Source: a virus
Lineage: Duplodnaviria; Caudoviricetes
IMG/VR virus record: IMGVR_UViG_3300037419_001000
Location: 1-39,791 of that record
DNA: 39,791 nt
Reading direction: 5' to 3' (one strand)
The first letter of the stretch is position 1; each line of letters starts with the position of its first letter. A program made the position numbers and the translations under genes. Of the stretch, positions 1-39,791 are shown in pieces. Under the pieces are notes generated by a model. That model saw only the letters and a program-made list of their open reading frames with translations. It did no database searches and was not told the origin of the DNA.

Positions 1-387
1 CGCCTTGAAAAGGTCGAGCGCGTTCAGCGGCCGGCGCATCTGATTGAGTGCCACGAACGCAGCCGCCTCATCGCCCGCGCTGGCGTAGCTGGTGATGACG
101 CACGGAAGATGAGGAATGTCGCCGCGAAGCTTGGCCGCCGATGCCCGGTGCTGACCGTCGACAATCGTCAGCCTGCCGTCCGGCCGGCGCGACACTGCCA
201 AGGGCTGACAAAGGCCCCAATCCCAAAACATCGCGATGCGCCGAATGAGCGTCTGACTGGGGCCAGTGCTGATCTCGCGCTGATAGCTCGGGTCGATCAG
301 CAACTCGCCTACCGCGCGCCATTCGAGCGTCGGCGGTGAGCCTAGCGGCGGATTGACCTTGAGGCGCGATGTGGCAGCCCTAGACAT
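1..387 (-). CDS. ParB/Srx-like DGQHR-motif protein (DUF6551-like), N-terminal part, truncated by window edge
   Basis: Not in the ORF track. Translated by hand from ATG 387: MSRAATSRLKVNPPLGSPPTLEWRAVGELLIDPSYQREI...PLAVSRRPDGRLTIVDGQHRASAA...EAAAFVALNQMRRPLNALDLFKA. Has YQR and VDGQHR motifs. Confidence 0.85.
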   Translation of the reverse strand, partial: MSRAATSRLKVNPPLGSPPTLEWRAVGELLIDPSYQREISTGPSQTLIRRIAMFWDWGLCQPLAVSRRPDGRLTIVDGQHRASAAKLRGDIPHLPCVITSYASAGDEAAAFVALNQMRRPLNALDLFKA

Positions 388-601
388 TTTCGAGCATCCA
401 CGGTCTGTGCCGACAGCCGTCCTTCTCGCCGCATTTGAAGCAAGGCGACGGATCGCGGGTGAGCACGGTGATATCGTCGGGAACGTCGACGGGGATTGAG
501 GCCGTGTTCCTGTGCGGCGACGTGCTGCGGTAGTTCCGCTCACGGTAAGCCCGCGCCCAACGCGCCTCGCGGTCGTTCCAGCGTGTGACCCCGCGCTCCA
601 T
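380..601 (-). CDS. Small hypothetical protein with C-terminal CxxC-x5-CxH putative Zn ribbon
   Basis: 73 aa, PCFKCGEKDGCRH; abuts or overlaps both neighbours in the operon. Confidence 0.7.
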   Translation of the reverse strand: MERGVTRWNDREARWARAYRERNYRSTSPHRNTASIPVDVPDDITVLTRDPSPCFKCGEKDGCRHRPWMLENV

Positions 602-976
602 CTAGCCGATCTCTTTTTCTAGGGCGGCGAGCTCACCGCGGATGCGCTGGCAGCGGTCGGCGATGGTCGGCTGCTCGGCCGGCGCGCAGACGTATAGCGC
701 CCGCACAGGCTCGATCGCTTCCTCGCCGAAGCAATAGGCAATGCTGAAGAGGGTGACGGCTTCGAGGCTCGAGATTTCATTCTCGGCGTTGTCGACCGTG
801 TCCTTGCTGACCCCGATCCGCTCGGCCAGGTCTTCGCTCGAGAGGCCGTAGCGAGCCTTCACGTTGAGGACGATCTGCTTGACCGCCGCTCGGTAGGACC
901 GCCGCGACGGGCGCCCGAACAGCGAGCCGGGAAAGGTTTCTTCCGTTCGGGGGTATGTGTTCGCTCGGCTGGCCAT
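602..976 (-). CDS. XRE-type HTH regulator in the CII position
   Basis: GLSSEDLAERIGVSKDTVDNAENE is an HTH_3 pattern; downstream of cro. Confidence 0.8.
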   Translation of the reverse strand: MASRANTYPRTEETFPGSLFGRPSRRSYRAAVKQIVLNVKARYGLSSEDLAERIGVSKDTVDNAENEISSLEAVTLFSIAYCFGEEAIEPVRALYVCAPAEQPTIADRCQRIRGELAALEKEIG

Positions 977-1245
977 TATCTCGCCTTCCGGTCATGGTGC
1001 GAATGACAGTGCGAATGTGCGTTATGCGCGCGGGCGGCCTCGCCCCCTCCCCCCGGCTTTCCGGCCGTCCGCCGCATACCTTCCGGCAAATTCGGAATGT
1101 CGCCGAGCGGCACACGCTCGCGCGGCGGTTCGCTGCGGAACTTCGCCGCAAGCAGGATGAAGACATAGGCCGTCCCCATGAGGACGCCGCCGATCAGCGT
1201 CCATACGACGATCGCCGCCAATGTCCTGATGATCTCTCCCCCCAT
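976..1245 (-). CDS. Small membrane protein
   Basis: N-terminal hydrophobic stretch IIRTLAAIVVWTLIGGVLMGTAYVFILLAA; stop overlaps next ATG. Confidence 0.6.
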   Translation of the reverse strand: MGGEIIRTLAAIVVWTLIGGVLMGTAYVFILLAAKFRSEPPRERVPLGDIPNLPEGMRRTAGKPGGGGEAARAHNAHSHCHSHHDRKAR

Positions 1246-1354
1246 CGGCGCTACCGGCCAGGCGGTTCGAAAGGGCGGACGCCGGAGACTTTGGCTAGCC
1301 TCCGGCGCCCTGTCGCAGCCGAACAGGGTGACGGCGCGAGTTTCGGTGAGGCGA

Positions 1355-1370
1355 TTAATGAACCGCTAAC
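1355..1370 (+). promoter_or_regulatory. CtrA-box-like site (TTAA-N7-CTAAC)
   Basis: TTAA TGAACCG CTAAC, one mismatch to TTAA-N7-TTAAC, in an AT-richer intergenic patch upstream of the + strand ORF at 1425. Confidence 0.4.
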
Positions 1371-1424
1371 ATGGGTTAGGGCACGAAGAGGTTGCTCGGC
1401 TGTTCTGAGTGTCGGAGGCGCGCG

Positions 1425-1664
1425 GTGGCCGATGGTCCCTCGTCCCCATCCGCGGTCGTCTTCATGGAAGAGCCGATCGAATTTGAGTGGATGCGGGGCA
1501 ACCTGTTCAAGATCACCGATCCGAATACCGGAATCGTGCGGATCGCGGAGGCGCGCATCGTCGCCGAGTGCATCGCCCGGGCGGCGCGCTGTTATCGCGA
1601 CTACCGAACGGCGGCCGGCGCCGACATCATTCCTTTCCCGGAACGGACGGACGCCGCGCATTAG
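1425..1664 (+). CDS. Small hypothetical protein, antisense to the cro operon and convergent with cro
   Basis: GGAGG (1414-1418) 6 nt before GTG 1425; 79 aa MADGPSSPSAVVFMEEPIEFEW...ADIIPFPERTDAAH; stop overlaps the cro stop. Confidence 0.65.
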   Translation: MADGPSSPSAVVFMEEPIEFEWMRGNLFKITDPNTGIVRIAEARIVAECIARAARCYRDYRTAAGADIIPFPERTDAAH

Positions 1665-1900
1665 GCCGCGGCCCGTCGCGGTGTCCAAGGATCGACTTCC
1701 TCAAACACGCGCATCTGGTCTTCGCTGAGCTCGGCGATGCTCGGATGTTTCCAATCCGTCTTGCGGTAAATCAGGATCGCTAGAGAGCGCGGCGGCACCC
1801 GGCTGGTAACTGGATCGCCGCTCTCGCTTAGGATCATGCTTGCGTAAGACGGGCTTATCCCGACTGCCTCACTCAGCTCCTTCGGGGTTGGGGTGTTCAT
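1661..1900 (-). CDS. Cro-like repressor
   Basis: 79 aa HTH (PKELSEAVGISPSYASMILS), divergent from the cI-like gene across the operator region. Confidence 0.85.
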   Translation of the reverse strand: MNTPTPKELSEAVGISPSYASMILSESGDPVTSRVPPRSLAILIYRKTDWKHPSIAELSEDQMRVFEEVDPWTPRRAAA

Positions 1901-1905
1901 GCACG

Positions 1906-1985
1906 GCTTGTCACATATTGTGACTTGTCGCGCAAGCCCTGATTTTCACAGCCTGTGGGGGGCGAACGTGGTCACAGAATGCGAC
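1906..1985. promoter_or_regulatory. OR-like operator cluster (3 sites) and leftward early promoter
   Basis: GTCACATATTGTGAC 1910-1924 (perfect palindrome around a 3-nt spacer), TTCACAGCCTGTGGG 1945-1959, GTCACAGAATGCGAC 1971-1985. Minus-strand TTGCGC-N17-GACAAG lies just before the cro ATG. Confidence 0.85.
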
Positions 1986-1994
1986 AATCCGCTC

Positions 1995-2321
1995 ATGGAC
2001 TCGGCGGACAAGAACGGCGGCCCCAATTACCTGCGGGCATGGCGCCTCTATCGCGAACTGACGCAGGAGCAGCTGGCCGAAAAGATCGGCACCAACGCCA
2101 ACATGGTCCAATATCTCGAGACCGGCGAGCGCGGCCTGTCGGCCAAGTGGCTGCGTCGGCTCGCGCCGGCGCTCGGCACGACGCCAGGGATGCTGCTTGA
2201 GCATGACCCGCGCGAGCTCGACGCCGACGTTCTCGACATATGGGCGCACGGCGACCTGCGGCAGAAGCGGCAACTATCGGAAATCGCCAAGGCGCTGCTC
2301 CGGACCGGGACGAACGATTGA
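1995..2321 (+). CDS. CI-like immunity repressor (XRE HTH, no S24 autoprotease domain)
   Basis: NYLRAWRLYRELTQEQLAEKIGTNANMVQYLETGERGLS is a classic HTH_3. 108 aa from ATG 1995; the ORF-track start at 1893 overlaps cro and the operators. Confidence 0.9.
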   Translation: MDSADKNGGPNYLRAWRLYRELTQEQLAEKIGTNANMVQYLETGERGLSAKWLRRLAPALGTTPGMLLEHDPRELDADVLDIWAHGDLRQKRQLSEIAKALLRTGTND

Positions 2322-2440
2322 GCGACGAAGAGATCGTGAAGCTCGGATGTTTCTTGGAGCTGCTGTCGCCGGCGTGCCTCATCATCATCGCCTATTTGCT
2401 CTACCGGATCGCCGATCACATGGGGGCGCTGACACCTTAA
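2318..2440 (+). CDS. 40-aa single-TM peptide co-transcribed with the repressor
   Basis: TTG start overlaps the repressor TGA (TTGA); LSDEEIVKLGCFLELLSPACLIIIAYLLYRIADHMGALTP fills the gap to the OL operators exactly. Confidence 0.5.
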   Translation: MSDEEIVKLGCFLELLSPACLIIIAYLLYRIADHMGALTP

Positions 2441-2493
2441 TCACATTTTGTGAAAATAATCGCTTGACCCCATAATCACAATATGTGACAAGC
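2440..2493 (+). promoter_or_regulatory. OL-like operators (2 sites) and rightward early promoter
   Basis: ATCACATTTTGTGAA 2440-2454 and ATCACAATATGTGAC 2475-2489; TTGACC (2464)-N17-GACAAG; ATG at 2500. Confidence 0.85.
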
Positions 2494-2499
2494 GTTCCC

Positions 2500-2796
2500 A
2501 TGACCAAGGAACGCAATCCCCACGCCGCAGCCCGACTCCACCGCGGCGTCAACGCGACGGTCGGCGCCGTGCCAACGCCGGCCGTCGCTCCCACCAACGT
2601 CCCGCCACTGGACGCAGCCCGCATTCGCCGCATCTTCGGCCAGCCGGACCTGAACGAGGTCGCGAGCGCCTACCGCCCGCCCTTCGGTGAGCGGCTGGTG
2701 GCTTTCGCGCGTCGCAATCAGGAGCGTTTCGCCGTCGCGAGCCTGATCTTGGCGACGCTGCTCGGCTGCTACATGGCGTGGGAGTTCGCGCGATGA
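2500..2796 (+). CDS. Hypothetical protein with C-terminal TM helix
   Basis: First gene of the rightward operon; FAVASLILATLLGCYMAWEF is hydrophobic; ATGA overlap with the next gene. Confidence 0.7.
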   Translation: MTKERNPHAAARLHRGVNATVGAVPTPAVAPTNVPPLDAARIRRIFGQPDLNEVASAYRPPFGERLVAFARRNQERFAVASLILATLLGCYMAWEFAR

Positions 2797-3131
2797 GCGG
2801 GTCCGCATTCACGCCGGGGCCGTGGGAAGTTCGCTCCGAAGGGCAATACTCGACGTTCATCGGGCCGATTGATGGCACCGGGCACGTTGCGGAGGCTCAC
2901 CAATACTCAAACGGGCGGCGTCCTACGCCTGAAGAGCGCGGCCCCAACGCCCGCCTGATCGCAGCAGCGCCGGAGCTTTATGAAGCGCTGGCCGAGTTGC
3001 TGAAGCACGCGGGCATCGCAGACGCAGCAGCAGAGGATATCGACGGCGAAGATCACGCGCGTGAAAGCGCGGCGCGGCGCGCCCTCGCAAAGGCGCGTGG
3101 CGAATGCCGCGACGAGGGAGACGTGCTGTGA
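2793..3131 (+). CDS. Conserved phage early protein (TPGPW...NARLIAAAPEL family)
   Basis: Motifs FTPGPW and NARLIAAAPELYEAL are typical of a widespread small phage protein family. Confidence 0.8.
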   Translation: MSGSAFTPGPWEVRSEGQYSTFIGPIDGTGHVAEAHQYSNGRRPTPEERGPNARLIAAAPELYEALAELLKHAGIADAAAEDIDGEDHARESAARRALAKARGECRDEGDVL

Positions 3132-3328
3132 GCGCTCCCTTCCACGACATCCGCGAACCCGGCCAGACGCTCGACCCCAACTCCGGCACGGCGCGGCTAT
3201 CCGAATCGCGGCGCAAGCTCGGTGAACGGTTCGCCAGGATCATCGCCGAGGCGAAGGCTGAGCGGGAGCTGCAAGCGAAGGTCGAGGACGAGCTGCGATT
3301 CACGATTGAGATGAAGCGGAGGGCATAG
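3128..3328 (+). CDS. Hypothetical protein
   Basis: GTGA overlap with upstream gene; GAGGGAG upstream; helical charged sequence. Confidence 0.6.
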   Translation: MSAPFHDIREPGQTLDPNSGTARLSESRRKLGERFARIIAEAKAERELQAKVEDELRFTIEMKRRA

Positions 3329-3330
3329 CT

Positions 3331-3606
3331 GTGGCCTCGCATCACCCGCGCGCCATGCGCCTGCCTGAGCTTACGAAGCCGCAGTGGGACGCGGCATTGG
3401 ACGCCGCCCGCGCCCTGATGAGCGCCGACCCCGATAGCGCGACCGACAGGGCCGCGTTCCGCAACGCGAAGGCGCGGCTCGCGGACTTGCTACCCGCCGA
3501 AACCGACGAGCGCGAGATCATCAAGGCAGCTGTCCGTTGGGACATGATGAACGGTCTGGCCGCCTCGATAGCGATGATCCCTGACGCGAGCGTGGAGCGA
3601 GCATGA
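3331..3606 (+). CDS. Hypothetical protein
   Basis: 91 aa, in the operon, ATGA overlap with the exonuclease gene. Confidence 0.6.
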   Translation: MASHHPRAMRLPELTKPQWDAALDAARALMSADPDSATDRAAFRNAKARLADLLPAETDEREIIKAAVRWDMMNGLAASIAMIPDASVERA

Positions 3607-4508
3607 ACGCGCCCGCCACCATCCTCGGCGATCCCGACCACGAGTTCCGCCAGGCGCACGTCGGCGCATCGGAATGCGCGGCGCTGTTCGATTGCTCGCC
3701 TTATGTGACGCGCTTTGAGCTCTGGCACAGGCGCAAGGGCAACATCGCCATGCCCGACCTGTCGGACAGCGAGCGAGTAGAATGGGGCTTGAGGCTCGAG
3801 CCGGCGATCATCGCGGCCGCTGCCGACCGCTACGGCTACCAGCTGGGAGAAACGCCTCGGCGCTTGTCCAACGGGCGAGGACTCGGCGGGCATCCCGACC
3901 AGCTTGCCAGCGACGAACGCGGCCCTGGCATCATCGAGATCAAGACTGCGGACTGGCTGGTCTTCAAACAGTGGGGGACAGAGCCTCCGGAACATTACCT
4001 CCTTCAGGCGATGGCCTATGCTGGCTTGGCCGGGCGCAAATGGTGCGACGTCATCGTCCTCGTCGGCGGCAACCGCTTGGAGCGCTTTTGCTACGACTTC
4101 CGGCCGAAGATTTACGCCGAGATCGAGCGCCGCGTCGAAGCCTTCTGGCAGAGCATCGAAGCGAACGACCCGCCGCCGGCCGATTATACCCGCGACCTCG
4201 ACACGATTGCGGATCTTCACCGCGACGGCGGCGACGAGACGATCGACCTCAGCGCCGACAACCTCGCGCACGAGGCGGCGGCGGCGTTCCTCTTCGCGAA
4301 GGAGGCCCGGCTTGAAGCGGAGAAGCGCGAGGACGCGGCCAAGGCCGAGTTGCTGGACAAGCTCGGCAGCGCGTCTTTCGCGACGCTCAACGGCTTCACC
4401 GTGCGCGCGACGACGGTCGCCGCAGTCCCCGACCGTCCCGCCGAGCCGGGCGAAATCATCAAGGGCCGGAAGGCTTACCGACGCCTCACCGTCAAGGAGG
4501 TTTCGTGA
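3603..4508 (+). CDS. YqaJ/lambda-exonuclease-family recombination nuclease
   Basis: VGASECAAL, G.RLEP.I, HPD, IEIKT and YLLQ..Y motifs; adjacent to recT. Confidence 0.92.
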   Translation: MNAPATILGDPDHEFRQAHVGASECAALFDCSPYVTRFELWHRRKGNIAMPDLSDSERVEWGLRLEPAIIAAAADRYGYQLGETPRRLSNGRGLGGHPDQLASDERGPGIIEIKTADWLVFKQWGTEPPEHYLLQAMAYAGLAGRKWCDVIVLVGGNRLERFCYDFRPKIYAEIERRVEAFWQSIEANDPPPADYTRDLDTIADLHRDGGDETIDLSADNLAHEAAAAFLFAKEARLEAEKREDAAKAELLDKLGSASFATLNGFTVRATTVAAVPDRPAEPGEIIKGRKAYRRLTVKEVS

Positions 4509-4693
4509 GCGAACTTCCGAAAGAGATCGGTCGCGGCACGATGCGGATCGGCCATTTGGAGATCGAAGTCGTCAATCTCGACAACGGGGCGCGCCTCATC
4601 ACCGCCGAAGGCATGGCAGCTTTCATGCACTGGCTTGAGACTGGCGAAGTGACCGGCCCGCTCAAGAACGTCACACCACAGGAGAACGCTTAA
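4505..4693 (+). CDS. Small protein resembling the N-terminal region of P63C-domain phage proteins
   Basis: GTMRIGHLEIEVVNLDNGARLIT pattern (G.L.IG..EI....L.DG.R.I); 62 aa. Confidence 0.55.
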   Translation: MSELPKEIGRGTMRIGHLEIEVVNLDNGARLITAEGMAAFMHWLETGEVTGPLKNVTPQENA

Positions 4694-4694
4694 C

Positions 4695-5792
4695 ATGGCG
4701 ACCCAACTTGCAGAGCGCACGGCCAGCCCGATTGCGGTTTTCCGCCAGACGATGACGCAGCCTGCCTTCCGCGAGCAGCTGCGGATGGCACTGCCGAGCC
4801 ACATCTCGGAGGACAAGTTCATCCGCGTTGCGCTGACGGCGGTGCAGCAGAATCCGACCTTGCTCGATCCGCAGCGCGTCGACCGCAATTCCCTGTTCGG
4901 CGCGTTTACCAAAGCCGCCCAGGACGGGCTGCTTCCGGACGGTCGCGAAGGCGTGGTTGTTCCCTACAAAGGCAAGGCCATGTGGCAGCCGATGGTCGAG
5001 GGCATCATGACCAAGGTTCGCAGATCAGGCGAGATCGGCAATTGGGAAGTCGCCGCCGTGTTCGAGAAGGACACGTTCGAGCGGCTGCTCGGCGATGACC
5101 AGCGCATCTATCACAAGCCCTATGAGGACGGCGATCCCGGCCCTGTCGTCGGCGCCTATTCTATCGTCACCTTCAAGGACGGGACGAAGAGCCGCGACTA
5201 CCTCCCGCGCTGGCGGATCGAGAAGGCGCGCGAGCAGGCGACGGCCAAGGACAGCCTCATGTGGACGAAGTTCTACGACGAGGGCGCGATCAAGACCGTC
5301 ATCAAGCACCATTCGAAGCGTTTGCCGATGGCGACCGATATTCAAGCTGTGTTCGAGCGCGACGAGACGATGACGCACGTCAGCGCCGAGCGCGAGGTTC
5401 ACGCCGAACCGCAGCATGACCCGCCCCGCTCCCGCCTCGACATGATCGAGCATCAGATCGCCGGCGACGAGCCTGACCCGCCGGTCGAGCCGGAGGTCAT
5501 CACGGAGCAGGCCGAAGAGCTTGAGGCCGAGATCGAAGAGAATCCCGCCGTCAACGACCGCACTCTCGCGACCGAGCTAGGGCTGGACGACCATCCGGGC
5601 CAGGCGAAGGCGGGGGAGATCATCGCCGAGATCGAGGCCTGCATCTCGACGCTGGACGTGACCGCGCTCGTCAATCGGCATCAGGCGGACATTGAAGCCA
5701 TGCCGCCGGAGATCGGCGCGTCCATCGAGATCGCGGCGGACAAGCGGCGCAAGGCGATCGAGGCCGAGCGGGAGAAGGAAACGGTGAAGTGA
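4695..5792 (+). CDS. recT: RecT-family single-strand annealing protein
   Basis: ALPSHISEDKFIRVALT, AAQDGLLPDGREG..VPY, KTVIKHHSKRLP; acidic C-terminal tail. Confidence 0.93.
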   Translation: MATQLAERTASPIAVFRQTMTQPAFREQLRMALPSHISEDKFIRVALTAVQQNPTLLDPQRVDRNSLFGAFTKAAQDGLLPDGREGVVVPYKGKAMWQPMVEGIMTKVRRSGEIGNWEVAAVFEKDTFERLLGDDQRIYHKPYEDGDPGPVVGAYSIVTFKDGTKSRDYLPRWRIEKAREQATAKDSLMWTKFYDEGAIKTVIKHHSKRLPMATDIQAVFERDETMTHVSAEREVHAEPQHDPPRSRLDMIEHQIAGDEPDPPVEPEVITEQAEELEAEIEENPAVNDRTLATELGLDDHPGQAKAGEIIAEIEACISTLDVTALVNRHQADIEAMPPEIGASIEIAADKRRKAIEAEREKETVK

Positions 5793-5974
5793 AGGCTCCC
5801 AACAAGCAGACGCTCATCGTCGACGAGGACTACATGGCCGGTCTGTTGAGCGAAGAGCTTTGTGGCGATGACTCCCCGTTGGCCGATCTTCGTGTCGAAA
5901 CAGTCTCGCAGGATGACGACGGCAGTTTCGTGATCGTGATGGCGGCGAAAGAGAACAACGAGGCAGGGGCATGA
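5789..5974 (+). CDS. Hypothetical acidic protein
   Basis: 61 aa, overlapping start/stop junctions on both sides. Confidence 0.6.
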   Translation: MKAPNKQTLIVDEDYMAGLLSEELCGDDSPLADLRVETVSQDDDGSFVIVMAAKENNEAGA

Positions 5975-6249
5975 AGTGGCCATGGTCAGCGCCGTCACCG
6001 GCACCGCGCTTTAACAATGAACCCGACCCGGTCGCGGCTACCGACGTGCTTTGCATCGCCGTGTTGGCAGTGAAGTTCCCGGACGAGAGCGATACCTTTT
6101 TGCATTGGGCATGGACCACAGGCGACGACGAGACATGGGTGTTGGGCGCGGCGCTCAAAACCGTCCGCGAAGGTGCTGTGGTTGTGGGAAAAACGGTGCT
6201 GCGAATTGAGGTCGCGTCAGGGGCTGAGGTCGGGAGTCCCGACGCATGA
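5971..6249 (+). CDS. Hypothetical protein
   Basis: 92 aa, ATGA-coupled on both sides. Confidence 0.6.
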   Translation: MKWPWSAPSPAPRFNNEPDPVAATDVLCIAVLAVKFPDESDTFLHWAWTTGDDETWVLGAALKTVREGAVVVGKTVLRIEVASGAEVGSPDA

Positions 6250-6473
6250 CCCGCCCCGCGCGCCTTCGCTCTGTCCCCGCGCCGGCAGAAGCGCGTCTCG
6301 ACACGCCGGAGCATTGCCTCCGCATCCTGATCCGCGACCGCGACCGCGCACAGCGGGAGATCGCCGAGATCGATGCGCAGATGCTCGCTTATCGCAAGCG
6401 CTACGCCGCCGAACGTGGCGAGTTCATGCTGCCGACAATCGCGCGGCTGCGGAGGGAGTTGCTTGGCGGCTAA
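6246..6473 (+). CDS. Hypothetical coiled-coil protein
   Basis: 75 aa, ATGA overlap; heptad-like LIRDRDRAQREIAEIDAQM. Confidence 0.65.
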   Translation: MTRPARLRSVPAPAEARLDTPEHCLRILIRDRDRAQREIAEIDAQMLAYRKRYAAERGEFMLPTIARLRRELLGG

Positions 6474-6681
6474 GACCCTCTTCGAACGCATGGCCGCAGC
6501 GCAGCGGCTCCCTGAGCAGCTGGCCGAGACTATCCCGCAGCTGAAGCGCGGTCAGGTTTGGTGCCGCGCGTGTGGCGCGACTAAGCACGTCGACAGCGCC
6601 GAATGCCTGCGATCCGGTTGGCCGAAATGCTGTGGGGCCACCATGACCATCGACCGACCGACGAGGACGTGGCGGGGGTGA
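6463..6681 (+). CDS. Small Zn-ribbon protein
   Basis: GGAGGGAG then TTG 6463; WCRACG...WPKCCGATM; GTGA overlap with the next gene. Confidence 0.6.
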   Translation: MAAKTLFERMAAAQRLPEQLAETIPQLKRGQVWCRACGATKHVDSAECLRSGWPKCCGATMTIDRPTRTWRG

Positions 6682-6857
6682 CCAAGCCCGCTCGCTTCAC
6701 CCAGGCCGAGATTCGTCGGGCAATAGACGCGGTGAAAGCTGCGGGGCTGCCCTGCGCTGGCGTGAAGATCGATGCGGACGGATCGATTATCGTATTGACC
6801 GTCGGCAGCGTTCCGGCGAACGATGCCAACCCTCTCGACAGGGTGCTCGGCCGATGA
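6678..6857 (+). CDS. Putative excisionase / recombination directionality factor
   Basis: MTKPARFTQAEIRRAIDAVKAAGLPCAGVKIDADGSIIV is the small-protein type found directly upstream of alphaproteobacterial phage integrases; ATGA overlap with int. Confidence 0.65.
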   Translation: MTKPARFTQAEIRRAIDAVKAAGLPCAGVKIDADGSIIVLTVGSVPANDANPLDRVLGR

Positions 6858-7906
6858 AGCGCAAGCTGCCGAAATATGTCTCAGCCTTCTATGACCGCCA
6901 CGGCAAAGAGCGCTTCCGCTACCGGAAAGGCGCGGTCAGCCGCAGCCTTCGCGGCCCCTACAACAGCCCCGAGTTTCGCGCGGACCTGGCCGACGCCAAG
7001 GCGGACAAGCCAGCTACCCCGCGCGCGCCCACTGGCACGGTGAGCGAGCTGATTGCCCGCTACTATGGCAGCGCGACATTCCAGAAGGCGGGAGCGACGC
7101 GGCAGCGAATCGTTCGCGGTATCCTCGAAAGCTTCCGCGCCGACTACGGGCAGGATCTCGTCGCCAACTTCCGCTTCGACCATATCGAGGCGATCCTGCT
7201 CGCCAAGGCGAAGAAGCGCCGCGAGGGAAAGCGCGAAGTCGGCGGGCCTGTCGCCGCGGGAAATCTCCACAAGCAGCTGAAGAGGCTGTTCCGCTATGCG
7301 GTGAAGGTCGGGATGATCGCGACCAACCCTGCCGAGCTCGCTGAAGGCGTGAAGGCTCCCAAGGGCGGGCGGCATCCGTGGACCGAGGAACAGATCGCGG
7401 CTTATCGACGCTGTCACCCGCTCGGCACGAAGGCGCGGCTCGCGCTCGAGATATTCCTGTGGACAGGCTTGCGCCTAGCCGACGGCGCGCGCTTCGGCCG
7501 CCAGCATATCAAGGGAGGGATTGTCCGCTACATCCAGGCGAAGACCGACAAGGAGCTTGTCTTGCCGGCCGCGCCGCAGATGCTCGCCGCGATCGAGGCC
7601 ATGCCGATGACCGGCATCGAGACGTTCCTGGTCACGGACTATGGAAAGCCGTTCAGCGTCGACGGACTCGGCAACAAGATGCGCCAATGGTGCGACGAGG
7701 CCGGGTTGCCGCATTGCACGGCGCATGGCTTGAGGAAGGCGCTGGCGCGGCGTTCGGCCGATCTCGGCGCGACGCAGCAGCAGCTAAAGGCCGTCGGAAC
7801 GTGGTCGAACGACGCCGAGGTCGCGACCTATGTGAAGGGCGCTGACCAGGCGAAGCTCGCCAGCGATGCGCTGTCGCCAGTCATTGAGTGGGATGGAGGA
7901 AAGTAA
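6854..7906 (+). CDS. int: Tyrosine integrase
   Basis: TGLRLAD (R), KT (K), HGLRK (HxxR), GTW, terminal Y (VATYV); N-terminal arm-binding-like DRHGKERFRYR. Confidence 0.95.
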   Translation: MKRKLPKYVSAFYDRHGKERFRYRKGAVSRSLRGPYNSPEFRADLADAKADKPATPRAPTGTVSELIARYYGSATFQKAGATRQRIVRGILESFRADYGQDLVANFRFDHIEAILLAKAKKRREGKREVGGPVAAGNLHKQLKRLFRYAVKVGMIATNPAELAEGVKAPKGGRHPWTEEQIAAYRRCHPLGTKARLALEIFLWTGLRLADGARFGRQHIKGGIVRYIQAKTDKELVLPAAPQMLAAIEAMPMTGIETFLVTDYGKPFSVDGLGNKMRQWCDEAGLPHCTAHGLRKALARRSADLGATQQQLKAVGTWSNDAEVATYVKGADQAKLASDALSPVIEWDGGK

Positions 7907-7907
7907 A

Positions 7908-8324
7908 ATGCCGATCAATCCAGAATGCTACATTGAAATTCCCGCCGACAAGCTGCGCGATGCGGTGAAGCTGGCCTTTGAACTGTCGTCGCCGCAAGGG
8001 CTCGGCATCCTGCACCATCGGCCGGGAGGCCTAGAAGATGAAGCCGTTGATGAGATCATCGGTCGTGAGGGGCGCGGCGCAATCGCAGCGAGCATGGATT
8101 ACGTTCATGGCCGGTCGTGCAAGTTCCACGTTTACCGAGGTGGCGAATACGATAATTGGGATGATAAGCTCTACATTCCGGCGAGCTGGTACGACCACGG
8201 CGACTGGGCGCTAGAACAGCTGCTGACCCGTATCGGCGTCGAGGATGCTGCCGGTAAAATAGCCGCCGCGCAGGCCGCGCAAGAAGCGGAAAACGAGCGG
8301 TGGAAGCGCGAGAACGCGGCGTGA
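7908..8324 (+). CDS. Hypothetical protein between int and attP
   Basis: GGAGGA SD, ATG 7908, 138 aa with LSSPQGLGILH and SMDYVHGRSCKF motifs. Confidence 0.75.
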   Translation: MPINPECYIEIPADKLRDAVKLAFELSSPQGLGILHHRPGGLEDEAVDEIIGREGRGAIAASMDYVHGRSCKFHVYRGGEYDNWDDKLYIPASWYDHGDWALEQLLTRIGVEDAAGKIAAAQAAQEAENERWKRENAA

Positions 8325-8328
8325 ACAT

Positions 8329-8491
8329 TGTCAAACCGTTTTGGCTAACCTCGCGCAAGTGCCTGAAAACACTAGCGGGTGGTGACCCCTACGGTGTCAC
8401 GGAAAGCCAGCGTTTTCAACGCATGGAGCTGTCTAACCATGCCCTTCAAGCCCCATCGCGGCGTGAAGGAACCGAGGGTGGCTGTCTAACC
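8329..8491. other. attP: tRNA-3'-end core with flanking arm-type repeats
   Basis: Core TGGTGACCCCTACGG 8380-8394 is the reverse complement of CCGTAGGGGTCACCA (tRNA 3' end with CCA, most like alphaproteobacterial tRNA-Glu). Four TG(T/G)C(T/A)AACC repeats at 8329, 8342, 8430, 8483. Inverted TGAAAAC/GTTTTCA at 8364/8412. Confidence 0.8.
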
Positions 8492-8518
8492 TATCACAGG
8501 AACAAATGATGGTAGAGC
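8486..8518 (+). repeat. 33-bp perfect direct repeat, copy 1
   Basis: CTAACCTATCACAGGAACAAATGATGGTAGAGC, identical to 9321-9353. Confidence 0.95.
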
Positions 8519-8523
8519 TGTGA

Positions 8524-8976
8524 ATGGATTTCGTGCCGCTCCCTTATGTGCGCGACCTCATGGAGAAGAACTATGAGGCGGTCGGCTTCATCCCCGCTCC
8601 GAGGCTCGAAGAATACGCCCAGCGCGGCCAAGTCCTCATGCAATATGAGAACGGCGAACCGTGCGGATACCTCGCCTTCGGGAATGGCTGGCCGGTTCTC
8701 AAGGTCTATCAGTGCTGCATCCAAGTTGACGCGCGCAGAGCCGCCCAAGCCACAGCGCTTGTCAATCGGCTCATCGACATCGCCCGAGAGCGCAACTGCG
8801 TCGCTATCTCGCTGTGGTGCGCAGACGACCTCGAAAGCAACGGCTTCTGGCAAGCGATGGGCTTCCACTTTGGCGGACAGCGCGAGGGCGGTCAGAAACG
8901 CGGTCGAATGCACAACAAATGGGTGCTGTTCGTGACCGGCGGCGCGCAACTTCAACTGTTCGGAGAGGCCGCATGA
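8524..8976 (+). CDS. GNAT-family N-acetyltransferase
   Basis: GYLAFG, VYQCCIQVDARRAAQATALV (degenerate motif A), SNGFWQAMGF (motif B). Confidence 0.85.
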   Translation: MDFVPLPYVRDLMEKNYEAVGFIPAPRLEEYAQRGQVLMQYENGEPCGYLAFGNGWPVLKVYQCCIQVDARRAAQATALVNRLIDIARERNCVAISLWCADDLESNGFWQAMGFHFGGQREGGQKRGRMHNKWVLFVTGGAQLQLFGEAA

Positions 8977-9164
8977 TGGGCGAGATCATCATTTATCGTG
9001 GCTGGGAGATCGACCGTTACCGCAAGCCTGATCGCTGCTTCTACGCTTACGCTCCGGACTATGACGGACTTACGCCTAGCGACACTCAATGCGCGCCGAC
9101 GCTGCACGAACTTTGCGATTCGATTGACGATGTGATCTCGGAGCGATCCCGTGCTTTGCGTTAA
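8973..9164 (+). CDS. Small hypothetical protein
   Basis: ATGA overlap with GNAT; MMGEIIIYRGWEIDRY...APTLHELCDSIDD. Confidence 0.65.
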   Translation: MMGEIIIYRGWEIDRYRKPDRCFYAYAPDYDGLTPSDTQCAPTLHELCDSIDDVISERSRALR

Positions 9165-9324
9165 GTGCGGCAAGAACCCAGTGCATTGGGTCACAATGTC
9201 ATGGTGCGGGGATTGCACCGCGCAAGGGATCGAAGCCCGGCAGGGTGGAGACGTGAAACAGGCTCCACGCGAAGCGCGAGAGCCCGGTCCGAAGGATGCG
9301 CCCAAAGGAAGTAGCCATGCCTAA
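9151..9324 (+). CDS. Small CxxC/CxxC protein whose 3' half overlaps a structured element
   Basis: Hand-translated from GTG 9151 after GGAG: MLCVKCGKNPVHWVTMSWCGDCTAQGIEARQGGDVKQAPREAREPGPKDAPKGSSHA. Confidence 0.5.
   Translation: MLCVKCGKNPVHWVTMSWCGDCTAQGIEARQGGDVKQAPREAREPGPKDAPKGSSHA
9220..9301. other. Multi-hairpin structured element with GAA-triloop mini-hairpins
   Basis: GCGCA/TGCGC closing stem; GTGGAG/CTCCAC stem; CGC-GAA-GCG and TCC-GAA-GGA hairpins. Confidence 0.5.
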
Positions 9325-9997
9325 CCTATCACAGGAACAAATGATGGTAGAGCGAGTAGCGCGAGCGATCAGCGACGCCGCATGGAATGAAATGCGGGCG
9401 CAGGGTTTCAGCGGCGGATGGGACCATGATGAGCTTGGCCGCAAACTCGCCCAAGCCGCAATCGACGCAATCATCTCGACTGGCGATGATGCAGGGCTGG
9501 TGGAGCGGCTATGGCTGGCGACCAAGCACGGAGACGAGGAGCATCAGGCGTGGCTGCGCGATGCCTACACAGCGTTCTTCGCTGGCGAGCCGGTGCCGGA
9601 ACCGCGCGGGCAAGGACGCAAGGAGGCCGCGATCCTCTCCCTCACCGCCAGGAATAAGGCTCTTGAAGAGGCGCAGGGGGTCGCGTGGCTGGTTGAGTTT
9701 CCTCCGTCAGGCGATCACTATTCTGGCGGCAAGCGTGTCGGTCCTGCGCAGCCAACCACATGGGTCGCTGCTCTTATCCGCCCGGATCATGTCGGCACGA
9801 GGCGGACCAGCAATGCCAATGAGGCGCTTCGGTTCGCGCGCAAGGAAGATGCCGAGGGCTTCATATCGGCGTGGCTGCGCGATGACTACGGCACCCACAA
9901 AACTGCCTTCGCGTCCGAGCATATATGGCTGTCAGAGGCTGTAGCCCGCGCCGCTCTCAACCATCAGGACAATCGCCAGAACGGAGGTGGGGAATGA
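9317..9997 (+). CDS. Mosaic hypothetical phage protein
   Basis: AAGGA SD, ATG 9317. Recurrent phage modules MVERVARAI, LWLATKHGDEEHQAWL and ALRFARKEDAE. Confidence 0.75.
   Translation: MPNLSQEQMMVERVARAISDAAWNEMRAQGFSGGWDHDELGRKLAQAAIDAIISTGDDAGLVERLWLATKHGDEEHQAWLRDAYTAFFAGEPVPEPRGQGRKEAAILSLTARNKALEEAQGVAWLVEFPPSGDHYSGGKRVGPAQPTTWVAALIRPDHVGTRRTSNANEALRFARKEDAEGFISAWLRDDYGTHKTAFASEHIWLSEAVARAALNHQDNRQNGGGE
9321..9353 (+). repeat. 33-bp perfect direct repeat, copy 2
   Basis: Identical to 8486-8518; encodes the N-terminus NLSQEQMMVE of the 9317 ORF. Confidence 0.95.
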
Positions 9998-10134
9998 GCG
10001 CCCCGCGAATTTGTCGCATCTGTGGCGGCTATGTGAAGCAGCTTACACCCGGCAACGCGAAGCTCGTTCATAGACGGAATTGCCCGCGTCACCCGAAGAA
10101 TCGTCCCGCCCTCGCACAAAAGGACACCAACTAG
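9994..10134 (+). CDS. Small basic Cys/His protein
   Basis: GGAGG SD; MSAPRICRICGG...HRRNCPRHP. Confidence 0.55.
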   Translation: MSAPRICRICGGYVKQLTPGNAKLVHRRNCPRHPKNRPALAQKDTN

Positions 10135-10335
10135 ATGGAAGAAGCGCTGACCGCCGAAGAAGCTCAAGGCTCCAAAATGTTCAAAAGCCTCAAGCACGGA
10201 GCGATCTTCAAATGGATGGAGCTTGTGCAGCAGGATGCCCCGCAGGCGCGCATAGATGCTCAGTCGGACCTGATTACGCTCTTTGCCGCAACAGCGCGCA
10301 AGATCGAGGAAATCGAAGCTATGGAGTCCGCCTAG
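10135..10335 (+). CDS. Hypothetical protein
   Basis: 66 aa, AAGGA SD, TAG-ATG abutting on both sides. Confidence 0.6.
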   Translation: MEEALTAEEAQGSKMFKSLKHGAIFKWMELVQQDAPQARIDAQSDLITLFAATARKIEEIEAMESA

Positions 10336-10512
10336 ATGAGTAACGTATCAAGGGATGAGATGCGGCGCGTACCGCGATGGGGAGCCGTTCGCGCAGTCTC
10401 GATGCAGATGCGGAGGGACAGGCCCGACTTCTCCGAAGCAGAACTCAACGTCGCCCTGATGCGAGCTGGGTTTTTACTCATTCGGCCCGCGAGAAGCAAA
10501 AGGAATAGCTAA
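10336..10512 (+). CDS. Hypothetical 58-aa protein
   Basis: Hand-translated MSNVSRDEMRRVPRWGAVRAVSMQMRRDRPDFSEAELNVALMRAGFLLIRPARSKRNS; GGAG SD; TAATG coupling to the next ORF. Confidence 0.5.
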   Translation: MSNVSRDEMRRVPRWGAVRAVSMQMRRDRPDFSEAELNVALMRAGFLLIRPARSKRNS

Positions 10513-10676
10513 TGGAGACTGGCCCCCCGGCAACCTGTGCTGAAACCATAGATCGGCTAACGATCGCCCTGAAGCGCCGAACTGGCAGTGTTCCAGAGAA
10601 ATATCGGCTGATTCACGTTGACGACCTTGCGGTAGCGCTGCACTTCCTCAAGAATCCACCGAGCCGGAGGCGATAG
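10512..10676 (+). CDS. Hypothetical 54-aa protein
   Basis: Hand-translated METGPPATCAETIDRLTIALKRRTGSVPEKYRLIHVDDLAVALHFLKNPPSRRR; AAGGA SD. Confidence 0.5.
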   Translation: METGPPATCAETIDRLTIALKRRTGSVPEKYRLIHVDDLAVALHFLKNPPSRRR

Positions 10677-10703
10677 CCCTCCGCGCAACCAAGGAGAGTA
10701 AAG

Positions 10704-10859
10704 ATGCTACCGGATGAGGGGGCGAAATGGCCGAAGGAGCTGCGGGCGATCGAGGATTTGCCGTGGCCGGTGAGGGTTGTGTCTCGCGAGGAACTGGAGC
10801 GCATGTATCCGCGCGATAGCGTTGCCCGCCAAGAGGACGAAGACGCGAAGCCTGTTTAA
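10704..10859 (+). CDS. Hypothetical 51-aa protein, last gene of the rightward block
   Basis: AAGGAG SD; MLPDEGAKWPKELRAIEDLPWPVRVVSREELERMYPRDSVARQEDEDAKPV. Confidence 0.55.
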   Translation: MLPDEGAKWPKELRAIEDLPWPVRVVSREELERMYPRDSVARQEDEDAKPV

Positions 10860-10921
10860 ACGCCTTCAGGACGCGCGCGCACGCGCGACCTATCACGCGA
10901 GCCAAATCCCCGTTTCGGCGC

Positions 10922-11521
10922 TCAGTGAGGCTGTGGCGAAGCCTGTGGGCCATTTACGTCGATCACGTGCTGCGCCTTCACCCATTTGATGAGCTCGTCG
11001 AGCTGGATCGCCTGCTCGGTCGCGATCAGCCTGTCGGAGTCTGAAAGTCCGTCTTGACCGGAACCTTCAGTAGTTCCGCCGGCGGGAGCGGGTAGGCCGG
11101 ACACTGGCGCCGTTCCGCCACGACCGGGATTGGCTGCGGGTGCTGGTCGCCGCACGCGCTCAGCAGCACGAGCGCGAGCATCGGCAATGCGCGCTTCATA
11201 GGATGATCCTCTCTCTTGACTGATGGCGGATTGCTCGCCTTCGACGCGGGTCTTGTTGGCGGCGTCGGATGCTCGAGCAGCCTCGGTCTTCGCTTTGACG
11301 GCGTTCAGCGCCTCGCCGAGGAAGCCGATTTGCGCTGCCGTTTCGTCGCACCGCAGCTTCTTGAGGCCGGAGGCCGTGCGAGCGGCTTGGCAGTCGGCCG
11401 CGTGGAAAGCCTCTGCGACATGGGCGCGGTGCATCCATCGCCCTCGATCGGCGACAAGGCTGAGGATGAAAAGGGCGGCCACTAGCCCGCCGATGAGTTT
11501 CAATGTTCCGAGGCTAGGCAT
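10922..11521 (-). CDS. Inner-membrane spanin (Rz-like)
   Basis: N-terminal TM, Ala-rich coiled coil, last gene of the lysis cassette, contains an embedded lipoprotein gene. Confidence 0.85.
   Translation of the reverse strand: MPSLGTLKLIGGLVAALFILSLVADRGRWMHRAHVAEAFHAADCQAARTASGLKKLRCDETAAQIGFLGEALNAVKAKTEAARASDAANKTRVEGEQSAISQERGSSYEARIADARARAAERVRRPAPAANPGRGGTAPVSGLPAPAGGTTEGSGQDGLSDSDRLIATEQAIQLDELIKWVKAQHVIDVNGPQASPQPH
11026..11199 (-). CDS. Outer-membrane spanin (Rz1-like lipoprotein) embedded in Rz in another frame
   Basis: Not in the ORF track. MKRALPMLALVLLSA-CGDQHPQPIPVVAERRQCPAYPLPPAELLKVPVKTDFQTPTG: LSAC lipobox, Pro-rich, GAGAGG SD. Confidence 0.9.
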   Translation of the reverse strand: MKRALPMLALVLLSACGDQHPQPIPVVAERRQCPAYPLPPAELLKVPVKTDFQTPTG

Positions 11522-11730
11522 CAGCTCAGCTCCGCATTCAGCTTGGGGTTAAAGACATTGACCTTCGGCGGACGGATCGGCGAAGGCGTCTTGCAAATCC
11601 GGTAATCGCTCTGGACGAGCGGCAGGCCGGCGTTCGGGCGCTGGTGCTCACGGTTGAGCGTGGCGATGCACAGGAGCGCTACGCCGGCGAGACCCAGCCA
11701 GACCGCGAGACTGGCCGCCCGCAGGATCAT
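11521..11730 (-). CDS. Small single-TM protein in the lysis cassette
   Basis: MILRAASLAVWLGLAGVALLCIATL hydrophobic N-terminus; TGATG coupling to Rz. Confidence 0.55.
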   Translation of the reverse strand: MILRAASLAVWLGLAGVALLCIATLNREHQRPNAGLPLVQSDYRICKTPSPIRPPKVNVFNPKLNAELS

Positions 11731-11731
11731 G

Positions 11732-11857
11732 TCAGGCCGCGACCAGCAGGACGAAGAAGACCAAGCCGATGGCGATTCCCTTGCCCTGATCGGCGCCGGC
11801 CGCAGCCAGGACGAAGCAGAGGATCGCGAGCAGCGCGAAGATCAGATGCAGGTTCAT
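11732..11857 (-). CDS. 41-aa two-TM membrane peptide in the lysis cassette
   Basis: AAGGA SD; MNLHLIFALLAILCFVLAAAGADQGKGIAIGLVFFVLLVAA. Confidence 0.65.
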   Translation of the reverse strand: MNLHLIFALLAILCFVLAAAGADQGKGIAIGLVFFVLLVAA

Positions 11858-11859
11858 GG

Positions 11860-12372
11860 TTAGGTTCCTTTCAGGCAGAGGTTGCGTTCGGCGACGCGCC
11901 GGCGCTCGAGGCCGCGAAGGGTGACGCGCTGGCCTTTGACGACGGCGGTTGCGCGCCAGCCGAGGAAGAGGTCGCAGCCGCGCTTCCAGTCCCCGGCATT
12001 GAAGGCGCGGGCCATGCGGGAATTGCAAAAGCCGCGGATTCCGGCGTTGTAGGAGGCGTCGATCGAGGCCGCGAAAGCATAGCGCCGTTTCTCGTCGGCA
12101 AAGCCCGGAACGCATTTGGCGATAGCGGGCGCGTAATTCGCCGCCTCCCGGTTCTGGAGCAGGCCTTCGCACTCGGCCTCCGTGTATGAGCGCATTTCGC
12201 GCTCGGTCTCGCCGTAGCAGACGGTCAGGATGTGGGCGGGGTCATAATAGGGCTTCGTCCGCAGACCCTCGAAGGAAGCGGTCAGGGGCGCAGCAATGAC
12301 GACGGCCGCACCGATGGCGGCGCCGATCTTCTGGTTGCGCGTAAGCGACGGCTGTGGAGGCTTACTTGCCAC
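11860..12372 (-). CDS. GH24 phage lysozyme, SAR-type endolysin
   Basis: Gly/Ala-rich N-terminal anchor IGAAIGAAVVIAAPL; catalytic E-x8-D-x5-T (EGLRTKPYYDPAHILT); YNAG; GLERRR..ERNLC. Confidence 0.93.
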   Translation of the reverse strand: MASKPPQPSLTRNQKIGAAIGAAVVIAAPLTASFEGLRTKPYYDPAHILTVCYGETEREMRSYTEAECEGLLQNREAANYAPAIAKCVPGFADEKRRYAFAASIDASYNAGIRGFCNSRMARAFNAGDWKRGCDLFLGWRATAVVKGQRVTLRGLERRRVAERNLCLKGT

Positions 12373-12607
12373 CGGGGACGCCCTTCTGAGCGAGCAGCCG
12401 GAAGCCGATCGAGGCGACGCACCACAAGCCAGCGACGATCGCGCGGACGGCGGGCGGGAACAGCCCCTGGACTGACGCCGGAAGCTCGGGGACCAGCGTC
12501 ATCAGCGGCAGGATGACGGCGCCGACGGCGCTCCATCTCACCGACCACCATTGCGTGGCGTACTGCCAATCGTCGACGAGATGCCTCTTGATGTCCTGCA
12601 GGATCAT
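12362..12607 (-). CDS. Holin (two TM helices)
   Basis: LVDDWQYATQWWSVRW pattern, 2 TMs, RLLAQ C-terminus, immediately upstream of the endolysin. Confidence 0.8.
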   Translation of the reverse strand: MILQDIKRHLVDDWQYATQWWSVRWSAVGAVILPLMTLVPELPASVQGLFPPAVRAIVAGLWCVASIGFRLLAQKGVPGGK

Positions 12608-13209
12608 TTCGCGACCCTCTCGTGGCGACCGATCCGTTCGCTGGCTTGGTCGATCGCCGTGAAATATCCGGAATAGGCGACGATCACGCCCCGGATGCGG
12701 CAGGGGAATCTGTGAACGGTCACTTCACATGGCCCGAGACCGGGAACGTCGAGTGAAGTAACTGCCCGAGCAGTTCCATCCGGTCGCTTGCTGGCATTGG
12801 CGTCGAGTCCCTGCAGGGTTCGGCAAAAGGCTTCCGGCCAGAAGTCTTCCTGCCGCCTGCCGATGACATCCCGGTGGGTTTGCCTGGCGGGCTCAAGGAA
12901 ACGCTCCTCGAAAGGCCGATTAACGAAGGCACAACGCCCCTCGACAATGAGCCAGTGAGGAAAGGGATCGAGATCGCGGGCTATACGCAGCCCGTTGATC
13001 TCGTTCTCCATGTTCGCCATTCGCTCGTCCTGGCGCTCGATATGCTCCCACGCCTCGTCGCGCTGCTGCTTCATCGCGCTAAGCACCGTGTCGAAATCCA
13101 CCCTGTTGGCGGCGCGCAATTGGATCTTGTGATTGAGGACGACCGCGACGAGGCCGCCGCCGAGAAGCGAGCTCGCCAGGCTGATGAGGGCGTAGGTGAT
13201 CGCGCTCAC
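12604..13209 (-). CDS. Membrane-anchored coiled-coil + PAS-domain protein
   Basis: N-terminal TM, heptad coil, then PFPHWL..EGRCAFVNRPFEERF...DVIGRRQEDFWPE (PAS_4-type signature) and VIVAYSGYFT. Confidence 0.8.
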   Translation of the reverse strand: MSAITYALISLASSLLGGGLVAVVLNHKIQLRAANRVDFDTVLSAMKQQRDEAWEHIERQDERMANMENEINGLRIARDLDPFPHWLIVEGRCAFVNRPFEERFLEPARQTHRDVIGRRQEDFWPEAFCRTLQGLDANASKRPDGTARAVTSLDVPGLGPCEVTVHRFPCRIRGVIVAYSGYFTAIDQASERIGRHERVAK

Positions 13210-16200
13210 TTCGGCGACCCTCTGGTGGTTGCAGCCGCCGATGCCACGGCAGCAATGCGCGCCATGATGAAGCGCGCCTTCTTGGCTCCGTAGGCCTTCT
13301 GCAGCGAGGCCACCGCCTGGTCCGCGCTATCCGCGTCGAGATAGACGCGCACGACGCGAGCGGCGTCCTCGCCGGTCATGCCGGGGATCGCCTCGACCGC
13401 ATGGGCCGCGACAAGATGCCCGGCGCCGCCGGTGGCCTTGTAGGCGAGCAGCTTCTTGCCGATCTGCCACCATTTCGCGGCCTGGTCGCCGGTCGCTCCG
13501 CTGGTCACGCGGTCGATCGTGTCGGCGACCTCGGCTTTCGCTCCCGCTCGGGACGCGAGCTTGGCGGCGGCTTCGTCGCCCATGACCATCGCATTGCGCG
13601 CTTGCTGGTTCGGTCCTTCGGCGAGCTGCCTTGCGGTTGAACCGCCGCCAGTGCCTGTTCCCGTGCCAGCGCGCGTCACCGCCGCTTCTCTCGCACCGGC
13701 AATCGCGAGCTGGCGGTTGCTCGGGCCTTCGCCGGAGCGATCATAGGCAGTCGCCGGCCCGTGATATTCCGGCTCGTTCGGAACGTCGGTGAACCGCGTG
13801 GCCGATTTCGCGAGCGCATCCATCTGTTCCGGGGCCTCGCCGAGGAAGTTGCGGCGCGCTGCGTCGAGCGCTTCCTTGGCCCGCATCCGCGATGCGTAAC
13901 GGGCATTCACCGGCGCATATTCGGGGAACTGCTCGGCAATCGCGCCACGAATGTCCCGCGACAGCCGCGACATTTCGACCTGGCCTTCGGAGCCGTCCGC
14001 GAGCTTTCCCGCAGTCCTGTCGAGCGCGGTGGCGATGTTGCGGGCGCTGTCGACGCTCAGGCCGATGCCCTTCGCATAAGCCCCGCGCGCGATCTCGGGC
14101 GCCGCGGTCAGCGTTTTGAGCTGCGGGATAAGGCCGCGCAGCTCGTTCCTCGTCTCGCTGCTGAGCGTGTGGCTGGCGAGCGCGTCGCGGATTGCGCCGG
14201 CTACCCGTTCATGCTCGAGATCGCCGGTCAGCTCGGGCGTCAGCGTCACCTGCTCGCCCTTGATCGGCGTGATCCCGCGCTCGAACTCGCTGCCCGCCAT
14301 GTCCTGGATGTCGGAAGCGATCTCGCGCGCCGGGCGCTGGACGAACGGTAGATGCTCCGGGCCGAGGTCGGAAATGGCCTGGTCGAAGTCGGTGGCGAGC
14401 GATTGCGGCAGCGCCTTGCGGAAGGCGGCAGCGGCTTGGTCCGCTGTGGCCCGTGCGGCAGGAGAGGAAGCTGCGGTGCGCGCGAGATAATCCTGCCCGC
14501 CGCGGCTGAGTCCAGCAGCTGCCGGAGCCTTAGCGCCCCGGGCAGTGAGGTCCGCGACCTTCGCCGTTGCTGCAGCGACGTCCTGCGTCGGCATCCGCTC
14601 GGCGGCGCGGGCGAGCGCGGCATTGGTCGCCAGCTGCTCGGGATCGCCGACCAACGGCGCCAGAATCAGGTTCTTGCCGCCGCGATAGCCGGACTGAGCG
14701 AGGCGCGAGCCGCCGCTGACGAGGCCGTGCGTTGCGCCAGCGACCGTGCTGCCAATCGCCGCATTGGTGAGGCGTGAGCCGATGTTCGGGTCGTCGCTGC
14801 CGAGGAAACCATAAAGGCCGCCGAGGCCGAGCGAGCGGCCGACGCCGCCACCACGGGCAACGGGATTGGCGAAAGCGCCGCCGAGGTTGCCGAGCAGGGT
14901 GGCCAGCGGATGCTCGGCAGCGAGCGCGTTGCGGCCCTGGATGATATCAGCTCGGGTCGGCCCCGCGCCGGTCAGGTCGTGGACCGCGCCGACGACATCG
15001 GGGACAGCGCCAAAGGTGGCTGCGTCACCAACGCCAACGGCGGCGGAAGCTGGTGCCGACGCGCTCACCTTGGCGCGAGCCTTTGCGAATCCCTCCAGCG
15101 GGACGTTCGAGCGCGGGTCGACGGTGAAGCCCTTGTATTTCCCGGTCGCGCGCATCTGGAGAAGCTGGCCGACGTTTGTGGTCGCCGGATCTACGCCGTT
15201 CTTCTGCATGAAGCCGATGATCTGCGCGTTGCTGACCGCTCCCTTGCCCCTGATCGGAGCGTTCAGATAAGCGGTTAGCGGCCCCGCGATCTTGGCAAGC
15301 TGCGGATTGATGACCGCTTTCTCGGTTCCGGACAGGCCCTCCGGATCGACACCGCGCAGGGCCGGCAGGGGGCTGCTGGCGGTAATCCCGTTGTCGCCGA
15401 CCCGAGTGCTGGAAGCGGGCTGCGCCTGGGCGCCGAACGTTAAGCGCAGGTTAGGATCCGCGATTGCCGCCGTGATCGATTTGATCGCCGCAGGATCGTC
15501 CGGGTCCATCCCGTAGAGGCGGGCGAGATGGCGGACGTAAATCTCCTGGGCGGTGTCTAGGCCCTGCCCTAGCGTCGACGCATCGGGCTGCGCGCCGCCC
15601 GACGGAGCAATATGGCCGCCCTGGTCGACGAAACCCAACGGCGCGAGCGCGTTCTGCAGGGCCTGCTGCTCGGACTGGTTGCGGGCGATCGAGCCGACGC
15701 CGCGCTTGCCCGTCTGCTCGTAGAGGGTGCGAATGCCGAGCTGGCGGAGGTCGCCGCTGATCTGCCCGAGCTTCGTCTGCAGGTTCGCGCGGTTCTGCCC
15801 AACGAGACCGCCGATCACGGGGATGTTTGATGCCGTCGCCGACAACGTGCCGGTGGCGAGCGGCTTGCCCGAGAGGTCGCGCGCTTCCCGGATGCTGTCG
15901 AGGACCGACCACGCATGGCTGATCGCGTTGCTGTCGCCGACCTTGAACGGCTGCGGGACGTCGCCGACCGTCTTGACGTTGCCGCTCGCGTCCATCGCCC
16001 ATGCTTTCGCCGGATCGAGAGTCGGGTTGGCGGCCACCTCATCGGCGGTGAGCACGTGCGGCTTGACGATGTTGGCCGTCTCGAGTTCGGTCTTCCTGGT
16101 GCTGGCGACCGTGTGTTGCCTCTCTTCCGGAGTCTGCGGCGTCGGTGTCTTCGGCGTGGGGACGAACCTCAAGCGCGGCGTAGCGGCGGGCGCTTCGCCA

Positions 16201-16241
16201 ACGACAGGATCATTGTCCCAAGGGTTAGCCTGCTGCATCAC
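13206..16241 (-). CDS. Large internal virion / DNA ejection protein
   Basis: 1011 aa, Ala/Gly-rich helical, NPWDNDPVV N-terminus, last structural gene before lysis in a podovirus gene order. Confidence 0.75.
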   Translation of the reverse strand: MMQQANPWDNDPVVGEAPAATPRLRFVPTPKTPTPQTPEERQHTVASTRKTELETANIVKPHVLTADEVAANPTLDPAKAWAMDASGNVKTVGDVPQPFKVGDSNAISHAWSVLDSIREARDLSGKPLATGTLSATASNIPVIGGLVGQNRANLQTKLGQISGDLRQLGIRTLYEQTGKRGVGSIARNQSEQQALQNALAPLGFVDQGGHIAPSGGAQPDASTLGQGLDTAQEIYVRHLARLYGMDPDDPAAIKSITAAIADPNLRLTFGAQAQPASSTRVGDNGITASSPLPALRGVDPEGLSGTEKAVINPQLAKIAGPLTAYLNAPIRGKGAVSNAQIIGFMQKNGVDPATTNVGQLLQMRATGKYKGFTVDPRSNVPLEGFAKARAKVSASAPASAAVGVGDAATFGAVPDVVGAVHDLTGAGPTRADIIQGRNALAAEHPLATLLGNLGGAFANPVARGGGVGRSLGLGGLYGFLGSDDPNIGSRLTNAAIGSTVAGATHGLVSGGSRLAQSGYRGGKNLILAPLVGDPEQLATNAALARAAERMPTQDVAAATAKVADLTARGAKAPAAAGLSRGGQDYLARTAASSPAARATADQAAAAFRKALPQSLATDFDQAISDLGPEHLPFVQRPAREIASDIQDMAGSEFERGITPIKGEQVTLTPELTGDLEHERVAGAIRDALASHTLSSETRNELRGLIPQLKTLTAAPEIARGAYAKGIGLSVDSARNIATALDRTAGKLADGSEGQVEMSRLSRDIRGAIAEQFPEYAPVNARYASRMRAKEALDAARRNFLGEAPEQMDALAKSATRFTDVPNEPEYHGPATAYDRSGEGPSNRQLAIAGAREAAVTRAGTGTGTGGGSTARQLAEGPNQQARNAMVMGDEAAAKLASRAGAKAEVADTIDRVTSGATGDQAAKWWQIGKKLLAYKATGGAGHLVAAHAVEAIPGMTGEDAARVVRVYLDADSADQAVASLQKAYGAKKARFIMARIAAVASAAATTRGSPK

Positions 16242-16609
16242 AGACCCCCCGCGGAAGAGAGATTCTTGCTGACGTACTGGCGGACGCTCGGCGGGACATG
16301 GCTGAGCCAGTCATCGCCGTATTTGGCGAGTGCGCGGTCCATCGCCCCCGGGCCCATGTTATAGGCCGCCCACATGCGGGCGAGGTTGCCCCCGTAGCGC
16401 TGATGGAGCGCGCGGAGGTATTCGCTGCCGACGCGATCATACTCCGCAGCGGAGTCCGCCTTGGCCGGAGCGACGCCGAAGCCTGGATCGCGCGCGGTGT
16501 CCGGCATGACCTGCATCGCGTATTTCGCGCCCTTGGGCGACGTGACGGGAGCGCCGGAAGGAGTGAAATCGCGCCCAGCGCTTTCGCTTTGCGCGGTGAT
16601 ACCCTCAAG
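16238..16609 (-). CDS. Lytic transglycosylase (SLT/GH23) domain, probably expressed as a +1 frameshift extension of the upstream ejection protein
   Basis: Frame reads LEGITAQSESAGR...SPKGAKYAMQVMPDTA...YL..L...YGGN...AAYNMGPG. The catalytic ES motif (GAA 16583-16585) lies upstream of the first ATG (16516). Confidence 0.8.
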   Translation of the reverse strand, partial: LEGITAQSESAGRDFTPSGAPVTSPKGAKYAMQVMPDTARDPGFGVAPAKADSAAEYDRVGSEYLRALHQRYGGNLARMWAAYNMGPGAMDRALAKYGDDWLSHVPPSVRQYVSKNLSSAGGL

Positions 16610-17327
16610 GAAAGTTGCCAGACGGAGCGACCGTCTGACCTCCGGGTTTCACGCGCGTCTTGCCGTCCGGCGTCGTATATTGCGCGCCTGGCGGGATGGC
16701 GTCGTAGCTCTTCTGGTCGGTGACGTGGGGCAACGCCGCCGGAGCTGCTTCGCCCCCTCCGTCCTCCTCGAACGTGCCGCCGCCCGGCGGGTGAAGGATG
16801 CGGAGGAAATCGCCGAAGCTGAGCTTGCCGCCGGTGCTCTGATAGTAGCGATAGTCCTTGATACTGCCGGTGTCGTTGCCGCCGGTCAGCTTGTCGCGGA
16901 GAATGGCCTTCCCCTCGTCTGAGGTTGGGTCGATGCCCGCGGCAAGCATCTCGCGGATGAGTTCCGGGTCTTCGGGATGCCGGATTTTGTAGAGCGCCGC
17001 GCCAACCTCGGGATTGGCCGCGATGATCGGCGCCAGCGTCTGGTCAGCGCCGAGGAAAGACGACAATGCCGAGCTCAGCTGCTGCTGCTGGGCGCGCTGA
17101 TAATGCATCGGCGCCATGCCGTGCGAGATGAGCAGCGCGTCACCGATACGGTCGAGAATGCCGCCGAGGCCATGCCCATACCCGCCCTGAGCCTGTGCCT
17201 GCGGGACCGGCGCCGAGGGCAGGTTGAATTGCGCTCCGTAGCCGGGCCGAGCGGCGGCAAAGCCGAGATCGTTGGTCGGCTGCGGCTGCTGCGGTTGCAA
17301 CATCCCGAGGAAATCGGCGAGGGCCAT
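16605..17327 (-). CDS. Internal virion / ejection protein
   Basis: 240 aa, Gln/Gly-rich, GILDRIGDALL, C-terminal YDAIPPGAQYTTPDGKTRVK; in the ejection-gene block. Confidence 0.75.
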   Translation of the reverse strand: MALADFLGMLQPQQPQPTNDLGFAAARPGYGAQFNLPSAPVPQAQAQGGYGHGLGGILDRIGDALLISHGMAPMHYQRAQQQQLSSALSSFLGADQTLAPIIAANPEVGAALYKIRHPEDPELIREMLAAGIDPTSDEGKAILRDKLTGGNDTGSIKDYRYYQSTGGKLSFGDFLRILHPPGGGTFEEDGGGEAAPAALPHVTDQKSYDAIPPGAQYTTPDGKTRVKPGGQTVAPSGNFP

Positions 17328-17603
17328 CTAGCGCCCCGTCAGAAGATCGGGAAACAGCATCGCCAGCAGGTGGCCCATGCCGATCGGCTGCGCGTTCATC
17401 GCTGAAAGGCCCGAGCCGGTCGGCTTCGACCAGCCCAAGCCGAGGCCCCGGCCGCCGCCGCCACCGGCGCCATGCTGCGGTATGTTGAAGCCCTGCGAAA
17501 ACGCCGGGTTCATCTGACCGAAGTTGAGATTGCCCCCGAACTGCCCAGGCTGCGCCGCCCCACCGCTTGGCTGGAACATGGCGAGAAGCTGCGAATAGTC
17601 CAT
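17328..17603 (-). CDS. Small Gly-rich internal virion protein
   Basis: ATG 17603 overlaps the upstream TGA; MDYSQLLAMFQPSGG..., 91 aa. Confidence 0.65.
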   Translation of the reverse strand: MDYSQLLAMFQPSGGAAQPGQFGGNLNFGQMNPAFSQGFNIPQHGAGGGGGRGLGLGWSKPTGSGLSAMNAQPIGMGHLLAMLFPDLLTGR

Positions 17604-18079
17604 CAGAGGAACGCCCCGAGAAATGCCCCGAGGTTGCCGGTGCTCTCGCTGCCCTTGCCCTTGCTGTATTGGCCGGCGTCGGTGACGAGCGAGCCTCCGC
17701 CGAGGCCGAGCTTGCCGATGCCGAAGAGGTTCTGGAGGTATTCGTTGAGCTTCGTCGAGGCGAGGTCCGAACGATACTGCTCCATCGCCTTTGCAGCCGC
17801 GCCGGACTTGTAGAGGCCCTGGCTCGCGAACTTGGAGGTCAGCGCGTCGAGGCCCTGGTTGAGCTGGAACTGGCCGCCCGACGAGTTCCACCAGTTATCG
17901 AGCGCGGCTTTCGACTTCGCCGAGTCGCCGGAAAGGATGTCCATGAGCGAGCCGAGGCCGCTGTTGTAGGCGTCGGCGCTCGATGATCCGAAGCTTTGCT
18001 GCGCCCACGGATAAGCCTGGTTGCCGCTCTTGCTGCTAGAGCTGGACCCGCCGAAAAGTGTTTGAATTACCCCGCTCAA
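17603..18079 (-). CDS. P22 gp7-like DNA transfer / ejection protein
   Basis: LFGGSSSS N-terminus, GQFQLNQGLDAL...ASQGLYKSGAAAKAMEQY; AGGAGG SD. Confidence 0.75.
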   Translation of the reverse strand: MSGVIQTLFGGSSSSSKSGNQAYPWAQQSFGSSSADAYNSGLGSLMDILSGDSAKSKAALDNWWNSSGGQFQLNQGLDALTSKFASQGLYKSGAAAKAMEQYRSDLASTKLNEYLQNLFGIGKLGLGGGSLVTDAGQYSKGKGSESTGNLGAFLGAFL

Positions 18080-18134
18080 GCAAGAGCCTCCTGATGATGG
18101 AAGGCGCTCAAGCCGGGGCGAGCGGAGACGGCTG

Positions 18135-18596
18135 TTATGCCACCATCCGGTCCTCTTGGGGGTGTGCGTTGTTGAGCGCCGACAGGATCACGTTTTCGCC
18201 CTGCGCGTCGACGCCGCGGCCGTAGGGGACGAAGCCGAGCAGTCTGGCGAACAGCAGGGCATGGGGGAAGCGCTCGGGCGTCTCGCCGAGGATCCGCGTT
18301 GCCCCGTAGGCGAACGCTTGGTCCAGCATCGCCTGCGCCGTCTCGAGCGCAATCTTGCCCCGGCTCCTGAAGAGGACATGCGCGACGAGCGGTCCCGGCC
18401 ATTCATCGCCGGCCTCGAACAGGCCGAGATCGTCGTTCTGCCGGAGCGCAAAATGGCGCGGGTCCGCGAGCCATGCCGCAGCGTCCGCACCGTTCATGAA
18501 ACCCGCCGGGGCGTTCTGTTCGATCAGCCGCGCGAGCTCGTCAGGATCGCTGAGCAGGTTCAAGGCGCTCGATCTCCTTCCGGATGTCGGCGACAT
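18135..18596 (-). CDS. P22 gp14/DUF2824-like GNAT-fold virion assembly protein
   Basis: AHVLFRSRGKIALETAQAMLDQAF...ALLFARLLGFVPYG; between the tail-fibre and ejection genes. The true start may be the TTG about 11 codons in. Confidence 0.7.
   Translation of the reverse strand: MSPTSGRRSSALNLLSDPDELARLIEQNAPAGFMNGADAAAWLADPRHFALRQNDDLGLFEAGDEWPGPLVAHVLFRSRGKIALETAQAMLDQAFAYGATRILGETPERFPHALLFARLLGFVPYGRGVDAQGENVILSALNNAHPQEDRMVA
18160..18173 (-). promoter_or_regulatory. Late-promoter box copy A (AACAACGCACACCC-N20-CATAAC)
   Basis: 14-bp exact match to 27187 and 35389; upstream of the ejection-protein block. Confidence 0.75.
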
Positions 18597-18681
18597 TCTG
18601 CGCGTATCCCTGGATCGCCTTGCCCTCCGCGTCGGTGCGGGCGGCGAGCATCGTCTTCAGTTTTTCAAGTCGGCTCATCAT
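18541..18681 (-). CDS. Small hypothetical protein
   Basis: AAGGAG SD; MMSRLEKLKTMLAARTDAEGKAIQGYAQNVADIRKEIERLE. Confidence 0.65.
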   Translation of the reverse strand: MMSRLEKLKTMLAARTDAEGKAIQGYAQNVADIRKEIERLEPAQRS

Positions 18682-18700
18682 GGGACGCGGCTCCTTCTGC

Positions 18701-20818
18701 CTATGCCCTTGGGCGAAGCATGAACGAATAATGGTCCATCGTGATCGTGTCGGCGGCATTTGCCAGCTGCATCGTGACGATGGCCGTCACGTTGGCGGTC
18801 GTGTCGATCGTTATATTCTGGCCGGACGCGCTGTTGCCAGCAGCATGAGGCCCGATGTTGAGGGCCGACAGGAAGCTCTGGCGACCGGCGTGGCCCCGGT
18901 TATAGACCGAGCAGCCCACTTTCGTTGAGGCGGTCGTGGTGACGTTGTTGCCGCCGGCCACCACCGTGCCGCCGAACTTGATCCTTGGCGTCTTGTTGTT
19001 GGCGCTGTTCGTGTAGGTGAAAAGCGCCTCCGCGCGGAACACGCCGTTTGCGCCCATTGAGTTTGCCGGAATCGAGACGGAAATCGCCGTGATCTCGGTC
19101 ACCACTTGGGTGAACCCGCCCGGCCCCGTCGTGGAGAATGCCGTTGGGCTGCCCGGAATCGTCGGGTCAGTGCCGGGAGTATAGGTGTTGTTGTAAATCG
19201 TCGCTGCGGTGGCCGAAGAGAACACCGCATAATAGAAACCCGCTGCCGAACCCGCAGAGATCGCATTGGCCGGGAGATAGACATAGGCGCTCGGATGCGT
19301 GGTGACGACGGACGCCACGCCGGACATCGCGCCGTTGTTGCCCATCGTGCCGCTCGAGACGATGATGAGCGGAAGACCGCATTGGCCGATGACATATTCG
19401 GCCTGCAGGTTCTTGATCGCCGTGTTGAGCGAGGCAACGTCGGAGAGGTTGTTCGACGTCTGGCAAAAATCGCCAGCGGGGTGAGTGGCCGCAGTATCCA
19501 GCCCAAGGTTGGCCCGGGCAGTGCTCGCCGTAACATCCGAGAGATTGTTGGCGGTCTGGCAGAAGTCGCCTGCCGCGTGCGTCGCCGACGTTCCCAGGCC
19601 TAGGTTGGTCCTGGCAGCAGAGGCTGTGGACGCGCCTGTGCCGCCGTCAGCCACAGTAAGATCGGTGATGCCCGTAATCGTGCCGCCAGAGATGCTGACG
19701 CTGCCGCTGTCCTGCGTCGCAATGGTGCCGAGTCCGAGGTTGGTCCGCGCCGTGGAGGCGCTGGCAAGATCGGAGAGGTTGTTCGCCGCAAGCAGCGCGC
19801 CAGTGAGGTTGTGTTCGAGGACGAACCAGCTACTTCCGACCGAAGCTTCCGTGCCTCCGGCATTGTCGGCCTTGGCGACAACGACATCTCCGACATCGAC
19901 GCTCTTGCCAGAAGCGCCGCCAACCTTGCCCGCGCCACTGACCGAATACGCGTCGCCCTTCGATGCCGCCGGATAATTTGGGTTCGCCGAGCAATCGAGG
20001 TCGCCCTTAAAGTCGAGCAGCCCGACTACGGCGGTATCGACGTATGCCTTGACCGCCTTTTGCGTGGCGATGCGCGCGTCGCTGTTGGCCGAGAGCAGCG
20101 TGTCAGTGTCGGATGCGAGCGTCGCCACGGTGCCGAGTCCGGATACGTCCCCCGTCGCGATCGCCAAGAACGTCTTGGCTTGGGCAGCCGTCAGGTCGGT
20201 GACGTTCCCCGCGCCCGTTGCACCGAGGATCGTCGCGTTGGCGGCTGCAGCGAGCATCCCCCGCGTAACCTTGTTCGCGCCGATGGTGACGACGAGAGTG
20301 CCGCTGGTCGAAACGTCGCCCGACAAATCGCCATTCGTGATCGCCGTGGCGCCGGAGAATTTCGCGAGATTGCCGCTGGCAGGACTTCCCGACGTGGTGA
20401 CGGTGCCGCCGCTGCCGCCGGACCCGCTCGAGGCCGCCGTGATGCGTCCCTGTGCGTCGACGGTGAGATCGGTGTTGGTGTAGCTGCCGGCAACAACGGT
20501 AGTGTTGGTCAGGCCCACGGTATCGGACCCGACCGAGATCCCGGTTCCGGCGCCGACATTCAGCGTCCGGTCGGCTGACAGGTCGCCGCCGCCGGTCAGG
20601 CCCGCCCCGGCAATGATCTGGCGCGTGACGTCGGCCTTGGAGTCGAGCCCGGTCAGCGCCTCGTCGGCCGAGGACTGCGCGGCGTTGGCGGAACTGATCG
20701 TTGCGACAAGGCTGGCAACCGCGTCGTTGAACCAGCGGATGAAGGCGGGTGTCGGGCCGCCGCTCTGGTCGACGATCTTGACGCCGGTGCGAAGCGGCGG
20801 GACCGGGCTCGCGCTCAT
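18701..20818 (-). CDS. Tail fibre / tail needle-type protein
   Basis: Start ATG 20818 (ATGA overlap). IVDQSGGPTPAFIRWF anchor, AGAGLTGGGDLSADRTL, VDAQGRITAA, repeated NNLSD..A.TAR.NLGLGT, beta-rich C-terminal domain. Confidence 0.85.
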   Translation of the reverse strand: MSASPVPPLRTGVKIVDQSGGPTPAFIRWFNDAVASLVATISSANAAQSSADEALTGLDSKADVTRQIIAGAGLTGGGDLSADRTLNVGAGTGISVGSDTVGLTNTTVVAGSYTNTDLTVDAQGRITAASSGSGGSGGTVTTSGSPASGNLAKFSGATAITNGDLSGDVSTSGTLVVTIGANKVTRGMLAAAANATILGATGAGNVTDLTAAQAKTFLAIATGDVSGLGTVATLASDTDTLLSANSDARIATQKAVKAYVDTAVVGLLDFKGDLDCSANPNYPAASKGDAYSVSGAGKVGGASGKSVDVGDVVVAKADNAGGTEASVGSSWFVLEHNLTGALLAANNLSDLASASTARTNLGLGTIATQDSGSVSISGGTITGITDLTVADGGTGASTASAARTNLGLGTSATHAAGDFCQTANNLSDVTASTARANLGLDTAATHPAGDFCQTSNNLSDVASLNTAIKNLQAEYVIGQCGLPLIIVSSGTMGNNGAMSGVASVVTTHPSAYVYLPANAISAGSAAGFYYAVFSSATAATIYNNTYTPGTDPTIPGSPTAFSTTGPGGFTQVVTEITAISVSIPANSMGANGVFRAEALFTYTNSANNKTPRIKFGGTVVAGGNNVTTTASTKVGCSVYNRGHAGRQSFLSALNIGPHAAGNSASGQNITIDTTANVTAIVTMQLANAADTITMDHYSFMLRPRA

Positions 20819-22485
20819 CGCGCGTCCGCGCGGCCGATCCTGACCGTCGCCCCGTCGTCGGTGAGCTTGAAGATGCGTCCCGGCTGCCGCATCAGGCCCA
20901 GCGCCCGCCACTCGACGACCTGGCTAAAAGAGCCTGCGGCCAGCGTCACAGACCCGTGGCTCAGCCAATTTTGCCCGAAATCGTCCGAAGTTTCGAGCGT
21001 GATCGCGGCGCCGGACTGCGAAGGCGAGCCGAGGGCGCAGGTCAGCTGGAAGGCTCCGCATGGCTTCGTGTCGCGCCCGGAGAGCGCGATCGCGCCGGTG
21101 ACGGTGCGGGTGAACGCCGCATCGCCTGTGCCCGTGTCGTCATCGCGCCCGGAGGTCGGATCGAGGCGGTAGAGGACGCCCTCGGTGTCGTCGCCGCAGA
21201 CGACATCGGTGCCGCCGTCGGCGAGCGTTCCCGCCATGCCCTGCCAGTTCTGCCCGCAGTGCGGCCGCCAGTAGGCGAGGTCAGGGTTGCTCCACTGGCT
21301 CCATTGCTGCGTCGTGAGGTCGAAAACGAGGGTCGCTGACTCGCCGAGCCGGAGGACGTAGAAGTCGTGCCCGTCGAGCGAAAACCCCCATGCGCGGGAG
21401 GTCGTTACACCGGGGCCCGGCGGCGGTTCGTCTCCGAAATAGCGAATGACCGAGTAAAGGTCGAAGGTGTCCGGATCCTGATACTCGGTGTAAAATGCGT
21501 CGTAGGATGGGAAATAGGCGAAAGGCACGCTCTGCGTCGTGTCGGGCGTGTCGCCCACGCCAACCCAATCGCTGAGCAAGTGGCTGTCGAGCGTGGTGAG
21601 ATCGGCGGCGTTGATCTTCTCGACGCCCTGGAAGTCGTTGTTCGGGTCGCCGTTGATCGCCGCCGGTATCCAGAACGAGGTCAGGCCCGGTCGGATGTCG
21701 TCGAGAGTGAAGTTCGCGACGCTCGAGCTTCCCGCCGGGTCGCCGCCATAGTCGCGGCTCGTAATCACGGAGAAGTCGTCGGTGCTAAGCAGGGCCAGCA
21801 CCTGGTTGTTGCCGAGCGAGACGACCCATCCGGAATCCGTGTGCGTCGCGCTCACTCCCGGATCGGCGGTGATGCCCAGCGTGACCTCGGAATAATCCGG
21901 AGCGATCGAGCCCGATCCGAAGTCGACGACACGCCACGCCTTGAAGGTCGTGCCGTCCCAGGAGAAGCCCCAAATGTCCCCGTAGAGGTCCTGGTCGAAC
22001 GGGCCTTGCGAGATGAACGGCGAGTTGACCGACGTGAACTCGTCGTAAGTGTCGAGGCTCGGGTTGTAGACGTAGACCCGCTGGTCGGTGAGCAGGGTGG
22101 CGCCGTCATTGCTGCCGAAACAGACGCGCCTGCTCCCGTCCACGGGGGAAATGAACAGGGTCATGTTTCCCATGCCGCCCTGCGCGCCGTTGAAGAAGCG
22201 GAGGAGCGAGATGTCCGAAGCGCCGAAGCTGCTGGTTTTGACGAAGTTGGGAGTCGAATTTCCGTCCAGCGAGTAAATGGTCCCGTCGTCGTCGATCACC
22301 GAAGCGTCGAGCTGGTCGAAATCTAGCGCGTTCGAGGGCGTGTTGTAGGTGTAAGTCGGCCCCGCCATGTCGAGGATGGAGAAGGGGCTTTGCGGCGGAA
22401 TGACCCGATAGCGGCCGTTGGGCGACGTATAGGCAAGCGTCGCGAAGAACTCGTTGGTCAGCTGCTTGTCGAAGGTCAGGGCCAT
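20815..22485 (-). CDS. gp10-like tail hub C-terminal half fused behind a roughly 360-aa acidic beta-rich domain
   Basis: RAWGFSLDGHDFYVLRL..TLVFDLTTQQWSQW...SDDFGQNW...VEWRALG is the C-terminal part of the P22 gp10/Phage_stabilise family; PPPGPG linker precedes it. Confidence 0.8.
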   Translation of the reverse strand: MALTFDKQLTNEFFATLAYTSPNGRYRVIPPQSPFSILDMAGPTYTYNTPSNALDFDQLDASVIDDDGTIYSLDGNSTPNFVKTSSFGASDISLLRFFNGAQGGMGNMTLFISPVDGSRRVCFGSNDGATLLTDQRVYVYNPSLDTYDEFTSVNSPFISQGPFDQDLYGDIWGFSWDGTTFKAWRVVDFGSGSIAPDYSEVTLGITADPGVSATHTDSGWVVSLGNNQVLALLSTDDFSVITSRDYGGDPAGSSSVANFTLDDIRPGLTSFWIPAAINGDPNNDFQGVEKINAADLTTLDSHLLSDWVGVGDTPDTTQSVPFAYFPSYDAFYTEYQDPDTFDLYSVIRYFGDEPPPGPGVTTSRAWGFSLDGHDFYVLRLGESATLVFDLTTQQWSQWSNPDLAYWRPHCGQNWQGMAGTLADGGTDVVCGDDTEGVLYRLDPTSGRDDDTGTGDAAFTRTVTGAIALSGRDTKPCGAFQLTCALGSPSQSGAAITLETSDDFGQNWLSHGSVTLAAGSFSQVVEWRALGLMRQPGRIFKLTDDGATVRIGRADAR

Positions 22486-22486
22486 G

Positions 22487-23719
22487 TCAGGCCGCCCTGT
22501 CGGCGTTGATCGCTTCGCGGATACGCTGCGCGATCCCCGGCGTCGAAACGAGCCGCGGGGCGTCCGTCACCTGCCACACGCTGCCGGTCGAATCGACCAG
22601 CATCATGCTCTCGCCGATCCGGAACACGGTTCCCGGCCATGCGCCGCGCTCGAACAAACGGCCCTGCTGGCGAAGGAACGGGATCAGCGGATCGCCCGCC
22701 GGATACCAGACCTCGATCGAATCCTGCCCGGGGAACCACACCTGGTCGCCGGCCACGATCGCGTCAGTCGTCGAATCTGGTGAGCGTTCGTTCGTCGCGT
22801 AATTCAGCGGGTCGATGGTCGTCTCGCCCGGCTCGATCCAGTAGAAGCGGCCGTTCTTATCCTGGCCCGCCGCGACGACGCAGATGACATATTGCGCTAT
22901 CGAAGCGACCGAAACGATGCCGTCGTTGTCCGGGACCGCCACCGAGGCGAAGGACGAGCCGCCGCCGCCCGACATGGTGGAGCCGCCCCACGAGCCATTG
23001 ACGAGGGTTTCCGTGGTAGTGACCGAATTGCCGCCTGTTCCCGGGTCGATCGCGCGAGCGACCAATACGGTGGCGGTTACGCTGACGGCGGCGGCATCGG
23101 GATTGCCGGTCAAGGTCGAGTTGTAGTCGGTCCCGGCGACGCCGGTGTTGCCGATCGCGTCGAAAAGATGCTGCAGCGCCTGCGAGGCTGAGCCGCCGAG
23201 CGCGACCAGCCACGGGTTGGCGCTCGTCCCGTCCGGCGTCCCGGTGGTCACATCGGCCGCGAATTCATAATGGACCGTGCCGATGACCACAGTCTCGCCG
23301 GCCGAAATCGCCCCGGAGACGGTCAGCGTCCCCTTGGCGTAGTCGTTGGTCGTGTAATATTTGAGCGAGTCACCATCGGCGACGAACAGGTAAGTGTCCG
23401 TAGCCGCGAGGCTGACGCCGCCCGTCGAGGTTCCGAGCGTCCCGATGGTCGTCTCGGTCTCGTCGGGGTCGATCCGGTAGAGCGTGTTGCCGGAAACGAC
23501 GAACTCAGCTTCGTCGAACGCGCCTGGCTGCGAATAGGACTGCCGTATCGGGCCCGAGCCGATCGTTTTCCATCGCTTGAGGCCTGGGCGCGTCAGCAGC
23601 GCCACTTCGACGTCGAGGTTCGTCGGATCCTGCTCGAAGTAACGGTTGCCGAGCGCGATGTCGGGCTCCTGGGCGACCGACCGCGACCAATCCGTGATCC
23701 CGAGCTTCACCCTCACCAA
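22487..23719 (-). CDS. gp10-like tail hub N-terminal half with an inserted domain
   Basis: NRYFEQ..LLTRPGLK..GPIR..FVVSGNTLY, DPLNYATNERSPD, SIEVWY..PFLRQQG..ERG, VSTPGI. Confidence 0.85.
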   Translation of the reverse strand: MVRVKLGITDWSRSVAQEPDIALGNRYFEQDPTNLDVEVALLTRPGLKRWKTIGSGPIRQSYSQPGAFDEAEFVVSGNTLYRIDPDETETTIGTLGTSTGGVSLAATDTYLFVADGDSLKYYTTNDYAKGTLTVSGAISAGETVVIGTVHYEFAADVTTGTPDGTSANPWLVALGGSASQALQHLFDAIGNTGVAGTDYNSTLTGNPDAAAVSVTATVLVARAIDPGTGGNSVTTTETLVNGSWGGSTMSGGGGSSFASVAVPDNDGIVSVASIAQYVICVVAAGQDKNGRFYWIEPGETTIDPLNYATNERSPDSTTDAIVAGDQVWFPGQDSIEVWYPAGDPLIPFLRQQGRLFERGAWPGTVFRIGESMMLVDSTGSVWQVTDAPRLVSTPGIAQRIREAINADRAA

Positions 23720-24423
23720 AACGGGGTGCTCCCGTTGCTGTAGGGCTGCGTCAGGCTGCCGCGCCGCGGCAGCGTGTCCATTTCCTGCACGCGCCGCCTG
23801 CGCCGGTAACGGGCGCGTAGCTTGGCAAGCGAGCGGTTCATCGCGGCTGCGATCTCAGGAGTGGTCTGCTCGCTGTTCTGCGGGTTGAGCTCGATCGCCA
23901 GCGCGTTGATGAAATAGGGGTCGAACTCTTCGGGGAACGGCATCGTGTCGGACGAGGCGAGGCTCGCGATCTTCACCCAATTGCCGGTGTCGGCGCGGTA
24001 CATCCACTGCCGCACCGTGCCGTTGGTGGAGAGCGTGAGGGTGGCCGCGCCCTCGATCTGGCGCCCGTTGCCATTCAGCGTGAGGTTGTGGGCGGTGAGG
24101 GTGTTGCCGGGATCGGCAAGCGCGAGGCGCTGCCCCTCGTAAGGCCGGGGATGGAGGTACAGCGTCGTTGCGGCCGAGAGGCTGCTAAGGACAATGCGCG
24201 CGTCCGCTGGCACCCATTGGGTCGTCAGCGCCCGCTGGTCGAACTGGCCGCCGATGGTGAGGTCCCTAAGCTCGGAACCGGCTTCGTTCCCAAGCGCGGA
24301 AAGGATGATCGGATTGAGCAGCGCAAGCGCCTCGGCTTGCTCGGTCGAGTCCGGCGAGGAGACCTTGGCGACGGTGTTCTGCCGCCGGTACGCTCGCGAG
24401 ATGATCTGGCTGGCGAGCGTCAT
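23713..24423 (-). CDS. P22 gp4-like head-tail adaptor with an internal beta domain
   Basis: IISRAYRR...EALALLN N-terminus; FPEEFDPYFINALAIELNPQ C-terminal motif. Confidence 0.8.
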   Translation of the reverse strand: MTLASQIISRAYRRQNTVAKVSSPDSTEQAEALALLNPIILSALGNEAGSELRDLTIGGQFDQRALTTQWVPADARIVLSSLSAATTLYLHPRPYEGQRLALADPGNTLTAHNLTLNGNGRQIEGAATLTLSTNGTVRQWMYRADTGNWVKIASLASSDTMPFPEEFDPYFINALAIELNPQNSEQTTPEIAAAMNRSLAKLRARYRRRRRVQEMDTLPRRGSLTQPYSNGSTPFW

Positions 24424-24441
24424 GGCCCGGCGTCCTTTTCG

Positions 24442-24654
24442 CTACTTCTTCTTGCCCTTGCCGAGGACGCGATTGGCCTTGGCGTCGATCTTCGCCGCCT
24501 GCGCCTTGCTCATCCGGCCTGCGTTGACCGCCTGCGTCGCGCGGGCCTTGGCGTTGGCCGCGTGGCTTCGATCCGGCACCGGAAAGCTGCGGTTCGGGCC
24601 CGCGAACTTGCTGGCCGGAAGCGCCTTCCTCGCCCTGCTCGAGAGCTTCGCCAT
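24442..24654 (-). CDS. Small basic phage protein (DUF6582-like)
   Basis: RKALPASKFAGPNRSFPVPDRSHAANAKAR motif, very Lys/Arg-rich. Confidence 0.75.
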   Translation of the reverse strand: MAKLSSRARKALPASKFAGPNRSFPVPDRSHAANAKARATQAVNAGRMSKAQAAKIDAKANRVLGKGKKK

Positions 24655-25124
24655 CACTTCCGCTCCAGCTTGTCGATCGCGGCCTGGAGCTGCTTCACAG
24701 TGGCCTTCGGAGACGGCATCTTGCCGGTCAGGGCCTTGTGACGCTCGCGCAGCGCCTGAAGCTCGCTCTTGGGCTTGGCGCCGGCCTTATCCGCGACCTC
24801 GCGGGACGATTTGAGCAGGGTCCACAGCGTCGATGCGCTGGTCATCGGGTTGAACGGCACGCCGAGGCGCTGCAGATCCTTCATGATGACCGCCTTGTCG
24901 GGACGCCGCGGCTCGACTTCGGCTTTAGCTGGATCGGTGGCGCCCGAAACCTTCGACGGATGGTCGTGCCAGCCCTTGGGCACGTCGGCCGCGCACTGGA
25001 AGACGCCCTTCTGCCCGCTGGGGCCGTAGCGGAACGAGGGAAAGCCCTTCTCGACGTCCCCCGCTTCCGGCGCCTGGAACTCCTGCGACGGCGCTGGCGC
25101 TTCCCTGCCGAACTCGTCTGCCAT
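24654..25124 (-). CDS. Hypothetical head-associated protein
   Basis: ATG 25124 (TGATG); FPSFRYGPSG..VF...DVPKGWHDHP motif followed by short helical (LEM/SAP-like) segments. Confidence 0.7.
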   Translation of the reverse strand: MADEFGREAPAPSQEFQAPEAGDVEKGFPSFRYGPSGQKGVFQCAADVPKGWHDHPSKVSGATDPAKAEVEPRRPDKAVIMKDLQRLGVPFNPMTSASTLWTLLKSSREVADKAGAKPKSELQALRERHKALTGKMPSPKATVKQLQAAIDKLERK

Positions 25125-25636
25125 CACGCGATCCTGTAGGTGACGAAGGTGTTGGCCGCGGTCTTGCGGGTGCGGAACCGCGCCGAAGTCGCGATCGCCA
25201 CCACCGCGGCGCCGACATACGTGTGGTCGGTGCCGGCCGTCATCGTGACCGCGCCCGACGAGGAGCCGAGATTGATGACGGTCCACTCGAACGATTCGTC
25301 ATTGTTCGAAGCACCGCCGAGCACGCCTGCGTCGGTCAGCGTCCCGGTCGGCAGCGTCAGCGCGACCGCCGAAGCGGAGGTTGCCGTGATGATGCGCGTC
25401 TGCAACTCGGCGATGGTCAGTGTCGCGCTGCCGGTCTTGGCCGTCGGCGTGGGCTGGATGCCGGCGCTCCCGCCGCCGAGCGAGCGCCACGCCGACGCGC
25501 CCGACGGAGCATAATTGAGCTTGCCGGTGTCGGTCTCGAAATAGAACTGGAACGTGTCCGCCGAGCAGTCGGGGACGGTCGGCTTGTTGGCTGCGAGACC
25601 CTTCCGAACCGCTCCGAGCCAGAGATTGTCAGCCAT
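25124..25636 (-). CDS. Capsid decoration / cement-like protein
   Basis: Directly after the coat gene; ATLTIAEL..II...LTLPTG...ARFRTRKTAANTFVTYRI; AAGGAG SD. Confidence 0.7.
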   Translation of the reverse strand: MADNLWLGAVRKGLAANKPTVPDCSADTFQFYFETDTGKLNYAPSGASAWRSLGGGSAGIQPTPTAKTGSATLTIAELQTRIITATSASAVALTLPTGTLTDAGVLGGASNNDESFEWTVINLGSSSGAVTMTAGTDHTYVGAAVVAIATSARFRTRKTAANTFVTYRIA

Positions 25637-25698
25637 GCTTTAGCACTCCTTGAAGTGCTGGCCGGAGGAAGGGGTACAAACCACCGACCAGCATGACG

Positions 25699-27039
25699 TT
25701 ACGAACCGCTGATCTGGTAGCCCATGAGCGGATCGAGGTTCTGCGCGCCGAACAGGCAGTCCCACCGATGGACGTGGGCGCCGGTCGAGATGTCGGACCC
25801 GCGCCAGTAGCGGATGGAGATGCCGGTATCGGGGTCGTTGGCGAAGCTCGATTCCCCGGTGAAGGGCTTCTGCAGCTGCGCCGAGACCATCGTGATCGCG
25901 CTCTTGGTCCAGGCCGCGCGGACGCGGCGGGTCGTGGACGCGACGCCGAGGTGCGTGACCGCAGCCCCGTCGACCGCCGCCGCATTGCAGGTCGCAAACG
26001 CGGTGTTGGCCGCCGTCGAAACGCCGTCCGAGGTGTTGGGGACGATGATCGGAGGGCTGATGTAGAGGTCGATGTCGCCGCCCGAGTCCGTGGTGATCGC
26101 GGTGCCAAGCGCCGAACCGACGGCGACAGTGCCGGTCGCGGTGGAAGCGCCGCCGAGCACGGTGAACACCTGCAGATAGGGAAGCGTCACCTGGTTGCGC
26201 CAATCGTAGGCGTACACGTTGTCGATGGTGAACTGCTCGCCGACGACGATCGTCTTGCCCGAGGTCTGGCCGTCGATGTGCAGCGTCTGGTACATCGTGG
26301 TCTTGACGTCGCGGTAGTTGACGCTGAGCGTGCCGTTGTCGATCAGCGAGGTCGAACCGGCGACGCGGCTGCCGACGGTAATCGACGGGCACTGCTGGGT
26401 CGCATAGACGTCGATCTCGCTCAGGATCGGAACGCGCGCCTTCTCGAGGGCCGTGCGGTTCACGTCCTGGATGTTGCCGCCGATGAGAGAGCCACGGATT
26501 TCCTCGGCATCGTCGAACAGGACCGTCGCAACGAGGTCGCTGTTGGGGACGCCGTTGTTCATCAGCCGCGTGTGGACCCGGTTGAACTCCGCCGGTGAGC
26601 CGATGTTGTTCGACGGGTCGGTGCTGAACGTGCCCGTGCCGATGTAGCCCGAGAACTTCGCGACCTGCCGCTGCAGGTGCGCGTCCATCTGGTGCGCCAG
26701 GGTCGAGGCGGCCGACTTCATCGTCTCGTTCCGCATGAGCTCGTTGAAGCTCTGGACGTATTCGATGTCGCCGACGCTGATGTGGACCTTGGCGTACTGG
26801 TCGACCGCGACGTTGACCGAGCCGGTGATGATGTCCTGCGCCGCAAGCGCCGCCGAGAGCGCGGACGAATCGTTTCGGGCGAAGCGCGGCGGCCGCTTGA
26901 CGGAAACGGTCAGCCCGTTCTCGTCCGTGACCTTGTTCTCGAACTTGCCCGCGACCAGCTTGCCCGTGACGAGCTGGTTCTTGGCGAGCAGGAGCATCGT
27001 GTTCGCATATTCCTGGGCATTGAGAAACTGATTTGCCAT
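25699..27039 (-). CDS. Major capsid protein (P22 coat gp5 family)
   Basis: 446 aa; MANQFL...LKNQLV-type start, TVSVKRPPRF, GISIRYWR...RWDCLFG; GGAGG SD. Confidence 0.92.
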   Translation of the reverse strand: MANQFLNAQEYANTMLLLAKNQLVTGKLVAGKFENKVTDENGLTVSVKRPPRFARNDSSALSAALAAQDIITGSVNVAVDQYAKVHISVGDIEYVQSFNELMRNETMKSAASTLAHQMDAHLQRQVAKFSGYIGTGTFSTDPSNNIGSPAEFNRVHTRLMNNGVPNSDLVATVLFDDAEEIRGSLIGGNIQDVNRTALEKARVPILSEIDVYATQQCPSITVGSRVAGSTSLIDNGTLSVNYRDVKTTMYQTLHIDGQTSGKTIVVGEQFTIDNVYAYDWRNQVTLPYLQVFTVLGGASTATGTVAVGSALGTAITTDSGGDIDLYISPPIIVPNTSDGVSTAANTAFATCNAAAVDGAAVTHLGVASTTRRVRAAWTKSAITMVSAQLQKPFTGESSFANDPDTGISIRYWRGSDISTGAHVHRWDCLFGAQNLDPLMGYQISGS

Positions 27040-27186
27040 GACGGCCTCCGATGAGCTGGGATCTCACCGGGGCGCGGAGAAAGCCGGGAAGGCGCTGCCC
27101 TGGTCATCTGTCACAGACACGAGCGTCGGTCCCGACCGTCACTCGCCGCGAATGGCCGTTCTTATCGCATGAAAATCCGGGCCGGG

Positions 27187-27200
27187 GGGTGTGCGTTGTT
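27187..27200 (-). promoter_or_regulatory. Late-promoter box copy B (AACAACGCACACCC-N20-GATAAG)
   Basis: Exact 14-mer in the intergenic region upstream of the coat gene. Confidence 0.8.
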
Positions 27201-27225
27201 TGCGCGGTGTGGCAAGGGCGCGGAG

Positions 27226-27813
27226 ATGCGTCTGCTCGATCTCTTCCGAAGAGTGGGAACCGGCTCAAAGGGCTGTTACGCCCCGGCGTATGAAATGCTG
27301 CTCCGCGACAGGCGCGAGAGCGTTGAAGCCTTGCTCGAAATTGGCATCGGGACGCTCGACCCGAAAGCTCCCTCGACAATGTTCGGTTGGGCCGATGCGG
27401 ACTATAAGCCCGGCGCCTCGCTCAGGGCATGGCGTGACTATTTCCCCCGCGCACAGATTTTCGGCGTCGACATTTGGGCGGGAACGCAGTTCGTCGAGGA
27501 GCGGATCAGAACCTTCCTCTGCAATTCGACTGACCCTGACGCCACGGCCAAGCTCGACATCCCCGGGCTCGACGTCATCATCGATGACGGCTCACATGCG
27601 AGCGAAGACCAGCTTGCGACCCTCCGAAACTTCTTCCCCAAGCTAAAGGCGGGCGGATTCTATTTCATCGAAGACATCGGAAGCACCGAGCCGCTTTACC
27701 GGACGCCGCGCCTTGTCGAGCCGATCATCGGCGATAGCCATTGGTTCGCGATCTCAGATGACGACCAGAAGCTTAGCCGCTGGAAGATGATCGTGATCCG
27801 CAAGCGGTTATGA
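27226..27813 (+). CDS. Class I SAM-dependent methyltransferase (Methyltransf_24-like) moron
   Basis: LLEIGIG (motif I), GASLRAWRDYFP, IFGVDI, LDVIIDDGSH, LKAGGFYFIED; opposite strand to all late genes. Confidence 0.9.
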   Translation: MRLLDLFRRVGTGSKGCYAPAYEMLLRDRRESVEALLEIGIGTLDPKAPSTMFGWADADYKPGASLRAWRDYFPRAQIFGVDIWAGTQFVEERIRTFLCNSTDPDATAKLDIPGLDVIIDDGSHASEDQLATLRNFFPKLKAGGFYFIEDIGSTEPLYRTPRLVEPIIGDSHWFAISDDDQKLSRWKMIVIRKRL

Positions 27814-28530
27814 GCAGAGCGCCTGAAGAATCTTCGGGTTGGCGATGTGCCGATACCCCAGCCACCGCCGAAGGGTTGGCGTGGCGTTGAGGTTCCTGCG
27901 CCAGATGTAGAAGTTGAAGCGATCGAACACCGAAAAATCGGTGTGAGGCGCGGGGACGTAGGATACGACGGGGCCAGCATCGACGGAGGTCATGCACAGG
28001 CTCGGGCTGATCGAATATGAGATGCGGTGGTCCCCGACCGTTAGGGGAGCTCTGACAAGCGCGCGAACTTCGGCGTCGATGTTGTTTTTGTCCTCCATGT
28101 AAAAGCCGTCGAAGGTGCCGGGCGCGCCGCTCCAGAACTCCGCGCCTGGTCCTACTGCGCGGCCGTCAGTCTCCGAAAAATTGCTTGCGAAGACCACGAC
28201 AGCCAGCTCACCGTCGCCGGAGAACTGGACGTTAATGTCGAACACGCCTGAGTGGGTGGGCGTGATCGGCGCGAAGAACTCCGGCGTTGAGAACACGCTG
28301 TCGGAAGCCGACGCCTGGGTTGCTGTGATCTGCAGGCCCTCGCCCGCAACCGCCGCGGCGACGTTGTGGTACGGGTCGAGAATGTCGGCGAAGCTGCGCG
28401 AAACGCCATCGGTGTCGACGTAATGGCCGTTCTGGAAATCGACGATGGCGATCGGCGCCGGTAATGCAAACGAACCGCCCGTGCCTATGCCAAGGCCCAG
28501 GCCAAGACCTATTCCAAGATCACGCGACAC
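27808..28530 (-). CDS. Head-spike fibre paralogue 2
   Basis: N-terminal RDLGIGLGLGLGIG; beta-rich lectin-like body collinear with 28535-29230. Confidence 0.7.
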   Translation of the reverse strand: MSRDLGIGLGLGLGIGTGGSFALPAPIAIVDFQNGHYVDTDGVSRSFADILDPYHNVAAAVAGEGLQITATQASASDSVFSTPEFFAPITPTHSGVFDINVQFSGDGELAVVVFASNFSETDGRAVGPGAEFWSGAPGTFDGFYMEDKNNIDAEVRALVRAPLTVGDHRISYSISPSLCMTSVDAGPVVSYVPAPHTDFSVFDRFNFYIWRRNLNATPTLRRWLGYRHIANPKILQALCS

Positions 28531-28534
28531 CCTC

Positions 28535-29230
28535 TTAAAGCGCCCGCAAGACCGCAGTGTCGGTAATCAGAGAATAGAAGTCTAGGGAGCGACAGGTGAT
28601 CTTCGCCCCGTCGACTCCGTTGATCCAAATGTAGTTGAAGAATTGCATGTAGGCCGAGAACTTGGTTGGATCGACCGGAGAATATGGGGCGACAGCGCCG
28701 TGGTTGACGCAAAAGAGACAACCCGCCGGATCGAGGCTTTGGACGATGCGATAGTCGCCGGTGACCAGCGGGGCCAGGAACGGCGTAAGGACTTGGCTGC
28801 CTGAGGCCTTGTCGTCGATATAGAGGCCGTTGAAGCCTCCGAATATGTCGGCGCCGGAGCCGATGCTGCTTGAGGCTCCGTCATCGTCCAGAACCTCAAA
28901 CGAGAGGTTGCTGCCCGCGCCGACCACGACCGAAACATCGAAGACCGCCGTATTCGACGCGCCGACCGCTGCGAACAGCTCGGGCGTCGAAAGCACGAAA
29001 TCCGACGCGCTCGCCGTGCCTTGCAACACCCACCCCTCGCCTGGAACGACAGACGAATGGTCGAAGCCGGTCAGGCATTCGGCGAGCGTCTTGCTCGATC
29101 CCCCGAAGCTGTACGCTTCATCGGCGAAATGGAGCGATGCGTTCGGGTTGGGAGTCAGGCTGACAGGTGGCCTGCAAATGCCGCCGAGCTCCAAGCCAAT
29201 GCCAATACCTATGCCGAGGTCGCGCGCCAC
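28535..29230 (-). CDS. Head-spike fibre paralogue 1
   Basis: GAGGAG SD, GTG 29230; N-terminal RDLGIGIGIGLELGG; shares GEG, ASD, STPE.FA, VFD, DK, APL..GD.RI and YIW motifs with the paralogue. Confidence 0.7.
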   Translation of the reverse strand: MARDLGIGIGIGLELGGICRPPVSLTPNPNASLHFADEAYSFGGSSKTLAECLTGFDHSSVVPGEGWVLQGTASASDFVLSTPELFAAVGASNTAVFDVSVVVGAGSNLSFEVLDDDGASSSIGSGADIFGGFNGLYIDDKASGSQVLTPFLAPLVTGDYRIVQSLDPAGCLFCVNHGAVAPYSPVDPTKFSAYMQFFNYIWINGVDGAKITCRSLDFYSLITDTAVLRAL

Positions 29231-29243
29231 TGCCGGCTCCTCG

Positions 29244-29474
29244 TCACTCGACGTTGTAGAGCGCCCACAGCGAGCCGGTCGAAATGCTCGATGCCTTGGT
29301 CGCCTGGATCGGGTTGATGCCCTTGATGAGGGCATAGCCCGTCACCACGCGGCCGCTCGCGAACGTGATCGTCGCGGTGCAGTCCGCCGAGGCATTGATC
29401 GCGGCGCAGCGCGTGAAAACGGCCCCGTCGACGATCGCTACTGCGTCGCCCGCTGGTCTTGACGATGCTCTCAT
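29244..29474 (-). CDS. Head-spike base protein (RcGTA Rcc01079-like)
   Basis: 76 aa; SRPAGDAVAI...AI...G..VT...GINPIQATK...TGSLWALY; immediately upstream of the LGIGLG-start fibres. Confidence 0.7.
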   Translation of the reverse strand: MRASSRPAGDAVAIVDGAVFTRCAAINASADCTATITFASGRVVTGYALIKGINPIQATKASSISTGSLWALYNVE

Positions 29475-29484
29475 GATACCCTCC

Positions 29485-29751
29485 TCATCCCTCGATTGCC
29501 CGCTTCAGCAGGACTGCCGCTGCCAGGCTGCACGTTTCCAGCTTCGACCGCTTCTCGGCAGCATCCCAGCTATGGGCGTCGGTGAACCTGTAGTCGTTCT
29601 TTTGACCGGAGAGGACGAGCGCGATGGTGGTCGGCGGGGTGTCGTAAGCTTCCGTGAACTCGACAATCCGCGTCGAGCAGAAGTCCAGCAGCTCGCGGCC
29701 AAAGTCTGTTTCCGGCTTGACGCCTTTGCGGATGGGAACGGGCCCGCTCAC
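29485..29751 (-). CDS. Hypothetical protein
   Basis: 88 aa, GTGA overlap with the scaffold gene. Confidence 0.6.
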   Translation of the reverse strand: MSGPVPIRKGVKPETDFGRELLDFCSTRIVEFTEAYDTPPTTIALVLSGQKNDYRFTDAHSWDAAEKRSKLETCSLAAAVLLKRAIEG

Positions 29752-30755
29752 TTCGCCGCCTGCTTAGCCGCCAGCTTCTCGAACGCAGCAAAATTGGTGG
29801 TGTCGGGTCGGACCTCGAACTGGCCCGTCGCGCCCCTTGCCGCATGTTCCGCGGGCTTCGGCGCGCGAGTGACCTTGCGGGCGGTTTCGCCACTGGCGGC
29901 AGCCTTCCCCGCGAGCCGAGCCTTCATGCGGCCGTTGAGGCGCAGCATGTCGAGCGGATCGGCGAGATTGAGGTCGGCATCGTCATTGTCGGCGGGGAGG
30001 AACTCGCCTTCGAGCTCACCCAAAGCAACAGCAGCGCCGGGGACGTTGGTCGTCGCCAGCTTCTCGATCTTCTCGGCCGTGGCCGGGTCTGTCGCCAAGC
30101 GGTAGGTGATGTCCGCGCCGACGGGCGAAACCGCGATTCCGATGTTGAGCAGCGGCGGCATCGGTTCGCCGCCGCGCGCTTCGACCGCCTCGGCGATCTT
30201 CTCCTCGAAATCCTCATACTTCTCGGCTCCGGCCTTCCCTGCCGCAGCGAGACCGTCCTCGAGCTTGCCGATGACCTCGGCGACGGCGGCGTGTTCGTAA
30301 TTCTTCTTCTTCGCTTCACCCTCGTCGGCGCGTTTCTTCGCGTCGCGGACCTCGAGCTTCCAGTCCTGCCGCGCCTCCTGGTAATCGGGATCGGCCTTGC
30401 CGAACTCGTAATCTTCCTCCTTGGGTTCCTTGGCCATCACCTCGTCGAGCGTCGGCGCCGGCTCCTGCCCCGCCAGCTTAGCCTCCAGCTCGGCGATGCG
30501 CCTATCCTTCTCGGCGTTGCGGGCGGTGAGGATGTCCACGCGCTTCGACCACGGGCGGCTGCGCTCCTTCTTCGCCGCTTCCTCGGCCTTCTGCTCCTCG
30601 GTCAGCTCCGGCGCTTCCTCGCCGCCTAGCTCGAGCGTGTCGTCGGCGGCTTCCTCGGTGCGCGCTTCCTCCGCAGGCGGCTCGGCGGCCTTCGCATCGG
30701 CCTCGAACTTCGCGAAATCGTTTTCGGGTTCAGTCTGCTGCGTGTCGTCGGTCAT
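29748..30755 (-). CDS. Scaffolding protein
   Basis: Highly acidic and helical, KRVDILTAR coiled coil, EP..EDY, RKVTRAPKP; between portal and coat. Confidence 0.85.
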   Translation of the reverse strand: MTDDTQQTEPENDFAKFEADAKAAEPPAEEARTEEAADDTLELGGEEAPELTEEQKAEEAAKKERSRPWSKRVDILTARNAEKDRRIAELEAKLAGQEPAPTLDEVMAKEPKEEDYEFGKADPDYQEARQDWKLEVRDAKKRADEGEAKKKNYEHAAVAEVIGKLEDGLAAAGKAGAEKYEDFEEKIAEAVEARGGEPMPPLLNIGIAVSPVGADITYRLATDPATAEKIEKLATTNVPGAAVALGELEGEFLPADNDDADLNLADPLDMLRLNGRMKARLAGKAAASGETARKVTRAPKPAEHAARGATGQFEVRPDTTNFAAFEKLAAKQAAK

Positions 30756-32947
30756 GCCGCAATGTCCTCGTTGTCGTCAGGCGCCGGTGGCGTATAGGGT
30801 TTTAGCGCGATGATGCGCTTGGTGATGGCGTTGTAAGCTTCGATCTCGTTGCGCTGCATTCCCTCGGGGTCAGACGTGCCGCCGAGCTCGGCGACGGCTT
30901 TCATCGCCTCCGCCTGCGCCTTGGCCGCATTCGCCTCGGCTTGGTCGGCCTGCGCCGTCTTGAGCCGGAGATCCTGCAGCACCATCAGCGGATTGGGCTG
31001 GGCCTCGCCTTGGCCTTCCGACTGCGCCTCGGACACGGCCTTGATCGCGTCGGCCTTGGCCTTGGCGGCGTTCGCCTCCTTCAGCTCGACGTCGGCGACA
31101 GCGCCTCGCGCCTGGATTTGCTCGGCGAGCTGCGCCTTTTGCGCCTGCTGCTCTTTCTGCTGCTGCTGCTCCGGGCTGAGGTCTTCGTTGGCATCGTCGC
31201 CCAAGACTTGCGGCGGAACGGTGTTCTTCAGCCGCTCCTTCAAGGCGTCGCCGTTCACGAGGTCCATTTCCCCGACGATGATGTCCGGGGCCGCCTGCGC
31301 GATCATCGGCGCCTGCTTGGCCAAATCCATCAGCTGGGCGACGCCTTCCTGCCGTCTCGTGGCGAAGGTCGGGCCGGTCGTGACCGTCACGTCGTACTTG
31401 CCGACGGCGAGGTCCGGAACCGCCGCAGAAACACCCTTGTATTGCTTCACCGCGGCCTGATAGCGCGGGTCGTTCTCGCCCTGCGTGAATTGCGCCGGGT
31501 CGGGATTGCCGTTCGCGAGCATCATCGGATCGTTGATGCGGATCAGCTTGACGCCGAGGTCGGGCCCCACCGTCCGGATCGTCCGCGCCGTGTCGTAGAC
31601 CTGCGGGATCAGCGCATTGATGACCTCGCCTGCCTCACGCTGCGCCGCGAGCATGTTGTCGTGGTAGACGATCGCCGCAATATCGCCTTCCTTCTGGCGG
31701 GCAAGGATCGCCCTCCCGCTCTGCTCGTTCGACGGCATCCCGCGCGACGCTTCGTGGATGCCGGTCACGTCCATCATGTCCTGCGCGCACATCTCCTCCT
31801 CGCGGAGCAGCGCGCCGAGATTGTTGTTCGTGACCTCGGTCGGGGCCTGGGCGCCGTCGTTGTAGATCAGCGCATTCTCGAAATCGCCCTCGCGGCCCTC
31901 AACTGCCGACGCCGGAGCGAAGAAGTTGACCCGCGGCGCCCGCATCAGCAGCTCGGCGCGGATCGATCGGTTGTAATTCTTGTAGCGCTGGCTGTCGCGG
32001 AGGAACCGGACGAGCCCGAACCGCACCCTGCCGTCCTCGGTCCATATCTCGCGGCCCATGACGCGGATGATCGGCAGCCGCGGCAGCTTCAGCTCGTAGG
32101 GGTCGGTCAGCGCCTCGAGTCCGTTGGTCATCTGCTTGACCGCGTACTTGCACTTCGCCTTCTCGCGGATCACCGGCTCGCCAGTCTGCGGGTCAACGAA
32201 CACGTCCCCGCGCCACTTCTTCTCGGGGAGGTCGGTGACATCGTGCACCGAGCCGTCCTTCATCATCGCGAAGGTCCGCAGCTTCTCGACGATCTTCCAA
32301 TATTCCTGCGGATGAACCGTGTCGTCGTCGCCCCAGAAGGCGCCAGCATCCTTGGCAATCATCGCCGGCTTGGCCGCATCGGGGTAAGCGCGCTCATATT
32401 CGTCGGCCGTCATGGTATCGGCGACGAAGCACCAGCCAGCATCGTTGGCGGTCGGGTCGTTTGCCAGCGGGTCCCATTTGACCGCCAGCGGATGCGGGAT
32501 GTCGCGGATGAAGATGTCGCGCTCGAACGCATCCTCATAGGCGTAATCGATGTCGACCCGGAAGTTGCTGATGCCGCACGACGCGGCATAGGCGAGCGAG
32601 GAGGCATAAACCCGGTCGGCCTTCGACTGCAGCTCGATCGAGCGGATGAGTTCGGAGCGGATTTCGGCAACCGTCTTGTCGCCGTCCTCGCGCGGCAGGA
32701 CCTTGATCGATGTTTCGTTCGCCCGCCAGTCGCCCACGACCTGGGCCGTGAACTGCTGCGTCGTGTTGACCGTCAGGCACGGCAACGGGAACGGGCGGTT
32801 GCTCTCGCGGTACTGGCGGATTGCCGGATCCCACTGCTCGCCAGCCTCGAACTTCAGGTCGATGTTGGCCTGCTCGCAGTTCTTCGAATCCGCTTCCTCG
32901 GCGGCGGCATAGCGCTCGCGGACCTCGGTGGCGAAGGCGTCAGCCAT
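30752..32947 (-). CDS. Portal protein (P22-like)
   Basis: 731 aa; DLKFEAGEQW, PCLTVN, GLVRFLRDSQRYKN, SGRAILARQKEG, GKYDVTVTTGPTFATRRQE. Confidence 0.95.
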   Translation of the reverse strand: MADAFATEVRERYAAAEEADSKNCEQANIDLKFEAGEQWDPAIRQYRESNRPFPLPCLTVNTTQQFTAQVVGDWRANETSIKVLPREDGDKTVAEIRSELIRSIELQSKADRVYASSLAYAASCGISNFRVDIDYAYEDAFERDIFIRDIPHPLAVKWDPLANDPTANDAGWCFVADTMTADEYERAYPDAAKPAMIAKDAGAFWGDDDTVHPQEYWKIVEKLRTFAMMKDGSVHDVTDLPEKKWRGDVFVDPQTGEPVIREKAKCKYAVKQMTNGLEALTDPYELKLPRLPIIRVMGREIWTEDGRVRFGLVRFLRDSQRYKNYNRSIRAELLMRAPRVNFFAPASAVEGREGDFENALIYNDGAQAPTEVTNNNLGALLREEEMCAQDMMDVTGIHEASRGMPSNEQSGRAILARQKEGDIAAIVYHDNMLAAQREAGEVINALIPQVYDTARTIRTVGPDLGVKLIRINDPMMLANGNPDPAQFTQGENDPRYQAAVKQYKGVSAAVPDLAVGKYDVTVTTGPTFATRRQEGVAQLMDLAKQAPMIAQAAPDIIVGEMDLVNGDALKERLKNTVPPQVLGDDANEDLSPEQQQQKEQQAQKAQLAEQIQARGAVADVELKEANAAKAKADAIKAVSEAQSEGQGEAQPNPLMVLQDLRLKTAQADQAEANAAKAQAEAMKAVAELGGTSDPEGMQRNEIEAYNAITKRIIALKPYTPPAPDDNEDIAA

Positions 32948-33122
32948 TCTTCGGCTCCGCGAGTTTGATCAGACCGAAGCCCATCGTGATTGTGACGCCG
33001 TTCGGGCAGCGGAACTCTGTCGGCGCCGTGCACAGGACACCAAGTTCGAGAGCTTCCTGCCACGAGTCCGCATCGACACGCGGCCAAAGCTCGTCGATGC
33101 CATCCTTGCGGGGCTCAGCCAT
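32940..33122 (-). CDS. Micro-ORF between terL and portal
   Basis: MAEPRKDGIDELWPRVDADSWQEALELGV...; ATGGCTGA overlaps at both ends. Confidence 0.55.
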   Translation of the reverse strand: MAEPRKDGIDELWPRVDADSWQEALELGVLCTAPTEFRCPNGVTITMGFGLIKLAEPKNG

Positions 33123-33312
33123 CGGACTCGCCGTATTGCTCGACAAGCCACGCGGCTAAGTCTTCGATGCGATCGAACGCGAAGGTGGGTGGCACGAGGT
33201 AGTTGCTCGCGGCCTCGTTTACCGTAAGCGTGAAGCCGCGGACACAGCGACAAAATGAAAGCGCGTTGAACGCTCCACGGTCGAAGCCGCCATCGTTCGT
33301 TTTCTCAGCCAT
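33115..33312 (-). CDS. Micro-ORF between terL and portal
   Basis: MAEKTNDGGFDRGAFNALSF...FAFDRIEDLAAWLVEQYG; ATGGCTGA overlaps. Confidence 0.55.
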   Translation of the reverse strand: MAEKTNDGGFDRGAFNALSFCRCVRGFTLTVNEAASNYLVPPTFAFDRIEDLAAWLVEQYGESDG

Positions 33313-33487
33313 TGGCGCCAACCATCTCGAACTCGCCGGAGCGGATGCGGGCCTTGGCCGCTTCAACCCCGTTTGCGGGCAGAACCCAAAAGTCGAGCTG
33401 ATCGAACTCGCGCCCGCGCTTCGCCCAGCGCAGGCAGATCGTGCCGTTGCGTAGGCGCGTCTCGGTGAAGATGTAATCAGCAGCCAT
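33305..33487 (-). CDS. Micro-ORF between terL and portal
   Basis: GAGGA SD; 60 aa MAADYIFTETRLRNGTICLRW... Confidence 0.55.
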   Translation of the reverse strand: MAADYIFTETRLRNGTICLRWAKRGREFDQLDFWVLPANGVEAAKARIRSGEFEMVGANG

Positions 33488-33623
33488 ACCGCCAATTCCT
33501 CAAGCCTTCTTGCCGTACGGCGTGGTAATCGGGGATTGTGAGCGGCGAGCGCGCCTCTGGCTGACACACCTTCATCAACATTGCGAACCATCGCTCGCAG
33601 CGGGTAGGCGGATCGTGTCTCAC
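33477..33623 (-). CDS. Possible 48-aa micro-ORF after terL
   Basis: GTGA overlap with the terL stop; MRHDPPTRCERWFAMLMKVCQPEARSPLTIPDYHAVRQEGLRNWRYGC. Confidence 0.4.
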   Translation of the reverse strand: MRHDPPTRCERWFAMLMKVCQPEARSPLTIPDYHAVRQEGLRNWRYGC

Positions 33624-34936
33624 CGCATCCACCCCGCTTCACCGGCACCGACGAACGCTGCTGCTTTCGGCAACTGCTTCTCGACCGGCGGACGGTAGGC
33701 GACACACATCAGCCCGAACGCGTCGGCGGCATGGCTCGACCAGTCATGGTTCGGCCCCAACCCGATGCCGCGCTTGTCGTCGCGCTTCTCGTGATACCAG
33801 CCAAGCGCATCGCGCCCGGCCTCGGTCGTCTCCTCGTCGAACCACACGGACGGGAACAGCCGTCGCGCAGCCTCGACCCGGGCAGCAGCTGCGCCCTTGC
33901 CCTGGTTGGGGACGATGGTGACGCGGTACCCCGCCGAGCGCAGCGCGCTCTCGTAGGAAACGGCGAACACCTTGTCGCTCGAGGCGCCGTCGTGAGGCAG
34001 CCAGAACTGCGCCTTCTCCGGCGTGTAGCCGATCTGCCTGAGCCACGCCAAATGCGCTGCCAGCGGCTGCCCGACGGCCTCGTAATAGTCCCTAACCCTC
34101 ACCTCGCGGCCGATGAACTGCGCTGGCCACATGGCGAAGGCGTCGGCCCTCGCTCCAGCCCCGCCGATGTCGCAGAAGAGGTTGACCGTCATCAGCGGAT
34201 CGAAGTCGACCCTCGCGATATGGCCCTTAGCCTTGGCGTCGGTCAGCGCCCGGGCGTAATAGGCACCCTCCACGACGCTGACGAAATCGCCTTCCCACAC
34301 ATGCTCGTAGCTGTCGGGCCGCTTCTCCTTGTCGTCGAGGCGCTTGCGGTTGAGCGTTTCGGGAAACCACGGATTGTCGCGCCAGTTGATCTCGATGATC
34401 TTGGAGCGCGACGGAGGTTCGGCCCGGAAGCGGCGGTGGGTGTCGCTGTTCTTGCGCTCCGGGTTCCACGTCACCCAAATCTCGGCGCCGTCCTCGCGCA
34501 CCGTGTTGACGGCCTTCGACCAGGCTGTCTCCGAAACCGGCTCGGCCTCGTCCACCCACAGCAGGCGGATGTGCGCCTTCGACTTGATCGAATCCAGGTG
34601 CCGCGACAGGCCGATGAAATCATATTCGATGCGATTGTCGCGGGTGCGAACGTACTTCTCGCCAACGTCGAAATGCTCGGCCAGCCAAGGCTCCGAAGCG
34701 ATCGCTTCCTTGACCTCGGCAAGCGAGCTTTCATCGAGGCTGTTCATGAACTCGCGGGCACAGACGATCAGCCCTGATTCGCCGGCGGCAGCGAACTGCA
34801 GCGCCTTCACCGCGGTCATCTTGGCGAAGCTGCGCGTCTTGGCCGAACCACGGCCGCCATAGGCTCCGCGATAGTCCGCTTGACCGGTGAACACCGGGAT
34901 GAGCTTGGGCGGGAGCTCGATGCGCTGGATGGTCAT
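33620..34936 (-). CDS. terL: Terminase large subunit (PBSX family)
   Basis: YGGRGSAKT Walker A, WVDEAE Walker B, TWNP, LPHD, HDWSSHAADAF nuclease motifs. Confidence 0.96.
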   Translation of the reverse strand: MTIQRIELPPKLIPVFTGQADYRGAYGGRGSAKTRSFAKMTAVKALQFAAAGESGLIVCAREFMNSLDESSLAEVKEAIASEPWLAEHFDVGEKYVRTRDNRIEYDFIGLSRHLDSIKSKAHIRLLWVDEAEPVSETAWSKAVNTVREDGAEIWVTWNPERKNSDTHRRFRAEPPSRSKIIEINWRDNPWFPETLNRKRLDDKEKRPDSYEHVWEGDFVSVVEGAYYARALTDAKAKGHIARVDFDPLMTVNLFCDIGGAGARADAFAMWPAQFIGREVRVRDYYEAVGQPLAAHLAWLRQIGYTPEKAQFWLPHDGASSDKVFAVSYESALRSAGYRVTIVPNQGKGAAAARVEAARRLFPSVWFDEETTEAGRDALGWYHEKRDDKRGIGLGPNHDWSSHAADAFGLMCVAYRPPVEKQLPKAAAFVGAGEAGWMR

Positions 34937-35355
34937 TCAGGCTCGCCCAGCACGACGTCGATCGTCGCTGGCCTGCTCGGCGCGACCAGTTCGATGACGG
35001 TGATCGGGGATCCGTTCGGGCCGCTGAGCTCGTGCTTCTCGGTGAACAGCTTCAGGTGCTTGCCGAGCAGTTCGGCGCCCTTCAGCACTGCGGCGGGGCT
35101 GAACGTCGCCAGCTCCTTGCATTTCTCCATCGTCGCGACGATTGAGGTCAGCACATAATCCGCCGTGATTTCAGTGCGTTGCGAGCGCTCGTCCATCGCA
35201 GCTTGGATGACGGAGGCGATTTCAGGCTTTTTCAGGTTCTCATCGCCGATCGAATAGGCCGTCCGCTCGCTATACCCGGCACGGATCGCGGCCTGGGTCG
35301 CGTTGAGGTCGATCAGGTACTCGTCGACGAACCGATGCTGCTTGGGCGTGAGCAC
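34933..35355 (-). CDS. terS: Terminase small subunit
   Basis: LTPKQHRFVDEYLIDLNATQAAIRAGYS..TA..IG.ENL.KP; ELLGKHLKLF. Start placed at GTG 35355, 7 nt after the late -10 (leaderless). Confidence 0.93.
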   Translation of the reverse strand: MLTPKQHRFVDEYLIDLNATQAAIRAGYSERTAYSIGDENLKKPEIASVIQAAMDERSQRTEITADYVLTSIVATMEKCKELATFSPAAVLKGAELLGKHLKLFTEKHELSGPNGSPITVIELVAPSRPATIDVVLGEPE

Positions 35356-35388
35356 ACGAGCGCTTTTGCCACAGCTTTTCGCCGGAAA

Positions 35389-35402
35389 GGGTGTGCGTTG
35401 TT
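35389..35402 (-). promoter_or_regulatory. Late-promoter box copy C (AACAACGCACACCC-N20-CAAAAG)
   Basis: Exact 14-mer immediately upstream of terS. Confidence 0.8.
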
Positions 35403-35621
35403 TCACAGCAGCCCGCGCCTTCTCAGCCGCTTGACCGCATCGCGGACCGTCCATTTGTCCGGCCAGCCCAAGTCCCTCGCCGCGACGTTGTAGCTCGGCT
35501 CGCGCCCATGCTCGGCGGAATAGGCGCTCCAGTAGGGCAAGAGCTGCGTCTGCCGGTAGCCCGCATAGACGAACGGCCTAGCGCTTGCCTGGGCCTTCAT
35601 CTGGTTCGACCCCCGCATCAC
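35403..35621 (-). CDS. Small winged-helix DNA-binding protein (LexA-N-like); candidate late activator
   Basis: RQTQLL.Y......HGREPSYNVAARDLGW.DKWTVRDAVKRLRRRGLL; last early gene before terS. Confidence 0.7.
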   Translation of the reverse strand: MMRGSNQMKAQASARPFVYAGYRQTQLLPYWSAYSAEHGREPSYNVAARDLGWPDKWTVRDAVKRLRRRGLL

Positions 35622-35625
35622 TCGC

Positions 35626-35746
35626 CGCCAGTCCTGCGCCAGTCAGCTACGGTGCAGAGGATGCGTGACGGCAGTCGTTCCCCTTTAGGGGGGACTGCCG
35701 CTAAGCACCTCCGCTGCGGCACTGCTACGGCAGTCGTGCGGCAGTC
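35626..35746. repeat. Iteron-like CG(G/C)CAGTC cluster, putative replication origin
   Basis: CGCCAGTC at 35626 and 35637; CGGCAGTC at 35669, 35728 and 35739; inverted GACTGCCG at 35693 enclosing CCCCTTTAGGGG; directly downstream of the helicase gene. Confidence 0.6.
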
Positions 35747-35754
35747 CGCGAAGG

Positions 35755-37014
35755 TCATTCCGTGGCCCAATTTGCGACCTCCACGAAGTTCTTCGGCTTG
35801 TTCCAGGCGTCGGGTTTTTCGACTATTTTCAGCGCCTCGTTTTCGATCCACTGAGCGACGATCTTGCCGATGCGCTTGCCGTGCTTTTTCGGATCGAGGT
35901 CGAGGACGCGGGCGATCGGGACGCCGACCCAAGCATCGCCCGAGCGGACGTCCAGCCGCCATTCGCCCTGCCCTATCGCCTTCTGCGCTGCGATCAGATG
36001 CTGCGTGGAAATGCCTTCGAACAGCTCCGGCCATTCCCACGGACACGCCACCCCGACCTGATCGCCGTTGTCGAGGCTGACGTTATTCATTCGATACCAT
36101 GCCGCCTTGTCCGGCGGTGCGAGGTTCGCCTTGTCGTTCTGGACCCTGAAGTAGAAACCGCGCTGGTCTTCCGCGATGCCGGCCATTGCCGCTTCGTCAG
36201 GGCTCATGCGGTTGAAGACCTGGACGCTGCGGGCGGCATCGACCAAAGCCTTCGCGCCGCGGGCCGAGTCGGCATTGCTCTCCTGGCCGTTGCCCTTGCG
36301 GACGTGGTGGACGAGGTTGATCGAGCAGTTGCACTCGTCGGCGAGGCGGCCCCATGCCTTGGCCACGGCGTCGATCGCGCGGTTGTCGTTTTCGCTTACC
36401 TCGTGGCTGCTGACGAACGGGTCGATGGTGAGGACATCGATCTTCCGCTCGAGCAGCTGTCCCTTGAGCATGTCATAGACCGGCTGAGCGATGCGGGCGC
36501 CGTATTCGGTTTCCGACGCGATGACGCAGCGCTGGTCGCGGCCACTGTCGACGAACAGACGCCCTTCGACGTCGGCGGGCGCGATCTTGAACCATTTGGC
36601 GGTGGCGTGGAGGCGCCGCTCCGATTCCTCGGCCGGATCCTCGAGGTTGTAGAGCCAGACGGTGAGCGGCCCGCCGTGGACTTCGACATGGTAGAGGTTG
36701 CGGCCGGACGCCATCGCCAAGGCTTCCCCGATCTTGACGCTGGACTTGCCTGTCCCGCCGGCGGCGACGTCGACGCTGACGAAGCGCCTGAGCAAATGCT
36801 TGCCGTAGAGCCATAGCCGCGGCGGGATTTCCGCTTCAGCGCGCCATTCGAACGGGGTAGCGACGATGGGCGCTGGCGACTGAGCTGGCTCGCCGACGGG
36901 CGGTATTTCGTCCATCCATGCAGGCGGCTGCAGCGGCACCACGTTGGTTTGCGGCGGAACGAACGTCGCCCCATAGCCCTCCGGCCAATCTCCATCGTCT
37001 GTGAAGTCAGCCAT
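35755..37014 (-). CDS. RepA-like SF4 / AAA_25 replicative helicase
   Basis: AAGGTGKS Walker A, YNLED, LTIDPF Walker B, LVHHVRK, ARGAKALVDAAR, KANLAP. Confidence 0.92.
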   Translation of the reverse strand: MADFTDDGDWPEGYGATFVPPQTNVVPLQPPAWMDEIPPVGEPAQSPAPIVATPFEWRAEAEIPPRLWLYGKHLLRRFVSVDVAAGGTGKSSVKIGEALAMASGRNLYHVEVHGGPLTVWLYNLEDPAEESERRLHATAKWFKIAPADVEGRLFVDSGRDQRCVIASETEYGARIAQPVYDMLKGQLLERKIDVLTIDPFVSSHEVSENDNRAIDAVAKAWGRLADECNCSINLVHHVRKGNGQESNADSARGAKALVDAARSVQVFNRMSPDEAAMAGIAEDQRGFYFRVQNDKANLAPPDKAAWYRMNNVSLDNGDQVGVACPWEWPELFEGISTQHLIAAQKAIGQGEWRLDVRSGDAWVGVPIARVLDLDPKKHGKRIGKIVAQWIENEALKIVEKPDAWNKPKNFVEVANWATE

Positions 37015-37375
37015 GCCGGGCATCCGCCTCCCCTTCGAAAAGGTCGGAGACAGCCTCCAGAGCGCGCCGTCGAGCCTTGATGCCAGCCCGCCGCATCGGC
37101 GCGTCGTAACGGTTGTGGCAGCGCTGGCACATCGCCTTCAGATTGTCGTCGCTGCAATTCTCGGGGACGTGATCCAGATGCGCGACGGTCAGGACGACAA
37201 CCGAGCCGGTCATAGGGTGGCGAGTGCCATTGACCACGCTGCAGCGGCCGATGTGATCTCCGCCGCACTCGCCATCGCATTCGCATTTGTTGTGGGCGCG
37301 CTCGAAACGGATGCGCTGGCTGATCGCCTTCCAATCCTTCGGGTAGCGAGCGCGATTTTCAGGCCTGATTGGCAT
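37007..37375 (-). CDS. HNH-like Zn-binding protein
   Basis: MPIRPENRARYPKDW; CECDGECG; VLTVAHLDHVPENC..NLKAMCQRCHNRYD. Confidence 0.85.
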   Translation of the reverse strand: MPIRPENRARYPKDWKAISQRIRFERAHNKCECDGECGGDHIGRCSVVNGTRHPMTGSVVVLTVAHLDHVPENCSDDNLKAMCQRCHNRYDAPMRRAGIKARRRALEAVSDLFEGEADARHG

Positions 37376-37724
37376 GGGCCGCCTCCCCTTCGAAGCCGGG
37401 GAACAGCGGAACGTAGAGCTTGTCGAAGCCCTGGGCCGCGATCGCGCAATGGACGCACGAATCGCGGATCACCTGCAGCTCTTCGACCTTCAGCTTGTGG
37501 TTCAGCGCCGAGTGGTTGGCTTCGCGCTCGATCACGTCGAGCAGCATCCAGGCTGGTTCGCACGCCGCCGCTTTCGTCGCCATTGCGGTGTCGCGCATCA
37601 GGAGCAGGCTCGTGCGGAGCTTCAGCTCCTCGCCTTCGCAGTTCAGACGCAGCCCGCGGACAATTGGCTCGTAGTCTTCTCGTTTGGGTGGCCGCGATAC
37701 GCCGGCGGGTGGAGGCGCGTTCAT
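37359..37724 (-). CDS. Hypothetical protein
   Basis: ATG 37724 (ATGA overlap), 121 aa, helical. Confidence 0.6.
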   Translation of the reverse strand: MNAPPPAGVSRPPKREDYEPIVRGLRLNCEGEELKLRTSLLLMRDTAMATKAAACEPAWMLLDVIEREANHSALNHKLKVEELQVIRDSCVHCAIAAQGFDKLYVPLFPGFEGEAAHANQA

Positions 37725-38077
37725 GCGGCGATCCGTCCGATAAACGGCGCCCCGCACTGGCGCAGAAACTCCAGCGCATGATCGGGATCACGGCTGACGA
37801 TACAGGGGATGCCCATGTCGGTGAGCCGCGCCAGCCATTCGGTCTGCGCGAGGCTGAGGCGCCCTGTTTCGGCCTTGAACTCGATCGCGGCGATGCCCTT
37901 GCCTTTCCAGAAACAGAGGACATCCGGAAAGCCTGTCGCCAGGCCTTCGCGCTTCGCCTGCATCGCCGCCCATTGCGTGCGCTTTCCCGCGTTGGGGATT
38001 CCAACCACCGAGACGCCCGGACAAAGGATCTTGCACCGCGCGCGGAAGGTGGTCTGGATCGCGAGCTCGGAGGTCAT
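37721..38077 (-). CDS. VRR-NUC domain nuclease (putative resolvase)
   Basis: SELAIQ, IPNAG, EGLATGFPDV, IEFKAETGRLSLAQTEW. Confidence 0.9.
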   Translation of the reverse strand: MTSELAIQTTFRARCKILCPGVSVVGIPNAGKRTQWAAMQAKREGLATGFPDVLCFWKGKGIAAIEFKAETGRLSLAQTEWLARLTDMGIPCIVSRDPDHALEFLRQCGAPFIGRIAA

Positions 38078-38637
38078 GCGGCTTCTCGCTGGAACTGGCG
38101 GAAGTCGGCGCCCCTACCCTCTCGGTATTCGGCCCACGGCTTGCGGGCCAAGATCGCTTCATCGCGGCACCGAAGGACATACCGGCGACAGGAATCTGGC
38201 CGCAGCGGGAATATCCAGCGGTCCTTGACACTCTGCGGCTTGCCCGCCGTCCATGACCCATTGCCGCTCGGAGGCGGACGAAGCCGATGCCAGGTCGGCG
38301 CCCAATGCCAATTGCAGGCACGGTAGAGCGCGCCTGTATGGCCCGCCGAGGGGTCGCTATAGGAGACGATGGTTGTGGCGTCAGGAAAGCGTTCGCGGCA
38401 AGCCCGAACGAAATGAGCCCATTGGCGGCTGCCTGCATTCTTCGTTTCGGAGACGATGCACCAGCGCGCCAGCTCGAGCCAGTCGCGAGGCAGGTTGCGC
38501 GCCGTCGGGTTGCTCACGACGATCACGCCGAATTCGTCTTGATACGCGGTTCCGCGCCGCAGCGCGCCGAGGTAGTGATGGCGGTCGAGAAATGCCGCCA
38601 CGCTCGGCGCGTCGGTCCACGGATCAAAGAGGCTCAC
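38074..38637 (-). CDS. Mom-like (GNAT-fold) DNA adenine-modifying enzyme
   Basis: FLDRHHYL, LELARW, IVSYSDPSAGHTGALYRACNW are Mom-family motifs. Confidence 0.8.
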   Translation of the reverse strand: MSLFDPWTDAPSVAAFLDRHHYLGALRRGTAYQDEFGVIVVSNPTARNLPRDWLELARWCIVSETKNAGSRQWAHFVRACRERFPDATTIVSYSDPSAGHTGALYRACNWHWAPTWHRLRPPPSGNGSWTAGKPQSVKDRWIFPLRPDSCRRYVLRCRDEAILARKPWAEYREGRGADFRQFQREAA

Positions 38638-38831
38638 CGCCCCGCCCTCCGCCGAGCCTCTTCATCGATCAGCTTCGCCGCGGTCGCCTCATGCAGGCCA
38701 CAGCCGCGCGCCAGGCTTTCGGCGGTAAGGTTGTTCAGATGCCGCGCCTCCAGCAGCAACTTGCGTGCGCGACGCAGCGCCTTGGGTCCGTCGGTGCGGC
38801 CGGGGCGCGGGCGGTTGAAGAAGCGGCGCAT
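38634..38831 (-). CDS. Small basic hypothetical protein (possible HTH)
   Basis: 65 aa; LTAESLARGCGLHEATAAKLI; coupled on both sides. Confidence 0.55.
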   Translation of the reverse strand: MRRFFNRPRPGRTDGPKALRRARKLLLEARHLNNLTAESLARGCGLHEATAAKLIDEEARRRAGR

Positions 38832-39571
38832 CAGTGCTTGAGGAACGCGATTGTGCGGTCGCTATGCCAGCAGAAGGCACAGGTCGCGCAGCAATCGGTC
38901 TTTCCAGTTTGCGCGGGACAGACGATGTGGTTCGTCTCGTCGGCGCTGTTGACGACGACCGCGCCATTGCGCGGGCCGTTCCATCCGCTGAACCGGACGT
39001 GGAAGCGCTCTGGCCATACGCCGAGCATCTCGCAAACGACCTGGCCGATGTCGCTCTTGGGGTCGCGCGCCGTGTAGCCGAAGATATGCAGCGCCGGGTA
39101 AGCCTCCATCGCTTCGTGCCACAGCTGGACGTAGCGCTCCGAGTAGAAGTCGCCCAGGACATGAAGTCGGACGAGGAAGCCGCCGGGATGCCGCGCTTGG
39201 AGGTCGGCAAGCTCTTCCCACAGCCGCGCTTCCAATGCTTCGCCGGCGACGATCCGCTCGGCGGCCTGCATGTTGTTGCCGAAGCAGAAGGCCCAGGCCT
39301 TGCAGCTGCGCGGGCATGTTGCGCGCTCTTCCAGAGTGAGCGTGAAGATCGGAAAGCCCTTGAGCTTGCCCTTGGTCACGAACTTGCCGATCTTGCGGCT
39401 CTGCTGTCCGTCCTTCAGGACGCGCTGAACCTCATCGGGATCGAACACGCGGCTCGGGAAGAGCGTGCGCCCGTAGCGATAGGCCGGGTCCAGCTGGCCG
39501 AGGACGATCTGGCCCATGCGACCGCGACCGTGCGACGTCTCGAACCGGCGAAGAGTGCGGGCGGCCACCAT
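38831..39571 (-). CDS. Gp88-like Cys-rich (radical-SAM-like Fe-S) phage protein
   Basis: TLEERATCPRSCKAWAFCFG (CX3CX5C), VRLHVLGDFYS, FGYT, C-terminal CPAQ..CCATCAFCW. Confidence 0.78.
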   Translation of the reverse strand: MVAARTLRRFETSHGRGRMGQIVLGQLDPAYRYGRTLFPSRVFDPDEVQRVLKDGQQSRKIGKFVTKGKLKGFPIFTLTLEERATCPRSCKAWAFCFGNNMQAAERIVAGEALEARLWEELADLQARHPGGFLVRLHVLGDFYSERYVQLWHEAMEAYPALHIFGYTARDPKSDIGQVVCEMLGVWPERFHVRFSGWNGPRNGAVVVNSADETNHIVCPAQTGKTDCCATCAFCWHSDRTIAFLKH

Positions 39572-39791
39572 CAGGCGGCGTCCTCAAAGTCTTCCTCGAA
39601 ATAAGCTTCAAGGAACTCGGACCACGCATCTTCGAACACCAGCGCCGCTGCGGCCCGGCGCCCAATGGGCGGCTGCGCGCGAGCGATAATGAGAGCGGTC
39701 CATTCTTTCTGCGTCGACGCTGCGACTAGGTCGATCATGCCGGGCATGAATTGCTCGCGACCTTGGATGATTTCGCGGCTGTCGCAGCCCA
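39571..39791 (-). CDS. C-terminal fragment of a gene truncated by the window edge (probably the ParB-like gene starting at 387)
   Basis: Open frame GCDSREIIQGREQFMPGMIDLV...EAYFEEDFEDAA* whose TGA overlaps the Gp88-like ATG. Confidence 0.6.
   Translation of the reverse strand, partial: GCDSREIIQGREQFMPGMIDLVAASTQKEWTALIIARAQPPIGRRAAAALVFEDAWSEFLEAYFEEDFEDAA

Follow-up and report, generated by a model that had tools for sequence, protein, structure and literature searches.

How is a lytic transglycosylase domain expressed when its reading frame offers no conventional start codon ahead of the active site? The question is raised by a gene junction in a 39.8 kb virus record (39,791 nucleotides, 64.5% GC; hereafter the window). 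On the minus strand, GGAG (16643-16640) is followed by GTCAGACGG (16639-16631), the loop TCGCT, CCGTCTGGC (16625-16617), AAC, TTT (16613-16611), CCT and TGA (16607-16605), and a 240-aa open reading frame ends here as N-F-P-stop. The +1 frame, which opens just 12 codons ahead of TTC, has no ATG, GTG or TTG ahead of the invariant Glu of the transglycosylase; only CTG at 16621 and ATC at 16600 are found there. The initial annotation had proposed a +1 shift at UUU_C, promoted by an upstream Shine-Dalgarno (SD) sequence and hairpin, that appends the soluble lytic transglycosylase (SLT) domain to the upstream protein. The letters, frames and coordinates it gave for the junction are all exact in the window (Table 1), the long product, expected at ~362 aa, computes to 362 aa, and its main claim is strongly supported by conservation. 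Judged from these sequence comparisons, a programmed +1 ribosomal frameshift on UUU_Y, with a 5' stimulator made of an SD plus a hairpin, has a probability of roughly 0.85.

Table 1. Features of the junction and its neighbouring genes in the window
Feature	Position	Strand	Remarks
Small DNA-ejection gene, 158 aa	17603..18079	-	PHROG 598 match, E=1.4e-5
91-aa ORF	17328..17603	-	Abuts the 240-aa gene (TAG-ATG)
240-aa 0-frame ORF, likely ejection (pilot) protein, short product	16605..17327	-	
Internal Shine-Dalgarno GGAGG(T)	16638..16643	-	Read as Gly-Gly codons GGA GGT
Core hairpin CAGACGG / TCGCT / CCGTCTG	16619..16637	-	-11.9 kcal/mol
5-nt spacer GC-AAC	16614..16618	-	AAC is the predicted E-site codon
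Shift site UUU_C	16610..16613	-	Predicted peptidyl-tRNA-Phe re-pairing, UUU to UUC
+1 frame, soluble lytic transglycosylase domain	16238..16612	-	123 residues after Phe239
1011-aa gene, likely large ejection protein	13206..16238	-	Function assigned from position

A split of this kind might reflect an assembly error or a decayed fusion gene, and in-frame fusions of such domains are known (VSN-002 gene 41). The same junction is present, however, in two other contigs, which match the window at 100% identity across 7.8 and 6.3 kb. Positions 16605-16613, where an assembly indel had been named as the thing to look for, are bridged by contigs (the run-level check used contigs, not raw reads) from all four of four runs, with no gap and no differing letter. 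Furthermore, 128 distinct junctions break at this very codon, and their domains are intact. This reading is already refuted by contig identity and family conservation, and its probability is close to nil.

The +1 frame matches the Pfam SLT family (PF01464) with E=6.8e-10 and 39 bits, against a curated cut-off of 21.3. The catalytic Glu, encoded at 16585-16583, is invariant (ES motif) in 10 of 10 aligned sequences. Because the adjacent Ser aligns with Ser504 of P. aeruginosa Slt, the invariant Glu corresponds to E503 of that enzyme, whose E503Q mutant is termed inactive in PDB titles. The predicted structure has a pLDDT of 82 and its best Foldseek matches are Slt (TM 0.58); as modelled, the frame encodes a complete SLT domain with an Slt-like fold, predicted to cleave peptidoglycan. 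A product starting at the ATG at 16516 would, as had been argued, lack the active site, this start falling 23 codons after the invariant Glu. Relatives of the domain often form part of larger proteins: a GTDB scan with the window SLT found three loci, all with SLT in frame within long proteins and none with the frameshift signal, while 10 of 14 SLT relatives in IMG/VR are in-frame domains of 700-780-aa proteins.

The gene complement of the window (terminase, portal, scaffold, major head, head-closure, tail-fibre, endolysin, integrase and RecT) is consistent with a temperate short-tailed phage. The junction lies in a block that comes after the head-closure genes (PHROG 578), in the order PHROG 598, 91-aa ORF, 240-aa gene, SLT frame and 1011-aa gene. 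The SLT stop overlaps the ATG (16238) of the last of these as TGATG, and in 109 of 126 junctions of the family the next long ORF likewise begins -1 to +10 nt from the +1 stop. The 240-aa gene thus occupies the position of the P22-like gp7/gp20/gp16 block, after the head-closure genes, with a small DNA-ejection gene on one side and a large gene on the other. The same gene order is shared with Pam1 and with Sphingopyxis phage VSN-002, where the equivalent gene is annotated as an injectosome translocase. Searches of Pfam and PHROG gave no family match for the 240-aa protein or for the 1011-aa gene, and a PHROG search gave none for the 91-aa ORF. The 240-aa protein shows no pairwise similarity to Pam1_14 or to VSN-002 gene 41. 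A profile built from 119 upstream proteins of related junctions matches it (E=7e-13). Its likely identity as an ejection protein is based on gene order and position rather than a direct family match.

The range of the junction was assessed with three alignments of appended domains from which the junction residues had been removed. The best 80 of 382, 114 and 81 matches gave 240 loci, whose layout was classified by a motif-blind test: 167 are split with the domain in the +1 frame, 51 are in frame, three are split in the -1 frame, 13 are of other layouts and six lie near an edge. Two loci, L582 and L412, are +1 splits though in-frame by the layout test, and L054, which lies on the same contig as L556, was counted once. 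The loci are related, so that counts overstate independent events. As the query alignments were built from loci found by pattern, retrieval favours the same lineage; the comparison therefore shows nucleotide constraint within this lineage and not the full range of the element.

The signal of GGAGG, a covarying hairpin and TTT-Y is widely retained, with an in-frame TTT-Y in 166 and GGAGG upstream in 162 of the 167 split +1 loci. After removal of duplicates, 128 of 129 distinct junctions have a pyrimidine after TTT, namely C in 125 and T in three. Elsewhere in the same ORFs TTT occurs 348 times against 540 for TTC, and only 101 of the 348 TTT codons are followed by a pyrimidine. GGAGG is found in 124 of the 128 junctions, always starting 27, 30, 33 or 36 nt upstream, and is absent from the other four. 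The 0 frame stops 2-5 codons past the site in 115 of the 128. The codon that would occupy the A site is not fixed: CGC occurs in 58 junctions, CCC in 44 and TGA in three, with a sense codon in 125; in the window it is CCT. Behind this one signal lie unrelated domains, namely SLT, Peptidase_M15_3 and PHROG 873-like, which form 37 clusters at 70% identity.

Pattern scans give a similar picture. A degenerate pattern recovered at least 119 loci (about 260 estimated), in 108 of which TTT falls in the frame of a long upstream ORF; the 0 frame ends within 2-5 codons in 99 of these 108. When the SD was dropped from the pattern, 39 of 120 matches had the split-ORF layout, and all 39 carried GGAGGT, against none of the 80 matches without GGAGGT. 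When TTTC was dropped instead, TTTC was recovered in 106 of 119 matches and TTTT in three, precisely 5 nt past the stem. Positions left free by the pattern covary, with one pair being A-U in 42 and C-G in 28 of 72 distinct motifs. In Rfam no family reached its gathering score, and four weak matches far under threshold lay away from the element. A blastn search of the junction against cultured phages returned nothing beyond four short matches at E=3, and tblastn searches with five types of appended domain found mostly large fused proteins among the top matches listed; the phages inspected from these searches were Pam1 and VSN-002.

The hairpin itself is under constraint. In the window it can be extended beyond its core by a U-G pair (16638/16618) and a G-C pair (16639/16617), and has a z score of -3.3 against 200 shuffles. 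Across the family, synonymous recodings yield a less stable fold than the natural hairpin in 112 of 124 junctions. In an alignment of 106 junctions of the 30-nt class, which are related sequences, 80% of cells are paired, compared with 58.6% after shuffling, and covariation is 0.53 against 0.21, a value reached by none of 500 shuffles. Changes on both sides are seen at eight of nine pairs, and every slid register scores lower. The stem occurs in three registers (65, 23 and 10 of 98). Structure is confined to the upstream side, z being below -2 in 32 of 43 junctions upstream and in only one of 43 downstream, and a 3' stimulator was rejected on this ground. A longer GGAG/UUCC stem, present in the free-RNA fold of the window, was also rejected: it requires TTT-CC, whereas 58 of 128 junctions have CGC as the codon after TTT.

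One detail of the proposed geometry does not hold. It had been suggested that folding of the hairpin places the SD exactly 3 nt from TTT. Instead, when GGAGG is left unpaired, the stem begins 0-1 nt after it in 123 of 124 junctions, though loop length and register vary, and ends 4-5 nt ahead of UUU in 117 of 124 (3 nt in three). To obtain a spacing of 3 nt, the last G of GGAGG would have to join the stem; the closing G-C pair is possible in only 59 of 65 junctions of one register, and the second has G-G in 23 of 23, so that this is not the conserved geometry and the element does not copy the spacing of prfB. The conserved unit is an SD, an abutting stem, 1-2 nt, the E-site codon and UUU_Y.

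A hairpin that brings an SD close to a codon could also serve initiation. Such hairpin-assisted initiation is known from T4 genes 25 and 38, where the SD is brought to the start codon. Here, the hydrolase ORF might be initiated independently at CTG 16621 or at another non-AUG codon. GGAGGU plus 5 nt resembles the spacing of an initiation site, and an ATG, GTG or TTG preceded by an SD is found in the +1 frame of 31 of 127 relatives. The absence of a start codon, a feature stressed in the initial annotation, holds in the window but is not a property of the family, since only six of 127 junctions lack ATG, GTG or TTG before the first conserved motif. The start codons present in the other 121 are nevertheless not conserved in position: the 31 with an SD-like 4-mer are scattered, most candidates fall within the stem, and none is present in the window. 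The conserved codon is UUU/UUC. Considered together with the variants described below, independent initiation is highly improbable.

In seven protein-retrieved loci the same signal, once with GGGGG as the SD, is found with the hydrolase in the 0 frame. In these loci, chosen by eye from those classified, the +1 frame ends after 3, 10, 3, 2, 4, 4 and 4 codons, compared with a background median of 19 codons and 15% at four or fewer. Here a shift would remove the enzyme rather than add it, and a signal facing a +1 frame of 2-4 codons (six of seven loci) is left unexplained by initiation. The pattern scans yielded further loci of this reversed polarity (L064, L347 and L365).

A second set, likewise chosen by eye, involves the -1 frame. 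In three loci a -1 shift would be needed to reach the hydrolase domain, and in four the domain is in frame and the -1 frame ends after 2-4 codons. GGAGG and the heptamer C_CCT_TTY are found in all seven, whereas C_CCT_TTY occurs in none of 60 background Pro-Phe pairs. Their hairpins are weak, at -2.7 to -8.4 kcal/mol against a median of -12.9, and just one of 124 hairpins of the +1 class is weaker than -8.5 kcal/mol. The four truncating -1 loci could be decayed signals.

True fusions exist as well. Two homologues of the 240-aa protein (P0007 and P0009, available as proteins only) are 337-338-aa ORFs in which a GG...F peptide is followed by an in-frame lytic domain, and they too argue against independent initiation. 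The motif peptide forms the C-terminus of five homologues of the 240-aa protein and is lacking from the closest two (P0002 and P0003). The signal is absent from two in-frame loci of similar size, L535 and L618. Together, the four-state variants and the in-frame fusions remove internal initiation and decay as general explanations.

In a tree of the appended domain (75 rows, 82 columns, 200 bootstrap trees) the minority states are scattered and never form one group in any of the 200 bootstrap trees; the starred branches force just 1-2 changes per state. It is suggested that the minority states arose repeatedly, and recombination of the domain could yield the same pattern. Because the signal is kept in both polarities, and is replaced by a -1 heptamer also in both polarities, selection appears to favour the production of both protein forms. 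That opposite polarities are both viable suggests a shift efficiency of tens of percent.

How might the signal act? Once UUU, carrying peptidyl-tRNA-Phe, occupies the P site, the hairpin would refold in the mRNA exit path behind the E-site codon, looping out ~20 nt and returning GGAGG to the anti-SD of 16S rRNA. The combined duplexes would push the ribosome forward, and tRNA-Phe (anticodon GAA) could re-pair from the wobble UUU to UUC, with neither a stop nor a fixed hungry codon in the A site at the shift. A -2 shift was rejected, as tRNA-Phe is unable to re-pair there. A fraction of ribosomes would thereby make a 362-aa form carrying the lytic transglycosylase alongside the 240-aa likely ejection protein. 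Both forms would enter the virion, where peptidoglycan would be cut during DNA ejection by either a minority or a fixed share of the subunits.

There is precedent for parts of this scheme. UUU_Ynn is reported to be +1-prone in bacteria without a 3' stop (PMC5009743), and on 70S ribosomes an upstream hairpin is reported to give ~60% of SD-driven +1 shifting and to attenuate -1 shifting (PMC6321510). Several points stand against it. An SD is known to act at 3 nt in +1 shifts and at 9-14 nt in -1 shifts, and its duplex reportedly breaks once 5-7 nt have been translated (PMC5009743); here it must re-form ~25 nt upstream, at a collapsed spacing of 4-5 nt plus the helix. In addition, the 70S hairpin effect appeared, in the part of PMC6321510 available, only at a stalled CUU_UGA without RF2, and the window junction has no stop in the A site. 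The four of 128 junctions without GGAGG, the start codons found in the +1 frame of 121 of 127, and the missing terminal peptide in P0002 and P0003 also count against the scheme.

These points bear on the division of labour between SD and hairpin. Within the same +1 shift, the hairpin alone might be a mechanical stimulator, with GGAGG slowing ribosomes earlier or merely serving the Gly-Gly peptide, and forming no duplex across the hairpin. An upstream hairpin does mimic an SD on 70S ribosomes (PMC6321510), two loci (L383 and L412) retain the hairpin and TTTC without an SD, and the -1 variants have GGAGG with weak hairpins. Nevertheless, GGAGG adjoins the stem in 123 of 124 junctions despite the variation in loop and register, and GGA is the first codon in only 37 of 434 other Gly-Gly pairs in the same ORFs; because of this rarity, the peptide alone fails to explain GGAGG. 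It is thus somewhat more probable that the SD acts through the collapsed hairpin than that the hairpin does most of the work; a purely mechanical hairpin is the less likely arrangement.

A different process, in which RNA polymerase drops one U at TTT through hairpin-driven realignment, has been described for Roseiflexus IS630. There, a nascent stem-loop with a GCAA loop, beside a 9-10 bp hybrid, leads to a one-base deletion (PMC5009743). The stem-to-site geometry here (5 nt plus TTTC) also spans 9 nt, and GCAA loops are found in many relatives. IS630, however, needs a T5C5 tract. That tract is absent here, where only TTT-Y is fixed, behind a variable spacer; with no more than three constant T, preceded by five variable bases, the hybrid would be unable to re-pair. 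GGAGG would also be without a role for polymerase, TTT is kept in frame, and C and T are both tolerated next, as re-pairing of tRNA-Phe predicts. Finally, the heptamer of the -1 variants is of the ribosomal X_XXY_YYZ type and lies in the correct frame. A transcriptional origin is therefore very unlikely.

The proposed shift at UUU_Y has its closest known relative in FseA of the Mesorhizobium element ICEMlSym (msi172-msi171), which shares the UUUC site, the re-pairing of tRNA-Phe from UUU to UUC that is predicted here, an alphaproteobacterial mobile element as host, an upstream G-rich sequence, and the natural occurrence of fused and split forms (PMC4755241). It differs in controlling a transcription activator, with a +1 shift of 4-13%, and neither an upstream hairpin nor reversed-polarity forms are described in the portion of that paper available. 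The sequence features of UUU_Y shifts of the FseA and YopN-TyeA type are found here: an in-frame UUU-pyrimidine near the end of ORF1, ORF2 in the +1 frame, and an upstream G-rich element, GGAGG, separated from the site by the hairpin. The prfB (RF2) shift is similar in its internal SD ahead of the site and in P-site tRNA re-pairing, but is reported to place the SD 3 nt from CUU with UGA in the A site (PMC5009743, PMC6321510). By contrast, a hairpin here separates the SD from a UUU_Y site ~25 nt away, and the A site holds no conserved stop.

The engineered refolding 5' hairpin studied on 70S ribosomes resembles the element in that it abuts the E site, stimulates +1 and attenuates -1, and the strong hairpins of the +1 class and weak ones of the -1 class match these effects (PMC6321510). 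As reported there, it was a synthetic 12-bp hairpin that took the place of an SD, was not combined with one, and acted only when RF2 was absent. The reversed-polarity loci recall dnaX tau/gamma, where an SD-assisted truncating shift sets a ratio of two forms; dnaX uses a -1 shift at A_AAA_AAG with an SD 9-14 nt upstream and a 3' stem-loop (PMC5009743), whereas the +1 class here has no conserved 3' structure. Short and C-terminally extended virion proteins are made by T3/T7 gene 10 and by the capsid and tail genes of Listeria PSA and A118, and such phage extensions are reported to be indifferent to +1, -1 or in-frame expression (PMC5009743). In those cases the additions are Ig-like or similar parts on capsid or tail, and the +1 sites are CCC prolines (PMC5009743); here they are interchangeable hydrolases on what is likely an ejection protein, and in-frame placement of the domain does not abolish the signal.

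The element appears to work like known UUU_Y +1 frameshifts, does not fit the prfB type in SD spacing or A-site stop, and its SD-plus-hairpin stimulator, its gene class and its four-state switching appear to be new. A literature search, with most subscription journals outside its scope, turned up neither the signal nor any frameshift in genes of this class; the element is likewise not described in the available parts of a paper on a phage frameshift tool (PMC10885494) or of the Pam1 genome paper and supplement (PMC9382816), and the latter lists no mass-spectrometry result for individual proteins. The chances are about even that it represents a new class of recoding switch, in which an SD stacked on a refolding 5' hairpin would drive efficient +1 shifting at a sense codon, without a stop or 3' structure. 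Such a switch would have been moved repeatedly by indels of 1-2 bases among four states, in which a +1 or a -1 shift either adds or removes the enzyme, and would determine how many subunits of the ejection conduit bear a swappable hydrolase.

Natural bacterial +1 stimulators are few, comprising an SD placed 3 nt away, stop or hungry codons, and a 3' pseudoknot, and a 5' hairpin acting on 70S ribosomes has previously been shown only with engineered RNA. If the proposed frameshift is true, the 34-nt element would provide a natural case of SD plus hairpin, supported by covariation, with over a hundred variants and with +1 and -1 counterparts. It could then serve as a compact system for studying how duplexes at the mRNA exit set the direction of frame change.

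It would also mean that a long form of an ejection protein, bearing interchangeable hydrolases, has been missed by annotation, in Pam1 as well as in the prophages carried by culturable Sphingomonas and Sphingobium. A covariance model of the element matches neither VSN-002 nor the large in-frame SLT proteins, and finds Pam1, which lay outside its training set, with E=6e-6. For three related loci, identical proteins are on record from Sphingobium and Sphingomonas. In Pam1, a cultured phage, the signal is present and unannotated, and the +1 frame of 103 codons is annotated as a gene of only 49 aa.

Among loci related to the window, the signal is also present in a cultured phage, Pam1 (ON014753), with TTT-T as the predicted shift site. 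The +1 frame of Pam1 comprises 103 codons and contains an M15-like domain, yet only the 49-aa Pam1_15 is annotated there. At two further loci, L383 and L412, the hairpin and TTT-C are retained but the SD is absent upstream, making them natural tests of the SD requirement.

Versions of the site in the -1 direction consist of GGAGG, a weak hairpin and C_CCT_TTY, and occur with both polarities: a shift there would either add the hydrolase domain or truncate a product that carries it in the 0 frame. The records for the upstream protein of one of these loci, L553, come from Sphingomonas genomes.

The domain is also found in frame without a signal. In gene 41 of the Sphingopyxis phage VSN-002 (L379) and in L535, no frameshift signal accompanies the in-frame fusion, and a short C-terminal tail follows the domain; this is a single-form state. 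ORFs of about 850-920 aa in L529, L533, L534, L538, L539 and L540 carry the same M15-like domain in frame at their C-terminus, again with no signal.

At three loci the +1 frame opens with a domain of ~100 aa that has no Pfam match and, where scanned, no PHROG match; in L582 and L079 an M15-like peptidase follows it.

Features in the window and related loci
Feature	Location	Strand
ORF matching head-closure family PHROG 578	window 20815-22485	-
Adjacent ORF matching the same family, PHROG 578	window 22487-23719	-
Pam1 signal and +1 frame	L380:4932-5279	
Hairpin and TTT-C	L383, about 460-490	
Hairpin and TTT-C	L412, about 645-690	
-1 site	L553, L555, L589 (about 2470-2500)	
-1 site	L603, L611, L612, L614	
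VSN-002 gene 41	L379:4188-5360	
+1 frame with ~100-aa domain and M15-like peptidase	L582:2126-2740	
+1 frame with ~100-aa domain and M15-like peptidase	L079:2529-3071	
~100-aa domain	L122
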